The notes below the pieces were generated by a model. The model was not told the origin of the DNA. It saw only the letters and a program-made list of their open reading frames with translations, and searched no databases. Below, piece after piece: positions 1-64,000 of a stretch of DNA of 64,000 bases (positions within the stretch are counted from its first letter, which is position 1; each line of letters opens with the position of its first letter). The stretch covers positions 7,931 to 71,930 of the forward strand of contig JAOAFQ010000098.1 of assembly GCA_026416195.1 (NCBI GenBank). Direction: 5' to 3'. The position numbers were made by a program, and so were the translations under genes. The DNA is from Candidatus Aminicenantes bacterium. Its GTDB lineage: Bacteria; Acidobacteriota; Aminicenantia; Aminicenantales; CALLJL01.

Positions 1-577
1 ATAAATTCAGGAGCCCCAGAAAGAATTAAAAGGACCCAAGCAAGAATGCTGATAATAAATTTTGGCGATTTAATTGGGACGTTTAAGCGATGAAGATATA
101 AGGCCCACATCATCCAGGCTATAGCAGCGATATGGTTGTAAAATTCAAAGGAAGAAAGATAAATGCCGCTGAAGAAAAACAGGCTCGCCGAAAAAAAGGC
201 GGCCTTTTTAGAAAGACCATAGGTTCCAGCTAAAAGATACATGCCCAGCCAGCCGATTAAGGGGTGGATAAGGTAATGAATTTTAAAAGCTACAAAAAAG
301 GGAAGAATCAGATAAAGCCAAGTCGTAGGGTAAAAAATAGCGGTTTTGGGATTAGCCATAAAGGGTTGGCCATTGCCATGAGCCTCTGTCCAGAGAGCAA
401 GGTGGCCTTGTTTAAGGAGAGCGGCGGCGTGCTTCCGTAAAGGAATTTCTAATAAAGTAAAATCTCGTTCATAAAAAGTATTGGCTTTAAAAAAGAAATC
501 GCGAAAAAGGAAGAGAAATAGGGCGCAAAAGATAATAAATAACCATAGGTCAACTTTTTTGGATAAAGCAAACCTCA
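1..577 (-). CDS. Polytopic membrane protein, N-terminal part only (C-terminus lies beyond the window start); possibly a GT-C/YfhO-like lipid-linked-sugar glycosyltransferase
   Basis: Reverse-strand ATG at 575-577 opens an uninterrupted frame to the window edge (MRFALSKKVDLWLFIIFCALFLFLF...HLALWTEAHGNGQPFMANPKTAIFYPTTWLYLILPFF...). It has multiple hydrophobic helices. It is absent from the ORF track only because it has no in-window stop. Confidence 0.45.
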
Positions 578-813
578 TCTCCTTTTGAATATTAATTAAA
601 GAAAGGATTAGAAATCAAATTTTATTAGCAAAAAACGGGCAGAAAAAATTTTGAAAAGGCATCTAAACTTATTAGAAAATTATAATTAGCCCAATAGCCA
701 AATTATATCCAGCAAAGATTAAAACGCTCTTTATTAGAATTAAAGATTTCCATTTTCATTTGTTAAAGAAACTTTTAATAGAACTTTGAAACATTTATCT
801 ATTTTTTTATTAA

Positions 814-1224
814 TTATTCTTTCAAAATTTCTGCACGGACAGCTCTTGGTGTGTCCTGAGGCGAAAAGCCGATAGTAAGCTTGACATGGGGATAATACTT
901 TTTTGCGATATTTTTGGTTATTTCGGCGCCCTTTTTATTATCTTCTCCTTCTATTTCAGCATCAATTACATCGATTAATGCTCCTTTAAAGAGCTCGCTT
1001 AAGCAAAAAGTGCTATAACCAAAAAACAACTTTATGTCTGACTCATATAAGATTGTGGCTCCTAAATAATCCTTTCTAATTTCAAAGCCTTCTTCCTCAT
1101 AAACATATTTTATCTTTTTTACAATCTCGTTTATTTTCTTTTCTTCAAAAATCTGAGTTTCCTTTTTTGGCCAACAAAAAACAAAGGAAACAAATATTAT
1201 TTGGATTAAAAATATAGTAATCAT
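814..1224 (-). CDS. Hypothetical small exported or membrane-anchored protein (136 aa)
   Basis: Hydrophobic N-terminus (MITIFLIQIIFVSFVFCW) followed by a soluble charged domain. No recognisable family. Confidence 0.35.
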   Translation of the reverse strand: MITIFLIQIIFVSFVFCWPKKETQIFEEKKINEIVKKIKYVYEEEGFEIRKDYLGATILYESDIKLFFGYSTFCLSELFKGALIDVIDAEIEGEDNKKGAEITKNIAKKYYPHVKLTIGFSPQDTPRAVRAEILKE

Positions 1225-1665
1225 AGGAGTTAAGGTTGTTTTTTTACTTCAACGAAACTCATTCGTCCCCCCTATAACATATTTTTTCTCAATAACATTA
1301 TCAGTAAAATATGTCAAGGAAAAGTCATAACTTGTGGTGTATTGTCTAATTAGGAGCCAACCGAGGTCGAACAATATTGGACCAGCCAAGTGGGAAAATT
1401 CTTTATGCCTCGGCTACCCAAGCAAAGTTTGGAACCGAGTAAGCGATAGGCGAATCGTTGGCCTCGTTTCTTTCTGCCTTTTTCTTACAAACGGCTAATA
1501 GTCAAAATCAACAATGGACTTATGTTTTGAGCCAAGTTGAAGAAATAGTTATGCCCTATTTTCTTGAAATAGTACTTGGGCCTGACTTCAAAAGAGGCCA
1601 ATTCTATAGCTAAGATATTTGACAATTTATCTTTTAATGAAGTAAAAATTAAAAGATCCTCAACT

Positions 1666-2547
1666 ATGTCTGAAATAAAAGAGGGCCTTAGTATTGTAAT
1701 TCCTGTTTATAATGAGGAAAAGTCAATTCATGAAACTATTGAATTTTTTAAAACGCTGATCGAAAAAACCCAAAATTTAGAAGTAATTTTCGTTGATGAT
1801 GGGTCAACTGATAAAACATCAGATATTTTAAAGAGCTTTGCTGCCGACCGAATAAGTCTTCTGATTCATGAAAGAAATAAAGGCTATGGCGCAGCTATTA
1901 AGAGCGGCGTTGCGATCGCCACCTATGATTATATTGCTATCACTGACGCTGACGGCTCTTATCCCCACGAGAAAGTTTTGGAATTATTTAAAATGTTGAT
2001 GGAGAGAAACGTAGACATGGTGGTGGGCGCAAGAATAGGCAAAGCCGTAAAAATGGGCTTTTTTAGAAAATTAGCTAAGTATTTCTTGAAAAGACTTGCT
2101 GAATTCTTGACGGATTGTTCAATTCCTGATCTTAATTCAGGGTTGAGGATTGTAAGAAAAGAGCTAATCCAAAAATTCATGAAATTCTTGCCCGATCGGT
2201 TTTCCTTTACTTCTACCTTGACTCTTTTACTTTTAACCAATAACTATAAAATTTTTTATTACCCGATTAACTATTATAGAAGAACAGGCCAATCAAAAAT
2301 AAGACCTCTTAAAGACACCTTAAATTTTATTCAATTGATTGTTAGAACAGTTATGTTTTTTAATCCCTTGAAAGTCTTTCTGCCTGTAAGCTTATTTTTT
2401 ATGTTTTTGTCGTTGGTTGTTTTAGTGGTGTCTTATCTTAGAGGGAAAATTATGGACATTACAACAATTTTGCTCTTTGTGACTGGGTTGCATCTTCTGG
2501 CTTTAGGGCTTCTGGCTGATCTTATCGATAAAAGATTAAATCGATGA
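1666..2547 (+). CDS. GT2 family glycosyltransferase, polyprenyl-phosphate sugar synthase type (DPM1/ArnC/CsbB-like) with C-terminal TM helices
   Basis: LSIVIPVYNEE...VIFVDDGSTDKT...DADGSYP motifs (DXD, GT-A fold), then two C-terminal hydrophobic helices. The ATG at 1666 gives a typical N-terminus (MSEIKEGLSIVIP). The track ORF begins at TTG 1576, so the start is uncertain. Confidence 0.8.
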   Translation: MSEIKEGLSIVIPVYNEEKSIHETIEFFKTLIEKTQNLEVIFVDDGSTDKTSDILKSFAADRISLLIHERNKGYGAAIKSGVAIATYDYIAITDADGSYPHEKVLELFKMLMERNVDMVVGARIGKAVKMGFFRKLAKYFLKRLAEFLTDCSIPDLNSGLRIVRKELIQKFMKFLPDRFSFTSTLTLLLLTNNYKIFYYPINYYRRTGQSKIRPLKDTLNFIQLIVRTVMFFNPLKVFLPVSLFFMFLSLVVLVVSYLRGKIMDITTILLFVTGLHLLALGLLADLIDKRLNR

Positions 2548-3992
2548 GAATTCTGCTAATTAATCCCCCCCGTTGGAATGAGCTGGTAGGGAAAAATCCG
2601 GCCATTATCGAAAAGCATCGAGGTTTTAATCCACCCTTGGGTCTTCTTTATCTTGCTGCTTCCATAAAAAAGAATACTTCCCATGAAATTGAAGTCCTTG
2701 ATGCTCAACCACTTCAATGGACTTATCGAGAGCTTGAAACTTATTTAAAAGGAAAAACCTATGATTTAGTCGGCATTTCGGTTATGACCTTTACCTTAAT
2801 CGATGCTTTTAAAACAGTTCGAGTCGTTAAGAGAGCTATTCCAGAGGCAAAGATTGTCTTGGGTGGGGCCCATGTTCATTTATTTCCAGAAGAAACTAAG
2901 AATCTCGAAGGGGTAGATTTTGCTTTTATGGGGGAAGCTGAGTTTTCGTTCATTAAATTTCTTTCTTGCTTTGAAAATGGCCAGAAATCTTTTGAAAATG
3001 TTCCTGGGCTTGTTTTTAATGATAACCAAGGGAAAATTATCAAGAACAACATTGAAATCATAAGAAATCTTGATGAAGTACCCTTGCCTGAACGTTCTTT
3101 AGTCGGAATTAAAAATTATAGTTCTCTCTTGAGTCGGGGAAATCTTTGTACGACCGTAATTACAAGCCGAGGCTGTCCCTTTCACTGCACTTTTTGTGAT
3201 CGTCCTCTTTCTCCCATCACCTCCATTTTTCGTTATCGAAGCGCCAAGAATGTGGTAGAAGAGATAAGAGAATGCATGGAATATGGAATCAAAGATTTTC
3301 TTTTTTATGATGATACTTTCACGGTCAATCGAGATCGGGTGCTGGCAATATGTGAAGAGATTTTGAGGCATAATTTAAAAATTAGGTGGGATGTGAGAAC
3401 AAGAGTTGATTTGGTTGATGAAGAAATACTAAGGATGATGAAAAGGGCCGGTTGCGTAGCAATTCATTATGGCGTCGAATCAGGCAATGATGATATTTTG
3501 AAAATCCTTCAAAAGGGATTTACGGTAAAAAAAGTTAAGGAAACTTTTGCCTTAACAAAAAAAATTGGCCTTGAGACCCTTGCTTACTTTATGATCGGCC
3601 TGCCCTCAGAAAACCTTAAACATATTCAAGATACCTTTGATTTAGCTAAAGAGCTTCGTCCTGACTATACTCACTTTACAATTTTCTCTCCTTATCCAGG
3701 AACTAAACTCTACTTTCTTGGGATGGAAAAGGGGATTATAAAAAGAGACATCTGGCGAGAATTCGCTCGAGATCCTAATAAAGAGTTTCGGGTGCCAGTT
3801 TGGGAAGAAAATTTTTCAAGAGATGAACTTTATGAAATAATTGTTAAATTTTATAAAAAATTCTATCTCAGGCCCCGCTATTTATTTTCCCGCCTTATTA
3901 AAACCAGATCAGTGGATGAATTAATTAAAAAGACAAAAGCAGGGGCTTCTGTCCTGACCATGAAAAAAAGTTCAGTTGACAAATTAAAATGA
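2544..3992 (+). CDS. B12-binding (class B) radical SAM enzyme
   Basis: N-terminal B12-binding-like Rossmann region, then CPFHCTFCD (CX3CX2C radical SAM cluster motif), 482 aa. The start overlaps the upstream stop (ATGA). Confidence 0.8.
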   Translation: MRILLINPPRWNELVGKNPAIIEKHRGFNPPLGLLYLAASIKKNTSHEIEVLDAQPLQWTYRELETYLKGKTYDLVGISVMTFTLIDAFKTVRVVKRAIPEAKIVLGGAHVHLFPEETKNLEGVDFAFMGEAEFSFIKFLSCFENGQKSFENVPGLVFNDNQGKIIKNNIEIIRNLDEVPLPERSLVGIKNYSSLLSRGNLCTTVITSRGCPFHCTFCDRPLSPITSIFRYRSAKNVVEEIRECMEYGIKDFLFYDDTFTVNRDRVLAICEEILRHNLKIRWDVRTRVDLVDEEILRMMKRAGCVAIHYGVESGNDDILKILQKGFTVKKVKETFALTKKIGLETLAYFMIGLPSENLKHIQDTFDLAKELRPDYTHFTIFSPYPGTKLYFLGMEKGIIKRDIWREFARDPNKEFRVPVWEENFSRDELYEIIVKFYKKFYLRPRYLFSRLIKTRSVDELIKKTKAGASVLTMKKSSVDKLK

Positions 3993-4645
3993 ATGTTGAT
4001 TACGCCATCGCAAGAGAAAAAAGAGTTGACTATCGCAACCAACTAAATAAGCGGACCAAAGAAGTTCTTAAAACTATAGGAAAATATTTGCCTTCACCGC
4101 AAATGATCATGGATTTAGGGACAGCCGAAGGAAAAATGCTGGCCTATCTCAAGAAGGCGTTTCCGAGCGCTTTTTGTTTAGGAGTAGATTCTTCTTTTCC
4201 TCTTCTTTTATACGGCAAAAAAAGATCTTCTGATTTATCGTTCATTTGGGCTGAAGCTGAAAATCTTAAGTTTATTCAAGATGAGACATTTGATGTCATT
4301 ATAGCGGCTGCAATTATCGAACATCTGGTCAGCCCCAGCCGAATGCTCCGCGAGGCTTATCGATTGCTCAAGCCAAAGGGCATAATTATTCTGACGACTC
4401 CAAATCCGTTTTGGGAGAAAATCGCTAGGGTCTTAGGTTTTATAAAGGGAGAGCATAATTATGTAATGTTTCTTTCTCAACTTGTTGACATGTGCCGAAA
4501 GGAAAATTTTTTAATCCTAGAAGCTTATGGTTTTATGGTTTCACCCATTGGAATCTGGAAAGAGGATAAAATCGAAAGCTTCTTTAAAAAGGTTAAGCTT
4601 GATAAATTTTTATTAAATCAGATGGTCGTGGCCCAAAAACCATAA
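3989..4645 (+). CDS. Class I SAM-dependent methyltransferase
   Basis: DLGTAEG (motif I), DVIIAAAIIEHL (motif II) and LKPKGIIIL (motif III). Translationally coupled (ATGA overlap) to the radical SAM gene. Confidence 0.7.
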   Translation: MNVDYAIAREKRVDYRNQLNKRTKEVLKTIGKYLPSPQMIMDLGTAEGKMLAYLKKAFPSAFCLGVDSSFPLLLYGKKRSSDLSFIWAEAENLKFIQDETFDVIIAAAIIEHLVSPSRMLREAYRLLKPKGIIILTTPNPFWEKIARVLGFIKGEHNYVMFLSQLVDMCRKENFLILEAYGFMVSPIGIWKEDKIESFFKKVKLDKFLLNQMVVAQKP

Positions 4646-4773
4646 AACTTTCTCTTATCTTCTGCGTCTAACTTCGCTCAAGGGAATGGTTAGGTCAATG
4701 GTGGCAGATATTCCAAGAAAGAAATAGTCAATTCATCTTTGTGATATAATTAGACCAAGCCGATGATGAAGGG

Positions 4774-5523
4774 ATGATAAGAGAAGGTCGATTACTTTAT
4801 TCATTACGGACAGCTTTCCTTATATTTCTTTATGGCCTGATTGTCCTTCTGATAATTCCCGTTCTTCTTATTTTTTTTATTTTGGGAATAAGAAAGCCCT
4901 TGCTTGAACTTGGTAAATGGGCCATGGGTATAGGTAAACGAATCCTTAGGATCGAGATTGAGGTTTTAGGCCTGGATAGATTTGACCCGACTGGCTCTTA
5001 TGTCTTCATGGCTAATCACTTAAGTTTTATCGATGGCCCCCTTCTTTTTTACGTCATTCCCCAAATTGTCCGCGTCTTCATCAAAAAAGAGGTTTTTCGA
5101 TTGCCTGTAGTTGGCCTTGGCATGAAGCATGTTCATTTTATTCCTGTTGACCGAAAAAGGTTGCGGGGTGGGCGGTGGAGCATAGAGCGAGCGGCTAGGT
5201 TGATGAAGGAAAGGGGGTATTCCTTCTTAATTTTCCCGGAAGGAACCAGAAGCCGTGACGGTCGACTCCAGGATTTTCGGCGAGGGGGTTTTTTCTTAGC
5301 CTTGGAAACGGCAGCGCCGATTGTTCCCATCACTCTTATTGGTACCTTTGAGCTTATGCCTCGAGGCCAGTTTCACGTAAAGCCTGGGAAAGTTAAAGTT
5401 GTTTTTCATTCGCCTGTGCCGGTTACTGGCTATAATAAGGATTCAATTGATCAGCTTATCAAGGAAGTTAGAAATCAGATTGCTTTGGCCTTACCTGAAC
5501 CATATAGGCCCCTCTCTTCTTAG
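4774..5523 (+). CDS. Lysophospholipid (1-acyl-sn-glycerol-3-phosphate, PlsC-type) acyltransferase
   Basis: N-terminal TM anchor, HX4D motif (NHLSFIDG), FPEGTRS motif. Confidence 0.75.
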   Translation: MIREGRLLYSLRTAFLIFLYGLIVLLIIPVLLIFFILGIRKPLLELGKWAMGIGKRILRIEIEVLGLDRFDPTGSYVFMANHLSFIDGPLLFYVIPQIVRVFIKKEVFRLPVVGLGMKHVHFIPVDRKRLRGGRWSIERAARLMKERGYSFLIFPEGTRSRDGRLQDFRRGGFFLALETAAPIVPITLIGTFELMPRGQFHVKPGKVKVVFHSPVPVTGYNKDSIDQLIKEVRNQIALALPEPYRPLSS

Positions 5524-5646
5524 TAATAGAATAGCCTCTTCGAAAGAGTGGTTAGGATCAATTAATCATATCCTTGAAAATTCAAGAAAAGCAGAATAAA
5601 TTGAAGCCTATAAAAAAAAGAATAAATATCTCTGGAGGAGAAGGTA

Positions 5647-6228
5647 ATGGATAAAATTTCATCAGGAGAAAGCCTTGTTGCAGCGGGAGAAGAATTGAAG
5701 CAGCTGCTTGATAAATTTATCAGAGAAAATGAAAAGGAAATTCTTCGGCTAATTGAGGCGTTGGCTGAAGCTTTAAGAAAGGGTAAAAAGATTCTTATTT
5801 TTGGGAATGGAGGCAGTGCCGCTGAAGCTCAGCATTTTGCGGCTGAGCTGGTGAATAAATTTCTTGAGGTTAGACCGCCGCTTCGGGCCATGGCCTTATC
5901 AACGGATACCTCAATTTTGACTTCTATTGGAAATGACACTTCCTTTAATTTTATTTTCAGCCGCCAGATTGAAGCTTTGGGAGATGCGGGTGATATTGCC
6001 ATAGGCTTATCGACAAGCGGACGCTCGCCTAACATCGCTGAAGCCTTAAAAGCGGCCAAAAAAAAGGGTCTAATTTCAGTTGCTATAACAGGCGAGGGCG
6101 GGGGTCTTCTTGGCTCCTTGGCTGATTATCTTATTACCGTTCCCAGCCAGTCAACACCCCGCATTCAAGAAGTTCACCTCTTTCTTCTTCATCTTCTGGC
6201 CGAATCTCTCGAAAAACTCCTTTTTTAA
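5647..6228 (+). CDS. gmhA: SIS-domain phosphoheptose isomerase (GmhA/DiaA family)
   Basis: ILIFGNGGSAAEAQHFAAEL and GLSTSGRSPNI motifs, 193 aa, GGAGG RBS 8 nt upstream. Confidence 0.7.
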   Translation: MDKISSGESLVAAGEELKQLLDKFIRENEKEILRLIEALAEALRKGKKILIFGNGGSAAEAQHFAAELVNKFLEVRPPLRAMALSTDTSILTSIGNDTSFNFIFSRQIEALGDAGDIAIGLSTSGRSPNIAEALKAAKKKGLISVAITGEGGGLLGSLADYLITVPSQSTPRIQEVHLFLLHLLAESLEKLLF

Positions 6229-6440
6229 TTTTTAATTTTTATTTTAATTTTTAGGTACCGCCTTACTTATTTACCTATTTTTTACTTCTTTTCTTCAGTT
6301 CAGTCTGCTGTTTCGCCTCACTTATAGATTAATTTTTCGCATTTAGGATGACCCACTTAGCTCCTAATTTTATAGTTGAAGGACTGAATAATAATTATTT
6401 GTGTTTTCGGCTAGATAAATTAGGTAAATGAGTGAGGTGG

Positions 6441-6469
6441 AACCTATTTGAAAGAACCTATTTGAAAGA
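6441..6469. repeat. Tandem direct repeat, two copies of (a)acctatttgaaaga
   Basis: ggaacctatttgaaagaacctatttgaaagagg lies immediately 3' of the stop of the aminotransferase-kinase fusion gene. Confidence 0.8.
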
Positions 6470-6474
6470 GGTTA

Positions 6475-8814
6475 TTAGTCGGCGGCGATTAATCGTTTGA
6501 TTTTGTCGGCACCAGCTAGGCCGCTGTTAAATAAATAGACGGTGACTGAGTCAAACAATCGCTGAAAGAAAGACCGCTGTAACTCCAATTTATCAGGTGA
6601 TAAGCCGAGAAGATGAGGATTAAAGAAGGGCTGATGCTTTCCCGACGCGATGGTTCGTTGAGCCCCGGGCGTTTCGCCTGACTCAAAAACCCTGAGGGCT
6701 TCTTCCTTGGTTAGCTCGATAAAATCTGGAGAAACAGCATCACTTCTTAGGATGAAAATCCATCGTAAAGTGTTTCGCCTGGGATAGCCTCCTTGGCCAT
6801 AGAGCCAATTAGGATCAAGCATAGCGTAGCCATTGGCCGAAGCCCGATAACAGAAAGGAGCGCCTCGATCCAGTCGGCAATCTTCGTCTCGCTGGCAATC
6901 GGCATCCTGACAGTCCTCTTTTTTGGTTACCACATTTTCGCATTTGCTTAAATCAAAAAGCGGGGCAAGGGCGGGATAAAGTTCCACGGCTGGCGTGGTT
7001 AGATAAAGCTTTCTTTCAACGCATTCAGCTACCGAGGTTTTTCCTGATAATCTAATGAAAATCAAATCATTAGCCTGAAGGCGGAAACGAGAGTCAGAAA
7101 GAAGCTCAAAGAAAAGTTCGGTTTTTCGTGTGCCCGGCGGCCCCACCAGAACCAAACCGTTGCCCTTATAATCGACGGACAGGCCTCGAAGAGCATTGGT
7201 CGTTAATTGACTTTGAGTAATCTCAATGACCATACCCAGGGCTAAGCTTCGGAGAGGCCCATAGAGATCAGTATTAATTAGAAAGGCTGTTCTCGTTTCG
7301 GGATTATAAAAGGCCCGACTCTCTCGCCCGGCAAGGCCATCAACCGCATAAATCACCCCGTGAGGTTCAATTTCAGCTTCAAGTTGGGCTGGAAACCAAT
7401 TCTCAATCCAAAAATCATTTAGATGAGAGACATTAGTTCTAAGCTGGATAATTACTCCGTTAATATTGGCGTTCCAAATATAAACTTTTTCTCGACTTAA
7501 ATGGCTTTCTACTTCAATTTGAAGGGCTTCCCGCCGTTTTAAATCAATCTCTGCCTCTATCGGTGGCGCTTTTTTCACTTTGGTTTGGACATTACTTAGA
7601 ATTACCCTTCTAGCCTTGGGCGATGGTTTAAGTTTAGCAATAGCCGCTATAATTCGATCCATGCCTTTTTCAAGATTTTCCATCGACGTGGCGTAGGAAA
7701 TACGAATATAATTATCAGCCCCGAAAGAATCCCCAGGGACAACAGCAACGCGAGCTTCCTTTAACAAATAATAGGCCAAGCCATATGAGTTGCGGATTTG
7801 CATTCCTTCAGCTTCCTTATCGTAGTAATAAGAAAAATTAGGAAAAAGGTAGAAAGCACCTTGGGGCTTGAAACAGGAAACATGAGGAATAGTTCTCAAT
7901 TTCATTAAGCAATAATTACGGCGCCGCTGAAATTCGGCCACCATCCGTTGAACTTCATACTGAGGTCCACGAAGTGCCTCAAGGCTGGCCATCTGGGAAA
8001 TTGAAGTTGGATTTGAAGTAGTATGGCTTTGAATCTTAGCCATAGCATTGATTATTTCCGCTGGTCCAAGGGTAAAGCCAATCCGCCAACCTGTCATGGA
8101 ATAGGTCTTAGAAACACCATTGACGATAATTGTTTTCTTTTTTATTTCCTCACCAAGGGAAGCAAAGCTGACAAATTCAAAATCTTCATAGACTAACTTG
8201 CCATAAATTTCATCAGCTATGACGTAAATATCTTCATGGCGAATAATTTCAGCTAAAGCCTCAAGCTGCTTGCGGTTATAAGCCGCACCTGTGGGATTGC
8301 TGGGATTATTTAGGATTAAAGCCTTGGTTGAAGGAGTTATCACCGCCTTTAATTCTTCTGGCGTCAAAACGAAACCATTCTCTTCTTTCGTCGAAACAAT
8401 AACCGGTTTTCCCTTAGCTAGCAAAACAGCTTGAGGATAAGTCACCCAATATGGGGCTGGGATGATCACCTCTTCCCCTTCATTGATTAAGGCCATAATC
8501 AGATGAAAAAGGGAGGCTTTCGCTCCACAGGAAACAATTACTTCATTAGGCTCATAATGAAGGCCATAATCATCTTTCATTCGCTTGATAATAGCTTTCT
8601 TTAAGGCTGGAATGCCTTCATTTTCAGTGTATTTAGTGAAATTTTCTTGAATAGCTCGAATGCCAGCCTGTTTGACGTTATCAGGGGTGGGAAAATCAGG
8701 TTCGCCTACGCTGAGATCAATAACATCAAGACCAGCAGCCTTCATGGCCTTGGCTTTAGCTGAAATCTTTAAAGTCGGGGAGGTACCGATTTGGATTGCT
8801 TTTTCCGAAATCAT
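6475..8814 (-). CDS. Fusion protein: class I aspartate aminotransferase (AspB-like) N-terminal domain joined to a C-terminal HprK-like P-loop kinase domain with a Cys cluster
   Basis: Residues 1 to about 395 align throughout with AspAT (VGEPDFPTP, NNPSNPTG, PLP-lysine context SKTYSMTGWRIGF, IRISYATS). The C-terminal half carries LRGLSVDYKGNGLVLVGPPGTRKTELFFELL...RLQANDLIFI. This follows the HprK C-domain pattern ([25 protein letters not shown]...LVADD). A Cys-rich stretch follows: CENVVTKKEDCQDADCQRDEDCRLDRGAPFC. Confidence 0.7.
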   Translation of the reverse strand: MISEKAIQIGTSPTLKISAKAKAMKAAGLDVIDLSVGEPDFPTPDNVKQAGIRAIQENFTKYTENEGIPALKKAIIKRMKDDYGLHYEPNEVIVSCGAKASLFHLIMALINEGEEVIIPAPYWVTYPQAVLLAKGKPVIVSTKEENGFVLTPEELKAVITPSTKALILNNPSNPTGAAYNRKQLEALAEIIRHEDIYVIADEIYGKLVYEDFEFVSFASLGEEIKKKTIIVNGVSKTYSMTGWRIGFTLGPAEIINAMAKIQSHTTSNPTSISQMASLEALRGPQYEVQRMVAEFQRRRNYCLMKLRTIPHVSCFKPQGAFYLFPNFSYYYDKEAEGMQIRNSYGLAYYLLKEARVAVVPGDSFGADNYIRISYATSMENLEKGMDRIIAAIAKLKPSPKARRVILSNVQTKVKKAPPIEAEIDLKRREALQIEVESHLSREKVYIWNANINGVIIQLRTNVSHLNDFWIENWFPAQLEAEIEPHGVIYAVDGLAGRESRAFYNPETRTAFLINTDLYGPLRSLALGMVIEITQSQLTTNALRGLSVDYKGNGLVLVGPPGTRKTELFFELLSDSRFRLQANDLIFIRLSGKTSVAECVERKLYLTTPAVELYPALAPLFDLSKCENVVTKKEDCQDADCQRDEDCRLDRGAPFCYRASANGYAMLDPNWLYGQGGYPRRNTLRWIFILRSDAVSPDFIELTKEEALRVFESGETPGAQRTIASGKHQPFFNPHLLGLSPDKLELQRSFFQRLFDSVTVYLFNSGLAGADKIKRLIAAD

Positions 8815-8831
8815 GGTTGGTTAGCCCTTTA

Positions 8832-10247
8832 TCAGCTTTCTTGTTTTTCTGATTTGGCTTCAGGCGTCAGCTTATCACGAAGCCATTGTTGGAAGTCAAC
8901 CCCAGTAAGAGATTTTACCACTTCAGGCATTTGAGCTAGAATCTCAGCTACTTGAGCTGTAAGTCGGCTGGCTCCAATTCCTTTATCACTGCCGACAATA
9001 ATTATCTTCTCGATCTTCGAGAGAGGCTCAGCTACAGCTCGCGCGAGCTCAGGCAGCGTCTTAAAATACATTTCAAGTAGCGCGGCTTGATTGAGCCTTT
9101 CCCACGCTTTCGCCCGTTGAAGCATGGCCTCAGCTTCGGCCATTCCCTTAAGCCTTATTGTCTCAGCTTCAACTTGACCTTCTAGACGAAGAGCCTCGGT
9201 CTTGCCTTTAGCCTCCGCTTGAATTCGATATTCCTCAGCCTCAGCTTCGGCCATAATCTGATATTTACGAGCGTCGGCGGGCTTAATAACGCTGGCCTCT
9301 AATTCTTTTTGTCGTCTCATTATTTCAAGTTCTTCAATCTTAATCGCTTCTTGCTTCTCAATTTGCTTAACTTTGGCCTCTTCTCTTTTAATTTCTTGAG
9401 TGAGTTTATGGCGCTCCAATTCATAAGCAAAATCAGCCTGAGCCTTTTTCTGATTGACCATAACTTGGCTTTCAGCCCTCTTAGCTTCATTTTCCCATTG
9501 AGCTTTCGCAATCATGGCTTCAGCGGCCAGACGAGCAATTTCCCCTTCTTTTCGAGCTTCGGATGACTTGATGATAGCTTCCTTTTCCGTTTCAGCTTGG
9601 GCAATAGCTGCATCGCGCCGAGCCGCCGCAATCTGAGGTCGACTTAAAGCTTCGAGGTAGCCTTGGGGGTCGCTGATATCTTTAAGAGAAAAGGAGATCA
9701 TGACAAGGCCCATGCGACTGAAATCTTCTTTGATTGCTTCTCTGACTCGATTGGCAAATTCTTGACGGCCCCGATAAATTTCTTCCACCGTCATTCGACC
9801 GATTACTTCTCGCATTTTGCCTTCAAGAACAGTAGCCGCCACGTCGCGAATTCCTTCTCGCCCTTGGCCAAGAAATTGTTCAGCTGCTAACCTAATAGCC
9901 TCATCGCTGGTATCGATTCTTACTTGGGCCGTAGCTTCAGCCATAATTGGTACCCCATTATAAGTTAAGACTTCAGGAGTTTTAAGGTTCAAAGTAATCA
10001 CATCTACGGGCAGGGTATAAACACTTTCAATAAAGGGGATTACGAAGGTGCCGCCTCCAAGGCGATAGCGATAGCCTATTTTTAGGCGCCGACCATCAGG
10101 AAGAACGATGGTTCTTTTGCGTCCACCAGCCACAATTAAAATTTCATTTGGTCCGACTTTGCGGTATTGTTTTGCTAAAACTAGAATAATGAGGGCGACT
10201 AAGACAATAATTATTGCGGTTGGTATTATCCAAGATAAAGGCGTCAT
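8832..10247 (-). CDS. Flotillin (SPFH/band-7 family, FloT/YqiK-like)
   Basis: N-terminal TM helix, SPFH domain, long EA-rich coiled coil (AEAEAEE...). Start set at the ATG preceded by an AAGGAGG RBS (complement at 10254-10260). The track ORF extends 18 codons further upstream. Confidence 0.85.
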   Translation of the reverse strand: MTPLSWIIPTAIIIVLVALIILVLAKQYRKVGPNEILIVAGGRKRTIVLPDGRRLKIGYRYRLGGGTFVIPFIESVYTLPVDVITLNLKTPEVLTYNGVPIMAEATAQVRIDTSDEAIRLAAEQFLGQGREGIRDVAATVLEGKMREVIGRMTVEEIYRGRQEFANRVREAIKEDFSRMGLVMISFSLKDISDPQGYLEALSRPQIAAARRDAAIAQAETEKEAIIKSSEARKEGEIARLAAEAMIAKAQWENEAKRAESQVMVNQKKAQADFAYELERHKLTQEIKREEAKVKQIEKQEAIKIEELEIMRRQKELEASVIKPADARKYQIMAEAEAEEYRIQAEAKGKTEALRLEGQVEAETIRLKGMAEAEAMLQRAKAWERLNQAALLEMYFKTLPELARAVAEPLSKIEKIIIVGSDKGIGASRLTAQVAEILAQMPEVVKSLTGVDFQQWLRDKLTPEAKSEKQES

Positions 10248-10469
10248 CTCTAACCTCCTTCTGGCCATTCCTCTGGCCAGAAAAACTTCTCCCCTGGGCA
10301 AGGCCCTTAAGGGGAAATAAGATGGATTATAAAATGTTATTCTTACCCATAAACAAAGTCAAGAAAGTTGCCTATGGCCAAACCACTATCAAAACCTATG
10401 AAGTAAAATTGATTATAAAGTTTTTTCAATTCAAGTAAAGAAAGCAGACATATTGATTTTACCTAGAGA

Positions 10470-11138
10470 TCAGAAGCGAGGATTAAATTTATAAGGTGAA
10501 AGAAAATAACCGAAGAGATTAAAGGCTGATAAAAGAAATAAAGCCCAGGCCATAACGGTATAAATGACTTCAAAAGTCTTTGGTTTCATTACCTGCTGCA
10601 GTTTATGGCCAATCCAAGCGACTATCATATAATAAATAAGGCTACCGAGGCCGCAGGCCAAACCGAAAAAAAACGGCTTTATTCCGTGGTGGCTAATAAG
10701 TCCATGGGAAGTAACGATGGTGGCCACCGTTAGCCAAAATACGGGCAGAGTTGGACTCGAAATATACATGATAAAAGTGAAGAAAATAGGATGGCTTACT
10801 TTTTTATTTTTTTCTATCTCATTATTATTCTCCGGCAGGCCTAGACCAAGAACTCGATGAGTTCGAGCCAGATGCAAAAGATGGATACCAGCGACTACGA
10901 TAGCAGCGCTCCCAGCCAATCGAAGAATGAAAGACCAGCGGTCAAGGAAAGAAAGGAGAAGTGAAGTAAAGACAATGGCCAGATAACAATAGAGCGTATC
11001 AAGAATAGCTACTGTCAAACGAATTGAAACACTTTTCCAAAAGCCAAAACGAAGAGCCTGAGAAAGAGAATAAATATTGATTGGTCCCGGCGGAAGGGAT
11101 GCCATAAAGCCAATTACCAGCCCAATTAAAATAAACAT
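10470..11138 (-). CDS. LysE/RhtB family amino-acid exporter
   Basis: Six hydrophobic segments and an N-terminal SLPPGPINI motif typical of the LysE/RhtB family. Confidence 0.55.
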   Translation of the reverse strand: MFILIGLVIGFMASLPPGPINIYSLSQALRFGFWKSVSIRLTVAILDTLYCYLAIVFTSLLLSFLDRWSFILRLAGSAAIVVAGIHLLHLARTHRVLGLGLPENNNEIEKNKKVSHPIFFTFIMYISSPTLPVFWLTVATIVTSHGLISHHGIKPFFFGLACGLGSLIYYMIVAWIGHKLQQVMKPKTFEVIYTVMAWALFLLSAFNLFGYFLSPYKFNPRF

Positions 11139-11308
11139 AATCTAGTCATCTCTCTTATTCTCTTTTTTAACTGTCTTCTTTTTTTAAATGTCTTTAATTT
11201 TAATTTCCGCCTGATTATTCCTTTTTCAGACTTTTTCAAGATTTAAATAAGATATTTTTATTTTTTTTATTTATTCATATCAAATTGAAATTACTTAAGC
11301 AATTTTGC

Positions 11309-12016
11309 TTAATCAAAAAAGCGAAAGCGAAGGATATGGAAAATGGCGGCAAGACCATCTTTCCAAGTAATTTTTTTGCCTTCGCGGTAATCTCGGCCGG
11401 AATAAGAAATTGGCACTTCATAGACGCGACAGCGGAGTTTACCTACTTTAATGGTGATTTCAGGCTCAAAACCGAAGCGGTTAGCTTTGAGGCGAATTTT
11501 CTCCAGAATTTCTCGGCGAAAAACTTTATAGCAGGTTTCCATATCGGTTAGATTAAGATTAGCGCAGAGATTACAGAGAGTAGTTAAAAATTTATTCCCC
11601 ACATAGTGCCAAAAGAGGAGAACTCGATGAGGTCCGCCTAAGAAACGGCTGCCGTAAACGACATCAGCTCGGCCATCAAGGATGGGCTCAAGCAGGCGGG
11701 GATACTCACGGGGGTCATATTCTAGATCAGCATCCTGAATTAGAATAATCTCTCCTGTAGCCTGGGAAAAACCGGTCCTGAGAGCCGCTCCTTTGCCCCG
11801 ATTTTTTTCATGAAAAAGGACTTTAATCCCCTGATCAGCCATTTTTTTTAAAATTTCTCGAGTCCCATCAGTTGAACCGTCATCCACGACAATAATTTCT
11901 TTTTCTAACCCAACTTCAACCTTTTTAACCCTCTCAATTATTTCTGCGATCGTTTTTTCCTCATTATAGGCCGGAATGATAATGGATAACTTTTTAAATG
12001 AATTAACTTCCCTCAA
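11309..12016 (-). CDS. GT2 family glycosyltransferase (polyprenyl-phosphate sugar synthase/ArnC/DPM1-like, soluble catalytic domain)
   Basis: LSIIIPAYNEE, IIVVDDGSTDGT and QDADLEYDP motifs. Confidence 0.8.
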   Translation of the reverse strand: MREVNSFKKLSIIIPAYNEEKTIAEIIERVKKVEVGLEKEIIVVDDGSTDGTREILKKMADQGIKVLFHEKNRGKGAALRTGFSQATGEIILIQDADLEYDPREYPRLLEPILDGRADVVYGSRFLGGPHRVLLFWHYVGNKFLTTLCNLCANLNLTDMETCYKVFRREILEKIRLKANRFGFEPEITIKVGKLRCRVYEVPISYSGRDYREGKKITWKDGLAAIFHILRFRFFD

Positions 12017-12117
12017 GTGATGGCTCTCCTTTTTTCTTTTCTCTTCCTTCTCGGGTTTATATTTAAACCAGCGAATTGGAACTTGGCTTTCAATTTAAAG
12101 CTAAATTATTGAAAAAA

Positions 12118-13056
12118 CTAGATAAGCCCCATGGTCTTTTTGAAATAATCAATGGTTAAAGCCAGCCCTTCTTCCAAGCTGACCTTTGGCTCCCAACCTA
12201 GAAGGCTTTTTGCGAGAGTGATATCAGGGCAACGTCTTCCCGGATCATCAGGGGGGAGGGGCTTATAGCTCAGACGCGATCGGCTCTTAGTTAACTTTAG
12301 GACAAGTTCAGCAAGTTCGATTATCGGTGTCTCCACAGGGTTGCCGAGATTAATTGGGCCAGTTATCTTTTCGGTGGTCATCATTTTGATTAAGCCTTCA
12401 ATCATATCAGAGACATAGCAGAATGAGCGAGTCTGTTGGCCATTGCCATAAATCGTTAAATCTTCGCCTCGAAGTGCTTGAACGATAAAATTACTCACGA
12501 CTCGGCCATCGTTAATCGCCATTCTCGGTCCATAAGTGTTAAAAATTCTGACAATCCGTATATCAACCTTATTTTGGCGATGATAATCCATCATTAAGGT
12601 TTCGGCTACCCTTTTGCCTTCATCATAGCAACTGCGGACACCAATCGGATTAACGTTTCCCCAATAGCTTTCAGGTTGGGGATGAACCTGAGCATCGCCA
12701 TAGACTTCAGAGGAAGAAGCAAGCAGGATTCTGGCCTTAGTTCTTTTAGCCAAACCAAGCATATTAATTGTTCCCATAACATTAGTTTTAACGGTTTTAA
12801 TGGCATTAACTTGATAGTGAATAGGTGAGGCTGGACATGCCAAGTGATAAATTTCATCGACTTCAACAAAGAAGGGATGAATTATGTCATGTCTAATCAG
12901 TTCAAAATAGGGATGATTAAAGAGATGGCGGATGTTATCCTTGGAGCCGGAAAAAAAATTATCTAGGCAGATAACATCGGCCTTTTCTTCAAGGAGACGA
13001 TCACAGAGGTGGCTGCCCAGAAAACCTGCTCCACCAGTTACCAGAATTCGTTTCAT
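12118..13056 (-). CDS. UDP-glucuronate decarboxylase (UDP-xylose synthase/ArnA C-domain-like SDR)
   Basis: [18 protein letters not shown] Rossmann motif, YxxxK context. The sequence matches the UXS1/ArnA-decarboxylase family throughout (312 aa). Confidence 0.75.
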
Positions 13057-13175
13057 TTATTACTCCTACTAGATATCAATTTTTTTAGTAATGTCATTAA
13101 ATGATGGTTAAATTATTATCAGTTTATAAACTTCTAAGCAAAAAGATTTTAATGAATAAGGAATAATAAATGTAG

Positions 13176-14000
13176 TCATTTCTTAATCTTTTTATCTAAG
13201 ATATGAAAAAAGGGGCTTTTCTTTTTTAAAACGGTCCTCTGAATCTCAAAAATTGATTGCAATCCCTCATGAGCCAAACGGAGCATCGCCGCTAATTCTT
13301 TCCGAGTGAAAGACCTCCTTTCTCCAGTCGCTTGAATTTCCACTAGTTGGCCACTGTCAGTTTCAACGATATTCATATCGACTTCAGCCTGACTATCCTC
13401 ATGGTAATCGAGATCAAGATAGAGCTGGCCATTAATGAGACCAACACTTATTCCGGCGACGAGGTTAGTTAAAGGAAATTGGCTGACTTTATTTTCATCG
13501 ACTAGCTTTTTTAAGGCTAGAGCCAAAGCCACACAGCCAGCGGTGATTGAAGCTGTTCTTGTTCCCCCATCAGCTTGGATGACATCGCAGTCAAGAAGAA
13601 TCTGTCGCTCACCTAGAGCCTTGAGATCAACCGCGGCCCGCAAAGCCCGACCGATAAGACGCTGGATTTCCTGGGATCGACCTGAAATTCTTCCTTGGGT
13701 TCTTTCCCGGGGTGTCCGGATTTCAGTAGAACAGGGAAGCATAGCGTATTCGGCGGTCACCCAGCCTGAGCCTGTGCCTTTAAGAAAAGGGGGAACTTTT
13801 TCCTCAATCGAGGCGGCAACCAGAACTTTGGTCCGTCCCATTTCAATTAAGGCTGAGCCTGATGCGAAATCGAGGTAGTTAACAAATATTTTTATGGGTC
13901 TAAGGTCACAGCTCAAGCGACCATCTGAACGTAAATTCGGCTGATTCAATTTATCTCCTTTAATTTTTCTGTCGTTTTTATTTTCCATTCCTTCTTTCAA
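13176..14000 (-). CDS. rph: Ribonuclease PH
   Basis: TKVLVAASIEEKVPPFLKGTGSGWVTAEYAMLP and CDVIQADGGTRTASITAGCVALA match RNase PH along the whole length. The start overlaps the upstream stop. Confidence 0.9.
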   Translation of the reverse strand: MKEGMENKNDRKIKGDKLNQPNLRSDGRLSCDLRPIKIFVNYLDFASGSALIEMGRTKVLVAASIEEKVPPFLKGTGSGWVTAEYAMLPCSTEIRTPRERTQGRISGRSQEIQRLIGRALRAAVDLKALGERQILLDCDVIQADGGTRTASITAGCVALALALKKLVDENKVSQFPLTNLVAGISVGLINGQLYLDLDYHEDSQAEVDMNIVETDSGQLVEIQATGERRSFTRKELAAMLRLAHEGLQSIFEIQRTVLKKKSPFFHILDKKIKK

Positions 14001-14905
14001 TCTTCAACCCTCAAAAGATTTTCGTTCTCTGGTCTGGTTCGCCAACGATCATGAAACCAGAGCCATTGATCCGGAGTTTGCCTAATTTCTTGTTCAATTA
14101 TCTTAGTTAAAACTTGGGTTATTTGCAATAAAGGCTCGGGCTCAGAAAGCGAGTCGAAGACAAAAGACAGGGGTTCATAAATTTTAATTTGATATTTTCG
14201 CTCTTGAGTCATAAGGCAAAAAACGGGCACGATGGGTGCTCCGGTTCTTAAATGAAAAGCCGCCACGACTGGAGTCGTGGCGGCCAGATGACCAAAAAAA
14301 TCAACAAAAACGGCTTCTCGGCGAAGGACATTTTGGTCAATTAGAATAGCCACTGCTTCATTGGCCTGAAGAGCTCGAAGAATAGGGCGGGCCGCTTGAA
14401 ATTTGGAGATTACTTTGACCCCAAGTTTTTGTCTTAAACGGACCAGTTCTTTTTCTAGGACTAGATTGTCTAAAGGTCTGGCCACAACATGAAGGGGAAC
14501 TAAAGAGGCGACAGGCCATGAAGCTATTTCCCAATTGCCTAGATGAGCTGAGAAAAGGAGAATTCCTCGACCTAAAGCCTTGGCCTTTTCAAGGTTCTCC
14601 TTTCCAATGAGGTGGAGAAGAGAAGTTCTCTTATCCTCTCGAAGTTGAGTAAATTTGATCGTATCAAAAATCATTTGACCAAAATGGACAAAGGCAGATC
14701 GAGCAATCCTTTTTTTTTCTTTCTCTTCCAGCTCGCCGCCGAAGGCTAATTCGAGGTTACGCCAGGCGAGGCGCCGATGAGATTTAAATATTAAATAACC
14801 TAAAAGTCCTAAAAATTTTCCTTTTGAAAGAACGAGCCGACGAGGTAAAAAGCGGATGAGGCCAGTAGTTAACCGATAAAGGCCAAGCAAACAATAATTC
14901 TTCAT
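13997..14905 (-). CDS. lpxL: Lipid A biosynthesis late (lauroyl/myristoyl) acyltransferase, LpxL/HtrB family
   Basis: LAWRNLELAFGG motif and HLGNWE (HX4D-type) motif of the LpxL/LpxM family, 302 aa. Confidence 0.7.
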   Translation of the reverse strand: MKNYCLLGLYRLTTGLIRFLPRRLVLSKGKFLGLLGYLIFKSHRRLAWRNLELAFGGELEEKEKKRIARSAFVHFGQMIFDTIKFTQLREDKRTSLLHLIGKENLEKAKALGRGILLFSAHLGNWEIASWPVASLVPLHVVARPLDNLVLEKELVRLRQKLGVKVISKFQAARPILRALQANEAVAILIDQNVLRREAVFVDFFGHLAATTPVVAAFHLRTGAPIVPVFCLMTQERKYQIKIYEPLSFVFDSLSEPEPLLQITQVLTKIIEQEIRQTPDQWLWFHDRWRTRPENENLLRVED

Positions 14906-14930
14906 CTCAAGTTATCGCTGCTTTTATCTT

Positions 14931-15983
14931 TCATTTAGCTTGGTCTTTTAATTTATTTTTAAAGTGGCAGCTTTTTTCAAGAAAATTAAATAAAGCGTGG
15001 ATAAAACCGGATTCTGGCACAAAATTTACCTTTAAAATGGCCAAGGGCATTTCTTTTAAAAACCAATTTTGATCGAATATTTTGACTGCATCTTTTTCGG
15101 TCGTTATCAGCCAGTCGGCTTGGCTTTTCTTAAAACAGTTAAGGACCTTTCTTAAAGCTGACTCCGGATAGGGATAATGATCGGGAAAGACCAAAAAATT
15201 TTCAATAGAAGCCCCTAGTTCTTTCAAAGTTGTTCGGAAATTATTAGGTCGGGCCAGGCCACAAAAAGCCACAATTCTTTTCCCCCTAACTTCTTCGGCT
15301 GACAATTCTTTTTGGTTTAAAGGGAAATATAGTGAGGCGGGATGGAGCTTATAGACAAAGATTGAAGATTCTTTTTGGGCTGAAGTTATCGCTTGATGAA
15401 CCGCCTTTGGCAGCTCTTCCTTTTTCCCTTGAATAAGAATAAAATTAGCTCTTTTTAAAGCTGACCAACTCTCCCGCTGAGCTTGGTCTTCAGGACTGAG
15501 AAGAACAATATCTAGGTGGCGCTCAAGGGAACGATGCTGAAAGGCATCATCAAGCACCGCTATCTGGCATCCAAGATGAAAGCCTGCAAGACAAGAAGCA
15601 AAACGATTTCGGCCAACAATGACTGGCACTTCAGGCAATCGCCTGGCCACCATGTAGGGTTCATCTCCCGCCTCTTTCCAGTTTGCCAGGATTTGTCGAC
15701 CATTAGAAACAATTCCCCCCCTTTTTTCCCAAAGGCCCCGATAGCCGCGGCTAATAAAACAGGGTCGCCAGCCTTTCTCCTGGAGAATGGCCAGCAGAAA
15801 GAGAGCACAAGGGGTTTTTCCTGTGCCTCCAAAAGCAAGGTTACCGATACTGATTGTTAATATGGGCGGGCTCTTTATTCTTTTAAGGCCAACATCATAA
15901 AGTTTATTTCGTGTCCAGGAGGCGGAACGTACGGCCCATGAAGCTAGAGTAATTAAAAAAGAAGGAATCATTTTAAAAGGCAC
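14931..15983 (-). CDS. lpxK: Tetraacyldisaccharide 4'-kinase
   Basis: ISIGNLAFGGTGKTP P-loop typical of LpxK, N-terminal membrane anchor. Confidence 0.8.
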   Translation of the reverse strand: MPFKMIPSFLITLASWAVRSASWTRNKLYDVGLKRIKSPPILTISIGNLAFGGTGKTPCALFLLAILQEKGWRPCFISRGYRGLWEKRGGIVSNGRQILANWKEAGDEPYMVARRLPEVPVIVGRNRFASCLAGFHLGCQIAVLDDAFQHRSLERHLDIVLLSPEDQAQRESWSALKRANFILIQGKKEELPKAVHQAITSAQKESSIFVYKLHPASLYFPLNQKELSAEEVRGKRIVAFCGLARPNNFRTTLKELGASIENFLVFPDHYPYPESALRKVLNCFKKSQADWLITTEKDAVKIFDQNWFLKEMPLAILKVNFVPESGFIHALFNFLEKSCHFKNKLKDQAK

Positions 15984-16044
15984 TATAGCTTATTCAGGAA
16001 ACTGAATCAACTCGGCCGTTTGGGACCATTTTGTCTTAGATAGC

Positions 16045-16073
16045 TTTACAAAAAAATTAGGCTTGTTTATAAT
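16045..16073 (+). promoter_or_regulatory. Sigma-70-type promoter candidate (TTTACA-N17-TATAAT) for the downstream lipoprotein gene
   Basis: tttaca at 16045-16050, 17-nt spacer, perfect tataat at 16068-16073. It lies about 37 nt upstream of the GTG start and RBS. Confidence 0.4.
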
Positions 16074-16109
16074 TTTGACGTTTTTAAATAGAGAAGCAGG
16101 AGGTTGGCT

Positions 16110-16973
16110 GTGAAAAGATGGTTTTCAATTCTTATGATAATCGTCCTTATCGCTATCGTCGGTTCATGCCAGAAGAAAATGCAAGTCAAGGGGCTTGAAT
16201 TAACAGTCTCTTTTGCGGAGAAGACTTTGACAGATAATCTCCTGACTGATGTGCAGTACCGCTGGAAAACCGGTCAAGATTTTGTTCGTTTTGATCGGGA
16301 TTTAAACGTTTATGTCCATTTCTGGCATAAGAACAATCTGCTTTTCCAAGATGATCATATGCCTACTGTTCCCACTTCAAGCTGGGAACCCGGAAAAGAA
16401 TATACCTATGTCCGACGAATCTATATTCCTAAATTCATTGATGAATTCGACCCTGAGTTTAAAGGAGAAGAAACTCTCAAATTAGTTGTTGGCCTTTATT
16501 CTCCTTTTGACCGCACCGGCAAAAGCAAAAGCGAGATTCTTACTAAGAATCTAAAAGTTCTTCCTCCTCCACCTGATACGCCTGAAATTATTTATGAAAA
16601 TGGCTGGTATGATCTTGAAATTGATCCTAACGCCTTTTTAAGACAATGGCGCTGGACAGCCAAGGAAGCGGTTTGTGTTATTGATAACCCGCATCGTGAG
16701 GCCACTTTGGTGATTAGGGGAGGAGTCAATCTTGAGGCTGTTCCAGGCCAAAAAGTTATTTTTAAGATTAACGATACCGTTTTAGATGAGTTTGTTCCCC
16801 AGGAAAGCTCTTTTGAAAAAACTTACAAAATTACCAAAGAGATGCTCGGCGATAAGGATGAATTCCGTCTGATTGTCACCACCGATAAAACTTTTATCCC
16901 GGCCAAAACTCTTCCCGGTTCCAAGGACGAACGAGAATTGGGAGTCCAAATTTCCTTTATTTACTTTCGCTAA
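16110..16973 (+). CDS. Hypothetical lipoprotein
   Basis: Signal peptide with lipobox (LIAIVGSC). GTG start with GGAGG 7 nt upstream; the track ORF begins at TTG 16104. No recognisable domain. Confidence 0.5.
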   Translation: MKRWFSILMIIVLIAIVGSCQKKMQVKGLELTVSFAEKTLTDNLLTDVQYRWKTGQDFVRFDRDLNVYVHFWHKNNLLFQDDHMPTVPTSSWEPGKEYTYVRRIYIPKFIDEFDPEFKGEETLKLVVGLYSPFDRTGKSKSEILTKNLKVLPPPPDTPEIIYENGWYDLEIDPNAFLRQWRWTAKEAVCVIDNPHREATLVIRGGVNLEAVPGQKVIFKINDTVLDEFVPQESSFEKTYKITKEMLGDKDEFRLIVTTDKTFIPAKTLPGSKDERELGVQISFIYFR

Positions 16974-16991
16974 AGGTTCAACAGGCTGGTT

Positions 16992-17585
16992 TCAGCGAAT
17001 CCAGATTGACGAAACGTTCGCTTTTTTGAGGGAAAGATATTTCTCTAATTCCTTCCTTAATTTTTCCTCTTCCTCCTGAGCTTTTTGTAATTTAAGGAAA
17101 GTTTCGGCAATAGCCTGCTGAATCTGATCTCTTGGCGTCATATCATCTAGGCTATAAAATTCTTGCCAGAGTGCATTAAGCTTGAGGGTCAAAAGCTCTA
17201 CATATTCTTGAGCCTTTTTATGGGCTTCCTCAAGGTATTTTACTTCACCGGCCCGGCTACCGATGTCAACAGATGAGGAGGGCTCACTAATAACAGAATG
17301 GTAAGTTGTCCCAGCAGAAAAGTCACTCGTTCCTCTTTCGGCTAAAGATTGTTCAAAACCGGCTGTGGCTTGACCTGATGTCTCGGTGGACGATTGGCCT
17401 GTTTCTAGAGCTGGACGGCGTTTTATTTTGGTGAGATCTTCATTGGTAACGACTCTTCCTTTTTTTTCCCCAAGGCTTTGCCGCCTTTCTTTTTCTTTTT
17501 TAGCTAACTCAGCCAGACTTTGAGCCGAAATTAGGCCGGCTAACAATAAAAAACTACTAATTAAGCAGAAGATTTTATTTTTCAT
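16992..17585 (-). CDS. Hypothetical secreted coiled-coil protein
   Basis: Signal peptide (MKNKIFCLISSFLLLAGLISAQS), Ser/Thr-rich linker, C-terminal coiled coil. Confidence 0.45.
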   Translation of the reverse strand: MKNKIFCLISSFLLLAGLISAQSLAELAKKEKERRQSLGEKKGRVVTNEDLTKIKRRPALETGQSSTETSGQATAGFEQSLAERGTSDFSAGTTYHSVISEPSSSVDIGSRAGEVKYLEEAHKKAQEYVELLTLKLNALWQEFYSLDDMTPRDQIQQAIAETFLKLQKAQEEEEKLRKELEKYLSLKKANVSSIWIR

Positions 17586-17611
17586 ATATCCCTAATATCC
17601 CTACTCCTAAT

Positions 17612-20005
17612 TTAATTCACAGGTCGAAGGATGTCAAGGCGAGATCGAGAAGTCCTTATTTTGACTCTTTTTTCCTGAAAAACAAGCTCGATAGCCCCAT
17701 CAAAGTCAGTTCTCAAAACGGTAGCTCCAATTTTTTCATATCTTTCCAGAATATCTTTATGGGGAACTTCATAAACATTACCTCGACCGGCGCTAATAAT
17801 GATTAAAGCCGGGCCAACCGCTTCTAAGAATGATTGGCTACTTGAAGTTCGGCTGCCGTGATGGGCTGACTTCAAAACCAACGCCCTTAAATCCAGAGAA
17901 GAAGCCAAGAGCTCATCTTCACTTGTCCTTCCAATATCTCCGGTAAAAAGAACTAAACCCTGGTGACGTTTAAGCCGAAAAACAAGAGAATCTTCATTGG
18001 AAATCGGGGCTGGTCCTGTTTTCGAAGCTTCTGGATGAAGAAATTCTATGGTAAAGCCAGCAATTTCCCGTTTTGCTCCTCGAAAATAATGAATTCTTTT
18101 TGTCTTAGGGCTCAGGGAAGCGACTAATTCATCATAGTCCTTAGAATCTGACGGTCTAACTCCCTCCCAAAATTCACCGATTCTAAAATTGCGAACCACA
18201 GCTTTCAGTCCTAATAAATGATCCGGATGAGCATGGGACAGAACCAGATAGTCAATTTTTTTGATACCGCGGCGCCACAAAAAAGGGGAAACAATAAATT
18301 CACCCACATCGAAGGGACTATGGGGGAAGCCCCCTCCATCAATCAGCATTTTCTCTTTACCGGGAAATTCCACGAGCATCGCCTCCCCTTGACCGACATC
18401 AAGGCAGGTAAGGCGAAGATAAGGAGTTGATGAAGGAAAAGGATAAAAAAGGAGAAAAGAGGCAAAAAGGCTAAAACCACAGAAGATCAACAGTTTTTGA
18501 AAACGAAAGCGGGCCTGAGGAATTAGCAGGAAAAGAAAAAGAAAATAGCCAACAATGACAATTAGTGGAGGAGTGGGGATTCGATAGGAAAGGGGTTGGA
18601 AATCATCAAAGAGGCGAGATAGGCCAAAAAATAAATGGATTAACTTATTTAAACCTAAAGCGATTAAAGACGCCAGGGTTGAACTCAACGGAGTAGTTAA
18701 AAGGAAGAGCCAGCCGACAGCCATAATTACGCCAATAAGAGGCACAGCTGGAAGATTTAAAATAATACTGGCCAAGGTAATGCGATTGAAAATGAAGGCA
18801 GTGAAAGGAATAACTCCTAGTTGAGCGGCCAAAGAAAGAATAAAAAGATCAGTCAAGCGAAAAGGCAAGATTGGCCAGAATTTTTTAATTTTTGGGAAAA
18901 AAATAATTATCGTTAGAGTTGCCATGAAGGTGAGAATAAAGCCGGCTTCAAAAAGCTGAAAAGGGTTAAACAGGAGAAGGATGAAAGCTGAGGCGGCTAG
19001 GGTGTTCAAAAGATGGGTATCTTTCCAGTAGATACGACCGATTAAGTAAAGAATGGTCATTATTGTCGCTCTGAAAACCGAAGGCCGACCTTCAACCAGA
19101 AGAGCATAAAAAATTAAACTCAAAATGAGAATAAAGGAGCGAACCCTCTCTGAGACAGGAAAAAGACGCCAAAACTGAAAAAGGAAATAAGAAATGATAG
19201 CGATGTGGGCTCCAGAGATGGCAATCAGATGAAAAAGGCCCGAGCTTTGTAACTGGCGAATTGAGTTTTCATCAAGCCGCCCCCTTTCTCCAAGAAGTAG
19301 AGCCTCAAGAAAGGCTCCTACCTGAGAGATTTTGCTTGAGTCTTCAGGGAAATAATCTTTTATTTTAGCCTGGATTTGCTGATTCAACCAAGAGAAGGTC
19401 CGAGTTAAAGAAAGTCGACCTGGCTCCTTTTTTTCTAGAAGAAGCCAGCTTTTAGCATAACCTCGACGATGAATGCCGCGAGCTTTCATTAAGATCAACG
19501 ATACTGGTTCTTGGAAATTGCTGAAGTCATCGTCAGCTAAAAAGCGAGCTGATAAATTAACTTTATCCCCAGCTAAAATTTTCGGTGGAGAAAAATCAGG
19601 CGAAAGGGGAAAAGCAATCTGAAGACGACCTTTAATCGTTCTTTCTTCACCTTTAAATCTGATTTTATGCGTCTTAATCAAGAGATAACAACGGTCTTGA
19701 GCTAGATCAGGGCTTTTTTCAATTTGGCCTTCAATATCAAGATAGTCCTCAGAAGCAAGAGATCGAAGGGGATTAGATTCATAGGCCTTATCTTTAAGTA
19801 AATAATAAGTTGCGCCAAAAAAGAAAAAAGAGAGAATAATAAAAAGAAAAGATATCTTCGACCATTTTTTTAAATAAAAAAACCAAGCCAAAATAAAACT
19901 TAGGAAGAAAGGAACTAAAAACAAGGAAAGAGAGGAGGGAAATATCTTGCCTCCAATTAGGCCAGCAATTAGGGCCAAAGTGAGAGGTAGGAAGGGTGAG
20001 GTCAT
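17612..20005 (-). CDS. comEC: DNA internalization competence protein ComEC/Rec2 with C-terminal metallo-beta-lactamase domain
   Basis: Polytopic competence domain (FHLIAISGAHIAIIS) and MBL motif LSHAHPDHLLGL, 797 aa. Confidence 0.85.
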   Translation of the reverse strand: MTSPFLPLTLALIAGLIGGKIFPSSLSLFLVPFFLSFILAWFFYLKKWSKISFLFIILSFFFFGATYYLLKDKAYESNPLRSLASEDYLDIEGQIEKSPDLAQDRCYLLIKTHKIRFKGEERTIKGRLQIAFPLSPDFSPPKILAGDKVNLSARFLADDDFSNFQEPVSLILMKARGIHRRGYAKSWLLLEKKEPGRLSLTRTFSWLNQQIQAKIKDYFPEDSSKISQVGAFLEALLLGERGRLDENSIRQLQSSGLFHLIAISGAHIAIISYFLFQFWRLFPVSERVRSFILILSLIFYALLVEGRPSVFRATIMTILYLIGRIYWKDTHLLNTLAASAFILLLFNPFQLFEAGFILTFMATLTIIIFFPKIKKFWPILPFRLTDLFILSLAAQLGVIPFTAFIFNRITLASIILNLPAVPLIGVIMAVGWLFLLTTPLSSTLASLIALGLNKLIHLFFGLSRLFDDFQPLSYRIPTPPLIVIVGYFLFLFLLIPQARFRFQKLLIFCGFSLFASFLLFYPFPSSTPYLRLTCLDVGQGEAMLVEFPGKEKMLIDGGGFPHSPFDVGEFIVSPFLWRRGIKKIDYLVLSHAHPDHLLGLKAVVRNFRIGEFWEGVRPSDSKDYDELVASLSPKTKRIHYFRGAKREIAGFTIEFLHPEASKTGPAPISNEDSLVFRLKRHQGLVLFTGDIGRTSEDELLASSLDLRALVLKSAHHGSRTSSSQSFLEAVGPALIIISAGRGNVYEVPHKDILERYEKIGATVLRTDFDGAIELVFQEKRVKIRTSRSRLDILRPVN

Positions 20006-20021
20006 CTATTTCTTTTGATTC

Positions 20022-21332
20022 TTAATTGTTTTCTGACTGGGTGACAAGGGAACTCAATTTTTCCAAACAATCAAGGAGAAGGTGCGACATGACCCGAATG
20101 CCCACAGGAATGCTTCTTTCATCGGGGTTAAAGTAAGGGCTATGTAAAGGGGCAGCCTTGGTTTCCCGAGGATTTTTGACCCCCAGAAAAAAATAAAGGG
20201 CTGGAATTTTCTGAGCATAAAAGGCAAAATCTTCAGCGACGAACTGGGGCTTAAGATCGAGTAAATTTTCCTGGCCAACAGCCTTAATTAGGGTCGGAAG
20301 CATTAATTTAGCCAATTCAGGATGATTATAAACAAAGGGGACAAGGTGTCGGTAATCAAGGGTAAAATCGCCACCTAGAGGTTGGACGAGACCGCGGACA
20401 ACAGAGGTAATTAGACTTGGAATTTTTTGACGGTTTTCTTCGCTGAGCGTTCTGACTGTTCCTTCTAAGATAACCTGATCAGCCAAAATGTTGGACCTGA
20501 TCCCACCTGAAATTTTCCCCACGGTGAGGACAATGGGATCAGTGGGATCAATATGGCGAGAAGCAATCGATTGCAAAGCCATGACCACTTGCGAGGCTAG
20601 CACAATCGCATCTACCCCATCTTGGGGACGAGCGCCATGGGCTCCTTTACCTTTGATTGTTAGTTGGAACCAATCCGAGCTGGCCATTATAATGCCGGGC
20701 GAAAACATGATTTGACCCACATTGGCTTCGGGCCAGACATGAAGCCCGAAAATCGCCCGAGTGGGTGGGTTGTCAAGGACACCCTCTTTAATCATCAGGG
20801 CCGCCCCCCCTTCTTCGCCCGAAGACAAGCCTTCTTCCGCCGGTTGAAAAATAAATTTTATATTGCCTTTTAACTGATGACGAAGATCATTGAGAACATA
20901 AGCTGTTCCCAAGGCTATGGCCATATGAACATCGTGGCCGCAGGCATGCATCACCCCAGGATTAAGCGATTTAAAGGGCAAAGCCAGCATTTCTTGAATA
21001 GGCAAAGCATCCATATCCGCTCTAAGGGCAATAGTTGGACCGGACTGGTAGCCTCTTAAAAGCCCAACCACCCCGTTCCCAGCTACCCCACTTTTCACCT
21101 CAAAGCCGAGAGAAATCAATCGGGAACTAATAAGTCGACCGGTTTCAACCTCTTGGTTGCTTAGTTCAGGATTCATATGAAGATAGCGGCGAAGCCGGAT
21201 AATTTCCCCTCGATATCTTTCAATCAGACTTTCAATTTCAGTGGAGATTTTTTTGTCAATTGCTAAAGAAAGGGCCGGTAGCAGCAAGACAAAAAGGAAA
21301 ATAAAAATTTTTTTATACAAAAAATTTTTCAT
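20022..21332 (-). CDS. M20D family amidohydrolase (N-acyl-amino acid amidohydrolase / hippurate hydrolase-like), secreted
   Basis: Signal peptide; ADMDALP and MHACGHDVH metal-binding motifs of the M20D family. Confidence 0.75.
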   Translation of the reverse strand: MKNFLYKKIFIFLFVLLLPALSLAIDKKISTEIESLIERYRGEIIRLRRYLHMNPELSNQEVETGRLISSRLISLGFEVKSGVAGNGVVGLLRGYQSGPTIALRADMDALPIQEMLALPFKSLNPGVMHACGHDVHMAIALGTAYVLNDLRHQLKGNIKFIFQPAEEGLSSGEEGGAALMIKEGVLDNPPTRAIFGLHVWPEANVGQIMFSPGIIMASSDWFQLTIKGKGAHGARPQDGVDAIVLASQVVMALQSIASRHIDPTDPIVLTVGKISGGIRSNILADQVILEGTVRTLSEENRQKIPSLITSVVRGLVQPLGGDFTLDYRHLVPFVYNHPELAKLMLPTLIKAVGQENLLDLKPQFVAEDFAFYAQKIPALYFFLGVKNPRETKAAPLHSPYFNPDERSIPVGIRVMSHLLLDCLEKLSSLVTQSENN

Positions 21333-21396
21333 TTCTCAAAGTCATCTTAAGCTGAGATAAGATTCTTGTCAAGAAAGGGGGCTAATTTTTTAATTA

Positions 21397-23004
21397 TCAG
21401 AAAAGTAATTTTTCCTGATAGACGCCGAAAACCTCTTTGAGAGCATCAGCGATTTCGCCTAAGGTTGCCTGAGCCCTAACTGCTTCCATAATCAAGGGCA
21501 TTAGATTCTCCTTGGTCTTAGCCGCTTCTTTTAATTTTTCGAGGCACGTTAATACTTGTTTAAGCGACCTTCTTGCTTTTCTTTTTCTAAGTTTTTCGAT
21601 TTGCCTTTTTTCCACGGTAGGGGGAATGGAAAGAAGCTTAAAACGAGGCTTTTCCCCCTCCAGCCGAAACTCATTTACGCCAACAACAATTTGTTCTCCT
21701 TGGTCAATCAGTTTTTGCTGTTCGTACGCACTGGTCTCAATCTGATGCTGAATGAAACCATTTTCGATAGCTTCAAGCATGCCGCCCTGTTCTTCTATTT
21801 GCTTGATCAATTGCCACACCTTTTCTTCAATTACATTGGTCAGATGCTCGAGAAAATAACTTCCGCCTAATGGATCGACTGTATCGGCCACGCCACTTTC
21901 ATAAGCTATTATCTGCTGAGTTCTCAGGGCAATTCGGGCCGATTCTTCTGTGGGTAATGATAAAGCCTCATCTCGGGAATTAGTGTGGAGAGACTGAGTG
22001 CCACCAAGAACAGCTGCTAAGGCTTGAAGTGTTACTCGGATAACATTATTTTCAGGTTGATGAGCGGTAAGAGTACAGCCGCTGGTTTGCGTATGAAAGC
22101 GGAAGAGGCATGATTCTTCTTGGCTTGCCCCAAATTCGGTTTTCATGATTTTAGCCCAAAGACGGCGAGCAGCTCGAAATTTAGCAATTTCCTCAAAGAA
22201 GTGATTATGAGCGGCGAGGAAAAAAGAAAAGCGAGGAGCAAAAGAATCAACCTTTAAGCCTCTTTCAATGGCCGCGCGAACATAAGTAATGCCATTCGCC
22301 AAAGTAAAAGCTAGCTCTTGAATGGCATTGGCGCCAGCTTCACGAATATGATAACCACTAACAGAAATAGGATTCCAACGTGGTAAATAGGCCTGACAAA
22401 AGTCAATCAGATCAGTTACCAGACGAAGGGAAGGACGAGGCGGATAAATATAAGTTCCTCGGGCCACATATTCCTTAAGAATGTCATTCTGAGTTGTCCC
22501 AGCTAAGCAATTCCAGGCGAGACCCCTTTTTTCGGCCATCACTAGATACATGGCCAGAATGGGCGCTGCCGTGGCATTAATCGTCATCGAGACACTGACT
22601 CGATCGAGGGGAATGGAATCGAAAAGCTCTTCCATGTCCCACAGGCCATCAATAGCCACGCCAACCCGGCCGACTTCACCTTTCGCTTGAGGATGGTCAG
22701 AATCAAGACCAATTTGAGTCGGTAAATCAAAGGCAACACTTAAGCCAGTCTGGCCCTGAGCGAGTAAATAGCGAAAGCGACGGTTGGTTTCCCGAGCTGT
22801 CCCATAGCCAGCATATTGGCGCATTGTCCACAAGCGGCCTCGGTACATGGTTGGATAGATTCCCCGGGTAAAGGGAAAAGAGCCAGGTTGGCCAAGATCT
22901 CTTTCAAAATTAAAATTAGTTAAATGGTCTGGAGTATAAACCCGTTCAAGATTTATTCCCGATGGAGTTGAGAAAAAGGGTTTTCGTTCTTTTACCCCAG
23001 CCAT
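21397..23004 (-). CDS. Acyl-CoA (methylmalonyl-CoA-type) mutase, catalytic substrate-binding TIM-barrel subunit, lacking the B12-binding domain
   Basis: [53 protein letters not shown] matches MCM large-subunit/N-terminal-domain proteins. It is 535 aa with no C-terminal DXHXXG B12 domain. Confidence 0.8.
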
Positions 23005-23031
23005 CCTCCCACCTCACCCAGAAATTAAATC

Positions 23032-24327
<1,296 letters not shown>

Positions 24328-24373
24328 TTACCTCCAGGTAAGGAATTTAGGAAAAATTCTTCGGTCAATAAAT

Positions 24374-24691
24374 TTATTCGGCCGTTTGTCCCTTTTCTTG
24401 GGCTTTCCGAGCATATTCTTCTTTCTTTTTTTCAAGAAATTCGCGAATGGCTTCGATTCCTTCTTGAGTTTTTTCTTTCACTACTTTAATTCCCTTTTCC
24501 GCTTCTTCAGTTAATTTTTCATAAGCTTCTTTGGCCACTTCCCCAGTTTTAATTGCCTGTTGTTTTATTTTTTGTCTTGTTTCCTTGCCACTAGCTGGCG
24601 CAAAAAGGAGGCCTAGGACAAAGCCTGTGGCTGCGCCAATCAAAAAGGAAACGGCCAGACTAAGGGGGCTTGAACCTTTGTTTTCAGCCAT
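24374..24691 (-). CDS. YtxH-domain protein
   Basis: N-terminal hydrophobic helix with GLLFAPASGKETRQKIK (YtxH signature), charged coiled-coil tail. Confidence 0.55.
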   Translation of the reverse strand: MAENKGSSPLSLAVSFLIGAATGFVLGLLFAPASGKETRQKIKQQAIKTGEVAKEAYEKLTEEAEKGIKVVKEKTQEGIEAIREFLEKKKEEYARKAQEKGQTAE

Positions 24692-25097
24692 GAGACTTCT
24701 CCTTTCTTTTCTTTTTATGCCGCCACAGGAATTGAAGAAGAGGAAAAATTAAAGGCCAATATTGAGCGGACGGTCGGATTACTCGGGCTGTCATAAAACC
24801 TAGGATTTCAGCTAAGTTTGAAGCAATTTTTCTGGATGATTCGATCGTTTCGCCCACTCTTTCAGCTTTTTCCTTAATTAAAGCCTGAAGTTCATTAAAT
24901 TCTTGGAGATTGTGGCGAAGTTCAGCCAGAGCTTTCTCCGCTTCCTCTGCTGTTCTTTTAAGTTGGTGTAAGAAAAGTATTAGCCAAGTCGCCACCACAA
25001 CAATCACCAGCGTAATAACCAGCCATAAAAATTGATTAAGTGTGAGCGGCATTTTTCTCTGAGAAAAATAAAGGAAAAGAAAAGATTTGTCAAACAA
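24684..25097 (-). CDS. DUF948-like small membrane protein
   Basis: Single N-terminal TM helix then a coiled coil. Overlaps the downstream YtxH gene by 8 nt. Confidence 0.4.
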   Translation of the reverse strand: MFDKSFLFLYFSQRKMPLTLNQFLWLVITLVIVVVATWLILFLHQLKRTAEEAEKALAELRHNLQEFNELQALIKEKAERVGETIESSRKIASNLAEILGFMTARVIRPSAQYWPLIFPLLQFLWRHKKKRKEKSHG

Positions 25098-25098
25098 A

Positions 25099-26037
25099 TT
25101 AAAAAACTTCAGGGTGGAGGAGACGAGCTAATTCTTCCAGAGCTTTAATTAATCTGGGGCCGAAGCGGCTGGCCTCATCTTCTTGGAGCCAGCCAAAGTA
25201 ATGATCCTGGATAGCTTTAATTTTTTTGAAGGAAGGCTCTTTAAGAAAAAAATTTTTTTTGGCCGAAAAAGCTTGAGAATCAGGGGCTAAAATAACAATA
25301 ATATCAGGGGCAGCTTGGATTAAGTCTTCGGTTCGGAGGAAAAACCAGCGTCTTGATTCGAAAGCGGCAATATTGACCCCTCCGGCCATTTCAATAAGAT
25401 GATGAAGGAAGCTCTGTTGTCCGCATGTCCATAAGCCTAAACCAGAAAGTGTCAAAAATACTTTGGGCCTGGCCGAAGTTGATTTAATTTTAGCCTGAAG
25501 ATATAGGAGGCGGAGACGAAGATTTTGAATGAGTTTCAGGGCTTGACCCTCTCTCCGAGTAATCAGACCTAAAGTCTCAATCAAAGAGAAAAGGTCTTCA
25601 ATTTTTTGACCTTCATCGAAAACAAAAAGGGGCAATCCGGCAGTCCTGAGCTTGTTAAGGACATCAAGAGGTGTGCCTCTGTAGGCCAGAACGAGATCAG
25701 GGTTGAGAGCAGTAATCTTTTCTAGATTGGGATCAAGATATCCACCAACTCGCTCAATTGTCGTTGCCTGGGGGGGATAATTACAAAAGCGAGTTAGGCC
25801 AATGATCTTTTCGCCTAAATTAAGTTCAAAAAGAATCTCAGTTAAATTTGGGGCTAAGGAAATGATTCTTTGAGGCGGTGGACCAAGGGGAAATTCATAA
25901 CCTAGAGCATCGCGAAGAATTCTTGATGGTTGATCCGAGGAATAAGCCAAGTTTTTCTCGAGCAAGAAAAAGATAATCAAGAAAAAGATAATGGGATAAA
26001 AAATCATAAGTCTAAGCAAAAAGTTGCTTTTTTTCAT
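25099..26037 (-). CDS. ABC transporter periplasmic substrate-binding protein, cobalamin/iron-siderophore (BtuF/FecB, class III) type
   Basis: Signal peptide; IISLAPNLTEILFELNLGEKIIGLT motif typical of BtuF-like binding proteins. Confidence 0.65.
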   Translation of the reverse strand: MKKSNFLLRLMIFYPIIFFLIIFFLLEKNLAYSSDQPSRILRDALGYEFPLGPPPQRIISLAPNLTEILFELNLGEKIIGLTRFCNYPPQATTIERVGGYLDPNLEKITALNPDLVLAYRGTPLDVLNKLRTAGLPLFVFDEGQKIEDLFSLIETLGLITRREGQALKLIQNLRLRLLYLQAKIKSTSARPKVFLTLSGLGLWTCGQQSFLHHLIEMAGGVNIAAFESRRWFFLRTEDLIQAAPDIIVILAPDSQAFSAKKNFFLKEPSFKKIKAIQDHYFGWLQEDEASRFGPRLIKALEELARLLHPEVF

Positions 26038-26240
26038 TTTTCATTAGCCTTGAGCTATTATCTCTTATATTTAGATTAGAAAAAAAATTGACTAAATTAA
26101 ACAGGATTAACAGGTATCTTCGAGGAAAAGAAGTGGCTTGCCAGAGTTTTCTTGACAGTCAAGACAGGTTGAAGCTAAGATGAAAAGAAATTTGATCAAA
26201 AGGCGAGCTATTTTCTGACTTGAAGAAAGAGGCAAGTTCG

Positions 26241-28733
26241 ATGAAAAAGGAAGGCTATAATTTCGAAGCAATTGAAACTAAATGGCAACAAATTTGGGAG
26301 CAAGAAAAAGTCTTTGAAGTTAAAGAAGATTTAACTAGAAAAAAATTTTATTGTCTAGAGATGTATCCCTATCCTTCAGGCCGCATCCATATGGGTCATG
26401 TACGGAATTACACAATTGGGGATGTCATTTCTCGCTACATGATGATGAAAGGGTTTAATGTCCTTCATCCCATGGGCTGGGATGCTTTAGGCTTACCGGC
26501 CGAAAATGCGGCCATCAAACATGGAATTCATCCCCAGAAATGGACTCTGGATAACATCGCCACTATGAAGGCTCAGCTCAAGCGACTCGGTTTAAGCTAT
26601 GATTGGTCGCGTGAAGTTAATACCTGTTTGCCTGAATATTACAAATGGAATCAATGGATTTTTCTTAAAATGTTTGAGCGGGGTTTGGCCTTTCGGCGCA
26701 AGAGCTGGGTCAACTGGTGTCCTCAATGCCGAACTGTTTTGGCTAATGAGCAAGCTGTCGGTGATCAGTGTTGGCGTTGTTCAAGTCCGGTTGAGCAAAA
26801 GCAGATGGACCATTGGTTTTTAAAGATAACCCATTATGCCCGGGAGTTACTTTCCGGCCATAATGAGTTGAAAAAATGGCCAGAGCACGTTCTCTTGATG
26901 CAACGTAATTGGATTGGCGAGAGCGAAGGCGCGACGATTGCCTTTCCCCTTGAAGATGGTTCTCAAAAAATTGAAGTTTTCACGACCCGACTTGATACTA
27001 TTTATGGGGCCACTTTTCTTGTTCTGTCGCCTGAGCACCCTCTTTGTCTAGAATTGATTGCTGACTCTCCCCGTAGGTCTGAGCTCGAAGCCTGGCTTAA
27101 CCGAGTCATTATCGAGTCAAGACAGCGGCGTCGATCAGGAAGTGAAATTAAGAAGGAAGGCCTTGACACGGGTAAACGAGCTATAAATCCCTTTACAAGA
27201 GAATCAATTCCTATTTGGATTGCCAATTATGTCCTAATGGACTATGGGACTGGCGCTATTATGGGTGTACCAGCCCATGATCAGCGCGACTTTGAATTTG
27301 CTCAACAATATGGCTTGCCGATTAGGCTCGTAATTGTTCCCCCTGATGGTTCAGAAGTTAAAATTCCCCTTACCCAAGCGCTGGAAATTTATGGTCGGCT
27401 GGTCGATTCAGGTCCCTTTTCTGGTCTTACTTCTGAAGAAGCTATCGAAGCTATGGCTCGCTACGCTGAGGAAAAAGGTCTGGGTAATAAGAGTGTAATT
27501 TATCGGCTTCGGGACTGGGGAATTTCAAGACAGAGATATTGGGGTACGCCTATCCCGATTATTTACTGTGATCGGTGCGGGATCGTGCCTGTTCCTTATG
27601 AAGAACTTCCGGTTATTCTTCCCTATGAAGCTAAATTTACCGGCGAAGAGGGTTCGCCCCTGGAGAAAGTGGCTGAATTCGTCAATACAACTTGTCCTCA
27701 TTGTCAAGGTCCGGCTAGGCGAGAAACGGACACGATGGATACTTTTTTTGACTCTTCTTGGTATTTCTTCCGCTACACTTCTCCCCATGAAGAAAAGCTT
27801 CCCTTTGATCAGGAAAAGGCCGCCTACTGGATGCCGGTAGACCTTTATATTGGAGGGGTAGAGCATGCTATTCTTCATCTTATCTATTCCCGGTTTTTTA
27901 CCAAGGTTTTGCGGGATCTAGGTCTAACTAATCTTAATGAGCCTTTCCCTCATTATTTGGCTCAAGGGATGGTGACTAAAGATGGAGCAGCTATGTCGAA
28001 ATCAAGGGGTAATATTGTTGATCCCGACGAGATGATTAATCGCTATGGGGCTGACTCACTGCGTCTTTTTATTCTTTTTGCAGCTCCGCCTGAAAAGGAG
28101 TTTGCCTGGTCAGAGGAAGGAATTGAAGGTTGTTATCGCTTTCTTCATCGAGTTTGGGCTACCTTCGAAGAATGTCAAGATTTATTTGACCAGCCTAAGC
28201 GGGAATTAAATATTCATCAAATCAAAAATAAATCGGCCATTAAGCTGTTACGTTTTCTACATAGAGCCATTAAGAAGGTAAGCGAAGATATCGGCCAACG
28301 TTTCCATCTTAATACGGCCATTAGTTCGTTGATGGAGCTTCTCAATGAAATAAGACGAAATAAGGATGATTTACGGCAGAATGAAGAGGGCCGAGAAATC
28401 CTTCGACAGTGTCTTGAAACATTTCTTCAGTTGCTATCTCCTTTTACGCCTCATCTCTGTGAAGAATTATGGCAAAGGACTGGACACAGCCATTATTTAG
28501 TTAGAAGTTCTTGGCCAGAATATGACCCTGAATTAGCCAAAGAAGAATTAATTACCGTGGTTGTTCAGATTAATGGAAAACTTCGAGATCGTTTCCAGGC
28601 GCCGGCCGATATTTCAGCTGAGGAAATGAAGAAAAAGGCCCTCGCTTCTGAACGCATCAAAGCGTTGATTGCCAATAGAACGATTAAAAATATAATCACT
28701 GTTGAAAACAAACTGGTCAATATTGTAATTTAG
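26241..28733 (+). CDS. leuS: Leucyl-tRNA synthetase
   Basis: HMGHVRNYTIGDV (HIGH motif), KMSKS (AMSKSRGN) and the editing domain. The ATG at 26241 follows an AGAGG RBS; the track ORF starts at TTG 26220. Confidence 0.95.
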   Translation: MKKEGYNFEAIETKWQQIWEQEKVFEVKEDLTRKKFYCLEMYPYPSGRIHMGHVRNYTIGDVISRYMMMKGFNVLHPMGWDALGLPAENAAIKHGIHPQKWTLDNIATMKAQLKRLGLSYDWSREVNTCLPEYYKWNQWIFLKMFERGLAFRRKSWVNWCPQCRTVLANEQAVGDQCWRCSSPVEQKQMDHWFLKITHYARELLSGHNELKKWPEHVLLMQRNWIGESEGATIAFPLEDGSQKIEVFTTRLDTIYGATFLVLSPEHPLCLELIADSPRRSELEAWLNRVIIESRQRRRSGSEIKKEGLDTGKRAINPFTRESIPIWIANYVLMDYGTGAIMGVPAHDQRDFEFAQQYGLPIRLVIVPPDGSEVKIPLTQALEIYGRLVDSGPFSGLTSEEAIEAMARYAEEKGLGNKSVIYRLRDWGISRQRYWGTPIPIIYCDRCGIVPVPYEELPVILPYEAKFTGEEGSPLEKVAEFVNTTCPHCQGPARRETDTMDTFFDSSWYFFRYTSPHEEKLPFDQEKAAYWMPVDLYIGGVEHAILHLIYSRFFTKVLRDLGLTNLNEPFPHYLAQGMVTKDGAAMSKSRGNIVDPDEMINRYGADSLRLFILFAAPPEKEFAWSEEGIEGCYRFLHRVWATFEECQDLFDQPKRELNIHQIKNKSAIKLLRFLHRAIKKVSEDIGQRFHLNTAISSLMELLNEIRRNKDDLRQNEEGREILRQCLETFLQLLSPFTPHLCEELWQRTGHSHYLVRSSWPEYDPELAKEELITVVVQINGKLRDRFQAPADISAEEMKKKALASERIKALIANRTIKNIITVENKLVNIVI

Positions 28734-28751
28734 GGGTAGGTTCAACCAAAA

Positions 28752-29276
28752 ATGGCCTTAAAAAATTTTTTGAGAATATTATTCTTTTTTTTAATTTCCA
28801 GTTTTTTCATTAATTGCGGCTATCATCTCAGGGGTACGGGAACTGCTCTTCCGCCGTCAATTAAAAAGATATATGTTCCGGTTTTTAAAAATTTAACCAC
28901 CCGTTATGAGCTTGACCTCAAGCTTACTCAGGCAGTCATTAATGAACTAATAACCAGAGGAAAACTTGAGCTCGTGGGTGAGGCTGAAAAAGCTGATGCT
29001 CTTCTTCTCGGCGAAATAACTTCTTTTCAGGTTGCTCCCTTAGCTTTTACCGGAAAAGATACGGCTGATAAGTATAACATTACGATTGTGGCCAAAATCA
29101 TTTTCCGGGAACTTAGGTCTCAGCAGGTCCTTTTTTCTCATCCAGCTTTTGTCTATGTAGAAGAGTATGAAGTTCCTGAGGGAACTGATTTTGAATCAAT
29201 GGAAGCTGAGGCCCTTGCCAGAGTGGCTGAGAAATTTGCTCGGAGTTTAGTTGTCGCCCTCCTAGAGGGATTTTAG
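28752..29276 (+). CDS. lptE: LPS-assembly lipoprotein LptE
   Basis: Lipobox followed by the CGYHLRG signature (E. coli LptE has CGWHLRD). Conserved leuS-lptE-holA synteny. Confidence 0.8.
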   Translation: MALKNFLRILFFFLISSFFINCGYHLRGTGTALPPSIKKIYVPVFKNLTTRYELDLKLTQAVINELITRGKLELVGEAEKADALLLGEITSFQVAPLAFTGKDTADKYNITIVAKIIFRELRSQQVLFSHPAFVYVEEYEVPEGTDFESMEAEALARVAEKFARSLVVALLEGF

Positions 29277-29286
29277 TCTAAAGCTC

Positions 29287-30348
29287 ATGGCCCTCAAGAA
29301 AAATAATTGGGCTCGGATTTACCTTTTTCACGGCGAAGAACCTTTTTTAGCTGAATTAAGAATTGAAGACATCCGGCGGTCTTATTTACCTGAGGAGCAA
29401 CCTGGCTCATTTCTTCGCTATTCCCTTGACGAAACTAATTGGCTGGAAATTATTGAGGCTCTTAGGACCGGTGATCTCTTTCATCGAGAGCGAAAACTTG
29501 TTCTTCTTAAGATTCCCAAGGGCATGGAAAACACTTTGGAAGACGAAGAAGAAAGATTATGGCGGGATTATTTCACTTCACCTCGCCCAGAAATTCTTTT
29601 AATTATCCATTATGCTGGCAAGCTAGATAAAAACAGTAAGTTATATCGTTTATTTCAGTTAGGGAAATCGGCCTATGGGCAAGAGGAGGAATTTAAAGAA
29701 TTAAAAGGTAAAGAGATTGAAAATTGGATTAAAGTTCAGTTGAGAAAAGAGGGCAAAGAAATCTCAGAGGCAGCTGTCCAGGCTCTCCTTGAAGCTATTG
29801 GAAATGACCTCAGAGGGTTGGCTAAAGAAATTGAAAAGCTTTGTCTTTACTCCTCAAAGGCAAAGAAGATTGAACTTGAAGATGTGGTAGTTCTTTGTTC
29901 ATCGGTTCGTAGTCTTAAAGAATATGAATTGATTGAGAGTTTGGAGATAGGCAAAGCCTCAAGGGCCTTTCAGGTGCTGGCAAAGCTCCTTGATGAGACA
30001 AGTGAGCCTGAAATAATTATTGGCGCTTTAACTCAATATTTTAAAGATCTTTTGCTAGCTCGAGAATGGCTCGAAAAAGGTCAAGATGAAAGAAAAGTTT
30101 TCAGCCAGCTTAGGCCGTGGATCAAGGAGTCTTTCGGTTCCTTTTATCGCGCAAAAAAGGAGCAATTCATTCGAGCTGTTTTCGCCTTAAGTGAAGATGA
30201 ATTAAGACAAGCAATTATTAAGCTTCATTCCCTTGACCAAGCTTTTAAAAGTGGGGCAGGGGAAAGGTCAAAGAGAATTATGTTTGAAGAATTTCTTTTT
30301 TGGTATTTTGAACGAAGGAGGAAAAAGAATTCAGTTAATTTTAACTGA
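29287..30348 (+). CDS. holA: DNA polymerase III delta subunit
   Basis: N-terminus (IYLFHGEEPFL), size and position after leuS-lptE match holA. Confidence 0.8.
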   Translation: MALKKNNWARIYLFHGEEPFLAELRIEDIRRSYLPEEQPGSFLRYSLDETNWLEIIEALRTGDLFHRERKLVLLKIPKGMENTLEDEEERLWRDYFTSPRPEILLIIHYAGKLDKNSKLYRLFQLGKSAYGQEEEFKELKGKEIENWIKVQLRKEGKEISEAAVQALLEAIGNDLRGLAKEIEKLCLYSSKAKKIELEDVVVLCSSVRSLKEYELIESLEIGKASRAFQVLAKLLDETSEPEIIIGALTQYFKDLLLAREWLEKGQDERKVFSQLRPWIKESFGSFYRAKKEQFIRAVFALSEDELRQAIIKLHSLDQAFKSGAGERSKRIMFEEFLFWYFERRRKKNSVNFN

Positions 30349-30616
30349 ACTGAGAAGCCAATCGAGCTACTTGTTGGCTCAGACGAGATTTATAACGAGA
30401 ACCTTTATTTTCGTGAATCGTTCCCTTTTTAACACATTTGTCAATGATGGAAAATGTTTTGGGCAAGAGCTGCCGAGCCAAGTCAAGATTTTTTTCTTTA
30501 ATTGCTTGTCGCAGCTTCTTAATCTGGGTTCTTAAAATGGATTTATTACGTCGATTGATCGCATTACGCCGCAAACTGCGCCGCCACTGTCTCATTGCTG
30601 ATTTGTGCCTGGCCAT
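30341..30616 (-). CDS. rpsT: 30S ribosomal protein bS20
   Basis: MARHKSAMRQWRRSLRRNAINRRNKS... basic 91-aa protein with the S20 signature. Confidence 0.9.
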   Translation of the reverse strand: MARHKSAMRQWRRSLRRNAINRRNKSILRTQIKKLRQAIKEKNLDLARQLLPKTFSIIDKCVKKGTIHENKGSRYKSRLSQQVARLASQFS

Positions 30617-30697
30617 TTCTTACCTCTTTAAGCCTTTAATATAGGCAAAAATAAAAAATAAGTCAAATTTTAAAGGCTCGACTTAAGGAGGTGTTCT

Positions 30698-31153
30698 TTG
30701 AAGGTGGTTCTCCAGAGAGTCAAGATGGCTAAAGTAGAGGTTAGAGGGGAAGAGGTTAGTCGGATTGAGCGCGGCTTATGTTTACTTGTTGGCCTAGAAA
30801 AGGGGGATACTGAGAAAGAAGTCGAAGCGCTAGCTCGGAAAGTGGTCGAACTTAGGATATTTCCAGATGAAGAAGGCAAAATGAACCTTTCCCTAGCTCA
30901 AATTGGAGGCGAAATTTTAGCTATCTCTCAATTTACCTTGGCTGGCTCAACCAAGAGAGGCCGTCGCCCCAGTTTTGATCGAGCCGAAGAGCCGCGCCGG
31001 GCTGAAGCCCTTTTCAATTATTTTGTTGATCAAATGAGACAAGCAGGCTTTAGAGTGAAAACAGGCATCTTTGGGGCTATAATGGATGTTTATCTCATTA
31101 ATGACGGGCCAGTTACTTTTATTTTAGAAAGTCAGTCTGAAGGGGAAAAATAA
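30698..31153 (+). CDS. dtd: D-aminoacyl-tRNA deacylase
   Basis: MKVVLQRVKMAKVEV...CLLVGLEKGDTEKE...SQFTLAG, 151 aa; matches Dtd along the full length. Confidence 0.9.
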   Translation: MKVVLQRVKMAKVEVRGEEVSRIERGLCLLVGLEKGDTEKEVEALARKVVELRIFPDEEGKMNLSLAQIGGEILAISQFTLAGSTKRGRRPSFDRAEEPRRAEALFNYFVDQMRQAGFRVKTGIFGAIMDVYLINDGPVTFILESQSEGEK

Positions 31154-31164
31154 AAGAGGGATAA

Positions 31165-31689
31165 TCAGGTAAAACGGAGGCGACTTATCTGACGCATGGC
31201 TTCTTCAGCGGCTAGCCTAACATAACGGCTTGAATCTCTTAACAGTTTAACTAATAAAGGAACACCTTCTTTCGCCCCAATCTGGCCAAGACAAATAGCC
31301 AAGTGGCGCCTAACTTCAATATTGGGATCATCGAGGATCTTAACTAACTTTTCAATAGCCCGCCTTTCCTTTTTTAAACCTAATATTTTGAGGACTGCCA
31401 CTTTGACGAACCAAGGTTGATTTTTCAGTCTAAGGGAAAGGTCTTCGTAGGCTAGATCGTCTCTATTGATCAGTTGGTTAATAATTTTTTCCCTAACTCC
31501 CTCTGATGGGTCAGCTAAAGCTTCTAATAGAATAGGCAAGACCCAAGGCTCCCTTATTTTAGCTATAGCCATAAGCATTTTGGTTCTAAGTTCTTTATTT
31601 TGAGTGGCCTTAATTTTGGCGAGGATATGGGCCATGACTCCTGGAGGCAGATTCTTTTTTCCTTTAACCTCAAGCATTAAATTTGACAT
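31165..31689 (-). CDS. HEAT-repeat (PBS-lyase-like) protein
   Basis: Repeated VRxxAxxALGxIG-type HEAT units (EVRRHLAICLGQIGAKEGVPLLVKLLRD...). Confidence 0.55.
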   Translation of the reverse strand: MSNLMLEVKGKKNLPPGVMAHILAKIKATQNKELRTKMLMAIAKIREPWVLPILLEALADPSEGVREKIINQLINRDDLAYEDLSLRLKNQPWFVKVAVLKILGLKKERRAIEKLVKILDDPNIEVRRHLAICLGQIGAKEGVPLLVKLLRDSSRYVRLAAEEAMRQISRLRFT

Positions 31690-31736
31690 TATTGAGCCAG
31701 CTAATGTCAGTTCAGGGATTAGCTGGCTGCCTGAAA

Positions 31737-32954
31737 TTAAACCATCTCTAAAAGATGGCCCATTTTATTCTTTTTTGCTTTAAGATACTGACGGTTGACT
31801 TCGTTGGGCGGGACTTCAATAGGCACTCTTTCAACAATCTCGAGACCATAGCCGGCTAGACCAATAAACTTTCTGGGGTTGTTTGTCAGGAGCCTGATTT
31901 TTTTGATTCCGAGGGCGACCAAAATTTGGGCGCCAATTCCATAATCCCGATGATCGGGTTTAAAACCAAGGCGCCTGTTGGCTTCAACTGTATCCAGTCC
32001 TTTATCTTGAAGGGCATACGCTCGAATTTTATTGGTCAAACCTATTCCCCGGCCCTCATGGTTTAGCATGTAGAGAATAACACCCCGTCCTTCCTTTTCA
32101 ATAATGGCCATAGCTTGATGAAGTTGTCGACCACAATCGCAGCGGAGCGAACCAAAGGTATCACCAGTCAGACACTGAGAATGAGCCCGGACAAGGACTG
32201 GCTCGTCTCGTTTAATCTCACCCTTAACTAAAGCCACATGATGCTCATGGTGAATGATATCTTCGAAAACAACGATACGAAAATGGCCAAATTCAGTGGG
32301 CATATCAGCCTCGTCTATTTTTCGAACTAAACATTCATGTTGAAGACGATATTTAATCAGGTCAGCAATAGTGACAATGGGGATTCGATGACGGCGGCTG
32401 AATTCCTCAAGTTGAGGAAGGCGGGCCATGCTCCCATCATCATTGAGAATTTCACAAATTACCCCAGCTGGCTTAAGCCCAGCTAGTCGGGCTAGATCAA
32501 CCGCGGCTTCGGTTTGGCCAGCGCGTTCTAAAACGCCTCCATCTTTGGCTTGAAGGGGGAAAATATGACCAGGTCGAACAAGATCCGAGGGTTTCGTTTT
32601 GGGATCGATAACTGTAAGGATAGTTTTAGCTCGGTCATAAGCTGAGATGCCGGTAGTTACCCCCTCTCTGGCATCAATAGATACCGTAAAGGCAGTCCCA
32701 AAGGGCGCAGTATTTTCTTGAACCATCAGATCTAGATCGAGTTCATTAGCTCTTTGCCGGGTTATGGGCAAGCAAATTAGGCCTCGGCCATATTTGGTCA
32801 TAAAATTGATTATTTCTGGGCTGACTTTTTCAGCTGCTACCATCAAATCTCCTTCATTTTCTCGATCTTCATCATCTACAATAATGATTAAATGACCAGC
32901 TCGAACATGTTCAATGGCTTCCTCGATGGAAATAATGCCTACTTTAGATTCCAT
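31737..32954 (-). CDS. ribBA: Bifunctional 3,4-dihydroxy-2-butanone-4-phosphate synthase / GTP cyclohydrolase II
   Basis: DHBP synthase N-half ([12 protein letters not shown]) and GCHII C-half (CDCGRQL zinc site), 405 aa. Confidence 0.95.
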
Positions 32955-32982
32955 TAATTACCCCACTCAAGAAAAATTCGTT

Positions 32983-33573
32983 TTATTTAGCTCTTTTAGA
33001 TAAATAATTATACACGTATTTGCCGATGATGTCACCTTCGAGATTGACCTTTTTTCCAGGCTTAAGAAGGCCAAGATTAGTTTTTTTCAAGGTAAGGGGA
33101 ATTAATTCTACCTCAAAATGATCCCAGCCGAGCGAAGCTACGGTTAGACTGACCCCATTTACGGCAATTGAACCTTTAGGCACCAAGTTATGGCGAAAAT
33201 CTTCAGGAAAAGAGATCAACATTCTTTTTCCTTGGCCTTTAGGTTGAATTCGAAGAACAGTCCCGACGGCATCTACATGGCCGGTAACCAGATGACCACC
33301 AAGAGGTGTTTGTAAAGTTAGAGGAAGCTCAAGATTAACCTTTTCGCCTGGTCTAAGCTCGCCCAAGTTAGTTCTATCCAAGGTTTCCCGTGAAAGGTGA
33401 AAGGTGAGCTCTGCCCCATCTTTTCTCTCAAGGGAAAGACAAACCCCATTGACAGCAAGACTTTCACCGGGTTGCAAAGGCCCGGGTAAATCAGAAACTT
33501 GAATAATTAGCTTTTGGTGGTTTTGTCGATAGCCACGAAAGGTGCCGAGGTAATGAATTATTCCGGTGAACAT
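32983..33573 (-). CDS. ribE: Riboflavin synthase (alpha subunit)
   Basis: MFTGII N-terminus, two lumazine-binding repeats (VNGVCLS / VNGVSLT). Confidence 0.9.
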   Translation of the reverse strand: MFTGIIHYLGTFRGYRQNHQKLIIQVSDLPGPLQPGESLAVNGVCLSLERKDGAELTFHLSRETLDRTNLGELRPGEKVNLELPLTLQTPLGGHLVTGHVDAVGTVLRIQPKGQGKRMLISFPEDFRHNLVPKGSIAVNGVSLTVASLGWDHFEVELIPLTLKKTNLGLLKPGKKVNLEGDIIGKYVYNYLSKRAK

Positions 33574-34682
33574 TAAAAATAGCCCTCTAAGATGATATCT
33601 GGCCCAAGCCAGAATGTTCGATAATGACGGAGTTTTAAGCGGTTCTCAATCGAAGGAAAACCGTGGCCTTTAAAAAGCGACGTCGCCCGCTCGCCGCCGA
33701 GAAAACAAGGAGCTATATGGAGATAAATCTTATCAGCCAAATTTTGCTCAAAAAAACTCGTTAATACTTGGCCTCCACCTTCAACTAATATACTAGCGAT
33801 TCCCAGTTGGCCTAATTCTTCGAGCACTTGCTCTAAATTGAGCCAGCGGCCATCGTGGCTGACTTTTATTATTTTTACCCCTTTTTTTTCGAGAAGCTTT
33901 TGTTTTCTACTAGAAGCTTGATTAGAGGAAAAGACGATTATCGGACCTTGATCCAAGGTATTAAGGAGGCGAGAATTTAGAGGTAGTCTAAGCTGGCTGT
34001 CAAGAATAACTCGGGTGAGATGTTTTTTTGGCCAGAGGGGATGGCGAACAGTTAACCTAGGGTTATCTTTAAGAATGGTGTTAATGCCAACAAGGAGAGC
34101 ATCGACCTCTCCCCGAAGCAAATGGACATAATCTCTAGCCAGAGGCCCAGTAAGCCACTTAGAAGAGCCATCAACCGCAGCGATTTTAGCATCAAGAGAA
34201 AGAGCGGCCTTGAGGATAACCCAAGGTCGGCCATGCCGAACAAATTTAAAATAGGCTTCGTTTAATTTTTCATTTATCTCTTTTAAGCAGCCTAAGTCCA
34301 CCTCAATTCCCTTTTCTCTTAATCTTTCCACTCCTTTTTTATAGACAATTGGATTAGGATCAAGCGAGGAAATAACTACTCTTTTTGGTCGAAAGCGGAG
34401 CACTGTCTCAACGCAGGGCGGGGTTCGCCCCCAATGGACGCAGGGTTCTAAGGTAACATAGAGAGTACTATCTCTTGACTTTTCGCCGGCCATTTCCAGA
34501 GCCACCACTTCAGCATGAGGCTTTCCTGGTTGCTCATGGTAGCCATAGCCGATAATCTTATTACCTTTAACTACGACGGCCCCTACATAAGGGTTAGGGC
34601 TGGCCCAACCTCTAGCTCTAGCCGCTAGAGAATAGGCCATCTGCATATAGCCTCGATCAATGATTTCCTGTGTTTTTATCAT
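33573..34682 (-). CDS. ribD: Bifunctional diaminohydroxyphosphoribosylaminopyrimidine deaminase / 5-amino-6-(5-phosphoribosylamino)uracil reductase
   Basis: HAEVVAL...PCVHWGRTPPC deaminase zinc motif plus C-terminal reductase domain. Confidence 0.9.
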   Translation of the reverse strand: MIKTQEIIDRGYMQMAYSLAARARGWASPNPYVGAVVVKGNKIIGYGYHEQPGKPHAEVVALEMAGEKSRDSTLYVTLEPCVHWGRTPPCVETVLRFRPKRVVISSLDPNPIVYKKGVERLREKGIEVDLGCLKEINEKLNEAYFKFVRHGRPWVILKAALSLDAKIAAVDGSSKWLTGPLARDYVHLLRGEVDALLVGINTILKDNPRLTVRHPLWPKKHLTRVILDSQLRLPLNSRLLNTLDQGPIIVFSSNQASSRKQKLLEKKGVKIIKVSHDGRWLNLEQVLEELGQLGIASILVEGGGQVLTSFFEQNLADKIYLHIAPCFLGGERATSLFKGHGFPSIENRLKLRHYRTFWLGPDIILEGYF

Positions 34683-35581
34683 GAAAGGAGGGCATTTATA
34701 AAATCTTGAGGCGAAAAGAGAAGCATATCCGACTCGCTCTCACCAATACCCAGGAACTTAATAGGCAGATTGAGCTCAGCTGCAATCGCAAGAGCTGCAC
34801 CACCTTTTGCTGTACCATCAAGCTTGGATAGGAAGATACCGGTTAACCCAGAAAATTTAAGAAATTCCCTGGCCTGAGAAAGAGCGTTTTGGCCAATGCT
34901 TGCATCAAGAACCAAAAGGACTTCGTGAGGGGCGCCGTTTATTTCTCGGCTAATTACCCGCTTTATCTTCTCAAGTTCAGCCATTAAATTGGAATTAGTA
35001 TGAATACGCCCGGCTGTATCAATGAGTAAAGCTTCGCCTTTTCTAGCCTTGAGGGCTTGAAGAGCGTCATAAACGACGGCGGCCGGGTCCGCTCCATACT
35101 GACCTCGAATGAGAGGCAAATCGAGTTTACGGCTCCAGATCTGGAGTTGTTCCTGAGCTGCGGCTCGGAAAGTATCAGCCGCCACGAGCATAACCTGCTT
35201 TCCCTGTTTTTTTAAATAATAGGCTAGTTTTGCCAATGAAGTGGTTTTTCCTCCACCGTTGACCCCAACCAGCATGATGACCACCGGGACGCAGTTGAAA
35301 TTGAGCGGAGGAGGATTTTTGCCGAGTAGGGCCAACAGCTCTTGTTTTAAAGCCTGCTCTAGATTCAAAGAAGAATCTTCTTTTATTCTTCTTCTGAGGG
35401 AAGCTATAATTTTTTCAGTCGTAGCTACCCCAACATCGGCCAGAATGAGAGCTTCCGCTAATTCATCCAGGGCCTTTTCTTTCGAAACAGTTTTGCTGCC
35501 AAAAAGTTGGATTTTTTCCTTAAGGATCTGACGCGTTCGGTAAAGTTTAGCTTGTAGCTGCGAAAATACCATTTTTTTCAT
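34679..35581 (-). CDS. ftsY: Signal recognition particle receptor FtsY (short form without A domain)
   Basis: N domain plus G domain (VIMLVGVNGGGKTTSLAKLA, DTAGR). 4-nt overlap with ribD. Confidence 0.9.
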   Translation of the reverse strand: MKKMVFSQLQAKLYRTRQILKEKIQLFGSKTVSKEKALDELAEALILADVGVATTEKIIASLRRRIKEDSSLNLEQALKQELLALLGKNPPPLNFNCVPVVIMLVGVNGGGKTTSLAKLAYYLKKQGKQVMLVAADTFRAAAQEQLQIWSRKLDLPLIRGQYGADPAAVVYDALQALKARKGEALLIDTAGRIHTNSNLMAELEKIKRVISREINGAPHEVLLVLDASIGQNALSQAREFLKFSGLTGIFLSKLDGTAKGGAALAIAAELNLPIKFLGIGESESDMLLFSPQDFINALLS

Positions 35582-35662
35582 TATAAATTTGGCCTAAGGC
35601 CAAGTCAACGCAGTTATCTGATCTCAATTGAGCCTTGCCTCTTTTTTTTGTACTATGAAGCC

Positions 35663-37366
35663 ATGCATGGATTTAGAGCTCATTGGCGAATGGCCCCCCT
35701 TTCTGAAAGTTCAGTCCTTTTAAGCAAAAAGCTTGGCCTTTGCCGACCGATTGCTCAGATCTTAGCTAATCGAGGTTTACATAAAATTGAGGAAGTCGAA
35801 CTTTTTCTTTGGGGCTCATGGCTGGATGGTCCTTCCCCCTTCCTTTTTAAGGATATGGAGCTTTGTTTAGAAAGAATTGAAAGAGCTTTAGCCAAAAAAG
35901 AAAAAATTTTTATTTTTGGTGATTACGATGCTGATGGTATTCTGGCCTTAGTTATGTTATATCAAACGCTAAGCCAACTTGGCGCTTGGGTTGATTATTA
36001 TGTTCCTGATAGACTTAGTGAGGGTTATGGAATTAAAGGTAAACATCTTGAATTAATTAAAGGGAAAGGAGCGAGTTTAGTTATTACCGTAGATTGTGGC
36101 ATAAAAGCTAATGAATTTGTTCGTTTGGCCAAAGAAGCTAAAATCGATGTTATTATTACTGATCATCACCAGCCTGGGGGACAAACTCCAGAAGCTTTGG
36201 CTATCCTTAACCCTCACCTTCCCGACTCTGGCTATCCCTTTCCTCACCTCACTGCCGTCGGCGTCGCTTTCAAATTGATTCAAGCTTTATTGATCCGAAA
36301 AAAAAGAGAATCACTTCTCCCTCATTATCTTAAGCTCGTGGCCATCGGCACTATTACTGATATGGCTCCCCTTATAGGCGAAAATCGCCTCCTTGTTCGC
36401 CATGGACTGAGAACCATTTCGGAGGTCCGAAATCATGGGTTAAAAAAATTGCTGGAGAGCTGTGGGCTTCATGGGGATAGAATCACCGAGGGTGATGTAA
36501 GCTTTCGACTAGGTCCGCGGATTAACGCGGCTGGCCGAATGGCCTCAGCTGACTTAGCGGTTAAACTTTTGCTTTCCGAATCTGAGGAAGAAGCCTCTCA
36601 TCATTCACAGAAGTTGACTCAGCTCAATAACGTTCGACAACAAGTTGAAGAGAGAATTCTAAATCAAGCTTTGACCAGAATAATCACTCGCCATTGGTCG
36701 ACTAAATACAAAATTATTATTGCTGGTTGCGAAGAATGGTCCCGAGGAATTATTGGTATTGTGGCTAATCGTCTCAAAGAGCAATTTTGTCGTCCTGTAA
36801 TTCTCTTAGCTTATGAAAATGAGTATGCCTATGGTTCCGGCCGTAGCATTGATTCTTTTTCTCTCATCGAAGCTTTACAGTCTTGTTATGATCTTTTTGA
36901 AGACTTTGGCGGTCATCATCATGCGGCTGGCTGTGTTCTTCGAAGAGAACGTATGGCTGAATTAAAAAGAAGATTAAATACTTTTGCTTCTTCCCGACTG
37001 AAAGATGAAGATTTAAAACCCACCTTGGTATTTGATTGCCCTCTCAGATTTGCCGAAATTAATCGCTCCCTTCTTCAGAGTTATCAGCTTTTACCCCCTT
37101 TTGGACCAGGTAATCCCCGGCCAATTTTTCTTTTTTCTGGAGTCAAAGTTAAATCCAAAGCCAAACTTCATATCAATAATTTGGTAAAATTAAAAATGGA
37201 ACAGGATAGCCATGTCTTTGAAGTTATGGGCACTTTTTCACCCCAGGAATTAGCTTGCTTTAACGAGGGAACAAGGTTAGATGTAGTGGCCTCCCTTCAC
37301 TTTGTCGGTCCAGGGGAAGAGGATAATTTTATTTTTTCGGTCGAGGATTGGGCTAAACCTAGATAG
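35663..37366 (+). CDS. recJ: Single-stranded-DNA-specific exonuclease RecJ
   Basis: DHH motifs (FIFGDYDADGILA, ITDHHQPG) and DHHA1 domain (FGGHHHAAG). First in-frame ATG used; the track ORF starts at TTG 35648. Confidence 0.9.
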   Translation: MHGFRAHWRMAPLSESSVLLSKKLGLCRPIAQILANRGLHKIEEVELFLWGSWLDGPSPFLFKDMELCLERIERALAKKEKIFIFGDYDADGILALVMLYQTLSQLGAWVDYYVPDRLSEGYGIKGKHLELIKGKGASLVITVDCGIKANEFVRLAKEAKIDVIITDHHQPGGQTPEALAILNPHLPDSGYPFPHLTAVGVAFKLIQALLIRKKRESLLPHYLKLVAIGTITDMAPLIGENRLLVRHGLRTISEVRNHGLKKLLESCGLHGDRITEGDVSFRLGPRINAAGRMASADLAVKLLLSESEEEASHHSQKLTQLNNVRQQVEERILNQALTRIITRHWSTKYKIIIAGCEEWSRGIIGIVANRLKEQFCRPVILLAYENEYAYGSGRSIDSFSLIEALQSCYDLFEDFGGHHHAAGCVLRRERMAELKRRLNTFASSRLKDEDLKPTLVFDCPLRFAEINRSLLQSYQLLPPFGPGNPRPIFLFSGVKVKSKAKLHINNLVKLKMEQDSHVFEVMGTFSPQELACFNEGTRLDVVASLHFVGPGEEDNFIFSVEDWAKPR

Positions 37367-37371
37367 ATTAA

Positions 37372-39237
37372 ATGGCTCGGGCGAAATATTTTCTATTTCT
37401 CTTTTTTCTTAAAGCTCTCTCTTTGGCTGTTTTTTTAATTATTCTTGGAGCCATTGGTTATTTTCTTCTCTTCTCCCCTGGAAGGAAGAGGCTTACGAGT
37501 CTGACCCCCTCACCTCCCCCATCAAGAGCTGAAAATCTTTTAATTGAACAGCAAATAGGCCTGAAATTTATTGAATTTAGAGGCGATCGAGGCCGAATTG
37601 AAATTAAAGCTCAACGGCATTTGGCGATGAAGGAGGGTCAATATCGCCTTGAAGGAGATGTGCTTATCCACGATTTTGGGCGGCGTCAAGGGCCTGAAGC
37701 TTGGATTAGTTGTCAACAAGCTCAGTATGATCAAGAGTGGAGTCAAGTTATTCTTTCAGGTGAAGTAAAAATGAGAAGACAAGGTTTAGAACTTGAGGCT
37801 GAAAAGTTATTTTATTACCGAGAGGCTGAGTTCATTGAAGCTCAAGGGGAAGTAAAAATAAAATTTAAAAAAATCAGTGGTCAAGCCGACAAGCTTGTCT
37901 ATTTTTTAAAAGAAGAAAAACTGCAACTAAGCCAAGACGTTAAAATTGAAGTTAAAACCTCAGACCCCCCCCAGGCTCCTCTGATGATGGAAGGACAGTT
38001 TTTTACTTTGGCAAGAGGGAAATCATGGGGTCGCTTGGAGGGACAAGTTCGATTTCGGCAAGGAAGCAATTTTGGAGAAGCCAATTGGATTGAATTTCTT
38101 CTTTCTGAAGATGAACAATATTTGCGTCATCTAGAAATGGGGGATCAGATAAAAGGACAAATCAAGATAGATTCTGTGGATACCTTGCTTAAAGCTTCTT
38201 CCTTAAAAATCAGACCTTTTTATAATTCTAATCGAATTCATGCCCTTGAAGCTAAAGGGAACTGCCTGATGGAAATAATTAGAGATAAGGAAAAAATTTC
38301 TTTTGTCGGCGAAAATCTGAGCGTCGTTTTTGACCGATGGGGAGGCTTAAGGGAAATTAAGAGTGAAGATCAGGCTTCCTGGTTAAGAAAGGATCTGAAC
38401 TCAGGTGTTGAGCAAGAAGCGAGGGCCGAATTGATTAATTTTTTTGCTGGGAAAGAGCATCTTTTAATCAAGAGTCCAAAGGAAAAAAAGGCCTATTTAA
38501 GTCAACCTGGAGCTAAAATAAGTGCTACTGAAATGACCCTTAATGTCGGAACGCAAGATTTAGAAGCTCAGCAGGCTGTTCAGTTTATTATTAGCCCAGA
38601 ACAAAAGGAATTTGAGAGGAGAAATTGGCTCTTATCTACTGATAAGCCTATCTTTGGCTATAGTGAAATTTTTTATTTTTCGCTGGAAAAAAACTGGTTG
38701 CTTTTAGAAAAAGAGGCCAGGCTTTGGCAAGAAAGTCTTTCGCTTCAGGCTAATCAAATAATTTTATGTCCAGATTCTCGAGAACTTGAGGCCACAGATC
38801 AGGTTAAAATGATTGTTGTTAGGCGAGAAGAGAAGAGATTTAGCCAACCTCAGCAAGTGATTATGACTTCACCTAAGCTGAAATATTGGCCAGCTGAAAA
38901 TTGTCTGATTTTTGAAGGGCCGGCGGAAATGAAATGGGCCGATTTCCAGGTAAAAGCCCAAGCACTAGAAATTGACTTTAAGGGTGAAAGTGCTGAGATC
39001 GAAGAAGTCAAAACCAAAGGTGAAGTAAATGTAGTTAAAGGGATGACTAAGGCCAGCGCTCAAAGGGGTTATTATGACTGGGAAAAAGACGTTCTTATTT
39101 TGGAAGGTAGACCTGTTCTCGAGGATCCTGAAAAAGGAGTCATCAGGGGAGATAAATTGACATTTAATTTGGCCGAGGGTAGAATACTTGTGGAAAATCA
39201 GGGACGTGAGAGATCAATTTCTATTATTAAGAAATAA
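37372..39237 (+). CDS. LptC/LptA-like periplasmic LPS-transport bridge protein, oversized (621 aa), N-terminally membrane anchored
   Basis: N-terminal TM helix like LptC, followed by several OstA-type beta-jellyroll repeats (e.g. GDVLIHDFG, AEFIEAQGEVKIKFK, ADKLVYFLKEEKLQLSQDVKIEV). Sits immediately upstream of lptB, the position occupied by lptC and lptA in E. coli. Confidence 0.6.
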   Translation: MARAKYFLFLFFLKALSLAVFLIILGAIGYFLLFSPGRKRLTSLTPSPPPSRAENLLIEQQIGLKFIEFRGDRGRIEIKAQRHLAMKEGQYRLEGDVLIHDFGRRQGPEAWISCQQAQYDQEWSQVILSGEVKMRRQGLELEAEKLFYYREAEFIEAQGEVKIKFKKISGQADKLVYFLKEEKLQLSQDVKIEVKTSDPPQAPLMMEGQFFTLARGKSWGRLEGQVRFRQGSNFGEANWIEFLLSEDEQYLRHLEMGDQIKGQIKIDSVDTLLKASSLKIRPFYNSNRIHALEAKGNCLMEIIRDKEKISFVGENLSVVFDRWGGLREIKSEDQASWLRKDLNSGVEQEARAELINFFAGKEHLLIKSPKEKKAYLSQPGAKISATEMTLNVGTQDLEAQQAVQFIISPEQKEFERRNWLLSTDKPIFGYSEIFYFSLEKNWLLLEKEARLWQESLSLQANQIILCPDSRELEATDQVKMIVVRREEKRFSQPQQVIMTSPKLKYWPAENCLIFEGPAEMKWADFQVKAQALEIDFKGESAEIEEVKTKGEVNVVKGMTKASAQRGYYDWEKDVLILEGRPVLEDPEKGVIRGDKLTFNLAEGRILVENQGRERSISIIKK

Positions 39238-39962
39238 TGAATTATTTTTTACAAGCCAAAAAATTGGTCAAAAGTTATGGCCGCCGTCGAGTGGTTGACG
39301 AAGTCTCACTTGAGGTCAAGCAGGGGGAGATTGTTGGTCTTTTAGGACCAAATGGAGCTGGAAAAACCACCACCTTCGCTATTTTGGCCGGTCTCATTTC
39401 GCCTGATGAAGGTAAAATCTTTTTAAAAGGGGAGGATATTTCAAGCTGGCCGATGTATTTAAGAGCCCGAGCTGGCCTTGGATTTTTACCGCAAGAACCA
39501 TCAGTTTTTCTTGGCTTAACCGTGGAAGAAAATATCTTAGCCGTTCAACAACAGGTGGTCAATGAAAAAAAGCCAAAAGCTGATCTTAATCAGCTTTTAA
39601 AGAAATTTGGCCTAAAAAATTTAAGCCGCGTTAAGGCCGCTTATCTTTCAGGGGGGGAGCGAAGACGCTTAGAGTTGGCCCGAGCCATGGCGGTTAGACC
39701 TGATTTTCTTCTTTTAGATGAACCATTTACTGGAATTGATCCCCTGGGGGTAATGGAGTTAAAAGAGCATTTCCAAGAACTAAAAAAAGAAGGGCTTGGT
39801 CTTTTAATAACTGACCATAATGTGCGAGAAACTCTGAAGATTACTGATTGGGCCGCTATTATTGATCGAGGTCAAATTTTAGAAAGTGGGCCACCTCAGA
39901 AAATCATCGATTCTTCAGAAGTTAGAAAGAGATATTTAGGGGAAGATTTCCGTCTTACTTGA
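39237..39962 (+). CDS. lptB: LPS export ABC transporter ATPase LptB
   Basis: Walker A GPNGAGKTTTF, signature LSGGERRRLELARAM, Walker B LLLDEP. Lies upstream of rpoN. Confidence 0.9.
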   Translation: MNYFLQAKKLVKSYGRRRVVDEVSLEVKQGEIVGLLGPNGAGKTTTFAILAGLISPDEGKIFLKGEDISSWPMYLRARAGLGFLPQEPSVFLGLTVEENILAVQQQVVNEKKPKADLNQLLKKFGLKNLSRVKAAYLSGGERRRLELARAMAVRPDFLLLDEPFTGIDPLGVMELKEHFQELKKEGLGLLITDHNVRETLKITDWAAIIDRGQILESGPPQKIIDSSEVRKRYLGEDFRLT

Positions 39963-39978
39963 TGGAGAAATCGACAGC

Positions 39979-41451
39979 ATGCTCAAGCAAAAGCTAGATC
40001 AGAAGCAAGTTCAAAAGTTAATTTTGGCCCCAGCCCTTCAGCAAGCTATTCGTTTATTACCTTTAACCAACTTAGAGCTAATCGAAGTAATTGACGCTGA
40101 ATTGGCCGAAAATCCACTTTTGGAAGAAATGTCCCAAGGAGAAGTCCAAGAGGAAGGGGAAACGCCTGAGGAAGAGACCTTATCGGAATCTAACCCTGAT
40201 GAGCCGACTAGCCTCGAGGAAACCGAGCTGATGACTTCGGGTAATCAACTTGGAGAAGCCTCTTGGGACGAAATTTTAGTTCATTACTTTGATGATAGTC
40301 CGGATCAACTTAATCAGGAACCAAAAGAACCCATAGCTTTAGAAAATATTCTTGCTCGCGGCCCTTCTCTTTGGGATCATCTTAATTGGCAGGCCAGTCT
40401 AACTTTTTTTAGTGAAGATGAACGAGCCATCGCTTCTTATATCATTGGCAACATTAATGAAGATGGTTATCTAACTACCTCGGTTGAAGAGATTGCGGCT
40501 TCTCTTGGGGTTGAGTTAGCCCAAGTTGAGACTGTCCGCCAAAAAATCAAGGGCTTTGATCCTGTAGGTTCTGGCTCTTTAAATCTCCAGGAAATGATGT
40601 TGGCTCAAATGGAGCATCTCGGAATCAACAATGAGATTACTCGGAGAATAGTCGAAAATTATCTACCCATTCTGGAAAAGGCCGATTATGAACAATTAAC
40701 TAGGGAACTGAAAATATCTTTAGCTGAACTCAAAAATCATCTGGAAATCCTTAAACACCTTGATCCGGCTCCAGGGAGGAAATATAGCCAAGAAAAGGTT
40801 GCCTATGTGGTTCCCGATATTATTGTAACCAAGGAAGGAGATGATTATAAAATATTTTTAAACAATGAAGGCCTGCCTAAATTAAGAATAAGTAGCTTTT
40901 ATCGCCAGATTTTGGCGAAAGGATCTCAGCTTAATCCCGAGGCTTATAATTATTTAAAAGATAGAATGAAACGGGCTATTTGGTTTTTAAAAAGCCTGAA
41001 CCAGCGAGAACAAACAGTTTTCCGTGTGGCTAAAGCAATTATCGAGCGCCAAAAAGATTTTCTCGAAAAAGGAATTGATTTTCTTAAACCCCTGACTCTT
41101 TCAGAAATTGCGGAAGAAGTAGAAGTTCATGAATCAACGGTTGGCCGGGTTGTGGCTAATAAATATATTCAGACGCCTAGAGGTGTATTTTCTTTAAAAT
41201 ATTTTTTCCACAAGTCATTGGCCAGCGAGAACGGAGAGGAAGTTTCTTCCCTTCGAATCAAGGAAAGAATAAAAAAGTTAATCGAAGGAGAGGATCCAGC
41301 CAACCCATTGAGTGATACTGATTTATGTGATATATTAAGGCGTGAAAATATAAAAATCGCTCGCCGAACAGTGGCTAAATATCGGAAGCAATTACGCCTT
41401 CCTCCTTCGCATGTCCGAAAAAGGAAGTTTTTAGCGGAGGGTAAGAAATGA
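39979..41451 (+). CDS. rpoN: RNA polymerase sigma-54 factor
   Basis: N-terminal Gln/Leu-rich region, acidic linker, RpoN box ARRTVAKYR near the C-terminus. Confidence 0.95.
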   Translation: MLKQKLDQKQVQKLILAPALQQAIRLLPLTNLELIEVIDAELAENPLLEEMSQGEVQEEGETPEEETLSESNPDEPTSLEETELMTSGNQLGEASWDEILVHYFDDSPDQLNQEPKEPIALENILARGPSLWDHLNWQASLTFFSEDERAIASYIIGNINEDGYLTTSVEEIAASLGVELAQVETVRQKIKGFDPVGSGSLNLQEMMLAQMEHLGINNEITRRIVENYLPILEKADYEQLTRELKISLAELKNHLEILKHLDPAPGRKYSQEKVAYVVPDIIVTKEGDDYKIFLNNEGLPKLRISSFYRQILAKGSQLNPEAYNYLKDRMKRAIWFLKSLNQREQTVFRVAKAIIERQKDFLEKGIDFLKPLTLSEIAEEVEVHESTVGRVVANKYIQTPRGVFSLKYFFHKSLASENGEEVSSLRIKERIKKLIEGEDPANPLSDTDLCDILRRENIKIARRTVAKYRKQLRLPPSHVRKRKFLAEGKK

Positions 41452-41984
41452 ATATTCGTTTTACTACCCGGCAGATGGAGCTAACGCCGGAGATTAAAAG
41501 CTATTGTGAAAAAAGATTAAAATCATTTTCTAAACTTCTCCGGCCGCCGGTGGAAGTGGATCTTATTCTTTCTCACGAAAAATATCGGTATAAGATAGAA
41601 GCTAACCTCAAAGCCAAAGGAATTGCTGCCATAGCCGAAGAAGAGTCTGCCAATTTGATGGCTTCTTTAGGGAAAGTTTTTGATAGCCTTGAAAAGCGAA
41701 TCAAGAAAGAGAGAGAGAAGACGAGGGAGAGGAAGAGAAGAATAACCCGAGAAAAAAAGCAAAAGACGCTGGTGGCAGCCCTAGAGCCTGAAACTGAAGT
41801 TGAAGAAAAAAGGGTGATTCGCATGAGCGATTATTCTTTAAAGCCAATGACAGTGGAAGAAGCGATTATCCAACTTGATCTGAAAAAAAGGGATGTTTTC
41901 GTTTTCCGCCGCGAAGAGAATGAAAAGCTGGCGGTCATATTCAGACGGCGTGATGGTCATTATGGTTTGATTGAGCCAGAATAA
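41448..41984 (+). CDS. hpf: Ribosome hibernation promoting factor (long form with charged linker)
   Basis: MNIRFTTRQMELTPEIKSYCEKRL N-domain, K/R/E-rich linker, C-terminal dimerisation domain; sits downstream of rpoN. Confidence 0.85.
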   Translation: MNIRFTTRQMELTPEIKSYCEKRLKSFSKLLRPPVEVDLILSHEKYRYKIEANLKAKGIAAIAEEESANLMASLGKVFDSLEKRIKKEREKTRERKRRITREKKQKTLVAALEPETEVEEKRVIRMSDYSLKPMTVEEAIIQLDLKKRDVFVFRREENEKLAVIFRRRDGHYGLIEPE

Positions 41985-42000
41985 TTAGTTTAGGTGGGAA

Positions 42001-42471
42001 ATGAGAATTGCTAATTTATTGACAGAAGATATGATTATTTCTGAATTGAAAGGTAAAGATCGAGATGAGGTTCTGCGGGAAATGGTTGATTTCCTGAAGA
42101 ATAAAAAAAAGATTAATAATGCTTCGGAGCTTTTGGAAAGGCTAATTCAACGCGAAAATTTAGGTAGCACAGCAGTGGGCGATGGGATTGCAATTCCTCA
42201 CTGCAAAATTGCCGAATTGAGAAGTCCAATTCTCTTGTTAGCCATTTCAAAAAAAGGCGTGGCCTTTGGTTCAGCGAATGGCAAGCTAACTTCAATTTTT
42301 TTTATGCTTGTATCTCCTCAAGAAAACCCCAGTCTTAATCTTCAGATTCTAGCGGCAATTGCCCAGTTGATTCGTCAAGCTCCTTCGCTCCCCAAAAAGA
42401 TAATGGCCGCTAAAAGTGCTAGACGGATTTTAGAAATAATTCGGGAAGAAGAAGAAAAAATCTATGAATGA
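42001..42471 (+). CDS. ptsN: PTS IIA-Ntr (nitrogen regulatory EIIA)
   Basis: EIIA-fructose/Ntr fold with phospho-His in GDGIAIPH, 156 aa, conserved rpoN-hpf-ptsN order. Confidence 0.9.
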   Translation: MRIANLLTEDMIISELKGKDRDEVLREMVDFLKNKKKINNASELLERLIQRENLGSTAVGDGIAIPHCKIAELRSPILLLAISKKGVAFGSANGKLTSIFFMLVSPQENPSLNLQILAAIAQLIRQAPSLPKKIMAAKSARRILEIIREEEEKIYE

Positions 42472-42516
42472 AAATTAGGGGCCGTGGATCAAAAGAATAT
42501 TTAAATTTTAATTTGC

Positions 42517-43065
42517 ATGACTTCAAAAAAACTGGAAGCCAAAAATTCAAAAATTATTCCAGCTGGCCTTTTAGAAATAAATGGTCTTGGCGTTTTGATT
42601 TTAGGCGATAGTGGGGTTGGCAAAAGTGAAAGTGCCCTGGAGTTAATTACGAGGGGACATCGCTTTGTAGCCGATGATGTGGTTCTGGTTAAAAAAACCA
42701 GATCCGGGAAATTGAGGGGTCGAGCCCCTGAAGTCGCCCGCCACTTCATGGAGCTTCGAGGCCTTGGGTTGATCAATATCAAAGAAATTTTTGGGAAGAA
42801 AGCTATTTCTTACTCTGTTCCGATTGATCTGGCAATCTATTTAAAACGATGGCACCGTGGCGATGAATTTGACCGAATTGGTCTTGAGTTTCCTGAAGAT
42901 TATGAAATCCTTGGGGTAAAGATTCCTCAACTTATTATTCCGGTGGCTCCCGGTCGAAATATAGCCACTCTGATTGAAATAGCTTGCCGAGTTCACCGAC
43001 TGCGTCAGAAAGGTTATCTGGCTTCTCGGGAAATCGTTAAACGAATGGAAAAAAGGATGAAATAA
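42517..43065 (+). CDS. hprK: HPr kinase/phosphorylase, short form (C-terminal catalytic domain only)
   Basis: GVLILGDSGVGKSESALELITRGHRFVADDVVLV P-loop and capping motif. At 182 aa it lacks the N-terminal domain of the 310-aa Firmicutes enzyme. Confidence 0.85.
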   Translation: MTSKKLEAKNSKIIPAGLLEINGLGVLILGDSGVGKSESALELITRGHRFVADDVVLVKKTRSGKLRGRAPEVARHFMELRGLGLINIKEIFGKKAISYSVPIDLAIYLKRWHRGDEFDRIGLEFPEDYEILGVKIPQLIIPVAPGRNIATLIEIACRVHRLRQKGYLASREIVKRMEKRMK

Positions 43066-43067
43066 AG

Positions 43068-43946
43068 GTGACCAAAAAAAAGGATTTCCAGAAGGATAAT
43101 CGTTTTCTGATTATTACGGGTCTATCAGGTTCTGGTAAGACTGTCGTTAGCCATTTTCTTGAAGATTTAGGCTATTACTGTATTGATAATCTTCCGGCCA
43201 AACTTATTCCCAATTTTATTGATCTCTGGCTTAAAAAAGAGGTAGAAATTGATAAAGTCGCCTTAGTCGTTGATATGAGGGAGCCAGGGTTCCTTCATGA
43301 TTTTCCTCGAGTTTTTGCCGAGATTAAAACCAAAATTCCAGTTAAATTGATTTTTTTAGATGCTTCGGACGAAGCCCTAGTTAAAAGATTTAGTGAAAGT
43401 CGAAGACCTCACCCACTTTACCCCCGTAAGCCTGTTCTTGAAGCCATCAGTCTCGAAAGGAAAAGATTGGAAGCTATTAAGGCCATGGCTGATGAAATCA
43501 TCGATACTTCCCAAACAACTATTGCTCAACTCCGGGAATTAATGACTAAGAAGCTTTGGCCCCGGCCTCGAAAAAAATTGCAAATAGCGATTATCACTTT
43601 TGGCTACAAATATGGTCTTCCTTTAGAAGCCGACCTCATTTTTGATACGCGCTTCCTAGCCAATCCTTTTTATATTGACCGTTTTAGAAATAAAACGGGT
43701 AAAAGTCCTGAGGTAAGAAAGTTTGTGCTTAATTCCCCTGAAACCAAAGATTTTTTGGAAAAAATGACTGGATTTATTCTTTATCTTTTGCCTAAATTTA
43801 TTAACGAAGGTAAAAGTTATCTAACTATTGGCCTTGGTTGTACGGGTGGCAAACATCGTTCAGTGGTGATTGGTGAAGAGCTCAAGAATTTTTTGAAACA
43901 GCAAAATTATGATATAAAAATTATTCACCGCGATCTAGGGCGGTGA
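43068..43946 (+). CDS. rapZ: RNase adapter protein RapZ (YhbJ)
   Basis: LIITGLSGSGKTVVSHFLEDLGYYCIDNLP Walker A N-terminus, 292 aa, position after ptsN/hprK. Confidence 0.9.
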   Translation: MTKKKDFQKDNRFLIITGLSGSGKTVVSHFLEDLGYYCIDNLPAKLIPNFIDLWLKKEVEIDKVALVVDMREPGFLHDFPRVFAEIKTKIPVKLIFLDASDEALVKRFSESRRPHPLYPRKPVLEAISLERKRLEAIKAMADEIIDTSQTTIAQLRELMTKKLWPRPRKKLQIAIITFGYKYGLPLEADLIFDTRFLANPFYIDRFRNKTGKSPEVRKFVLNSPETKDFLEKMTGFILYLLPKFINEGKSYLTIGLGCTGGKHRSVVIGEELKNFLKQQNYDIKIIHRDLGR

Positions 43947-43987
43947 AAAGAAAACTTTGGCTTAATAAATTCAGTGGGAAGTAAAAA

Positions 43988-44392
43988 ATGATTGGTGGCA
44001 TCATAGTTTCCCACGGGAAACTAGCCGAGGAGCTGCTCAATGTTTTAACTATTATCCTAGGTGAGGCGCCGAATATCGAGGCCATCTCAATAGGTTGGTA
44101 TGATGACGTTGAGGAGTCGAAAAGGAAGATTAATCAATCCTTAAAGCGAGTTGATCAAAAAAATGGAGTTATTATTTTTACGGACATGTTTGGCGGAACT
44201 CCTTCTAATCTAAGCTTTAGTTTTCTGCGTGATAATGAAGTCGAAATAATTACTGGGGTAAACTTACCGATGCTGATTAAATTTGTTTCACTCCAGCGCT
44301 CCAAAAATTTGAAAGAAGTAGCCAAAAAGGTAATGGAGCAAGGGAAAAAGAACATTCATCTTGCCAGCTCCTTACTCAAAACCAGAAAATAA
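43988..44392 (+). CDS. PTS mannose-family EIIA component
   Basis: MIGGIIVSHGKLAEEL with His at the canonical phosphorylation position of EIIA-Man, 134 aa. Confidence 0.8.
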   Translation: MIGGIIVSHGKLAEELLNVLTIILGEAPNIEAISIGWYDDVEESKRKINQSLKRVDQKNGVIIFTDMFGGTPSNLSFSFLRDNEVEIITGVNLPMLIKFVSLQRSKNLKEVAKKVMEQGKKNIHLASSLLKTRK

Positions 44393-44395
44393 CCG

Positions 44396-44665
44396 ATGAT
44401 TGAAAAACAAGTAGTGATCAAGAACAAGTTGGGACTCCATGCTCGGGCTGCAGTTAAATTTGTTAACTTAGCTAATCGTTTTAGTTCGAGTGTTCGGATC
44501 ATTAAGGATACCATGGAAATAGATGGCAAAAGCATCCTTGGAATTTTGACTTTAGCTGCCAGTCAAGGGACTAAACTTACTCTTCGAGTTTCTGGTGAAG
44601 ATGAACGAGAGGCCATGAGAGCGCTAATGGAGTTAATCAATAACAAATTCGATGAAGGTGAATAG
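44396..44665 (+). CDS. ptsH: Phosphocarrier protein HPr/NPr
   Basis: GLHARAA active-site His15 motif and the regulatory Ser context (GKSIL), 89 aa. Confidence 0.9.
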   Translation: MIEKQVVIKNKLGLHARAAVKFVNLANRFSSSVRIIKDTMEIDGKSILGILTLAASQGTKLTLRVSGEDEREAMRALMELINNKFDEGE

Positions 44666-44670
44666 TTAAG

Positions 44671-46440
44671 ATGGAGTTCATTCGCTTAAGAGGCATAGGA
44701 GTGTCTCCAGGTATTGCGATGGGTGAAAGTTTCCTGACAGTGCCTTCATCTTTAGCTATCTGTAAAGAAACTATCCCCGTTTCCCAAATCGATAAGGAAA
44801 TAGAAAGACTTAAGGCGGCTATCCAAAAAACTGAAAAAGAATTACTGGAAATCAAGGAGAAAATAAAAATTATCGCTGGCGAGGAGCAGGCAATTCTTCT
44901 TGAAGCCCACCTTTTGATTCTAAGAGACAGGTCTCTTCTTTCTGGCTTAGAAAAGATAATAAGACAGGACAAAGTCAAAGCTGAATGGGCTTTGGAAGAA
45001 ATTAATCGAAAATATCGGGGCATTTTTGAAAGCATTAATGATGAATATTTTCGCCAGCGGCAGGCTGATATTTTTGATGTTTTAATGCGAATTCAAAGGA
45101 ATCTTAAGCCCGAAACTAGTAAGAGAAGAGACCAGCCAAGCGATCGAAAAGTAATTCTAGTAGCTCATGACCTTCTTCCTTCAGAAGCCGCTAGCCGTTT
45201 TAGCCGAGGCAATGTGATTGGGGTTGCCCTGGATATGGGAGGACCGACTTCTCATACTGCTATTTTAGCCCGATCTTTGGATATTCCAGCTGTCGTAGGT
45301 CTACATAATATCACGGCTCAAGTTAGAAATGGCGACTTTTTGATTGTTGATGGAACTGATGGTGAAGTTCTAATCAATCCCCCACAGGCCATTAGGAAAG
45401 AATTTCAGAGTAAGAAAGAAAAGTATGATAAATATCGCCTAGAGCTAAGAAAGATTGCTCGTCAGCCTTCAGTAACTTTGGATGGAGTGGCTTTTAAACC
45501 TCTAGCTAATATTGAATTGCCTGAGGAAGTGTCGGTTGCTTTTAGTTTGGGAGCTGAAGGAATTGGCCTTTTTCGGTCTGAATTTATTTATCTCCAGCGC
45601 CAGAGTTTACCCACAGAGGAGGAACATTTTGAAATCTATTCTAAGCTGGCCCGAAGATGTTATCCAAGACCGGTTTATATTCGAACCCTTGATATTGGCG
45701 GCGAAAAATCTTACTCTCAATTTAATCTGGGAGCTGAACCCAATCCAGCTTTGGGCTTAAGGGCTATTCGCTTTTCTTTAAAGAATCCTGAAATCTTTCG
45801 TCTTCAACTTAGAGCGATTCTGCGCGCTAGTGGTCAAGGCAATGTTCGACTCCTTTTTCCGATGATCACTGAGATTGAAGAGATTTTGTTGATCAAGGAG
45901 TTATTGGCTGAAGTAAAATCCGAATTACGTCGTCAGAGAGTCCGTTTTGACGAGAATATCCCTCTTGGGATCATGATTGAAGTTCCTGCTGCCGCCGCCA
46001 TCACTGAATTTCTGGCCAAAGAGGTAAATTTTATTAGCATTGGCACCAACGACCTTATCCAATACTTTCTTGCCGTCGATCGCTCTAATGAATCTGTGGC
46101 TTACCTTTATAAACCCCTCCACCCATCAGTGCTTAGGCTGATCAAGCAAGTAATTGATCAGGCCAATGAGGCTGGTCGCGAAGTTGGGGTTTGTGGCGAG
46201 ATGGCAGCTGATCCTCTCTCGGCTCTGATTCTTCTTGGCTTCGGTTTAAGAATTTTTAGTATGAATCCCATCTTTATCCCAAGAATTAAAAAAGCGTTAC
46301 GCTCCGTCGAACTCAAAACAGTGAAAGAAGCGGCTGAAGAGATTTTAAAATTAAAAACCTCGCAGGATATTGAAGAGTATTTTATTGAACGAGTTATCTC
46401 CCGCCATCCTCAGGCCTTCTTGACTACCCAGTTAACTTGA
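44671..46440 (+). CDS. ptsI: Phosphoenolpyruvate-protein phosphotransferase (Enzyme I)
   Basis: HPr-binding N-domain, phospho-His domain (GGPTSHTAILARSL), PEP-utilising TIM barrel; 589 aa with no GAF domain. Confidence 0.95.
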   Translation: MEFIRLRGIGVSPGIAMGESFLTVPSSLAICKETIPVSQIDKEIERLKAAIQKTEKELLEIKEKIKIIAGEEQAILLEAHLLILRDRSLLSGLEKIIRQDKVKAEWALEEINRKYRGIFESINDEYFRQRQADIFDVLMRIQRNLKPETSKRRDQPSDRKVILVAHDLLPSEAASRFSRGNVIGVALDMGGPTSHTAILARSLDIPAVVGLHNITAQVRNGDFLIVDGTDGEVLINPPQAIRKEFQSKKEKYDKYRLELRKIARQPSVTLDGVAFKPLANIELPEEVSVAFSLGAEGIGLFRSEFIYLQRQSLPTEEEHFEIYSKLARRCYPRPVYIRTLDIGGEKSYSQFNLGAEPNPALGLRAIRFSLKNPEIFRLQLRAILRASGQGNVRLLFPMITEIEEILLIKELLAEVKSELRRQRVRFDENIPLGIMIEVPAAAAITEFLAKEVNFISIGTNDLIQYFLAVDRSNESVAYLYKPLHPSVLRLIKQVIDQANEAGREVGVCGEMAADPLSALILLGFGLRIFSMNPIFIPRIKKALRSVELKTVKEAAEEILKLKTSQDIEEYFIERVISRHPQAFLTTQLT

Positions 46441-46450
46441 AAGCGCTAGC

Positions 46451-46945
46451 TTAAAAAGGAATTTCTTCTTCTGATTCAGTTTCGGGTAAATAATCCGGTT
46501 CAGCTTCTAAAGGTTCTTGGTCGGGAAAGTCGGTGACTTCTGGTTCGTAATAGGCGAGAGCTTCAGGTTCAGTTATTTCGGCGGCTTCAATTTCCTCTTC
46601 TCTTTTCCCTAGAAGAATAATCGTTCTAGCTTCGATCTCGGTAGTTTTTCTTTTCACCCCATCCCGACCTTCCCACGTTCGACTGCGAAGCTTACCCTCA
46701 ATGAGGATTTGCCGCCCCTTAGTAAGATATTTACTACAAAATTCAGCCAATTTACCCCACGCAATGATCCGATGCCATTCGGCTCGACGTCGGCTTTCAT
46801 TCTTGCTCGGATCATAGACAAGTTCATTGGTGGCTAGATCAAAATGGGCCACTGGTCTTTCGCTTCGAGCCAAATAACGAAGAATTGGCTTATCTCGAAG
46901 TCGCCCAACTAAAATTACGCGATTTAAACTATTGATGTCTCTCAT
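46451..46945 (-). CDS. ssb: Single-stranded DNA-binding protein
   Basis: OB-fold N-domain and acidic C-terminal tail ending EEEIPF. Confidence 0.9.
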   Translation of the reverse strand: MRDINSLNRVILVGRLRDKPILRYLARSERPVAHFDLATNELVYDPSKNESRRRAEWHRIIAWGKLAEFCSKYLTKGRQILIEGKLRSRTWEGRDGVKRKTTEIEARTIILLGKREEEIEAAEITEPEALAYYEPEVTDFPDQEPLEAEPDYLPETESEEEIPF

Positions 46946-47805
46946 TTTTCAATTAGTTCCTTTATTTTTTGTTGGGCAATTTTAGCTTCTTCTTGTAGGG
47001 GAAAGCGGCTGACAAGAAGTTTAAGAACAGCCAAAGCCTCTTCCTTCTGGCCCAGTTCAAGATAACTGAGTCCCTTTTTCAAATAGGCGGCAGGTACTCG
47101 ATCACCTTTTGGATAATAAAGGATAACTTCGTTGAAAGCAGCAATAGCAGCTTCATAATTTTTTAAACTAAAATAGCATTCGCCAATCCAATAAAGAGCA
47201 TTATCGGCCAAGGGACTTTCGCCAAATTGGTCTCGATATAATTTAAACCCCTCAATGGCCAGTTCATAATTTCCTTTAAGATAATCGCTATAGGCGTTGT
47301 TATAGATTTCCTGAGGCGATGGACCACTGACTGACGGTGGCATTTCTTTGGCTATCTTCTCTTCTTGTTCCTTTTTTTTGGCCTCGGCGGATGAGGTCGA
47401 AACTGGTTTGGTTTCAGCTAGGGTTTGAGGAAGAGAAAGGGGTGGTTTTAAAGCAACTAAGTCTTCAGCTATTCGTTCAAGTCGAGACCCAAGCTGATCA
47501 AGGCGATCATTTAAAAACTGATATTGCATGGGAACTTCTTTTAAGCTATTTTTGGTCTCAGCCATTTCTTTCTGCCAAATTTTAAGAGTAGCTTGAATTT
47601 CTTGGAGTTGAGTTTTAAGCCCTTGAATTTCGGAGGCCAAATTTTGCCATCTCTCTTGAAGAAGAAGAAGTTGCTTTTTCAGAACTTGAACATCTTCATA
47701 GATAAGCTCATAAATTTTTTGAGACTGGTCAGCTTGAGAAGAAGCGATAAAAAGGAAGAGACTGAGCCATCCGATTCCTAAGATAATTTCTTTTCTCGTT
47801 ACCAA
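46942..47805 (-). CDS. cpoB: Tol-Pal system protein CpoB/YbgF (coiled coil plus TPR)
   Basis: Signal peptide, long coiled coil, C-terminal TPR repeats; position downstream of pal. Confidence 0.8.
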   Translation of the reverse strand: MVTRKEIILGIGWLSLFLFIASSQADQSQKIYELIYEDVQVLKKQLLLLQERWQNLASEIQGLKTQLQEIQATLKIWQKEMAETKNSLKEVPMQYQFLNDRLDQLGSRLERIAEDLVALKPPLSLPQTLAETKPVSTSSAEAKKKEQEEKIAKEMPPSVSGPSPQEIYNNAYSDYLKGNYELAIEGFKLYRDQFGESPLADNALYWIGECYFSLKNYEAAIAAFNEVILYYPKGDRVPAAYLKKGLSYLELGQKEEALAVLKLLVSRFPLQEEAKIAQQKIKELIEK

Positions 47806-47881
47806 ATCGAATTACCTTTATCGAATTAATAACCTTTCTTTAAATCTTTAAGATAAAAGGCAAAAAACCAAAATAGTTGAT

Positions 47882-48436
47882 TTATTTTTCAATAATTGTA
47901 AACTGCGCTCGCCGATTCTTCGCCCAAGCTTCTTCATTATGTCCAGGGTCAAGGGGTTGACTTTTTCCATAAGAGATTATCTTCATTCTATCAGGAGAGA
48001 TGCCCAGTGAAACAAGATAATCAAAAGTTGATTTGGCCCTTCTTTCTCCTAAGGCTAAATTATATTCCTCCGTTCCTCTTTCATCGCAATGCCCTTCAAT
48101 AAGGATTTTGACTGATTGGAATTTTTTCAGCCAAGCTGCATTTTGGGCTAGAATAGGTTTCATATCATCACGAATGTTATATTTGTCAAAATCAAAATGA
48201 ATCATTTTGAGATAGCCAGCTTTATTGGCTTCTTCTAAAGATTGGGACATAAATATTTCTTCTTCGGTAAGAGGCCGTTTTGCAGTCTCTTTAGGTGGTT
48301 CTACTTTTTCTACTTTAGGTTGTTCTTTTACTTGGGGAGGTGGTGTTGGCGGTACCTGCTTCACCTTAGGTTTGCAGGCGGAAAAGAAAATGGTTGTTAA
48401 AATTAAAACTATAAAAACTAGGCTGCGCTTTTTCAT
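47882..48436 (-). CDS. pal: Peptidoglycan-associated lipoprotein Pal (OmpA-like domain)
   Basis: Lipobox (FFSAC), OmpA/MotB peptidoglycan-binding motif ([24 protein letters not shown]); AAGGAGG RBS. Confidence 0.9.
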
Positions 48437-48501
48437 TAAACCTCCTTCTTTTTAACGTATTTTACCGGGCAATCTCTCTAAATTTTCCCGTTTTCGTTCT
48501 C

Positions 48502-48531
48502 ATTCTAATAGATGCTTTCAAGGTCTGTCAA
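48502..48531 (-). promoter_or_regulatory. Sigma-70-type promoter candidate inside the tolB-pal spacer, driving pal
   Basis: Reverse strand reads TTGACA (48526-48531), 18-nt spacer, TAGAAT (48502-48507). About 60 nt upstream of the pal start. Confidence 0.4.
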
Positions 48532-48673
48532 TCAATATTTGCCTTTTAAAAGTGGATATTTTAGAAATTTACCTTTGGTTTCGATCTTAAAGATCAAAAA
48601 AATAATCCTTTTTGATAGGCTAAGCTTGCTTCTTTTATGGTTCAAAAGACCACCTAAGCCCAAATTGATTTAA

Positions 48674-49984
48674 TTAATTGGACCAATCGGGAAGTTTATT
48701 ATTTCCTTGAGAAGTTAAGCGCCGCAAATTAGTTCCATCATAATCAATAGAAAAAATTTGAATCTGGCCGCTAAGGTTGGAGGAGAAAACAATGTGTCGG
48801 CCATCAGGCGACCAGCAGGGTGATTCATGGCGAGCGTTACTTTCGGTTAATTTAATAATTTGATTGGTCCTTAAATTGAGGACATATAAATCGAAAATAT
48901 TATCCAATCTTGAAACATAGACAATTCTCTCGCCATCTGGTGACCAGGCGGGGGCATCATGATAGGTGCCCCCGAAACTAACACGACGGACATTTGAACC
49001 CTCGGCATCCATGATGTAGATTTGAGGGGTTCCTCCCCGATCTGAAACGAAGGCAATTTCTCTCCCAGTAGGCGAAAAACAAGGAGCCGTGTCAATAGCT
49101 TCGTTAAAAGTAAGTCGTTTAACGCTCTGAATTCCATTCTCGCCTAAAGTGGCGACGTAAATTTCAGCATTACCATCCATAGTTGAACAAAAAGCCAGTT
49201 TCTTGCCGTCAGGCGAAAAGGCGGCCGCAAAATTTGTCCCATTGGTAGAGATGGGTATTATTTTCTTTTTTGTCAGATCCATAAGATAAAGTCCGGCTAC
49301 TGTTTCGCGGTAGGAGGTAAAGGCAATTTTCTGAGCGTCTGGCGCGATGGCCGGCATATAATCGCGAACCCGGTTAAAGGTGAGACGGATTTGATTGGCT
49401 CCATCATAATCCATTAGATATAGTTCATCATTGCCGTCTCTATCGGAGACAAAAACTATTTTGGAAGTAAAAATTGGCTTTTCTCCAAAGGCTTTCATAA
49501 TCTCATTGGCCAATCGGTGCGCCATCTCGCGTCGGCTGGCTTGGTTTCCCTGGTATTTACGTCCAACAATAAACTTGGCACTTCGGACATCATAGAGCTT
49601 GGCCTCAAAAATCAAATTTTCGCTATTTCCGCTGATTTCGCCCACGACAAGAACTCGCGCTTGAATTGATTCCCAGTCTTTGAAAAAGATATTCTTGGGG
49701 TCAAGCGGACGGATGTAGCTGTAATAGCTTTGGGGAAGAAGCTGAAAAACGCGACTATACTTTAAATCGGCTGACAAAACCTCGTAGATTTCACTTGCAG
49801 CTTGCTGACATTCATTATTATCGCTGTGAATAATAAACTTAGGCAAAGCTAACGAAATAGCGGGAACACCTTCGGTGATTTTTAGGACAACTTCTTGTTG
49901 GGGAACCAAATTATTCGTTAATAAAATTAGAGCAATTAAGAAGTAACCGAAAAAAATGATAGCAATTTTGGCTGACCTTTTCAT
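48674..49984 (-). CDS. tolB: Tol-Pal system beta-propeller protein TolB
   Basis: Signal/anchor, N-terminal TolB domain, repeated WD40-like PD40 blades (FSPDG..IAF repeats). Confidence 0.9.
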   Translation of the reverse strand: MKRSAKIAIIFFGYFLIALILLTNNLVPQQEVVLKITEGVPAISLALPKFIIHSDNNECQQAASEIYEVLSADLKYSRVFQLLPQSYYSYIRPLDPKNIFFKDWESIQARVLVVGEISGNSENLIFEAKLYDVRSAKFIVGRKYQGNQASRREMAHRLANEIMKAFGEKPIFTSKIVFVSDRDGNDELYLMDYDGANQIRLTFNRVRDYMPAIAPDAQKIAFTSYRETVAGLYLMDLTKKKIIPISTNGTNFAAAFSPDGKKLAFCSTMDGNAEIYVATLGENGIQSVKRLTFNEAIDTAPCFSPTGREIAFVSDRGGTPQIYIMDAEGSNVRRVSFGGTYHDAPAWSPDGERIVYVSRLDNIFDLYVLNLRTNQIIKLTESNARHESPCWSPDGRHIVFSSNLSGQIQIFSIDYDGTNLRRLTSQGNNKLPDWSN

Positions 49985-50778
49985 TTGCTCTGCTCAAAAA
50001 TAAGATGAACTCCTAAATAATCACCTTCAAATTCTCTGGGCAAAGGAGGAAAGGGGGAAGCATTCTGGACAGCCCGAAGAGCTGAAAGATCGAAGGACCG
50101 AGAACCACTTGAAACTTCAATCTGTAGCTCAGCAATCCGTCCATCCCGCAGAATCTTAAAAAAAACCATGCACTGGAATTGGCCTGAGCCTCCCGGATCA
50201 ATGAGCGAAGTGAACCAATTAGTGGACACCCTATCTTGAATAATCTGAAGGTAGTAGGTAAAGGGAAAGGCTGAAAGATCGAAGGTTCCGCCACCCCAGC
50301 CAGTTCCTGTTCCTGGACCACCTGGGCCTGGCCCAAGACCAATTCTTATCCCTGAGCCACTCAGGCTACCTGAGCCAATGGGGCCAGCTTCTGGACCTGT
50401 GGTTGAAGGCTCGGGTTGAGGTTTGGAAATAACCGTTTTTTTCTCTTTTATCTTTTGGTTGACCGTTTTTTTGTCTATAGGATAACGAAGAGAAGAGGAA
50501 GGCTCGGCTGTTTTTTTCTGAATAGCCGTTAGTTCCCTTAAGGAAGGCTGGTTAGAGGAAGCAGTTTTAGCCGGAGCTGAAGCGCCACCACCGCCACCAC
50601 CGCCACCTCCGCCACCCCCGCCGCCTGGTGGGCCAACAAGATTAAGGGGTAAATAATAAATTGTCCCTTTTTTGGTCGGTTTGGGTAGCGATGGAGAGAA
50701 AATAAGCAGGAGGAAAATTAAAATATGGAGAAAAACAGAGGTGATAATGGCTTGCTTAAAACCATGATTTTTTTTCAT
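49981..50778 (-). CDS. tolA: TolA (TonB-family energy transducer) with poly-Gly linker
   Basis: N-terminal TM anchor, a run of 14 Gly, Pro/Ser-rich linker, C-terminal TonB/TolA-C-like domain; position between tolR and tolB. Confidence 0.7.
   Translation of the reverse strand: MKKNHGFKQAIITSVFLHILIFLLLIFSPSLPKPTKKGTIYYLPLNLVGPPGGGGGGGGGGGGGGASAPAKTASSNQPSLRELTAIQKKTAEPSSSLRYPIDKKTVNQKIKEKKTVISKPQPEPSTTGPEAGPIGSGSLSGSGIRIGLGPGPGGPGTGTGWGGGTFDLSAFPFTYYLQIIQDRVSTNWFTSLIDPGGSGQFQCMVFFKILRDGRIAELQIEVSSGSRSFDLSALRAVQNASPFPPLPREFEGDYLGVHLIFEQSK
50584..50625 (-). repeat. Imperfect (GGN)14 trinucleotide tract encoding the 14-Gly run of TolA
   Basis: Plus strand reads gccaccaccgccaccaccgccacctccgccacccccgccgcc. 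Confidence 0.8.
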
Positions 50779-50792
50779 TTTTAGTTTAGAAC

Positions 50793-51233
50793 CTATTTTT
50801 TCTTGGTCGGCTCAAGAGGTTCAGTAATTAGGCCAACTGTTTCAATTCCAGCTTTTTTAATTATATCAAGGGTCTCAATAAAGAATCCATAAGGGATATC
50901 TCGATCAGCCTTGATGAAAACTATTTTTTTGTCTCGACCATAAAAATATTCCTGCAGCTTTTTTTCGAGAAGGTTAATATTAATAACTAAATCTTCCATA
51001 TAAATTAGCCTGTCCCGAGTAATAGTAATAGTCAATCCACCTTCTGCAGGGGCCGATTCAGTTTCAGCTTGAGGCAGATTAACCCCGATCCCCGATTGCA
51101 TCATGGGAGCTGTAACCATAAAAATGATCAAAAGGACCAGCATAACGTCGACTAAAGGCGTAACGTTGATTTCTGAAAGACTAGTCCCCAGCCGTGATTT
51201 AGGATCCGTTAAAGCTTGATTTTTAAGAGCCAT
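50793..51233 (-). CDS. tolR: TolR (ExbD/TolR family)
   Basis: Single TM then ExbD-like periplasmic domain, 146 aa. Confidence 0.85.
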   Translation of the reverse strand: MALKNQALTDPKSRLGTSLSEINVTPLVDVMLVLLIIFMVTAPMMQSGIGVNLPQAETESAPAEGGLTITITRDRLIYMEDLVININLLEKKLQEYFYGRDKKIVFIKADRDIPYGFFIETLDIIKKAGIETVGLITEPLEPTKKK

Positions 51234-51891
51234 AAAGTTTTTCAGCCATATTAAGAAATTCGAGGGAAAAATCTTCCATTTGGGTGATCGTATCTTTTAT
51301 TCGGTGAAGAAAATGATTATAAGCAATTACAGCGGGGATAGCGGCGAAAAGGCCAGCCGCGGTTGCGACTAAAGCTTCGGCTATTCCTGGAGCCACGGTG
51401 CTTAGGCTAGCTGACCGAACGATGCCAATTTTATGAAAGGCATCCATAATGCCAATAACTGTTCCGAAAAGGCCAATGAAGGGGGTAACACTGCCAGTAG
51501 TGGCTAAAAAGCTCATCATCCTTTCCATTTTAGATATTTCAGCATTCGAGGCTCGAAGCAAAGCTCTTTGGAGGTTGTTAAGATTAGGTTTTTCCCCTTG
51601 ACTCGATGGAGGATTGTGTCGTGAGGATAAAGAGATTAATTCTCGGTAACCAGCCTGAAAAAGAGCAACCAAGGGGCTAGAACGATATTGGCGAGAAGCT
51701 TCATTGACTTCATTCAGATTGCGGCTACGGCGAAAAACATGAAGAAATCCTTCAGAATGCTTTGCGGCCTCACGGAAGGTATTCCTCTTGAAAATAATTA
51801 TCGCCCAAGAAAAAACAGAAAAAAGAAGAAGGATGATAAGTACTAACTGAACAATAATATTAGCTTCTAAAACAAGCCGGAACAAAGTCAT
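51223..51891 (-). CDS. tolQ: TolQ (MotA/TolQ/ExbB proton channel)
   Basis: Three TM helices; SVTPFIGLFGTVIGIM and APGIAEALVATAAGLFAAIPAVIAYN match TolQ. Start placed at the ATG (MTLFRL...) that aligns with the E. coli TolQ N-terminus. The track ORF extends to TTG 51939. Confidence 0.8.
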   Translation of the reverse strand: MTLFRLVLEANIIVQLVLIILLLFSVFSWAIIIFKRNTFREAAKHSEGFLHVFRRSRNLNEVNEASRQYRSSPLVALFQAGYRELISLSSRHNPPSSQGEKPNLNNLQRALLRASNAEISKMERMMSFLATTGSVTPFIGLFGTVIGIMDAFHKIGIVRSASLSTVAPGIAEALVATAAGLFAAIPAVIAYNHFLHRIKDTITQMEDFSLEFLNMAEKLYGS

Positions 51892-52055
51892 TTTTTTTGG
51901 TTGCTTTCCCAAGGTATCATAGCCTCTTAATTCTGTCAACGAGGGAGGAGAACTTAAATAAAGAAGGAATTATTTAAATGGCTTTTTTCTTTTATTGACA
52001 AAAGCTAAACGAGAGATTTAGATTTAAAGAAATTAAAAAATAAGGAAAGATAATT

Positions 52056-53393
52056 TTGTTTCGACAGAAAAGATTCCAGCCGGCTTCGGTTTTGGCCATT
52101 AGTTTTTTAATCGCTATAACTCTTGGGACGATTATTCTTTTGTTTCCGGCGAGTACTGTTACTGGCAAAATTAGGTTTATCGATGCTCTTTTTACAGCCA
52201 CTTCAGCTATTTGTGTAACTGGCTTGACCGTTGTCGATACTGCCACTTATTTCACTCGATTTGGGCAGATAATCATTTTGATTCTGATTCAGCTAGGTGG
52301 GCTGGGAATTATGACATTTTCTACTTTAATTCTTCTAGCCGCAGGTCGGCGAATTTCAATTCAAGACCGAATTATGGTTCAGGAAAGTTTCTTGCCGCGA
52401 GCGCCTCGTGATTTTCGAGCTATAATCCGCAATATTTTTTTTATGACCGTGGCCATTGAGCTTGCTGGCACTATCTTTCTTTTTCTCTGTCTTAATAGGA
52501 AATTTGCCTGGCCTGAGGCCCTATTCCATTCCCTTTTTCATGCCGTTTCTTCTTTTTGCAATGCTGGATTTTCTACTTTTAGTGATAATCTTCAAGGGTT
52601 TGTGGGGGATGTGGTTGTCAATTTAACGATTATTTCCTTGATTATTTTAGGCGGTCTCGGTTTCCTCGTTATTCAAGAATGCTTTTATTACTTTGTCTTA
52701 GCTCGGGCGGCAAAAAGATATCGTTTTAGTTTACACAGTAAGATTGTTCTTACGGTAAGTAGCAGTTTGATTATCACGGGGTGGTTAGTTCTATATCTCT
52801 TAGAAAGCTCTCATGGCTTCAATCATTTGGACGGAAAAGGCAAAATTTTGGCTTCTCTTTTTCAAGCAGTAACCCCAAGAACGGCAGGTTTTAATACGGT
52901 AGATCTTCGAAATCTTCAAATTGCTTCAATTTTTTTTCTTATGGGACTTATGTTTATTGGCGCTTCGCCCGGCTCAACTGGAGGTGGGATTAAAACAGCG
53001 ACTCTAGGGGTTATCATCGCCTTTATCCGGGCAAAATTAAGGGCCCGCGAGAGAGTTTATCTCTTTTATCGTACTCTTCCCGATGATTGCCTTACCCGAG
53101 CTTTTACCCTTTTCTTCTTAGCTCTTTCCTGGATAGCTCTGGCTTCTTTTTTTATTTTCTTAGCTCAGCCGTCAGCTCTAATGAAAGAGGTCTTTTTTGA
53201 AGTTTTTTCGGCCTTCGGTACCGTTGGTCTTTCCCTTGGTCTTGCCTCTGAACTAACTCCAATCGGAAAAATTGTTATAATTGTCACCATGTATATAGGC
53301 CGAATTGGCCCGTTGACAATATTGACTATCTTCAGCCGGACCAGGCCTTGGGGACAGTACGAGTACGTTGAAGAATCAGTAATGATTGGCTAA
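52056..53393 (+). CDS. trkH: Trk/Ktr potassium uptake membrane subunit TrkH/KtrB
   Basis: Repeated pore-loop motifs (GLGIMTFSTL, TGGGIKT); TTG start so the N-terminus is uncertain. Confidence 0.8.
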   Translation: MFRQKRFQPASVLAISFLIAITLGTIILLFPASTVTGKIRFIDALFTATSAICVTGLTVVDTATYFTRFGQIIILILIQLGGLGIMTFSTLILLAAGRRISIQDRIMVQESFLPRAPRDFRAIIRNIFFMTVAIELAGTIFLFLCLNRKFAWPEALFHSLFHAVSSFCNAGFSTFSDNLQGFVGDVVVNLTIISLIILGGLGFLVIQECFYYFVLARAAKRYRFSLHSKIVLTVSSSLIITGWLVLYLLESSHGFNHLDGKGKILASLFQAVTPRTAGFNTVDLRNLQIASIFFLMGLMFIGASPGSTGGGIKTATLGVIIAFIRAKLRARERVYLFYRTLPDDCLTRAFTLFFLALSWIALASFFIFLAQPSALMKEVFFEVFSAFGTVGLSLGLASELTPIGKIVIIVTMYIGRIGPLTILTIFSRTRPWGQYEYVEESVMIG

Positions 53394-53416
53394 AATTTTT
53401 ATGAATAGGTGAACCA

Positions 53417-54067
53417 ATGAAATTTGCGGTTATTGGGCTTGGCAGTTTCGGTTCTAATGTAGCCAAAACCCTTTACCAAAGAGGTCATGAAGTTCTAGCG
53501 GTTGATCGGGATAAAAATAAAATTGAGTCAGCCAAAGATTATACCTCCCATGCAGTTCACATGAATTCGGCTGATAAAGAAAACCTAGAAGCCCTAGGGA
53601 TTAAAGAGATGGATGTTGTCATTGTCAGTCTCGGTCCAGAAATGGAGGCCTCAATTTTAACTGTTCTTTATCTTCATGAACTTGGAGTAAAACGAATCGT
53701 AGCTAAGGCTCTGAATGAAGATCATGCTAAGATTCTTGAGGCTGTTGGGGCTAGTGAGGTGATTTATCCTGAAAAGGATATGGCCATCAGAACAGCTCTT
53801 AAGCTGACTAGCCCGAATATTTTAGAATGCCTCCCTCTTAGTTCCAACGTGAGTATTCAAGAAATTGCCCCCCCTGAAAAGTTTATTGGCCAAAGTTTAA
53901 GACAACTCGATCTGAGAAATAAATATGGAGTTCAGGTGATTGCTATCAGAGAACTGGTGCCGGAGAGAACAGTATATATTCCGCCGGCTGATTTTATCAT
54001 CAAAGATAGCGATATTCTTGTCGTCATGGGAGAGGAAGATAAGCTCGAAAAGTTACTCAAACTTTGA
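53417..54067 (+). CDS. trkA: Trk/Ktr regulatory subunit TrkA/KtrA (TrkA-N NAD-binding plus TrkA-C)
   Basis: MKFAVIGLGSFGSNVAKTL Rossmann motif, 216 aa, adjacent to trkH. Confidence 0.85.
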   Translation: MKFAVIGLGSFGSNVAKTLYQRGHEVLAVDRDKNKIESAKDYTSHAVHMNSADKENLEALGIKEMDVVIVSLGPEMEASILTVLYLHELGVKRIVAKALNEDHAKILEAVGASEVIYPEKDMAIRTALKLTSPNILECLPLSSNVSIQEIAPPEKFIGQSLRQLDLRNKYGVQVIAIRELVPERTVYIPPADFIIKDSDILVVMGEEDKLEKLLKL

Positions 54068-54107
54068 AGTTCAAAGAAAGCGTAAGGCCAAAGTGACTGA
54101 CTCTTTC

Positions 54108-56456
54108 TTATTCGAGAAGATACTTTAGAATAAATTCAGTTACTTGCTTGGCCTTTTGACCACTTTCCCGAACTGGGCCGACACAGGAGGGACAGCCTTC
54201 GTAACAAGGGCAAGCCTGCAGAGTTTCTAGACAAGCTAGGAGTAATTTTTTCTCCAAATCGAAGAGAGAAGGACTAAGACCTATTCCCCCCGGATAATTG
54301 TCGTAAATGAAAATGTTAGGTGAGAAATTAGGGGAAAAAAATGAAGTTTCAGCCTGGTCAGGAGCTATTCTCTGAGGAATTTCGCTTCGAGGTATTGATT
54401 CGCCAGTTAGATCATCGCCTATGGAAACCCCAATATCATGGAGATCACACATCATGAAAAGAGGCGAAACATGATGGAGAAGATAGGCCAAACCAAAGAG
54501 ACCATTAACTTTTACTTCTGGATCAAAAGGAAGAGAAGAAAAAACTTTGCCTGGAATGGTTAACCAGTAAGCTGTTGTCTGCATTTCATTCTGAGGTAAG
54601 TTGAGATCGCCAGCTCCGACGTTTTCCATCGTGTGAAATTTAATCTTCTTGAAGCCAACTACTTGCGTGGCGACATGAACTTCACCGTGATTAATTTTAC
54701 TCCTGCCTAAATCTTTCTGATCAAAGACATCGAGAATTTTAATTTTGGTGTAATCAATGGCATCAGTAAAATAGTCAACTTCAGTTTTGCGAACATAGGC
54801 TTTCCGCTGGTCAAAATTAAGTTCCTCAACGTAATACTGTTCGCCTTCACAAATATAAATTGCCTTGGGATGAAGAGTAGTGAGAGCTGAGGTGAAATCA
54901 ACTTCAGCGATGACTCTTGTTTTTTCCGTCATATCAATTACCACGAAATTATCTGAGCTGACGCTGCGCAGACTGATTTGGTCGGCCGGATAGGCCTCTG
55001 AGGTCCAAAACCATTTATCTCGCGAGTGATGAAGGACTTTTTCCTTTTCTAAGAATTCCAGAATAGAACTAATCTCAACTCGACCAAATTTCTCGCCATC
55101 AACAAAGGGCAATTCAAAGGCAGCACAGCCCACATGGCTGATAAGAATTGAAGGATTATCGGGATTAATCAGAGCTCTTTCGGGAGATTGAGAGAAAAAA
55201 TAATCAGGATGATTGATAATAAATTGGTCAAGAGGTGAACTTGAGGCTACTAAAATGGCAGCTGATGTTCCCATTTTTCGACCAGCTCGGCCAGCTCTTT
55301 GCCAAGTACTGGCAATTGTTCCAGGGTAAGAGGCCATTATGGCTACATCGAGTGAACCAATATCAATGCCTAACTCTAGGGCATTGGTGGAAACAACCCC
55401 AAGAATTTTCCCTTCCCTCAAGCCTTTCTCAATTTCTCTTCTCTTGAGAGGGAGATAGCCCCCCCGGTAGCCTCGGATGAGGCCTTCATCCTGAATCCCT
55501 TTTTCTATATCCTCCTTGATATAGGTCAGAAGAACTTCGGTTATTAATCGGCTGGGGGCAAAAACAATGGTCTGTAACTTTTTGCCAAGAAAAATAGCGG
55601 CGACTCGTCTTGTTTCATTAACATAGGAGCGTCTAATGCCGAGATAAGGATTAACCACAGGCGGATTGTAAAAAATAAAATACTTTTCTCCTCTGGGAGA
55701 GCCATTTTGATCAATGAGCTCAACGGGCTCTTCAATAAGTTTTTCGGCCATTTCTTTAGGATTAGCGATCGTTGCTGAGCAGAGGATGAAGAGAGGTTTG
55801 GAACCATAAAACCGAGCAATTCTTTTGAGACGGCGAAGCACGTTGGTTAGATGACTACCAAAAATTCCCCGGTAATTATGAAGCTCGTCAATGACAATGT
55901 ATTTAAGATTTTTAAAAAGCTTTATCCATTTGGTGTGATGGGGCAAAATACCAGTATGGAGCATATCTGGGTTGGTAATAACAATGTGGCCCTGGGCTCG
56001 GATAGCTTTTCGGGCGTCTTGCGGGGTATCGCCATCATAAGTATATACCTTAATCTCTTCGGGTAAAAATGAAATAATTTCATCTAGCTCAGCTCGTTGG
56101 TCTTGAGATAAGGCTTTGGTCGGAAAGAGATAAATAGCTCGGCTTGAATTATCTTCAAGAAGGCTTTGGAGAACAGGAAGATTATAACAAAGGGTTTTCC
56201 CTGAAGCCGTTGGGGTAACCACCACAATGTTTTTCCCTTGTCTAACCGCTTGCCAGCTGAGATATTGATGCAAGAAGAGCTGATGATATCCCTTTTGCTG
56301 GAGGGCGGAGAGGAGAAGTGGATGAACGTCGCTTGGATAATCTCGATAACGACCGGGTTGGGGCGGGATATAATGAATAGCCCTGATTGCTTGATCTTTA
56401 AAACCAATTTCTTTAAGAAATTCGAGAGCCTCCAGTAGATTTTCTGTTCGACCCAT
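54108..56456 (-). CDS. DEXH-box helicase with C-terminal DUF1998 zinc-finger domain (MrfA/YprA-like)
   Basis: Walker A TPTASGKT, DEAD-box-like DELH, helicase C motifs, C-terminal CPCYEGCPSC four-Cys cluster; 782 aa. Confidence 0.75.
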   Translation of the reverse strand: MGRTENLLEALEFLKEIGFKDQAIRAIHYIPPQPGRYRDYPSDVHPLLLSALQQKGYHQLFLHQYLSWQAVRQGKNIVVVTPTASGKTLCYNLPVLQSLLEDNSSRAIYLFPTKALSQDQRAELDEIISFLPEEIKVYTYDGDTPQDARKAIRAQGHIVITNPDMLHTGILPHHTKWIKLFKNLKYIVIDELHNYRGIFGSHLTNVLRRLKRIARFYGSKPLFILCSATIANPKEMAEKLIEEPVELIDQNGSPRGEKYFIFYNPPVVNPYLGIRRSYVNETRRVAAIFLGKKLQTIVFAPSRLITEVLLTYIKEDIEKGIQDEGLIRGYRGGYLPLKRREIEKGLREGKILGVVSTNALELGIDIGSLDVAIMASYPGTIASTWQRAGRAGRKMGTSAAILVASSSPLDQFIINHPDYFFSQSPERALINPDNPSILISHVGCAAFELPFVDGEKFGRVEISSILEFLEKEKVLHHSRDKWFWTSEAYPADQISLRSVSSDNFVVIDMTEKTRVIAEVDFTSALTTLHPKAIYICEGEQYYVEELNFDQRKAYVRKTEVDYFTDAIDYTKIKILDVFDQKDLGRSKINHGEVHVATQVVGFKKIKFHTMENVGAGDLNLPQNEMQTTAYWLTIPGKVFSSLPFDPEVKVNGLFGLAYLLHHVSPLFMMCDLHDIGVSIGDDLTGESIPRSEIPQRIAPDQAETSFFSPNFSPNIFIYDNYPGGIGLSPSLFDLEKKLLLACLETLQACPCYEGCPSCVGPVRESGQKAKQVTEFILKYLLE

Positions 56457-56707
56457 AGCCTTTTATTTAATACTAACGTATTATTAGGGGAAATACAAAA
56501 TTAAGTTGTTTTACTTAGCCTAAATTTTTCAATTGATTAAATTTTGACTGATAGTTAAAAATTCAGAATACAAAAAGAGTAAATTAACTTCGGCTTGACT
56601 TAATTGTCAATTCAACAAAAGATAATGTTCAGGCGCTTTTAAATCTCCCTAAAAGGCTTCATAAGATTGGACGAGGGAATTTCGAGACCTGGCCAGGGCC
56701 GGAAAAG

Positions 56708-58051
56708 ATGAAATTGCCCCGCACCCTCAGCTTGCTGGATGGTTTAGCGATAATAATTGGAATTACAATTGGGGCTGGAATTTATTCTACTCCCCAAATT
56801 ATTGCCGGTTACCTTTCTTCTTTTAACCAAATTATTATTCTTTGGATAATCGTTGGTCTTTTCGTCTTTCTCGGCGGTTTAATCTACGCTGAGCTGGGGA
56901 CAAGATTTCCTCATACAGGGGGAGAATATGTTTATCTTTATCGAGCCTTTGGACCCTTGGTTGGCTTTCTCTTTGGCTGGTCACAGCTTTTTATCATTAG
57001 AACTAGTCCAGCAGCTGGGTTAGCCCTTGTTACGGCCGATTATCTTAGCTATTTTTTTCCTTTGTCGCCCATAGTCCACAAAGTGGTCGCAACAAGTGTT
57101 ATTTTGATTCTTGGCCTATTAAATATCATCGGTCTTAAATGGGCTAGTGCTTTTCAAAAATTCACCACAACTTTCAAAGTTTTAGGGCTATTTCTTTTTG
57201 TGATTGGCGGATTAATCCTTAGTCAGGGTTTAGCCAGTGGTTTAAATCAGCGACTTGAACCTTTGAGTGACCTAAGTCCTATCACTAGAATCATTGCCGC
57301 GTTGATGATGGTCTTCTTTGCTCATACTGGTTTTGAACGTCTTGGCTATTCGGCTGGTGAAATGAAAAATCCTCGGAAAACCATTCCCTTGAGCCTTGCC
57401 CTTGGTATCGGTCTCATTGTCATTATTTATTGCCTGGTTAATCTCATCTATCATTTGGTTTTAGGCATGGAAGGGGTAAGGGGAAATACCATTGTTGCCT
57501 CAGCGGCCGCGGTTCATCTTGCTGGGCCAATTGGGGCAAGTTTTGTGGCCATCTTGGTTATTCTTTCGGCTACAGGTAGCATAAACGGCACCATGATGAC
57601 CGCTACTCGAGTCTATTATGCGATGGCTAGAGATGGGCTTTTTCTCTCATGGCTTAACTACGTTCATCCCCGCTTTCGCACCCCTTCCCGAGCCGTTATG
57701 GCCCATTGCCTCTGGGCTTTAGTTATTCTTTTTCTTCGATCAAAATTTGAAGTTATCGCTGCCGGCATGGTTTTCGGCATCCTCATTTTTTTAGCCTTAA
57801 GTACTTTTTCTTTGATTAAATTTCGTTTGCTTGAGGTCGGAGATAAGGAAGGTTATCGAGTTCCCCTCTTTCCTCTTTTTCCTATAGTTTATTTAACTGG
57901 CCTAATTATCTTAATTGTTTTTCGGTCAATTTTTGAGTGGCGTCGGACCCTCATTGATTTAATCTTTATTGCTTCTGGTCTTCCTTTTTATTTTTTCCAA
58001 AGACATTTCAAAGGCAGGAAATCGAGTCGGTTAATTATCGAAAGAAATTGA
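56708..58051 (+). CDS. APC-family amino acid/polyamine permease
   Basis: 12 predicted TM helices, N-terminal GAGIYSTP motif typical of the APC superfamily. Confidence 0.75.
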   Translation: MKLPRTLSLLDGLAIIIGITIGAGIYSTPQIIAGYLSSFNQIIILWIIVGLFVFLGGLIYAELGTRFPHTGGEYVYLYRAFGPLVGFLFGWSQLFIIRTSPAAGLALVTADYLSYFFPLSPIVHKVVATSVILILGLLNIIGLKWASAFQKFTTTFKVLGLFLFVIGGLILSQGLASGLNQRLEPLSDLSPITRIIAALMMVFFAHTGFERLGYSAGEMKNPRKTIPLSLALGIGLIVIIYCLVNLIYHLVLGMEGVRGNTIVASAAAVHLAGPIGASFVAILVILSATGSINGTMMTATRVYYAMARDGLFLSWLNYVHPRFRTPSRAVMAHCLWALVILFLRSKFEVIAAGMVFGILIFLALSTFSLIKFRLLEVGDKEGYRVPLFPLFPIVYLTGLIILIVFRSIFEWRRTLIDLIFIASGLPFYFFQRHFKGRKSSRLIIERN

Positions 58052-58099
58052 TAAAGGGAGCAATTTGTCACTGAAGTCGGCTGAAGGTAAAATGAAAAT

Positions 58100-60634
58100 A
58101 TGCTAAGTGAAATTAGAATTAAAAAAGCTGCTCAACACAATTTAAAGGGGATTGATGTTACTTTACCTCGCAACCGTCTAATTGTCATTACAGGGCCAAG
58201 TGGCTCAGGCAAAAGTTCCTTAGCCTTTGATACCCTTTTTGCCGAAGGTCAGAGGCGTTATCTTGAGTGTCTTTCAGCCTATGCTCGGCAATTTCTCGAA
58301 ATCATGCCTAAACCAGAAATGGAGTCAATTGAAGGAATCTCTCCTTCCATTTCCATTGATCAGAAAACCATTACCACTAATCCTCGATCGACTGTGGGTA
58401 CTGTTACTGAGATTCATGATTTCTTAAGGCTCCTTTTTGCCCGAGTTGGTCTTCCCCATTGTCCCCAGTGCGGTCAACCTGTTCAGGCTCAAAGTCGTGA
58501 GAGCTTAATCGTCAAGCTTAAAGAACTTTTTTTTAATGAAAAGCTTAAAATCTTAGCTCCTCTGGTCAGAGGCAGAAAAGGTGAATATACCAAGCTTTTT
58601 GAACGTTTGCGTCGACGAGGTTATATTCGGGTTAGAGTAGATGGTCGATGGCGGGAATTGGATGAGGATATTTGGCTTGAAAAAACAAAAAAGCATGATA
58701 TTGAAGTTTTAGTTGATGAAGTTTTTGTCAGCCCCGCGGCGGAAAAAAGGCTCAAAGAGGCAGTAGAAAAGGCGTTAGAGCTAGCTGGGGGCGATCTTAT
58801 AATCATTCAAGAGAATGGTCAGAAAAGGCTCTTTTCCGTCAAACTTCTTTGTCCCTTTTGTGAAATCAGCTTACCTCGGCTTGAACCTCGCTTCTTTTCT
58901 TATAATAGTCCCTACGGAGCTTGCCCAGAATGCCATGGCCTTGGGTATAAAACTAGACTCGATGAATGGGGAGAAATTGAACTAACCGAAGAAGCCTGCT
59001 CCCTTTGCCAAGGAAGTCGACTAAAAAAAGAATCTCTTTCGGTTCTTATCCAAGGGAAAAATATTCATGAGCTGAGTTCCCTTCCTGTGACTCGGTTGAT
59101 TCAATTCCTTTCCTCTCTCTCTTTTCCTCCAACCCAAGAAATTATTGCTTCCAAGATAATCAAGGAAATTCTCTCCCGTCTTCAAGTTATGGAAATGCTT
59201 GGCCTTGGTTATTTGCAACTTAGCCGACCCACTTCAACTCTTTCTGGGGGGGAAGCCCAGCGGGTTCGATTGACGGCCCAAATCGGGGCTCGGCTTAAAG
59301 GAGTTCTTTACGTTCTTGATGAACCGACAATTGGTCTTCATCAAAGAGATAATAATCGTTTGATTAATCTCCTCAGGGCAATCCGTGATGCCGGCAACAC
59401 TGTGGTGGTAGTTGAACACGATGAGCAAACAATTCGCTCGGCTGATTATATCCTTGATCTGGGCCCAGGGGCTGGAGAGAAAGGAGGATATAAAGTGGCT
59501 GAGGGCTCTCTCTCCCAAGTTCTCTCTTGTGCTGAGTCACTTACCGCTCAATACTTACGAGGGGAAAGAGAAATTCCGATACCGACTCAACGTCGCCAGC
59601 CCAAAGGCTGGCTGATTATCCGAAAGGCTAGTGAACACAACCTTAAAGGAATTGATGTCAAACTTCCCCTTGGAGTGATGACGGCGGTAACTGGTGTTTC
59701 TGGTTCTGGCAAAAGTACTTTAGTGAGCGATATTCTTTTGCGGGCTTTAATGAAAAAACTTTATCGATCTCTTGAAAAGCCAGGAAAACATGAAAAGATT
59801 GAAGGTCTTGAGCAGATTGATAAAGTCGTGGCGGTTGATCAAAGGCCAATTGGTCGAACCCCCAGGTCAAACCCCGCTACTTATACTGGTATCTTTACCC
59901 CTCTAAGACAGCTTTTTGCCAGAACCCTGGAAGCCAGGATGAGAGGATATTCTCCTAGTCGTTTCAGTTTTAATTTGCCTGGTGGTCGCTGTGAAGAATG
60001 TCAGGGAGCTGGTGTTAAGAAAATTGAAATGCACTTTTTACCCGATGTTTTGGTGACCTGCGATCGTTGTGGCGGACGACGTTATAATAAAGAAACATTG
60101 GCTGTTCTATATCATGGCAAAAATATTGCTTCTTTTCTCGACATGACAGTTGATGAAGCTTATGAAGAGCTAAAAGCTCATCCTTTGCTCAAGAAGAAGC
60201 TAGCTACTTTGCAAAGGGTTGGTCTTGGTTACCTTCGCTTAGGTCAACCTGCTCCGACGTTATCGGGCGGTGAAGCCCAAAGAATAAAGTTAACCAAAGA
60301 GCTGTCTCGGAAAAATACGGGGAAAACCCTTTATATCTTGGACGAACCGACAACCGGTCTTCATTTCGAAGATGTCAGGAAACTTATCGAATTGCTTCAT
60401 GAATTGGTTGATCTAGGTAACACCGTCCTCATTATTGAGCATAATCTTGATGTTATAAAGTCCTGCGATTATGTTATCGATCTTGGGCCTGAAGGCGGAG
60501 AAGAAGGGGGATGGGTAGTGGCGGCCGGTCCCCCTGAAGAAATAGCTGAAAATCCCCGTTCTTACACTGGTCAATTCCTTAAAAAAATTCTAAAGGTTAA
60601 ACCCCAGGATAGGAAATTCGATGTCTTTAATTAA
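58100..60634 (+). CDS. uvrA: Excinuclease ABC subunit A (UvrA), short 844-aa form
   Basis: Two ABC modules (GPSGSGKSSLAFDTL and GVSGSGKSTL; LSGGEAQR twice), Zn modules (CPQCG, CPFC...CPEC, CSLC, CEEC, CDRC). The segment between Zn module 2 and CSLCQG is only about 18 aa. Confidence 0.9.
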   Translation: MLSEIRIKKAAQHNLKGIDVTLPRNRLIVITGPSGSGKSSLAFDTLFAEGQRRYLECLSAYARQFLEIMPKPEMESIEGISPSISIDQKTITTNPRSTVGTVTEIHDFLRLLFARVGLPHCPQCGQPVQAQSRESLIVKLKELFFNEKLKILAPLVRGRKGEYTKLFERLRRRGYIRVRVDGRWRELDEDIWLEKTKKHDIEVLVDEVFVSPAAEKRLKEAVEKALELAGGDLIIIQENGQKRLFSVKLLCPFCEISLPRLEPRFFSYNSPYGACPECHGLGYKTRLDEWGEIELTEEACSLCQGSRLKKESLSVLIQGKNIHELSSLPVTRLIQFLSSLSFPPTQEIIASKIIKEILSRLQVMEMLGLGYLQLSRPTSTLSGGEAQRVRLTAQIGARLKGVLYVLDEPTIGLHQRDNNRLINLLRAIRDAGNTVVVVEHDEQTIRSADYILDLGPGAGEKGGYKVAEGSLSQVLSCAESLTAQYLRGEREIPIPTQRRQPKGWLIIRKASEHNLKGIDVKLPLGVMTAVTGVSGSGKSTLVSDILLRALMKKLYRSLEKPGKHEKIEGLEQIDKVVAVDQRPIGRTPRSNPATYTGIFTPLRQLFARTLEARMRGYSPSRFSFNLPGGRCEECQGAGVKKIEMHFLPDVLVTCDRCGGRRYNKETLAVLYHGKNIASFLDMTVDEAYEELKAHPLLKKKLATLQRVGLGYLRLGQPAPTLSGGEAQRIKLTKELSRKNTGKTLYILDEPTTGLHFEDVRKLIELLHELVDLGNTVLIIEHNLDVIKSCDYVIDLGPEGGEEGGWVVAAGPPEEIAENPRSYTGQFLKKILKVKPQDRKFDVFN

Positions 60635-61616
60635 AGTTTGGGCACATGAACCCGTGAAAAGGGATTTGATGACCTGCTTAGCCTTAGGTAAACTCCCGAA
60701 TTCTTTGCTTTTTTCTGGGCCGGATGAATTAGGAATGAAAAAAATGGCCCTGTTTTTGGCTCAGGCTTTAAATTGTCTTAAAAGACAAGATGAGGCCTGT
60801 GGAGAATGTTCCTCTTGTCGCTCTATTTTTCAGGAAAATTTTCCCGACGTTATCCTTTTAGCTTCCAAGGAGAACAAAATGGGAATAGGAATAGATGAGA
60901 TCAGGGAGATAAGACAACTTGCTTTCATGAGGCCGATGGTTGGACGCCATAGAATTTTTATCTTTGAGGAAGCTGAAAAAATGTCCCTAGAAGCATTGAA
61001 TGCCCTTCTTAAGATTCTTGAAGAGCCCCCCTCATATACCTATTTTATTTTGATAACCACCAATGCCGACTCTCTTCCAGCAACCATTCGTTCTCGTTGC
61101 CAATCTTTTAATTTTAAAGCCATTGATTTAGAAACCATTACAGCTCGTCTTATTTCCTTGGGGTATGAACCGATAAGAGCCAGAACAGTGGCTTGCTTAG
61201 CTCAGGGAAGCTTAGAGAAAGCTCTTAGTCTTGACTGGGAAAAGATTCTTTCCAAGCGTCATCAGGCTTGGCAGGCCTTTCGGTTGTTCCTGAAAGAAGA
61301 TAGCACCTTTCTAACTAAGCTTCTGGCGTCATCTCGAGGAGCTGAATTTAAATCTGATCTCGAGGAAATGGTGAATTTTTTCATTACTTTTTTCCGAGAT
61401 CTTCTGCTTCTTAAGGAAAAGGGGCCGGAAACTCTCCTTATTAACCCTGATCTCAAGGAGGAAATGCAGATCATGGTTCATCAATTGTCCCAAGAGTTTT
61501 TACTTAAAGGAATTGAGTTAGGCCAACAGATTCTTGGAGGTTTAGATAGAAATCTTAATCCCAGGTTGCTTTGGCTTTATTTTTATGCTCAAATGCGGAG
61601 CCGCGACCATGCCTGA
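60621..61616 (+). CDS. holB: DNA polymerase III delta-prime subunit
   Basis: AAA+ clamp-loader fold, zinc module CLKRQDEACGECSSC, SRC-like motif TIRSRCQ. Confidence 0.85.
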   Translation: MSLIKVWAHEPVKRDLMTCLALGKLPNSLLFSGPDELGMKKMALFLAQALNCLKRQDEACGECSSCRSIFQENFPDVILLASKENKMGIGIDEIREIRQLAFMRPMVGRHRIFIFEEAEKMSLEALNALLKILEEPPSYTYFILITTNADSLPATIRSRCQSFNFKAIDLETITARLISLGYEPIRARTVACLAQGSLEKALSLDWEKILSKRHQAWQAFRLFLKEDSTFLTKLLASSRGAEFKSDLEEMVNFFITFFRDLLLLKEKGPETLLINPDLKEEMQIMVHQLSQEFLLKGIELGQQILGGLDRNLNPRLLWLYFYAQMRSRDHA

Positions 61617-62292
61617 AATAGTTCGATTGCTTTCTTTGACTACAGGCAAGATTGTCCGAGCCTTAAAGGGAGATTTGGCCATCAGTTTAGGTGATATTTG
61701 TCTTGTTGAATCCGATCTAGGCGGAGATTTAGCGGAAGTCATCGATATCGGGAGTGAAATTTGCCAATATGAACGAGCTCATAACGATGCCGTCAAAATT
61801 ATTCGTCGAGCAACTGAAGAGGATAAAAACAGGCTAGCTTGGCTGAGAGAAAAAGAAAAATATGCCTTTGACTTTTGTCTCCAAAGAATAAAGGCCCACG
61901 GACTACCTATGAAATTGGTCGCTGTGCGTTATTTCTTTGAAGAAAAAAAGGCCATTTTTTACTATACTGCCGATGGGCGAATTGATTTTCGACAGCTAGT
62001 TAAAGACTTGGCTCGCGAACTTCGCATAAGAATCGAGATGCGTCAGATTGGGGTTCGCGATGAGGCTAAGCTTGTAGGTGGCATTGGGGTCTGTGGTCGC
62101 CTTATCTGCTGTTTTAGTTTTATGAGATCCTTTGAGCCAGTAACGATTCAGAAAGCCCGCCGCCAGCAAATAGTAATTAATCCCACTAAAATTTCAGGTC
62201 TTTGTGGCCGCTTAATGTGTTGCCTGGCTTTTGAAGAAGAATCGGCTGGTCGCCTTTATAGTGAAGAAGAAGAATATTTAATTGAGGATTAG
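61609..62292 (+). CDS. ricT: PSP1-domain protein RicT/YaaT
   Basis: PSP1 C-terminal domain with conserved Cys pairs (GVCGRLICC, GLCGRLMCCL); holB-ricT synteny. Start set at the ATG overlapping the holB stop; the track ORF begins 24 nt upstream. Confidence 0.8.
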   Translation: MPEIVRLLSLTTGKIVRALKGDLAISLGDICLVESDLGGDLAEVIDIGSEICQYERAHNDAVKIIRRATEEDKNRLAWLREKEKYAFDFCLQRIKAHGLPMKLVAVRYFFEEKKAIFYYTADGRIDFRQLVKDLARELRIRIEMRQIGVRDEAKLVGGIGVCGRLICCFSFMRSFEPVTIQKARRQQIVINPTKISGLCGRLMCCLAFEEESAGRLYSEEEEYLIED

Positions 62293-62945
62293 TTTTCGTC
62301 CTTAATCATAAACTGGACCCGGCTGGAAACGGCGACGAGAATTCCATTAGAAGAAATAGCTTTTACCTGCCAGGAATATTTTTCTCCAGGCTTCATCTTT
62401 TTTCTAATATCTTCGGGAAGAATAATAACTGTTTCCTTTGTGGTTGAACTCCAGAGAAGTTCATTTCGGCTATCATAAAGAGAAATCTTATATTCAAGGT
62501 CTTCTCCTTGTTTTTTCCATTCGAAATAAAGAGGTGGCTGGTTGACATCGATAATAGGGGAAATAAGGTTGATAGCCTGACCGCGAAGGACGTTTTCTCC
62601 ATTGAGAACAAAAGAGGGGGGTTCCTCCTTAGAAAAAGGTGAAAAAATTAGAAAAATGACTATTAAGAAAGCAGCTATGGTTGGAGCCACAAGCCATTGC
62701 CGATTAGCAAAAATCATCACGACTTCGTCGGCCCATCGCTGCAGGCGCGACTGAGCAGGTTTTACTTCCCTGATTAAAGCTGGGCCATGCTCTTTGATGG
62801 CTTTAATTACTTCTTCCCTTTGTTGCAACTGGTTGAAACAACGAGAACAATTGAAAAAATGCTCTTCAAACCTCTCGGCCTCTTCGGTATCGAGCTTGTT
62901 TAATAAATATCCGTCAATTAATTCTTCAAATCGACATTTACTCAT
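62289..62945 (-). CDS. Anti-sigma factor, zinc-finger (HX3CX2C, ZAS-type), single-pass membrane
   Basis: EEHFFNCSRCFNQ motif, central TM helix, periplasmic C-domain; immediately downstream of the ECF sigma gene. Confidence 0.7.
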   Translation of the reverse strand: MSKCRFEELIDGYLLNKLDTEEAERFEEHFFNCSRCFNQLQQREEVIKAIKEHGPALIREVKPAQSRLQRWADEVVMIFANRQWLVAPTIAAFLIVIFLIFSPFSKEEPPSFVLNGENVLRGQAINLISPIIDVNQPPLYFEWKKQGEDLEYKISLYDSRNELLWSSTTKETVIILPEDIRKKMKPGEKYSWQVKAISSNGILVAVSSRVQFMIKDEN

Positions 62946-62968
62946 AATTTTGTTCCTTTGCCCTTAGT

Positions 62969-63523
62969 TCACTTTTTTAGTCGTCTCAATAACGCAAAAT
63001 TGGAATTTTTTTCAGGGAAAAATTTTCTCAGGCTTCGAGCTAAAATCTTCTGAGCATAATAAAGACGCTCACTTACTTGCCGGACGGATAGCCCAAGCCT
63101 AGCAGCCACCTCTTCTCGACTTAATTCTTTGTAATAATAAAGGTAAAGAATTTCTCGAAATTTGGGTTTGAGTTTAAAAAGAGTCTGAGAAATGATCTCA
63201 GCTCTTTCCTTTTTTAAAAAGTCTTCTTCGGGACCACCCAGAGAGGCTATTTCTTCAATTTTTTCAGAGGAAGCCTTTGCTTTTTGCCGAATGCAATCAA
63301 TAATCCTTCTTTTAGTAATAGTATAAATGAAAGTTCCGAGGCTACATTCTTCCCTAAATTCTCCTTTCTGGAGCTTGCTAATTACTTGAGTCAGGACATC
63401 TTGGACAATATCCTCCCATTCAGGATATTGGGGGCCCAAAGCCTTTTTGATGGTAAACCCAATTATAGGTCGATATTGCCGGATAATCTGTTCGAGTTCA
63501 TTGGTGGAAAATTGTCTAGACAT
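62969..63523 (-). CDS. ECF-type RNA polymerase sigma factor (sigma-70 region 2 and region 4)
   Basis: Region 2 (IIDCIRQKA context) and region 4 HTH (LSREEVAARLGLSVRQVSERL), 184 aa. Confidence 0.85.
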   Translation of the reverse strand: MSRQFSTNELEQIIRQYRPIIGFTIKKALGPQYPEWEDIVQDVLTQVISKLQKGEFREECSLGTFIYTITKRRIIDCIRQKAKASSEKIEEIASLGGPEEDFLKKERAEIISQTLFKLKPKFREILYLYYYKELSREEVAARLGLSVRQVSERLYYAQKILARSLRKFFPEKNSNFALLRRLKK

Positions 63524-63902
63524 TTAGACTAATTATAACTTTCAAGCCCTCGTTAAAACAAGGAAATTATTCTAATTCGATTTAATGAAGCGATAAAATA
63601 GGCAGGAATCGATAAGGAAGATTAATTTTTTGGGAATTTTTTTTCTGATAAATTCTTCTTTCTCCGACTAAAAAAAGTCCGAAAAAAATGATGGCTCTAA
63701 GTCGATGCTCGAAGCGAAGCCAAATCGTTAGGACTGAAGAGGCATTTTTTGTCCTCCTTGATAGGTATCTAAAAGAAAAAGGTTTTAGTTTTCTTAAAAC
63801 CACCAGCTCTGCTTGTGGCTATGGAAATTCGCCCGGACCTCAAAGAAATTCCGAAAAAAGGAGGAAATCCCTGACTAAATCTAAGCCTTGGAGAAAAAAA
63901 GA

Positions 63903-64000
63903 ATGAAAAAAGCTAAGTGGTTTTTTGAGGCGAAAAAAGAAAATTTTGAATCAGGGGTAACAATGATTCTCGAGGACGCCCAAGGTAAAAGGTCAATTTA
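63903..64000 (+). CDS. Start of an ORF running off the window end (hypothetical)
   Basis: ATG with GGAG about 10 nt upstream; MKKAKWFFEAKKENFESGVTMILEDAQGKRS... Open to the window edge. Too short to classify. Confidence 0.25.
   Translation, partial: MKKAKWFFEAKKENFESGVTMILEDAQGKRSI

Follow-up and report, generated by a model that had tools for sequence, protein, structure and literature searches.

What might a glycosyltransferase of the polyprenyl-phosphate type (GT2) do when its gene is joined to those of a B12-binding radical SAM (rSAM) enzyme and a methyltransferase? This question is raised by a 64 kb stretch of DNA from an uncultured Aminicenantes bacterium (the window), of which positions 1-6228 were studied here.

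A translationally coupled gene trio

Every gene listed in the initial annotation is present where it had been placed. The GT2 (1666..2547), the class B rSAM enzyme (2544..3992) and a class I SAM-dependent methyltransferase (3989..4645), all on the plus strand, had been described as joined by ATGA overlaps at 2544 and 3989, and direct reading of the sequence confirms both: the ATG at 2544-2546 overlaps the TGA at 2545-2547, and the ATG at 3989-3991 overlaps the TGA at 3990-3992. The GT2 reading frame spans 1576-2547, and the ATG at 1666, which gives a protein of 293 aa compared with 286-292 aa in Aminicenantes-type orthologues, is likely to be its real start. Upstream, a listed ORF of 136 aa with a hydrophobic segment near its N-terminus (814..1224, minus strand) is of uncertain status: it has no significant match in Pfam or NCBIfam and was a singleton when neighbours were clustered across 70 loci; it probably lies outside the module.

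Two genes follow the trio on the plus strand, encoding a PlsC-type (LPLAT) acyltransferase (4774..5523; PF01553, 97.8 bits; HX4D motif HLSFID) and a GmhA-like SIS-domain sedoheptulose-7-phosphate isomerase (5647..6228; SIS_2, 98 bits; TIGR00441, 182.6 bits, just below the 209.45 cut-off). Both genes are real, and they had been counted as members of the cluster, an assignment that comparison with other genomes does not sustain. PlsC lies near the trio in Aminicenantes loci only (L007, L015 and L019), in differing order and orientation, and GmhA likewise only in Aminicenantes (L007, L015 and L021). In addition, direct reading of the sequence shows an extended -10 promoter-like element, TGaTATAAT (4742..4750, plus strand), 23 nt ahead of the start codon of PlsC; the consensus promoter scan requires a -35 element, and this site is not in its list. 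Because they are Aminicenantes-only neighbours behind their own promoter-like site, PlsC and GmhA probably fall outside the module, with PlsC probably forming a separate transcription unit and the GmhA-like protein probably supplying heptose for the LPS core. There are also genes in the window for LpxK, an LpxL-like acyltransferase and a protein with LptC/LptA domains.

The glycosyltransferase resembles ArnC and GtrB

The GT2 contains a GT-A domain (Pfam Glycos_transf_2, PF00535, 117.8 bits), and its top NCBIfam matches are without exception polyprenyl-phosphate sugar synthases, namely AglJ, PgfS (second best, 84.7 bits), Dol-P-hexose transferase and ArnC (76.2 bits, equivalog cut-off 529), each scoring below its cut-off. 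Two hydrophobic segments, ~64 and ~31 residues ahead of the C-terminal end, make up a two-helix anchor, and the protein aligns over its full length, anchor included, with the structures of ArnC (9hwj) and GtrB (5ekp). Of the solved structures, ArnC gives the best match over the full length (66.2 bits; 9hwj, 9bhc and 8vxh; PMC12690121), with residues 8-287 of the GT2 aligned to 10-295 of 9hwj. The GT2 keeps the DXD motif and also the acceptor-phosphate arginines that have been described in ArnC (PMC12690121): D94-A-D96, together with R123, R134 and R206 (the equivalents of ArnC R128, R137 and R205), is invariant or nearly so in 45 partner GT2s. The description of this enzyme as an ArnC/GtrB-like GT2 with a C-terminal transmembrane hairpin is thus borne out, and it extends to DPMS. 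After the DXD motif, however, the GT2 family has G-(T/S) where ArnC, GtrB and DPMS have a metal-coordinating LQ (DADLQN in ArnC, DADG(T/S)Y here).

The radical SAM enzyme lies outside the curated families

The rSAM enzyme matches the Pfam models for the B12-binding and Radical_SAM domains (68.6 and 102.6 bits) and carries the motif SRGCPFHCTFC at residues 208-218, in which C211, C215 and C218 are invariant, in agreement with its earlier assignment to class B on the basis of CPFHCTFC. Classification by profile searches, which had been recommended, placed it in no curated subfamily. HpnJ and BchE are the curated models that match it best, and it scores under the cut-off of every NCBIfam equivalog, HpnJ coming top with 224.7 against 577.6 bits in a match that spans the whole protein (2-473 against 2-466 of 472). 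With a true HpnJ it shares 30% identity, and C270 and C304, invariant in its own family, are replaced there by Ala and Leu. That family is uncharacterised and highly conserved, with a mean column identity of 64% across phyla. An AF2 model (pLDDT 83.9) finds AprD4 as its top solved-structure match (TM 0.70-0.76), and AprD4 is also the solved structure nearest to it in sequence (134 bits, residues 152-399). No membrane segment was predicted in either the rSAM enzyme or the methyltransferase.

These scores bear directly on the hopanoid (HpnI/HpnJ-like) alternative raised in the initial annotation, according to which the rSAM enzyme would be a true HpnJ or an HpnP/HpnR-type enzyme tailoring the side chains of bacteriohopanepolyols. 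Although HpnJ tops the NCBIfam list and HpnR matches as well, the latter reaches only 112.9 bits against a cut-off of 650, and the GT2 has no similarity to HpnI (E 0.79). No squalene-hopene cyclase (SHC) or hpn gene was found within the 64 kb window, SHC, HpnH, HpnI and HpnK are likewise missing from the conserved neighbours, and every genome in which HpnJ domains have been reported contains SHC and HpnH too (bioRxiv 10.1101/2025.07.29.667474). Hopanoid tailoring is thereby largely refuted, and we regard it as extremely improbable.

The pairing recurs across bacterial phyla

We then compared 67 loci from at least 8 phyla, each with an rSAM orthologue at 49% identity or more, drawn from Aminicenantes, Nitrospinota, Planctomycetota, Thermodesulfobacteriota, Acidobacteriota, Alphaproteobacteria and others. 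Carriers of the rSAM gene include a strain in culture, Roseospira navarrensis DSM 15114. An orthologous GT2 is encoded within 3.5 kb of the rSAM gene in 53 of the 67 and directly adjacent to it in 39, the adjacent pairs often sharing the same 4-nt overlap. Because the pair recurs so widely, the arrangement is far beyond chance. In the 32 loci that have 5 kb or more of sequence on each side, the GT2 is nearby in 27 and absent nearby in five. Orthologues of the methyltransferase, a class I enzyme by its Pfam matches (Methyltransf_23, 11, 25 and 31), occur within 1.7 kb of the rSAM gene in 30/67 loci, and methyltransferase domains are fused to a close rSAM homologue (P0113, 748 aa, 54% identity) and to a sister-clade homologue (P0162, 693 aa, 37% identity). 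The conserved pairing and the two fusions strengthen the view that a polyprenyl-phosphate-type GT2 is functionally coupled to the B12-rSAM enzyme and methyltransferase. Sister rSAM clades (41-43% identity) sit in similar clusters with GT2, PMT_2, LPG_synthase_TM, methyltransferases and Wzx. In the literature, we found no published description of a GT2-rSAM-methyltransferase module.

Membrane partners of the module

The gene divergently encoded at the start of the window (3..578, minus strand, with its ATG at 578) is cut by the window edge after 192 codons, and was assigned as a YfhO/DUF6044-like membrane protein from its reading frame and orthologues. By itself the fragment has only a sub-threshold match to DUF6044 (17.7 bits), a family matched by 5/6 members of its alignment. 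It shares 68% identity with a 791-aa orthologue (L015:1543-3918) with ~12 predicted hydrophobic segments, which passes the Pfam YfhO cut-off (30.0 against 28.5 bits) and whose C-terminus is weakly matched by the YfhO-type glycosyltransferases PgfM1 and PgfM2. Each of the three full-length orthologues has a Pfam YfhO match (best E 7.3e-12), in line with the YfhO/GT-C-like call made previously by eye, and on this sequence evidence the protein is a candidate periplasmic transferase of the GT-C clan.

Polytopic PMT_2-like or YfhO-like proteins are encoded in at least 27 of the 67 loci, and GT-C-like neighbours in at least 14 of the 32 well-flanked ones, a lower bound given crude ORF calling. With 31.7 and 35.6 bits, the PMT_2 partner families pass the Pfam cut-off, and other recurring membrane partners are tied to them by hhalign at 73-97% probability. 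Flippase-like PF03706 proteins (TIGR00374, 105 bits; HpnL model, 27.6 bits against an HpnL figure of 195.65) are found at nine loci, with none in the present window. Nor does the window encode a GtrA/GtcA-like small flippase: across its whole length there are no ORFs of at most 200 aa with at least three hydrophobic segments.

These neighbourhoods could also be read as a membrane-lipid head-group pathway that parallels HpnI/HpnJ (BHT cyclitol ether) or archaeal calditol synthase, in which the GT2 would glycosylate a resident membrane lipid, the rSAM enzyme would contract or rearrange the ring into a cyclitol-like head group, the methyltransferase would decorate it, and the polytopic neighbours would be flippases or transporters rather than transferases. 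The layout is indeed shared with the HpnI/HpnJ/HpnK/HpnL cluster, since a true hpnJ has a 4-nt overlap with hpnI and adjoins an LPG_synthase-domain protein, as at the rSAM/GT2/PF03706 loci; HpnJ is the top curated match from end to end; HpnJ and Cds have been proposed to work on lipid-bound sugars (PMC13459092); and PlsC comes after the trio in this window. However, PlsC adjacency is limited to Aminicenantes, the GT2 is of the ArnC/GtrB type and unrelated to HpnI, the similarity to HpnJ is low and far under cut-off, and, unlike in the hopanoid cluster, hopanoid genes and an HpnK-like deacetylase are absent from the conserved neighbours. Furthermore, the recurrence of the GT-C families PMT_2 and YfhO beside the pair points to donor-and-transferase logic. 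We therefore consider a head-group pathway improbable.

A possible radical tailoring step in extracytoplasmic glycosylation

We lean slightly towards extracytoplasmic glycosylation of the ArnC/GtrB plus GT-C kind, in which the rSAM enzyme and methyltransferase tailor a polyprenyl-phosphate-linked sugar. By homology, the GT2 would load polyprenyl phosphate with a sugar taken from a nucleotide sugar at the cytoplasmic face of the inner membrane. The translationally coupled rSAM enzyme would then alter the lipid-linked sugar by radical chemistry, a step we infer from the gene coupling, from the fusions and from the requirement for cytoplasmic SAM and reductant, and the methyltransferase may add an O- or N-methyl group. 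The tailored lipid-linked sugar would cross the membrane and be passed to an envelope acceptor, glycan or protein, by the GT-C protein, a YfhO-like one at this locus and, at others, a PMT_2-like one that may or may not have TPR repeats. The GT2, the rSAM enzyme and the methyltransferase would form the core and work with the divergently encoded YfhO-like protein, and PlsC and GmhA are probably housekeeping neighbours. The window also encodes methylmalonyl-CoA mutase, a member of a B12-dependent family, so the organism probably uses cobalamin. Against this explanation stand the change from LQ to G-(T/S) after the DXD motif, the lack of a small flippase in the window, the five well-flanked loci without a nearby GT2 and the detection of GT-C-like neighbours at only 14 of the 32 such loci, although that count is a lower bound.

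For the radical reaction, our leading guess is C-methylation at an unactivated carbon, although it is disfavoured because HpnJ, BchE and AprD4, the nearest models and structure, are not methyltransferases; an HpnJ/OxsB-like rearrangement or an AprD4-like deoxygenation would be the alternatives. AprD4, a radical SAM 1,2-diol dehydratase of apramycin biosynthesis (PDB 6fd2), has a sugar substrate, but the sequence match covers the rSAM core only, and an AprD3-like reductase partner is not conserved at the module loci. Moreover, reviewers list AprD4 as unrelated to true B12-dependent enzymes (PMC12931638), whereas the window enzyme has an N-terminal domain that fits Pfam B12-binding well. The same review lists GenK, GenD1 and Fms7 as cobalamin-dependent rSAM sugar C-methyltransferases (PMC12931638). 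These class B enzymes alkylate unactivated sugar carbons, a likeness to the window enzyme in class and in the reaction guessed for it, and their substrates are soluble aminoglycoside intermediates of actinomycete secondary metabolism. Such enzymes often operate with class I methyltransferases; to our knowledge, none of them is linked with either a polyprenyl-phosphate GT2 or a GT-C protein.

The rSAM enzyme and methyltransferase might instead act earlier, on a soluble nucleotide sugar or small precursor, with the GT2 then loading the modified sugar for the GT-C protein. AprD4, the characterised sugar-modifying relative nearest in solved structure, works on a soluble aminoglycoside intermediate, the GT2-first gene order says nothing about reaction order, and the neighbourhood evidence applies equally to both sequences of events. 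However, genes for nucleotide-sugar biosynthesis show no consistent link to the module, with a UXS-like SDR at only seven loci, and the tight GT2-rSAM translational coupling and the HpnJ/Cds precedents favour action after loading, as does the tailoring of sugars on their lipid carrier by ArnD and DprE1/E2. We consider action on a soluble precursor quite improbable.

Relation to known systems

The likeness to CsbB/YfhO-type logic noted earlier gains weight from the cross-phylum GT2-rSAM pairing and the recurrence of PMT_2-, YfhO- and flippase-like neighbours. In Bacillus and Listeria, this system comprises CsbB/GtlA (GT2), GtcA (flippase) and YfhO/GtlB (GT-C) (PMC5836110, PMC7389260). It shares with Pgf of Streptococcus mutans (PgfS/PgfM1/PgfM2) and with our locus an anchored GtrB/ArnC-type GT2 beside a YfhO-family protein. 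Neither known system, however, has a radical SAM enzyme or methyltransferase, the lipid-linked sugar being used unmodified, and CsbB systems have the GtcA that the window lacks. In a diderm host such as this one, a teichoic acid acceptor cannot be assumed. The Arn pathway offers a precedent, since ArnD deformylates a sugar on undecaprenyl phosphate before GT-C transfer, whereas the window would tailor by a B12-rSAM enzyme and a methyltransferase, and no ArnA or ArnB gene adjoins the trio. The logic of a radical enzyme working on a lipid-bound sugar is common to HpnJ and the proposed module. If the proposal is correct, a known scheme of cell-surface glycosylation would gain an undescribed radical sugar-tailoring step, encoded by a gene trio that occurs in many bacterial phyla with a membrane glycosyltransferase alongside.

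Gene organization of the locus

The initial annotation had described, within positions 1-6228, three translationally coupled genes encoding a GT2-family glycosyltransferase (GT2), a B12-binding radical SAM enzyme (rSAM) and a class I methyltransferase, accompanied by three further genes, and reading frames and family matches recovered all of them as described. The GT2 occupies the plus-strand ORF 1576-2547, with a likely start at the ATG at 1666 that would give a protein of 293 aa, compared with 286-292 aa in Aminicenantes-type orthologues. It is followed on the same strand by the rSAM (2544-3992, 482 aa) and by a methyltransferase (3989-4645, 218 aa) that family matches place generically in class I; both ATGA start/stop overlaps joining these genes (2544-2547 and 3989-3992) are real, as read directly from the sequence. 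Downstream, also on the plus strand, lie a PlsC-type acyltransferase (4774-5523, 249 aa; PF01553, HX4D motif) and a GmhA-like SIS protein (5647-6228, 193 aa). On the minus strand, the gene for a YfhO-like membrane protein starts at 578 and leaves the window edge after 192 codons, and between it and the GT2 there is a 136-aa ORF (814-1224, minus strand) with an N-terminal hydrophobic segment, which matched no family and lacks an equivalent in related loci; its position is taken in two of these (L015 and L019) by a polytopic protein of 514-521 aa (neighbour cluster c64). The window also encodes LpxK, an LpxL-like acyltransferase and an LptC/LptA-domain protein, and the host is a diderm with LPS machinery. 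The rSAM has 100% identity to an NCBI protein assigned to Candidatus Aminicenantes, in keeping with the origin of the window from a MAG of that group. A promoter/terminator consensus scan of 1-6600 was uninformative, returning fewer sites than shuffled sequence.

The GT2 resembles polyprenyl-phosphate sugar synthases

The GT2 contains a GT-A domain (PF00535, 117.8 bits), and its top NCBIfam matches, namely AglJ (114 bits), PgfS (84.7), Dol-P-hexose transferase (79.2), ArnC (76.2) and PpgS (67.2), are all polyprenyl-phosphate sugar synthases, each scoring under its equivalog cut-off. In line with the ArnC/GtrB-type architecture proposed earlier, the protein aligns end to end with ArnC (residues 8-287 versus 10-295 of 9hwj) and with GtrB (5ekp), and hydropathy analysis supports the predicted C-terminal transmembrane hairpin, with two hydrophobic segments ~64 and ~31 residues from the C-terminus. 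This anchor falls within the region aligned to ArnC and GtrB and is present in nearly all of the GT2s partnering rSAM homologues.

Polyprenyl-phosphate glycosyltransferases of the ArnC/GtrB/DPMS type carry a DXD motif in their GT-A domain, the leading Asp of which has been proposed to act as catalytic base; by alignment, D94-A-D96 of the GT2 corresponds to D100-A-D102 of ArnC and is kept in 43-44 of 45 partner GT2s. We then checked the residues named as catalytic or substrate-binding in the ArnC structure paper (PMC12690121), and equivalents of D48, N77, D100, D102, R128, R137 and R205 were all found in the GT2 and are invariant or nearly so among the 45 partners. These include the arginines that coordinate the acceptor phosphate in ArnC, R128 and R137 as well as R205 (PMC12690121), which align with R123, R134 and R206 of the GT2 (kept in 45, 43 and 45 of 45 partners, respectively). 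There are two differences from ArnC: the R131 equivalent is Val in the window GT2, and the metal-coordinating Gln of DADLQ[NDH] (DADLQN in ArnC) is replaced, the motif reading DADGSY in the window protein and DADG(T/S)Y in the partner-family consensus. Judged from the alignment, the lost Leu-Gln after the DXD motif is a family-specific deviation of the partner GT2s.

The rSAM belongs to a tight family outside the curated ones

The rSAM matches the Pfam B12-binding domain (PF02310, 68.6 bits versus a cut-off of 32.1) and the radical SAM core (PF04055, 102.6 bits), and its CX3CX2C motif, C211-PFH-C215-TF-C218 (CPFHCTFC), does not vary among the 116 family members and 127 sister-clade sequences compared, the sister clades being relatives ~40% identical to the window protein. 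A confident AlphaFold model (pLDDT 83.9, pTM 0.85) lies closest to AprD4 (TM 0.70-0.76), followed by TsrM, MgmA, OxsB, CysS and TokK. The cluster motif, the N-terminal B12-binding domain and the class B fold of the model all support the earlier assignment to class B. We note that base-off cobalamin binding in class B has no diagnostic sequence motif, and that AprD4, the best structural match, is counted as unrelated to the B12-dependent enzymes (PMC12931638).

None of the curated NCBIfam families claims the rSAM, and NCBIfam holds no model for its family. The HpnJ model TIGR03471 scored far below its cut-off (224.7 versus 577.6 bits), BchE also scored below its own (197.4 versus 481), and further scores were obtained for ApyD (170.7 bits), AprD4 (152.8), the ladderane rSAM (142.3) and HpnR (112.9). 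C270 and C304 are invariant in 116/116 family members and 83-89% conserved in the sister clades, whereas HpnJ has Ala and Leu at these positions; C244 is 96% conserved. In addition, a charged N-terminal loop (R10, E13, G16, K17, N18, E23, R26, N29) is a strictly conserved feature of the GT2-linked family that the sister clades lack, residues 10-29 being of low confidence in the AlphaFold model. C270, C304 and this loop might have a bearing on substrate binding or H-atom transfer.

The alternative proposed in the initial annotation, that these genes represent a hopanoid pathway of the HpnI/HpnJ kind, did not survive these comparisons. Over residues 70-448 the window rSAM shares 30% identity with an authentic HpnJ encoded on a Paraburkholderia plasmid, whose HpnI partner has no similarity to the window GT2. 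A flippase-like neighbour scored 27.6 bits against HpnL, for which the cut-off is 195.65. Family matches revealed neither squalene-hopene cyclase (SHC) nor hpn genes in the 64-kb window, and hpnI, hpnK, SHC and HpnH are all missing among the conserved neighbours in 67 loci; in published surveys, HpnJ is confined to genomes with both SHC and HpnH (bioRxiv 10.1101/2025.07.29.667474). Because of the failed cut-off, the unrelated HpnI, the low HpnL score, the absence of SHC and hpn genes from the window and this survey pattern, we conclude that the rSAM is not HpnJ. The two systems are nevertheless alike in layout, since the hpnJ and hpnI genes share a 4-nt overlap and adjoin one for an LPG_synthase-domain protein, in parallel to the rSAM loci, and the action of a glycosyltransferase and a radical enzyme on a lipid-bound sugar is therefore an established design.

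The pairing of GT2 and rSAM is conserved across phyla

A scan of species-representative genomes yielded 70 distinct loci, 67 of them with an rSAM that shares 49% identity or more with the window protein. The family is tight, with 64% mean column identity in a 16-sequence alignment drawn from several phyla, and the 67 loci span Aminicenantes, Omnitrophota, Nitrospinota, Planctomycetota/Phycisphaerae, Thermodesulfobacteriota, Acidobacteriota, Binatia, Anaerolineae, Myxococcota and several alphaproteobacterial orders, among other groups; the carriers include a cultured strain, Roseospira navarrensis DSM 15114. An orthologous GT2 (35-75% identity by tblastn) lies within 3.5 kb of the rSAM in 53/67 loci, and in 27 of the 32 that have at least 5 kb on both flanks. 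It is directly adjacent (≤450 nt) in 39/67, frequently with the same 4-nt overlap as in the window. A methyltransferase is found within 1.7 kb of the rSAM in 30/67 loci (16/32 of the well-flanked ones), and a PMT_2-like or YfhO-like polytopic protein in at least 27/67 (at least 14/32), these last counts being lower bounds because ORF calling is crude in GC-rich loci. Official gene calls likewise give the order GT2-rSAM-methyltransferase for a complete genome from Aminicenantes and, for Planctomycetota, PMT_2-GT2-rSAM.

The methyltransferase is fused to the rSAM C-terminus in two homologues, P0113 (748 aa, 54% identity) and the sister-clade protein P0162 (693 aa, 37%). GT2-rSAM fusions were not found among the rSAM homologues searched; the fusions seen instead were rSAM-methyltransferase, one rSAM-GT4/GT1 and tandem-rSAM. 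According to official gene calls, an Omnitrophota locus has no GT2 beside the rSAM and carries a B12-rSAM fused to a GT4/GT1 7 kb upstream. This fusion (L003:1-913 and L020:142-2913, both Omnitrophota; 915-923 aa) is 32% identical to the window rSAM and adjoins a Bac_transf sugar-phosphate transferase. Separately, a 5.6-kb contig binned as 'Candidatus Pacearchaeota archaeon' (L017, JAFCEO010000022.1) carries an operon of GT2, rSAM (67% identical to that of the window), methyltransferase and a PMT_2-like protein of neighbour cluster c4, and is probably misbinned bacterial DNA.

An exhaustive profile search with the rSAM recovered 22,991 cluster representatives at E ≤1e-30; the best 150 of them are complete proteins ~470 aa long, of which 143 are 30-50% identical to the window protein and 2 reach 50%. 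This representative library returned mostly sister clades (37-44% identity), with their contexts and fusions, and little of the family itself, since clustering at 50% had left fragments as its representatives. Three sister-clade loci were inspected, and each is built on the same plan as the family loci: one combines GT2, methyltransferase, PMT_2, two to three B12-rSAMs, LPG_synthase_TM and Wzx; another has a polytopic protein, next a GT2 and rSAM with a 4-nt overlap, and after these a GT2, a hexapeptide acyltransferase and UbiA; the third reads PMT_2, methyltransferase, TPR, methyltransferase, rSAM, LPG_synthase_TM. Plasmid-borne homologues (28-35% identity) in Solidesulfovibrio and Lawsonia also lie within glycan clusters. 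Since the sister-clade and plasmid contexts agree, the link between this rSAM branch and lipid-carrier glycosylation genes is general rather than a quirk of one genome.

Two features of these distant relatives deserve description in their own right. The 27-kb Lawsonia intracellularis plasmid (L078, NZ_CP107057.1) encodes a GT2, DUF2304, a SIS-domain protein, two rSAM genes, a second GT2, a HAD-IIIA hydrolase and seven annotated class I methyltransferase CDSs, two of which are short and adjacent and possibly one split gene; in this obligate intracellular pathogen it looks like a cluster for a heavily methylated (heptose?) glycan. Sister clades also contain tandem B12-rSAM polypeptides of 926-2096 aa with two to four modules each (P0164, P0274, P0286, P0238, P0221, P0273 and P0152, the last with its rSAM interrupted by an intein).

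Candidate GT-C enzymes and flippases

The 192-aa window fragment of the YfhO-like protein matches DUF6044 alone, at 17.7 bits versus a cut-off of 27. Pfam YfhO (PF09586) matches 3/3 full-length orthologues (best E 7.3e-12), the one in L015 reaching 30.0 bits versus a cut-off of 28.5 with a match at the C-terminal end only, and the orthologues also match the YfhO-type PgfM1/PgfM2 weakly. The putative GT-C fold of the window protein is thus suggested by the Pfam matches of its orthologues. Profile search of PDB sequences and tblastn against plasmids gave no match, and a homology search with the 192-aa fragment returned 17 short fragments only. The AF2 model of the N-terminal 313 aa was too poor for use (pLDDT 53.9). 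In a 362-kb Aminicenantes contig (L021:13818-16124) three successive ORFs (313, 252 and 192 aa) take the place of one intact YfhO-like gene, reflecting either a pseudogene or frameshift errors of long-read assembly.

Among the large polytopic neighbours that recur across loci, a Planctomycetota group and a TPR-bearing group match PMT_2 above the Pfam cut-off (35.6 and 31.7 bits), and two more groups are tied to these by hhalign with 73-97% probability. In 12 relatives the methyltransferase is followed by the PMT_2-like c4 protein; no copy of the latter is encoded anywhere in the 64-kb window, in which the YfhO-like protein is the only local GT-C candidate. Known three-component systems combine a GT2, a small flippase and a GT-C enzyme; the 64-kb window, however, has no ORF of ≤200 aa with at least three hydrophobic segments that could be a GtrA/GtcA-type small flippase, and 9 related loci have a PF03706/TIGR00374 flippase-like protein instead.

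PlsC, GmhA and other genes of the window

The inclusion of PlsC and GmhA in the cluster, as first proposed, was not borne out. PlsC, GmhA, an aminotransferase fusion and flotillin occur near the trio only in Aminicenantes loci, in varying order and orientation (in L015: PlsC, GmhA, YfhO-like, c64, GT2, rSAM, methyltransferase, c4). Furthermore, the PlsC start is preceded, at a distance of 23 nt, by an extended -10 promoter-like element (TGaTATAAT, 4742-4750), suggesting transcription of PlsC and GmhA apart from the trio. Given this changing, lineage-restricted synteny and the -10-like element, we treat the two as housekeeping genes outside the module, serving phospholipid synthesis and the supply of heptose for the LPS core, with the caveat that in the distant Lawsonia plasmid cluster (28% identity) a SIS protein and a HAD-IIIA hydrolase also accompany an rSAM and methyltransferases. 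The GmhA-like protein scores below cut-off for both TIGR00441 (182.6 versus 209.45 bits) and NF010546 (192.4 versus 276), and the label 'GmhA-like' is safe because these scores are near the equivalog cut-offs and the alignment is full-length.

The aminotransferase fusion (6475-8814, minus strand, 779 aa), also present in the Aminicenantes loci L007, L010 and L015, joins a class I/II aspartate aminotransferase (residues 1-396) to a ~380-aa C-terminal domain that contains a P-loop-like GPPGTRKTE, has no match in Pfam or PDB and resembles HPr kinase at E=0.33 only. A second GT2 (11309-12016, minus strand) is a soluble, AglJ/ArnC/PpgS-like protein of 235 aa and is paired with a UDP-glucuronate-decarboxylase-like SDR, the adjoining ORF being 12118-13056 (minus strand). 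The pair adjoins RNase PH, LpxL-like and LpxK genes and may constitute a separate lipid-linked pentose or LPS modification route; a similar 230-aa GT2 stands beside a 592-aa 7-TM protein in a Nitrospinaceae locus (L023).

A proposed lipid-linked sugar pathway

From the domain identities, catalytic residues, gene coupling, fusions and conserved neighbourhoods we infer the following scheme. The GT2 would make a polyprenyl-phosphate sugar from a nucleotide sugar, and the rSAM and methyltransferase, which have zero predicted membrane segments, would modify this lipid-linked sugar on the cytoplasmic face. The modified sugar would then be flipped across the membrane and transferred by a GT-C enzyme to an envelope acceptor.

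The modification made by the rSAM could be a methylation, as characterised class B enzymes are in most cases C-methyltransferases (PMC12931638), and the occurrence of multiple rSAM paralogues, of polypeptides with tandem rSAMs and of additional class I methyltransferases fits a multiply methylated sugar. Against methylation by the rSAM stand its best curated matches (HpnJ and BchE) and closest structure (AprD4), which are not methylases. The more specific proposal, that this would be the first radical SAM enzyme shown to act on a polyprenyl-phosphate-linked sugar and that it catalyses, in place of a simple methylation, an HpnJ/Cds/OxsB-like skeletal rearrangement, for example ring contraction to a cyclitol/furanose-like unit, seems to us unlikely; if true, it would imply that many uncultured phyla and some Alphaproteobacteria, outside hopanoid producers, possess envelope sugars or head groups of a class not seen before.

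Periplasmic glycosylation from a lipid carrier is well understood in the Arn, Gtr, CsbB/YfhO and Pgf systems, and to our knowledge no described system of this kind includes a radical SAM enzyme. In full-text literature searches we came across no account of coupling between a B12-rSAM and an ArnC/GtrB-type GT2, YfhO systems or GT-C enzymes, and recent reviews of lipid-modifying and B12-dependent rSAM enzymes contain nothing comparable. The proposed module would follow a known lipid-carrier scheme with an uncharacterised rSAM family at its centre. It can be tested directly, as at least one carrier (Roseospira navarrensis DSM 15114) is in culture and the small size of the trio permits its expression in another host. 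If our reading is right, lipid-linked sugars would be a new substrate class for radical SAM chemistry, the module would represent a novel kind of envelope modification in bacteria that abound in sediments and the sea, and it would define a sizeable, hitherto unannotated part of the class B rSAM superfamily, to which reviewers assign more than 220,000 members.

Follow-up and report, generated by a model that had tools for sequence, protein, structure and literature searches.

The window, by which we mean the complete 64-kb stretch of DNA analysed, carries a gene for an aspartate aminotransferase (AT) joined by a short linker to a C-terminal domain that we call X; the whole protein is referred to here as AT-X (Table 1). 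Its neighbours are gmhA and a flotillin gene, the latter 17 nt upstream. This adjacency to the flotillin gene is kept in all loci with upstream sequence, as well as at the divergent locus L100. Promoter-like sites are found only upstream of the flotillin gene (10334-10439), and the two genes are probably co-transcribed. Public databases name AT-X only 'aminotransferase' and leave its 375-residue C-terminal domain unannotated; our full-text search of the literature found no description of X or of its fusion to an aminotransferase.

Table 1. Features of the AT-X locus, in window coordinates
Feature	Residues	Position	Strand	Remarks
Flotillin (FloT-like SPFH) gene		8832..10301	minus	Band_7 and Flot (Pfam); NF058507, E 1e-112
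AT-X, complete gene	1-779	6475..8814	minus	779 aa plus stop; ORF list, one-frame orthologues
Class I-beta aspartate aminotransferase domain	1-395	7630..8814	minus	PF00155, E 3e-81
PLP-binding Lys	K236	8107-8109	minus	
Linker KPSPKARRV	396-404	7603..7629	minus	sole low-confidence segment between the domains
X domain	405-779	6478..7602	minus	truncated PEPCK fold
Arg at the PEPCK Mn2+-ligand His232 position	R543	7186..7188	minus	invariant Arg
Modified P-loop GPPGTRKT	558-565	7120..7143	minus	73-sequence alignment
Kinase-2 motif (PEPCK D268-D269)	N582-D583	7066..7071	minus	first Asp replaced by Asn
Cys insert C-x9-C-x4-C-x5-C-x8-C	C625, C635, C640, C646, C655	6850..6942	minus	replaces a PEPCK beta-hairpin

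The original prediction described a single fused ORF and asked whether a frameshift or sequencing error could have merged two genes. The gene is a single ORF of 779 aa, and both halves are in one frame in all 72 complete-gene loci among the 80 species loci that we examined (about 780-816 aa); the incomplete loci are cut off at a contig end or, in two cases, frameshifted in long-read sequence. An assembly artefact might seem to be suggested by public contigs in which the halves are called as separate genes (L005 and L100). However, these splits are frameshifts in long-read contigs, and the aminotransferase C-terminus and the linker can be read on in the second gene's frame; we have rejected both loci as natural split genes. 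AT-X proteins of 778-786 aa are also encoded in Zixibacteria, CSSED10-310 and Planctomycetota, and a 740-aa form in one Polyangia MAG. The fusion is genuine, and the artefact reading is refuted with next to no probability left to it. Relatives occur in 446 species genomes, and the best 80 of these 446 are all of the Aminicenantes type; AT-X has the look of a hallmark gene for this widespread uncultured phylum. As to how the two domains are arranged, the full-length AF2 model (pTM 0.50) gives no confident answer, a point that weighs against the functional proposal made below. Within it the aminotransferase N-terminus is poorly modelled because the homologues are fragmentary and the alignment has little depth there, and pLDDT drops below 50 in the linker (residues 400-403 of the full model; residues 1-9 of a model of the C-terminal half).

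The N-terminal half is the AspB-type PLP aminotransferase that the original prediction had called. The Aminotran_1_2 profile (PF00155) matches residues 30-388 at 273.8 bits (cut-off 19.7), the best NCBIfam matches are aspartate transaminases, and the closest solved structures are 6f35, 1j32, 5wmh and 1bkg (E 1e-107 to 1e-90). Alignment with class I-beta aspartate aminotransferases (T. thermophilus 1bkg, S. meliloti AatB 6f35 and the Arabidopsis prephenate aminotransferase 5wmh) extends over all 395 residues, and all PLP- and dicarboxylate-binding residues of these enzymes are present. K236, D201, Y204, N173, R244 and R371 are invariant, and K99, which in our own reading of the alignment would be the equivalent of Thermus K109, is found in 72 of 73 orthologues. 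Since scores stay below the NCBIfam equivalog cut-offs (best match NF004769, 453 bits against 617), the substrate range, be it aspartate, prephenate or others, is a prediction from these similarities. What sets AT-X apart is its C-terminal domain, found on none of the solved or characterized class I-beta enzymes.

That domain is a paralogue of ATP-dependent PEP carboxykinase (PEPCK) in shortened form, not an HPr kinase. The top 35 Foldseek matches to X are all ATP-PEPCKs, X has the two lobes of the PEPCK fold, and the match spans the whole domain and is more than twice as strong as that to HprK. X corresponds to residues ~94-445 of E. coli Pck: with about 375 residues against 530-610 in PckA (PF01293; NF006821 subfamily), it has no counterpart to roughly 90 N-terminal and 95 C-terminal residues of the 540-residue E. 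coli protein. What remains is collinear with PckA through the YG..(K/R)S loop, the P-loop Lys-Thr, the kinase-2 xD, the ENV motif and the N(T/S)G C-terminal strand, and X differs in its Cys4 insert, which takes the place of a hairpin, and in its fusion to the aminotransferase. The best-conserved part of X is formed by PEPCK-specific N-lobe motifs. Sequence profiles alone fall short of this assignment: PEPCK_ATP (PF01293) gave no match to the window protein in a Pfam search, NF006821 reached E 0.096, below threshold and short of full PEPCK length, and the C-terminal half on its own returned only sub-threshold HprK, PEPCK and P-loop matches from Pfam, NCBIfam and the PDB. In a PDB search with a family profile the aminotransferase tail dominated the outcome, and HprK reached no better than E 6e-4. 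Purifying selection on X is clear, with a mean identity of 58% and many invariant positions among 73 orthologues.

In the original prediction X was an HprK-like kinase domain whose core, LRGLSVDYKGNGLVLVGPPGTRKTELFFELL...ANDLIFI, mirrored that of HprK residue by residue. The string is there (residues 542-589), as is a genuine HprK at 42517-43065 of the window (Hpr_kinase_C, E 5e-57), but the mirroring does not extend beyond the P-loop: 14 of 48 residues are identical, all in the segment from the P-loop to Walker B (pairwise E 0.002 over 48 residues; 51 columns in hhalign). X and HprK/P (PF07475) have in common a superfamily core of about 50 residues, comprising the P-loop, one helix and a strand that closes with (A/N)DD-like residues; the PEPCK N-lobe is present in X and missing from HprK. 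Could X nevertheless be a protein or peptide Ser/Thr kinase of the HprK type, phosphorylating the aminotransferase itself or another protein? Besides the P-loop likeness, such a role would draw on faint matches to HprK (Pfam E 0.13, TIGR00679 E 0.004, PDB 1ko7) and, in standalone relatives of X, to ScmC/HprK-related proteins. We consider it very improbable: Hpr_kinase_C (PF07475) scores 12.2 bits against a cut-off of 33.3 and TIGR00679 16.4 against 240, HprK is neither the best nor a domain-covering structural match, the similarity is limited to the core common to the HprK and PEPCK families, and the catalytic His and Asp equivalents are altered. Nor does AT-X have a PTS or HPr context, the genuine hprK sitting 34 kb away in a ptsN-hprK-rapZ cluster at 42-44 kb. 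A transaminase regulated by phosphorylation, as had also been suggested, finds no supporting evidence. What does hold up of the proposed architecture is the combination of an aminotransferase, a P-loop domain of the PEPCK/HprK superfamily and a Cys cluster, which is real, conserved and unannotated.

We compared the PEPCK catalytic set (R65, Y207, K212/K213, H232, S250, K254, T255, D268, D269, K288 and R333) with X by profile and manual alignment, in which R333 is offset by one residue and R65 is placed by hand; counts for Aminicenantes come from an alignment of 73 AT-X proteins. Seven of 12 positions are changed, and only the equivalents of Y207, K254, T255 and D269 are kept. The Mn2+ ligand His232 is Arg in 73/73 Aminicenantes sequences and in 123 of 125 AT-fused sequences overall, whereas it is His in 139 of about 170 standalone ones. 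D268 is Asn in 66/73 AT-X proteins, K212 is Arg in 72/73 and K288 is Pro in 66/73; R333 is replaced by His, Tyr or Gln, R65 by Ser or Ala, and S250 by Pro or Lys. In the P-loop, K564 and T565 are invariant and the preceding Gly (G253 in PEPCK) has become Lys or Arg. Y518, D/E583 and E600-R601-K602 are likewise invariant in the 73 orthologues; together with the P-loop Lys-Thr, the last two would also fit an active metal-independent kinase. P-loops are degenerate (GAGRPT, HAPNVKKER, GSSENDIAT) in AT-fused lineages outside Aminicenantes and in archaeal X domains fused to PEPCK, so a function shared by these lineages would not need ATP phosphotransfer. The keto-acid-linked chemistry of the original prediction pointed in the right direction, but its plain kinase-domain reading is doubtful because the fused clade has lost most PEPCK catalytic residues.

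X belongs to a large unannotated family with hundreds of standalone relatives (about 355-415 aa), encoded in Chloroflexota, Thermodesulfobacteriota, Planctomycetota, Methanosarcinales and other archaea and all annotated as 'hypothetical'. These mini-PEPCK-like proteins are 30-39% identical to X over the full length and have the N-lobe motifs WNANINGxxxQLRTNxxHxxDFWxENW in common with it; they are unfused and mostly without the Cys insert. They match the PEPCK family NF006821 nearly full length at E 2e-15 to 3e-7, and residues equivalent to Y207, K212, H232, S250 (as Thr), G253, K254, T255, D268, D269, K288 (as Arg), R333 and R65 are each retained in 115 or more of 118 sequences. Because the His, DD, GTGKS and Arg residues are retained, the standalone members are probably active enzymes, and their clade may represent a small kinase or carboxykinase that has yet to be described.

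AT-X is also tied to PckA by genetic linkage to a real PEPCK in relatives. A canonical 610-aa PEPCK is encoded directly downstream of AT-X at 29 of 70 Aminicenantes loci (41%), mostly after gaps of 1-70 nt, and a PEPCK gene follows AT-X at L100 as well. In one protein (P0240) X precedes a complete PEPCK as an N-terminal fusion, and some archaea have a P-loop-less X fused to an entire PEPCK. Another protein (P0110) consists of X and a PEPCK N-lobe that ends early at a real stop codon, with no continuing PEPCK sequence in the remaining 104 nt; P0240 represents this fusion in complete form. The window itself holds no PEPCK by tblastn at E<=1e-8, and neither here nor in the two closest relatives does a PEPCK adjoin AT-X or lie within the sequence searched, an observation that, like the heterogeneous contexts of standalone X genes, runs against the proposal that follows.

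Since PEPCK often adjoins or is fused to X, AT-X most likely acts at the junction of aspartate, oxaloacetate and PEP. Our tentative reading, to which we give a probability of roughly 0.45, is that X is a remodelled PEPCK paralogue, probably incapable of phosphotransfer, whose role is to couple or regulate the aspartate aminotransferase at the oxaloacetate/PEP node. The aminotransferase half would be an active class I-beta enzyme interconverting Asp + 2-oxoglutarate and oxaloacetate + Glu. Through the 9-residue linker it would be joined to a domain that has retained the two-lobe PEPCK cleft and the Lys-Thr P-loop, has exchanged the His that binds Mn2+, along with several residues for phosphoryl transfer and oxaloacetate binding, for others that are themselves conserved, and has gained a putative 4-Cys metal-binding insert. 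With the carboxykinase reaction presumably lost, X would be a module for ligand binding, regulation or docking at this node: it may sense or retain a ligand that is phosphorylated or a dicarboxylate (a nucleotide, PEP or oxaloacetate), or it may pair with the canonical PEPCK encoded alongside in many relatives. The net effect would be a coupling of Asp <-> oxaloacetate <-> PEP. Seeing X as a paralogue of PEPCK, with genetic ties to a real one, yields a testable hypothesis of how these anaerobes join amino-acid metabolism to the PEP/oxaloacetate node, and X may illustrate how the fold of a central-metabolism enzyme can be reused in nature as a domain that is remodelled and possibly without catalysis.

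Alternatively, AT-X could be bifunctional, with X an active mini-carboxykinase or mini-kinase in which Arg543 or Arg522 and the extra P-loop Lys/Arg stand in for Mn2+. It could then convert oxaloacetate to PEP directly, run in reverse from PEP + CO2 via oxaloacetate to Asp, or decarboxylate oxaloacetate to pyruvate. Enzymes of consecutive steps are commonly fused, both PEPCK lobes are present, the invariant residues listed above are compatible with catalysis, the standalone relatives appear fully competent, and in the lineage of the window, where no PEPCK is adjacent, X could supply the activity. We regard this as somewhat unlikely given the altered catalytic positions, including the equivalents of His232, K288, R333 and R65, the non-canonical Lys/Arg at the Walker-A Gly position and the outright lack of a P-loop in other AT-fused and PEPCK-fused lineages; with a canonical PEPCK beside AT-X at 41% of the loci, an active X would moreover be redundant there. 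A more sweeping and still less likely idea is that X and its standalone relatives form a new minimal (~360-residue) class of the PEPCK fold, in which the standalone proteins would be small, catalytically active carboxykinases or 2-oxoacid kinases and the fused form either an Arg-based carboxykinase or an adaptor. In the first case, fused X would be a metal-independent enzyme and AT-X a one-polypeptide Asp <-> PEP converter; in the second, X would be a pseudoenzyme adaptor that assembles an oxaloacetate-channelling AspAT-PEPCK metabolon, possibly on the co-encoded flotillin scaffold.

The Cys insert of X is spaced CX9CX4CX5CX8C and not CX10CX4CX6CX10C as originally given, and each of the five Cys varies little or not at all among the 73 orthologues. 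This four-Cys insert is a probable metal site. Its conservation, the flotillin gene always directly upstream and the varied surroundings of standalone X genes, among them the gene for an NfeD protease in Thermodesulfobacteriota, are what one would point to if X had taken on an unrelated new function, as a Cys4 metabolite or redox sensor or as a client or anchor of a flotillin scaffold, with the link to PEPCK being historical only. This, too, we consider unlikely: PEPCK adjacency and X-PEPCK fusion recur independently, most X domains that stand alone or are fused to PEPCK do without the insert, and X has no membrane-binding feature. The neighbourhoods of standalone X genes follow no single theme: they include UbiA/DnaJ/purC, leuD-X-leuB, gyrA, FMN reductase/X/2-oxoacid oxidoreductase, LOG/RHH/X/NfeD, a TIGR04076-like small ORF and archaeal CBS/ABC genes, and the small ORFs upstream of standalone X are mutually non-homologous.

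In the AT-X protein (779 residues), an aminotransferase (residues 1–395) is joined by a short linker to a C-terminal domain, X (residues 405–779). Residues 30–388 match Pfam Aminotran_1_2 (E 3e-81), and the top NCBIfam models are aspartate transaminases (NF004769, 453 bits; NF041091, 414 bits), both scores lying under the equivalog cut-off. Of the proteins with a solved structure, class I-beta aspartate aminotransferases come closest (E 1e-107 to 1e-90): S. meliloti AatB (6f35), Phormidium AspAT (1j32), Arabidopsis prephenate/aspartate aminotransferase (5wmh) and Thermus AspAT (1bkg). Across 73 aligned full-length orthologues the PLP lysine K236 and D201, Y204, N173, R244 and R371 are invariant and K99, the I-beta distal-carboxylate lysine, is kept in 72; this half is therefore intact and strongly constrained, in agreement with the original prediction, which had recognized it by its signature motifs.

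Scanning one genome for each GTDB species by sequence pattern turned up relatives in 446 species. The best 80 loci all come from Aminicenantes-type MAGs; in the C-terminal half the closest two share 83% and 77% identity, which makes an Aminicenantes bacterium the very probable source of the window. Throughout the 80, both halves share one frame of about 780–816 aa, the only exceptions being contig-end cuts and two frameshifts in long-read contigs. L005 and L100, relatives whose public contigs call two separate genes, are such frameshifts: in L005 the frame of the 'second' gene already carries the aminotransferase C-terminus and linker. An artefactual merger of two genes is thus refuted, and the fusion is real and conserved. 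Long-read frameshifts split AT-X into two calls in L005, L100, L017 and L061, so that protein databases appear richer in 'standalone' Arg-type X proteins than they are. AT-X proteins of 778–786 aa also occur in Zixibacteria, candidate division CSSED10-310 and one Planctomycetota MAG, with a 740-aa form in a Polyangia MAG; none carries any annotation beyond aminotransferase.

Coordinates of AT-X, its neighbors and related loci
Feature	Sequence	Position	Strand	Remark
AT-X, 779 aa	window	6475..8814	minus	single ORF
FloT-like flotillin	window	8832-10301	minus	17 nt upstream of AT-X
LysE-family amino-acid exporter	window	10470-11138	minus	upstream of flotillin/AT-X pair
Methylmalonyl-CoA mutase (535 aa), adjoining enolase (430 aa)	window	21397-24324	minus	
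Genuine HprK	window	42517-43065	plus	Hpr_kinase_C E 5e-57
hprK flanks, ptsN(EIIA-Ntr)-hprK-rapZ cluster	window	42001-42471; 43068-43946		
Frameshift-split AT-X	L005	4724-7065		
Frameshift-split AT-X	L100	6001-8287		
Nucleoside diphosphate kinase	L099	8587-9015		after AT-X
Nucleoside diphosphate kinase	L100	10149-10562		after AT-X and PEPCK
P0110	L098	1316-3082		
Standalone X	L003	10001-11116		
Standalone X	L089	7017-8138		

The C-terminal half had been read as an HprK-like kinase mirroring the HprK core. The string quoted in support is present, but the resemblance to the window's genuine HprK, correctly identified at the outset, amounts to 14/48 identities confined to the P-loop-to-kinase-2 segment. 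Profile matches to this half all fall below threshold: Hpr_kinase_C reaches 12.2 of the 33.3 bits required, TIGR00679 an E-value of 0.004 and a PEPCK model one of 0.096. In fold comparison X scores 29.5 with ATP-dependent PEP carboxykinase (PEPCK; 1ii2; 338 of 384), 21.8 with GTP-PEPCK (339), 16.4 with PPi-PEPCK (354) and 12–13 with HprK (about 131–146). ATP-PEPCKs take all of the first 35 places in Foldseek (E 1.6e-18 to 4e-15, TMq about 0.7), hhalign finds X collinear with both E. coli Pck residues 94–445 (E 2e-5) and the PEPCK of the Aminicenantes operon (E 3e-5), and standalone relatives match PEPCK model NF006821 over nearly their full length (E down to 2e-15). This makes X a PEPCK paralogue, shortened but still two-lobed; what survives of the HprK reading is the P-loop superfamily core common to both families, and a role as an HprK-like protein kinase is very improbable. 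The full-length AF2 model (pTM 0.50) is uninformative on domain arrangement. The window's HprK is itself a short, 182-aa, C-terminal-domain-only form.

Catalytic residues of E. coli Pck, with numbers verified on the real sequence before tabulation, and their equivalents by profile and manual alignment, not structural superposition (standalone: 118 sequences, every entry true in at least 115/118; fused: 73 Aminicenantes AT-X)
Pck	Standalone X	AT-X
R65	R21, SN..T.V.GR motif (115/118; manual equivalence)	Ser/Ala
Y207	Y	Y518 (73/73)
K212	K	Arg522 (72/73)
H232	H	Arg543 (73/73)
S250	T	Pro/Lys
G253	G	Lys/Arg
K254	K	K564 (invariant)
T255	S/T	T565 (invariant)
D268	D	Asn (66/73)
D269	D	D/E583
K288	R	Pro (66/73)
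R333	R	His/Tyr/Gln

Among all sequences collected, Arg occupies the His232 position in 123/125 aminotransferase-fused proteins, and His does so in 139 of about 170 standalone X proteins. In the fused clade E600-R601-K602 and five cysteines are invariant or nearly so, the latter spaced C625-x9-C635-x4-C640-x5-C646-x8-C655 rather than CX10CX4CX6CX10C as originally given. Mean identity to the window protein is 58% for X versus 76% for the aminotransferase; being well conserved despite these changes, X is remodelled, not decaying. Several fused lineages outside Aminicenantes have no recognizable P-loop (GAGRPT, GPKGMKRGS, HAPNVKKER).

Of 70 Aminicenantes loci whose flank is long enough, 29 have as the gene immediately downstream of AT-X, on its strand and mostly 1–70 nt away, a 610-aa PEPCK (59–64% identical). 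All catalytic motifs are retained in this PEPCK, a member of the NF006821 subfamily, the model matched by standalone X. The divergent L100 (X 40% identical) reads SPFH protein, AT-X, the same PEPCK_ATP (613 aa, starting 4 nt past the X stop) and NDK; in L099, a second divergent lineage, a nucleoside diphosphate kinase gene comes after AT-X. P0240 (899 aa) fuses a P-loop-less X (GSSENDIAT) N-terminally to a full PEPCK from this subfamily (PF01293, E 2e-48). Through fusion or a shared operon, X is thus attached to two enzymes whose sole common metabolite is oxaloacetate. No PEPCK is adjacent, or present in the available sequence, in the window and its two nearest relatives. P0110, like P0240 an archaeal-type protein, joins an X with degenerate P-loop to a PEPCK N-lobe and ends at a real stop codon.

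Our preferred but tentative reading, with a probability of about 0.45, is that X is a non-carboxykinase ligand-binding regulator or docking module. The aminotransferase half would interconvert aspartate and oxaloacetate; X retains the PEPCK cleft and phosphate-binding Lys-Thr, its Mn2+ site and phosphoryl-transfer residues being swapped for a different, conserved, more cationic set, and probably no longer catalyses the carboxykinase reaction. It may control the aminotransferase by binding nucleotide, PEP or an oxaloacetate-type ligand, or tether it to a real PEPCK; either route would couple aspartate, oxaloacetate and PEP. The main alternative, that X is still an active metal-independent kinase or carboxykinase, or an oxaloacetate decarboxylase, making AT-X bifunctional, is conceivable though unlikely.

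A role of X tied instead to the Cys4 site or the flotillin is likewise conceivable though unlikely. Flotillin adjacency is kept in every Aminicenantes locus with upstream sequence (L007–L086), and an SPFH gene precedes AT-X in L100 as well. In Thermodesulfobacteriota (L090–L092, L095) standalone X genes are followed by an NfeD/S49 protease gene, the usual partner of SPFH proteins, echoing this adjacency and making the link of X to SPFH/NfeD recurrent. The LysE-family exporter arrangement is common only to the window and its closest relatives, L007 and L008.

The X family is large and unannotated: searching a library of 1.8 billion proteins gives 551 representative clusters at E<=1e-3, and at 90% identity there are >650 clusters. 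We found no description of domain X or the fusion in the literature searched, and X in AT-X is unannotated in public databases; this is a new family and a new architecture inside a known superfamily, and X as a PEPCK paralogue connects it clearly, and in a testable way, to the oxaloacetate/PEP node. The window's methylmalonyl-CoA mutase and enolase are further genes of propionate/PEP metabolism. Standalone X proteins (about 355–415 aa), all labelled 'hypothetical', occur in Chloroflexota/Dehalococcoidia, Thermodesulfobacteriota, Planctomycetota, Methanosarcinales and other archaea. P0276, a long-form His-type homologue (754 aa), carries an intein, a type of element that usually targets sites critical for function, directly after its GTGKS P-loop. 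One standalone X gene (L003) sits between leuD and leuB in an ilv/leu operon and another (L089) shortly precedes the genes for ferredoxin and the alpha subunit of a 2-oxoacid:ferredoxin oxidoreductase, contexts that suggest a 2-oxoacid theme for this clade; both have an FMN-reductase-like gene nearby.
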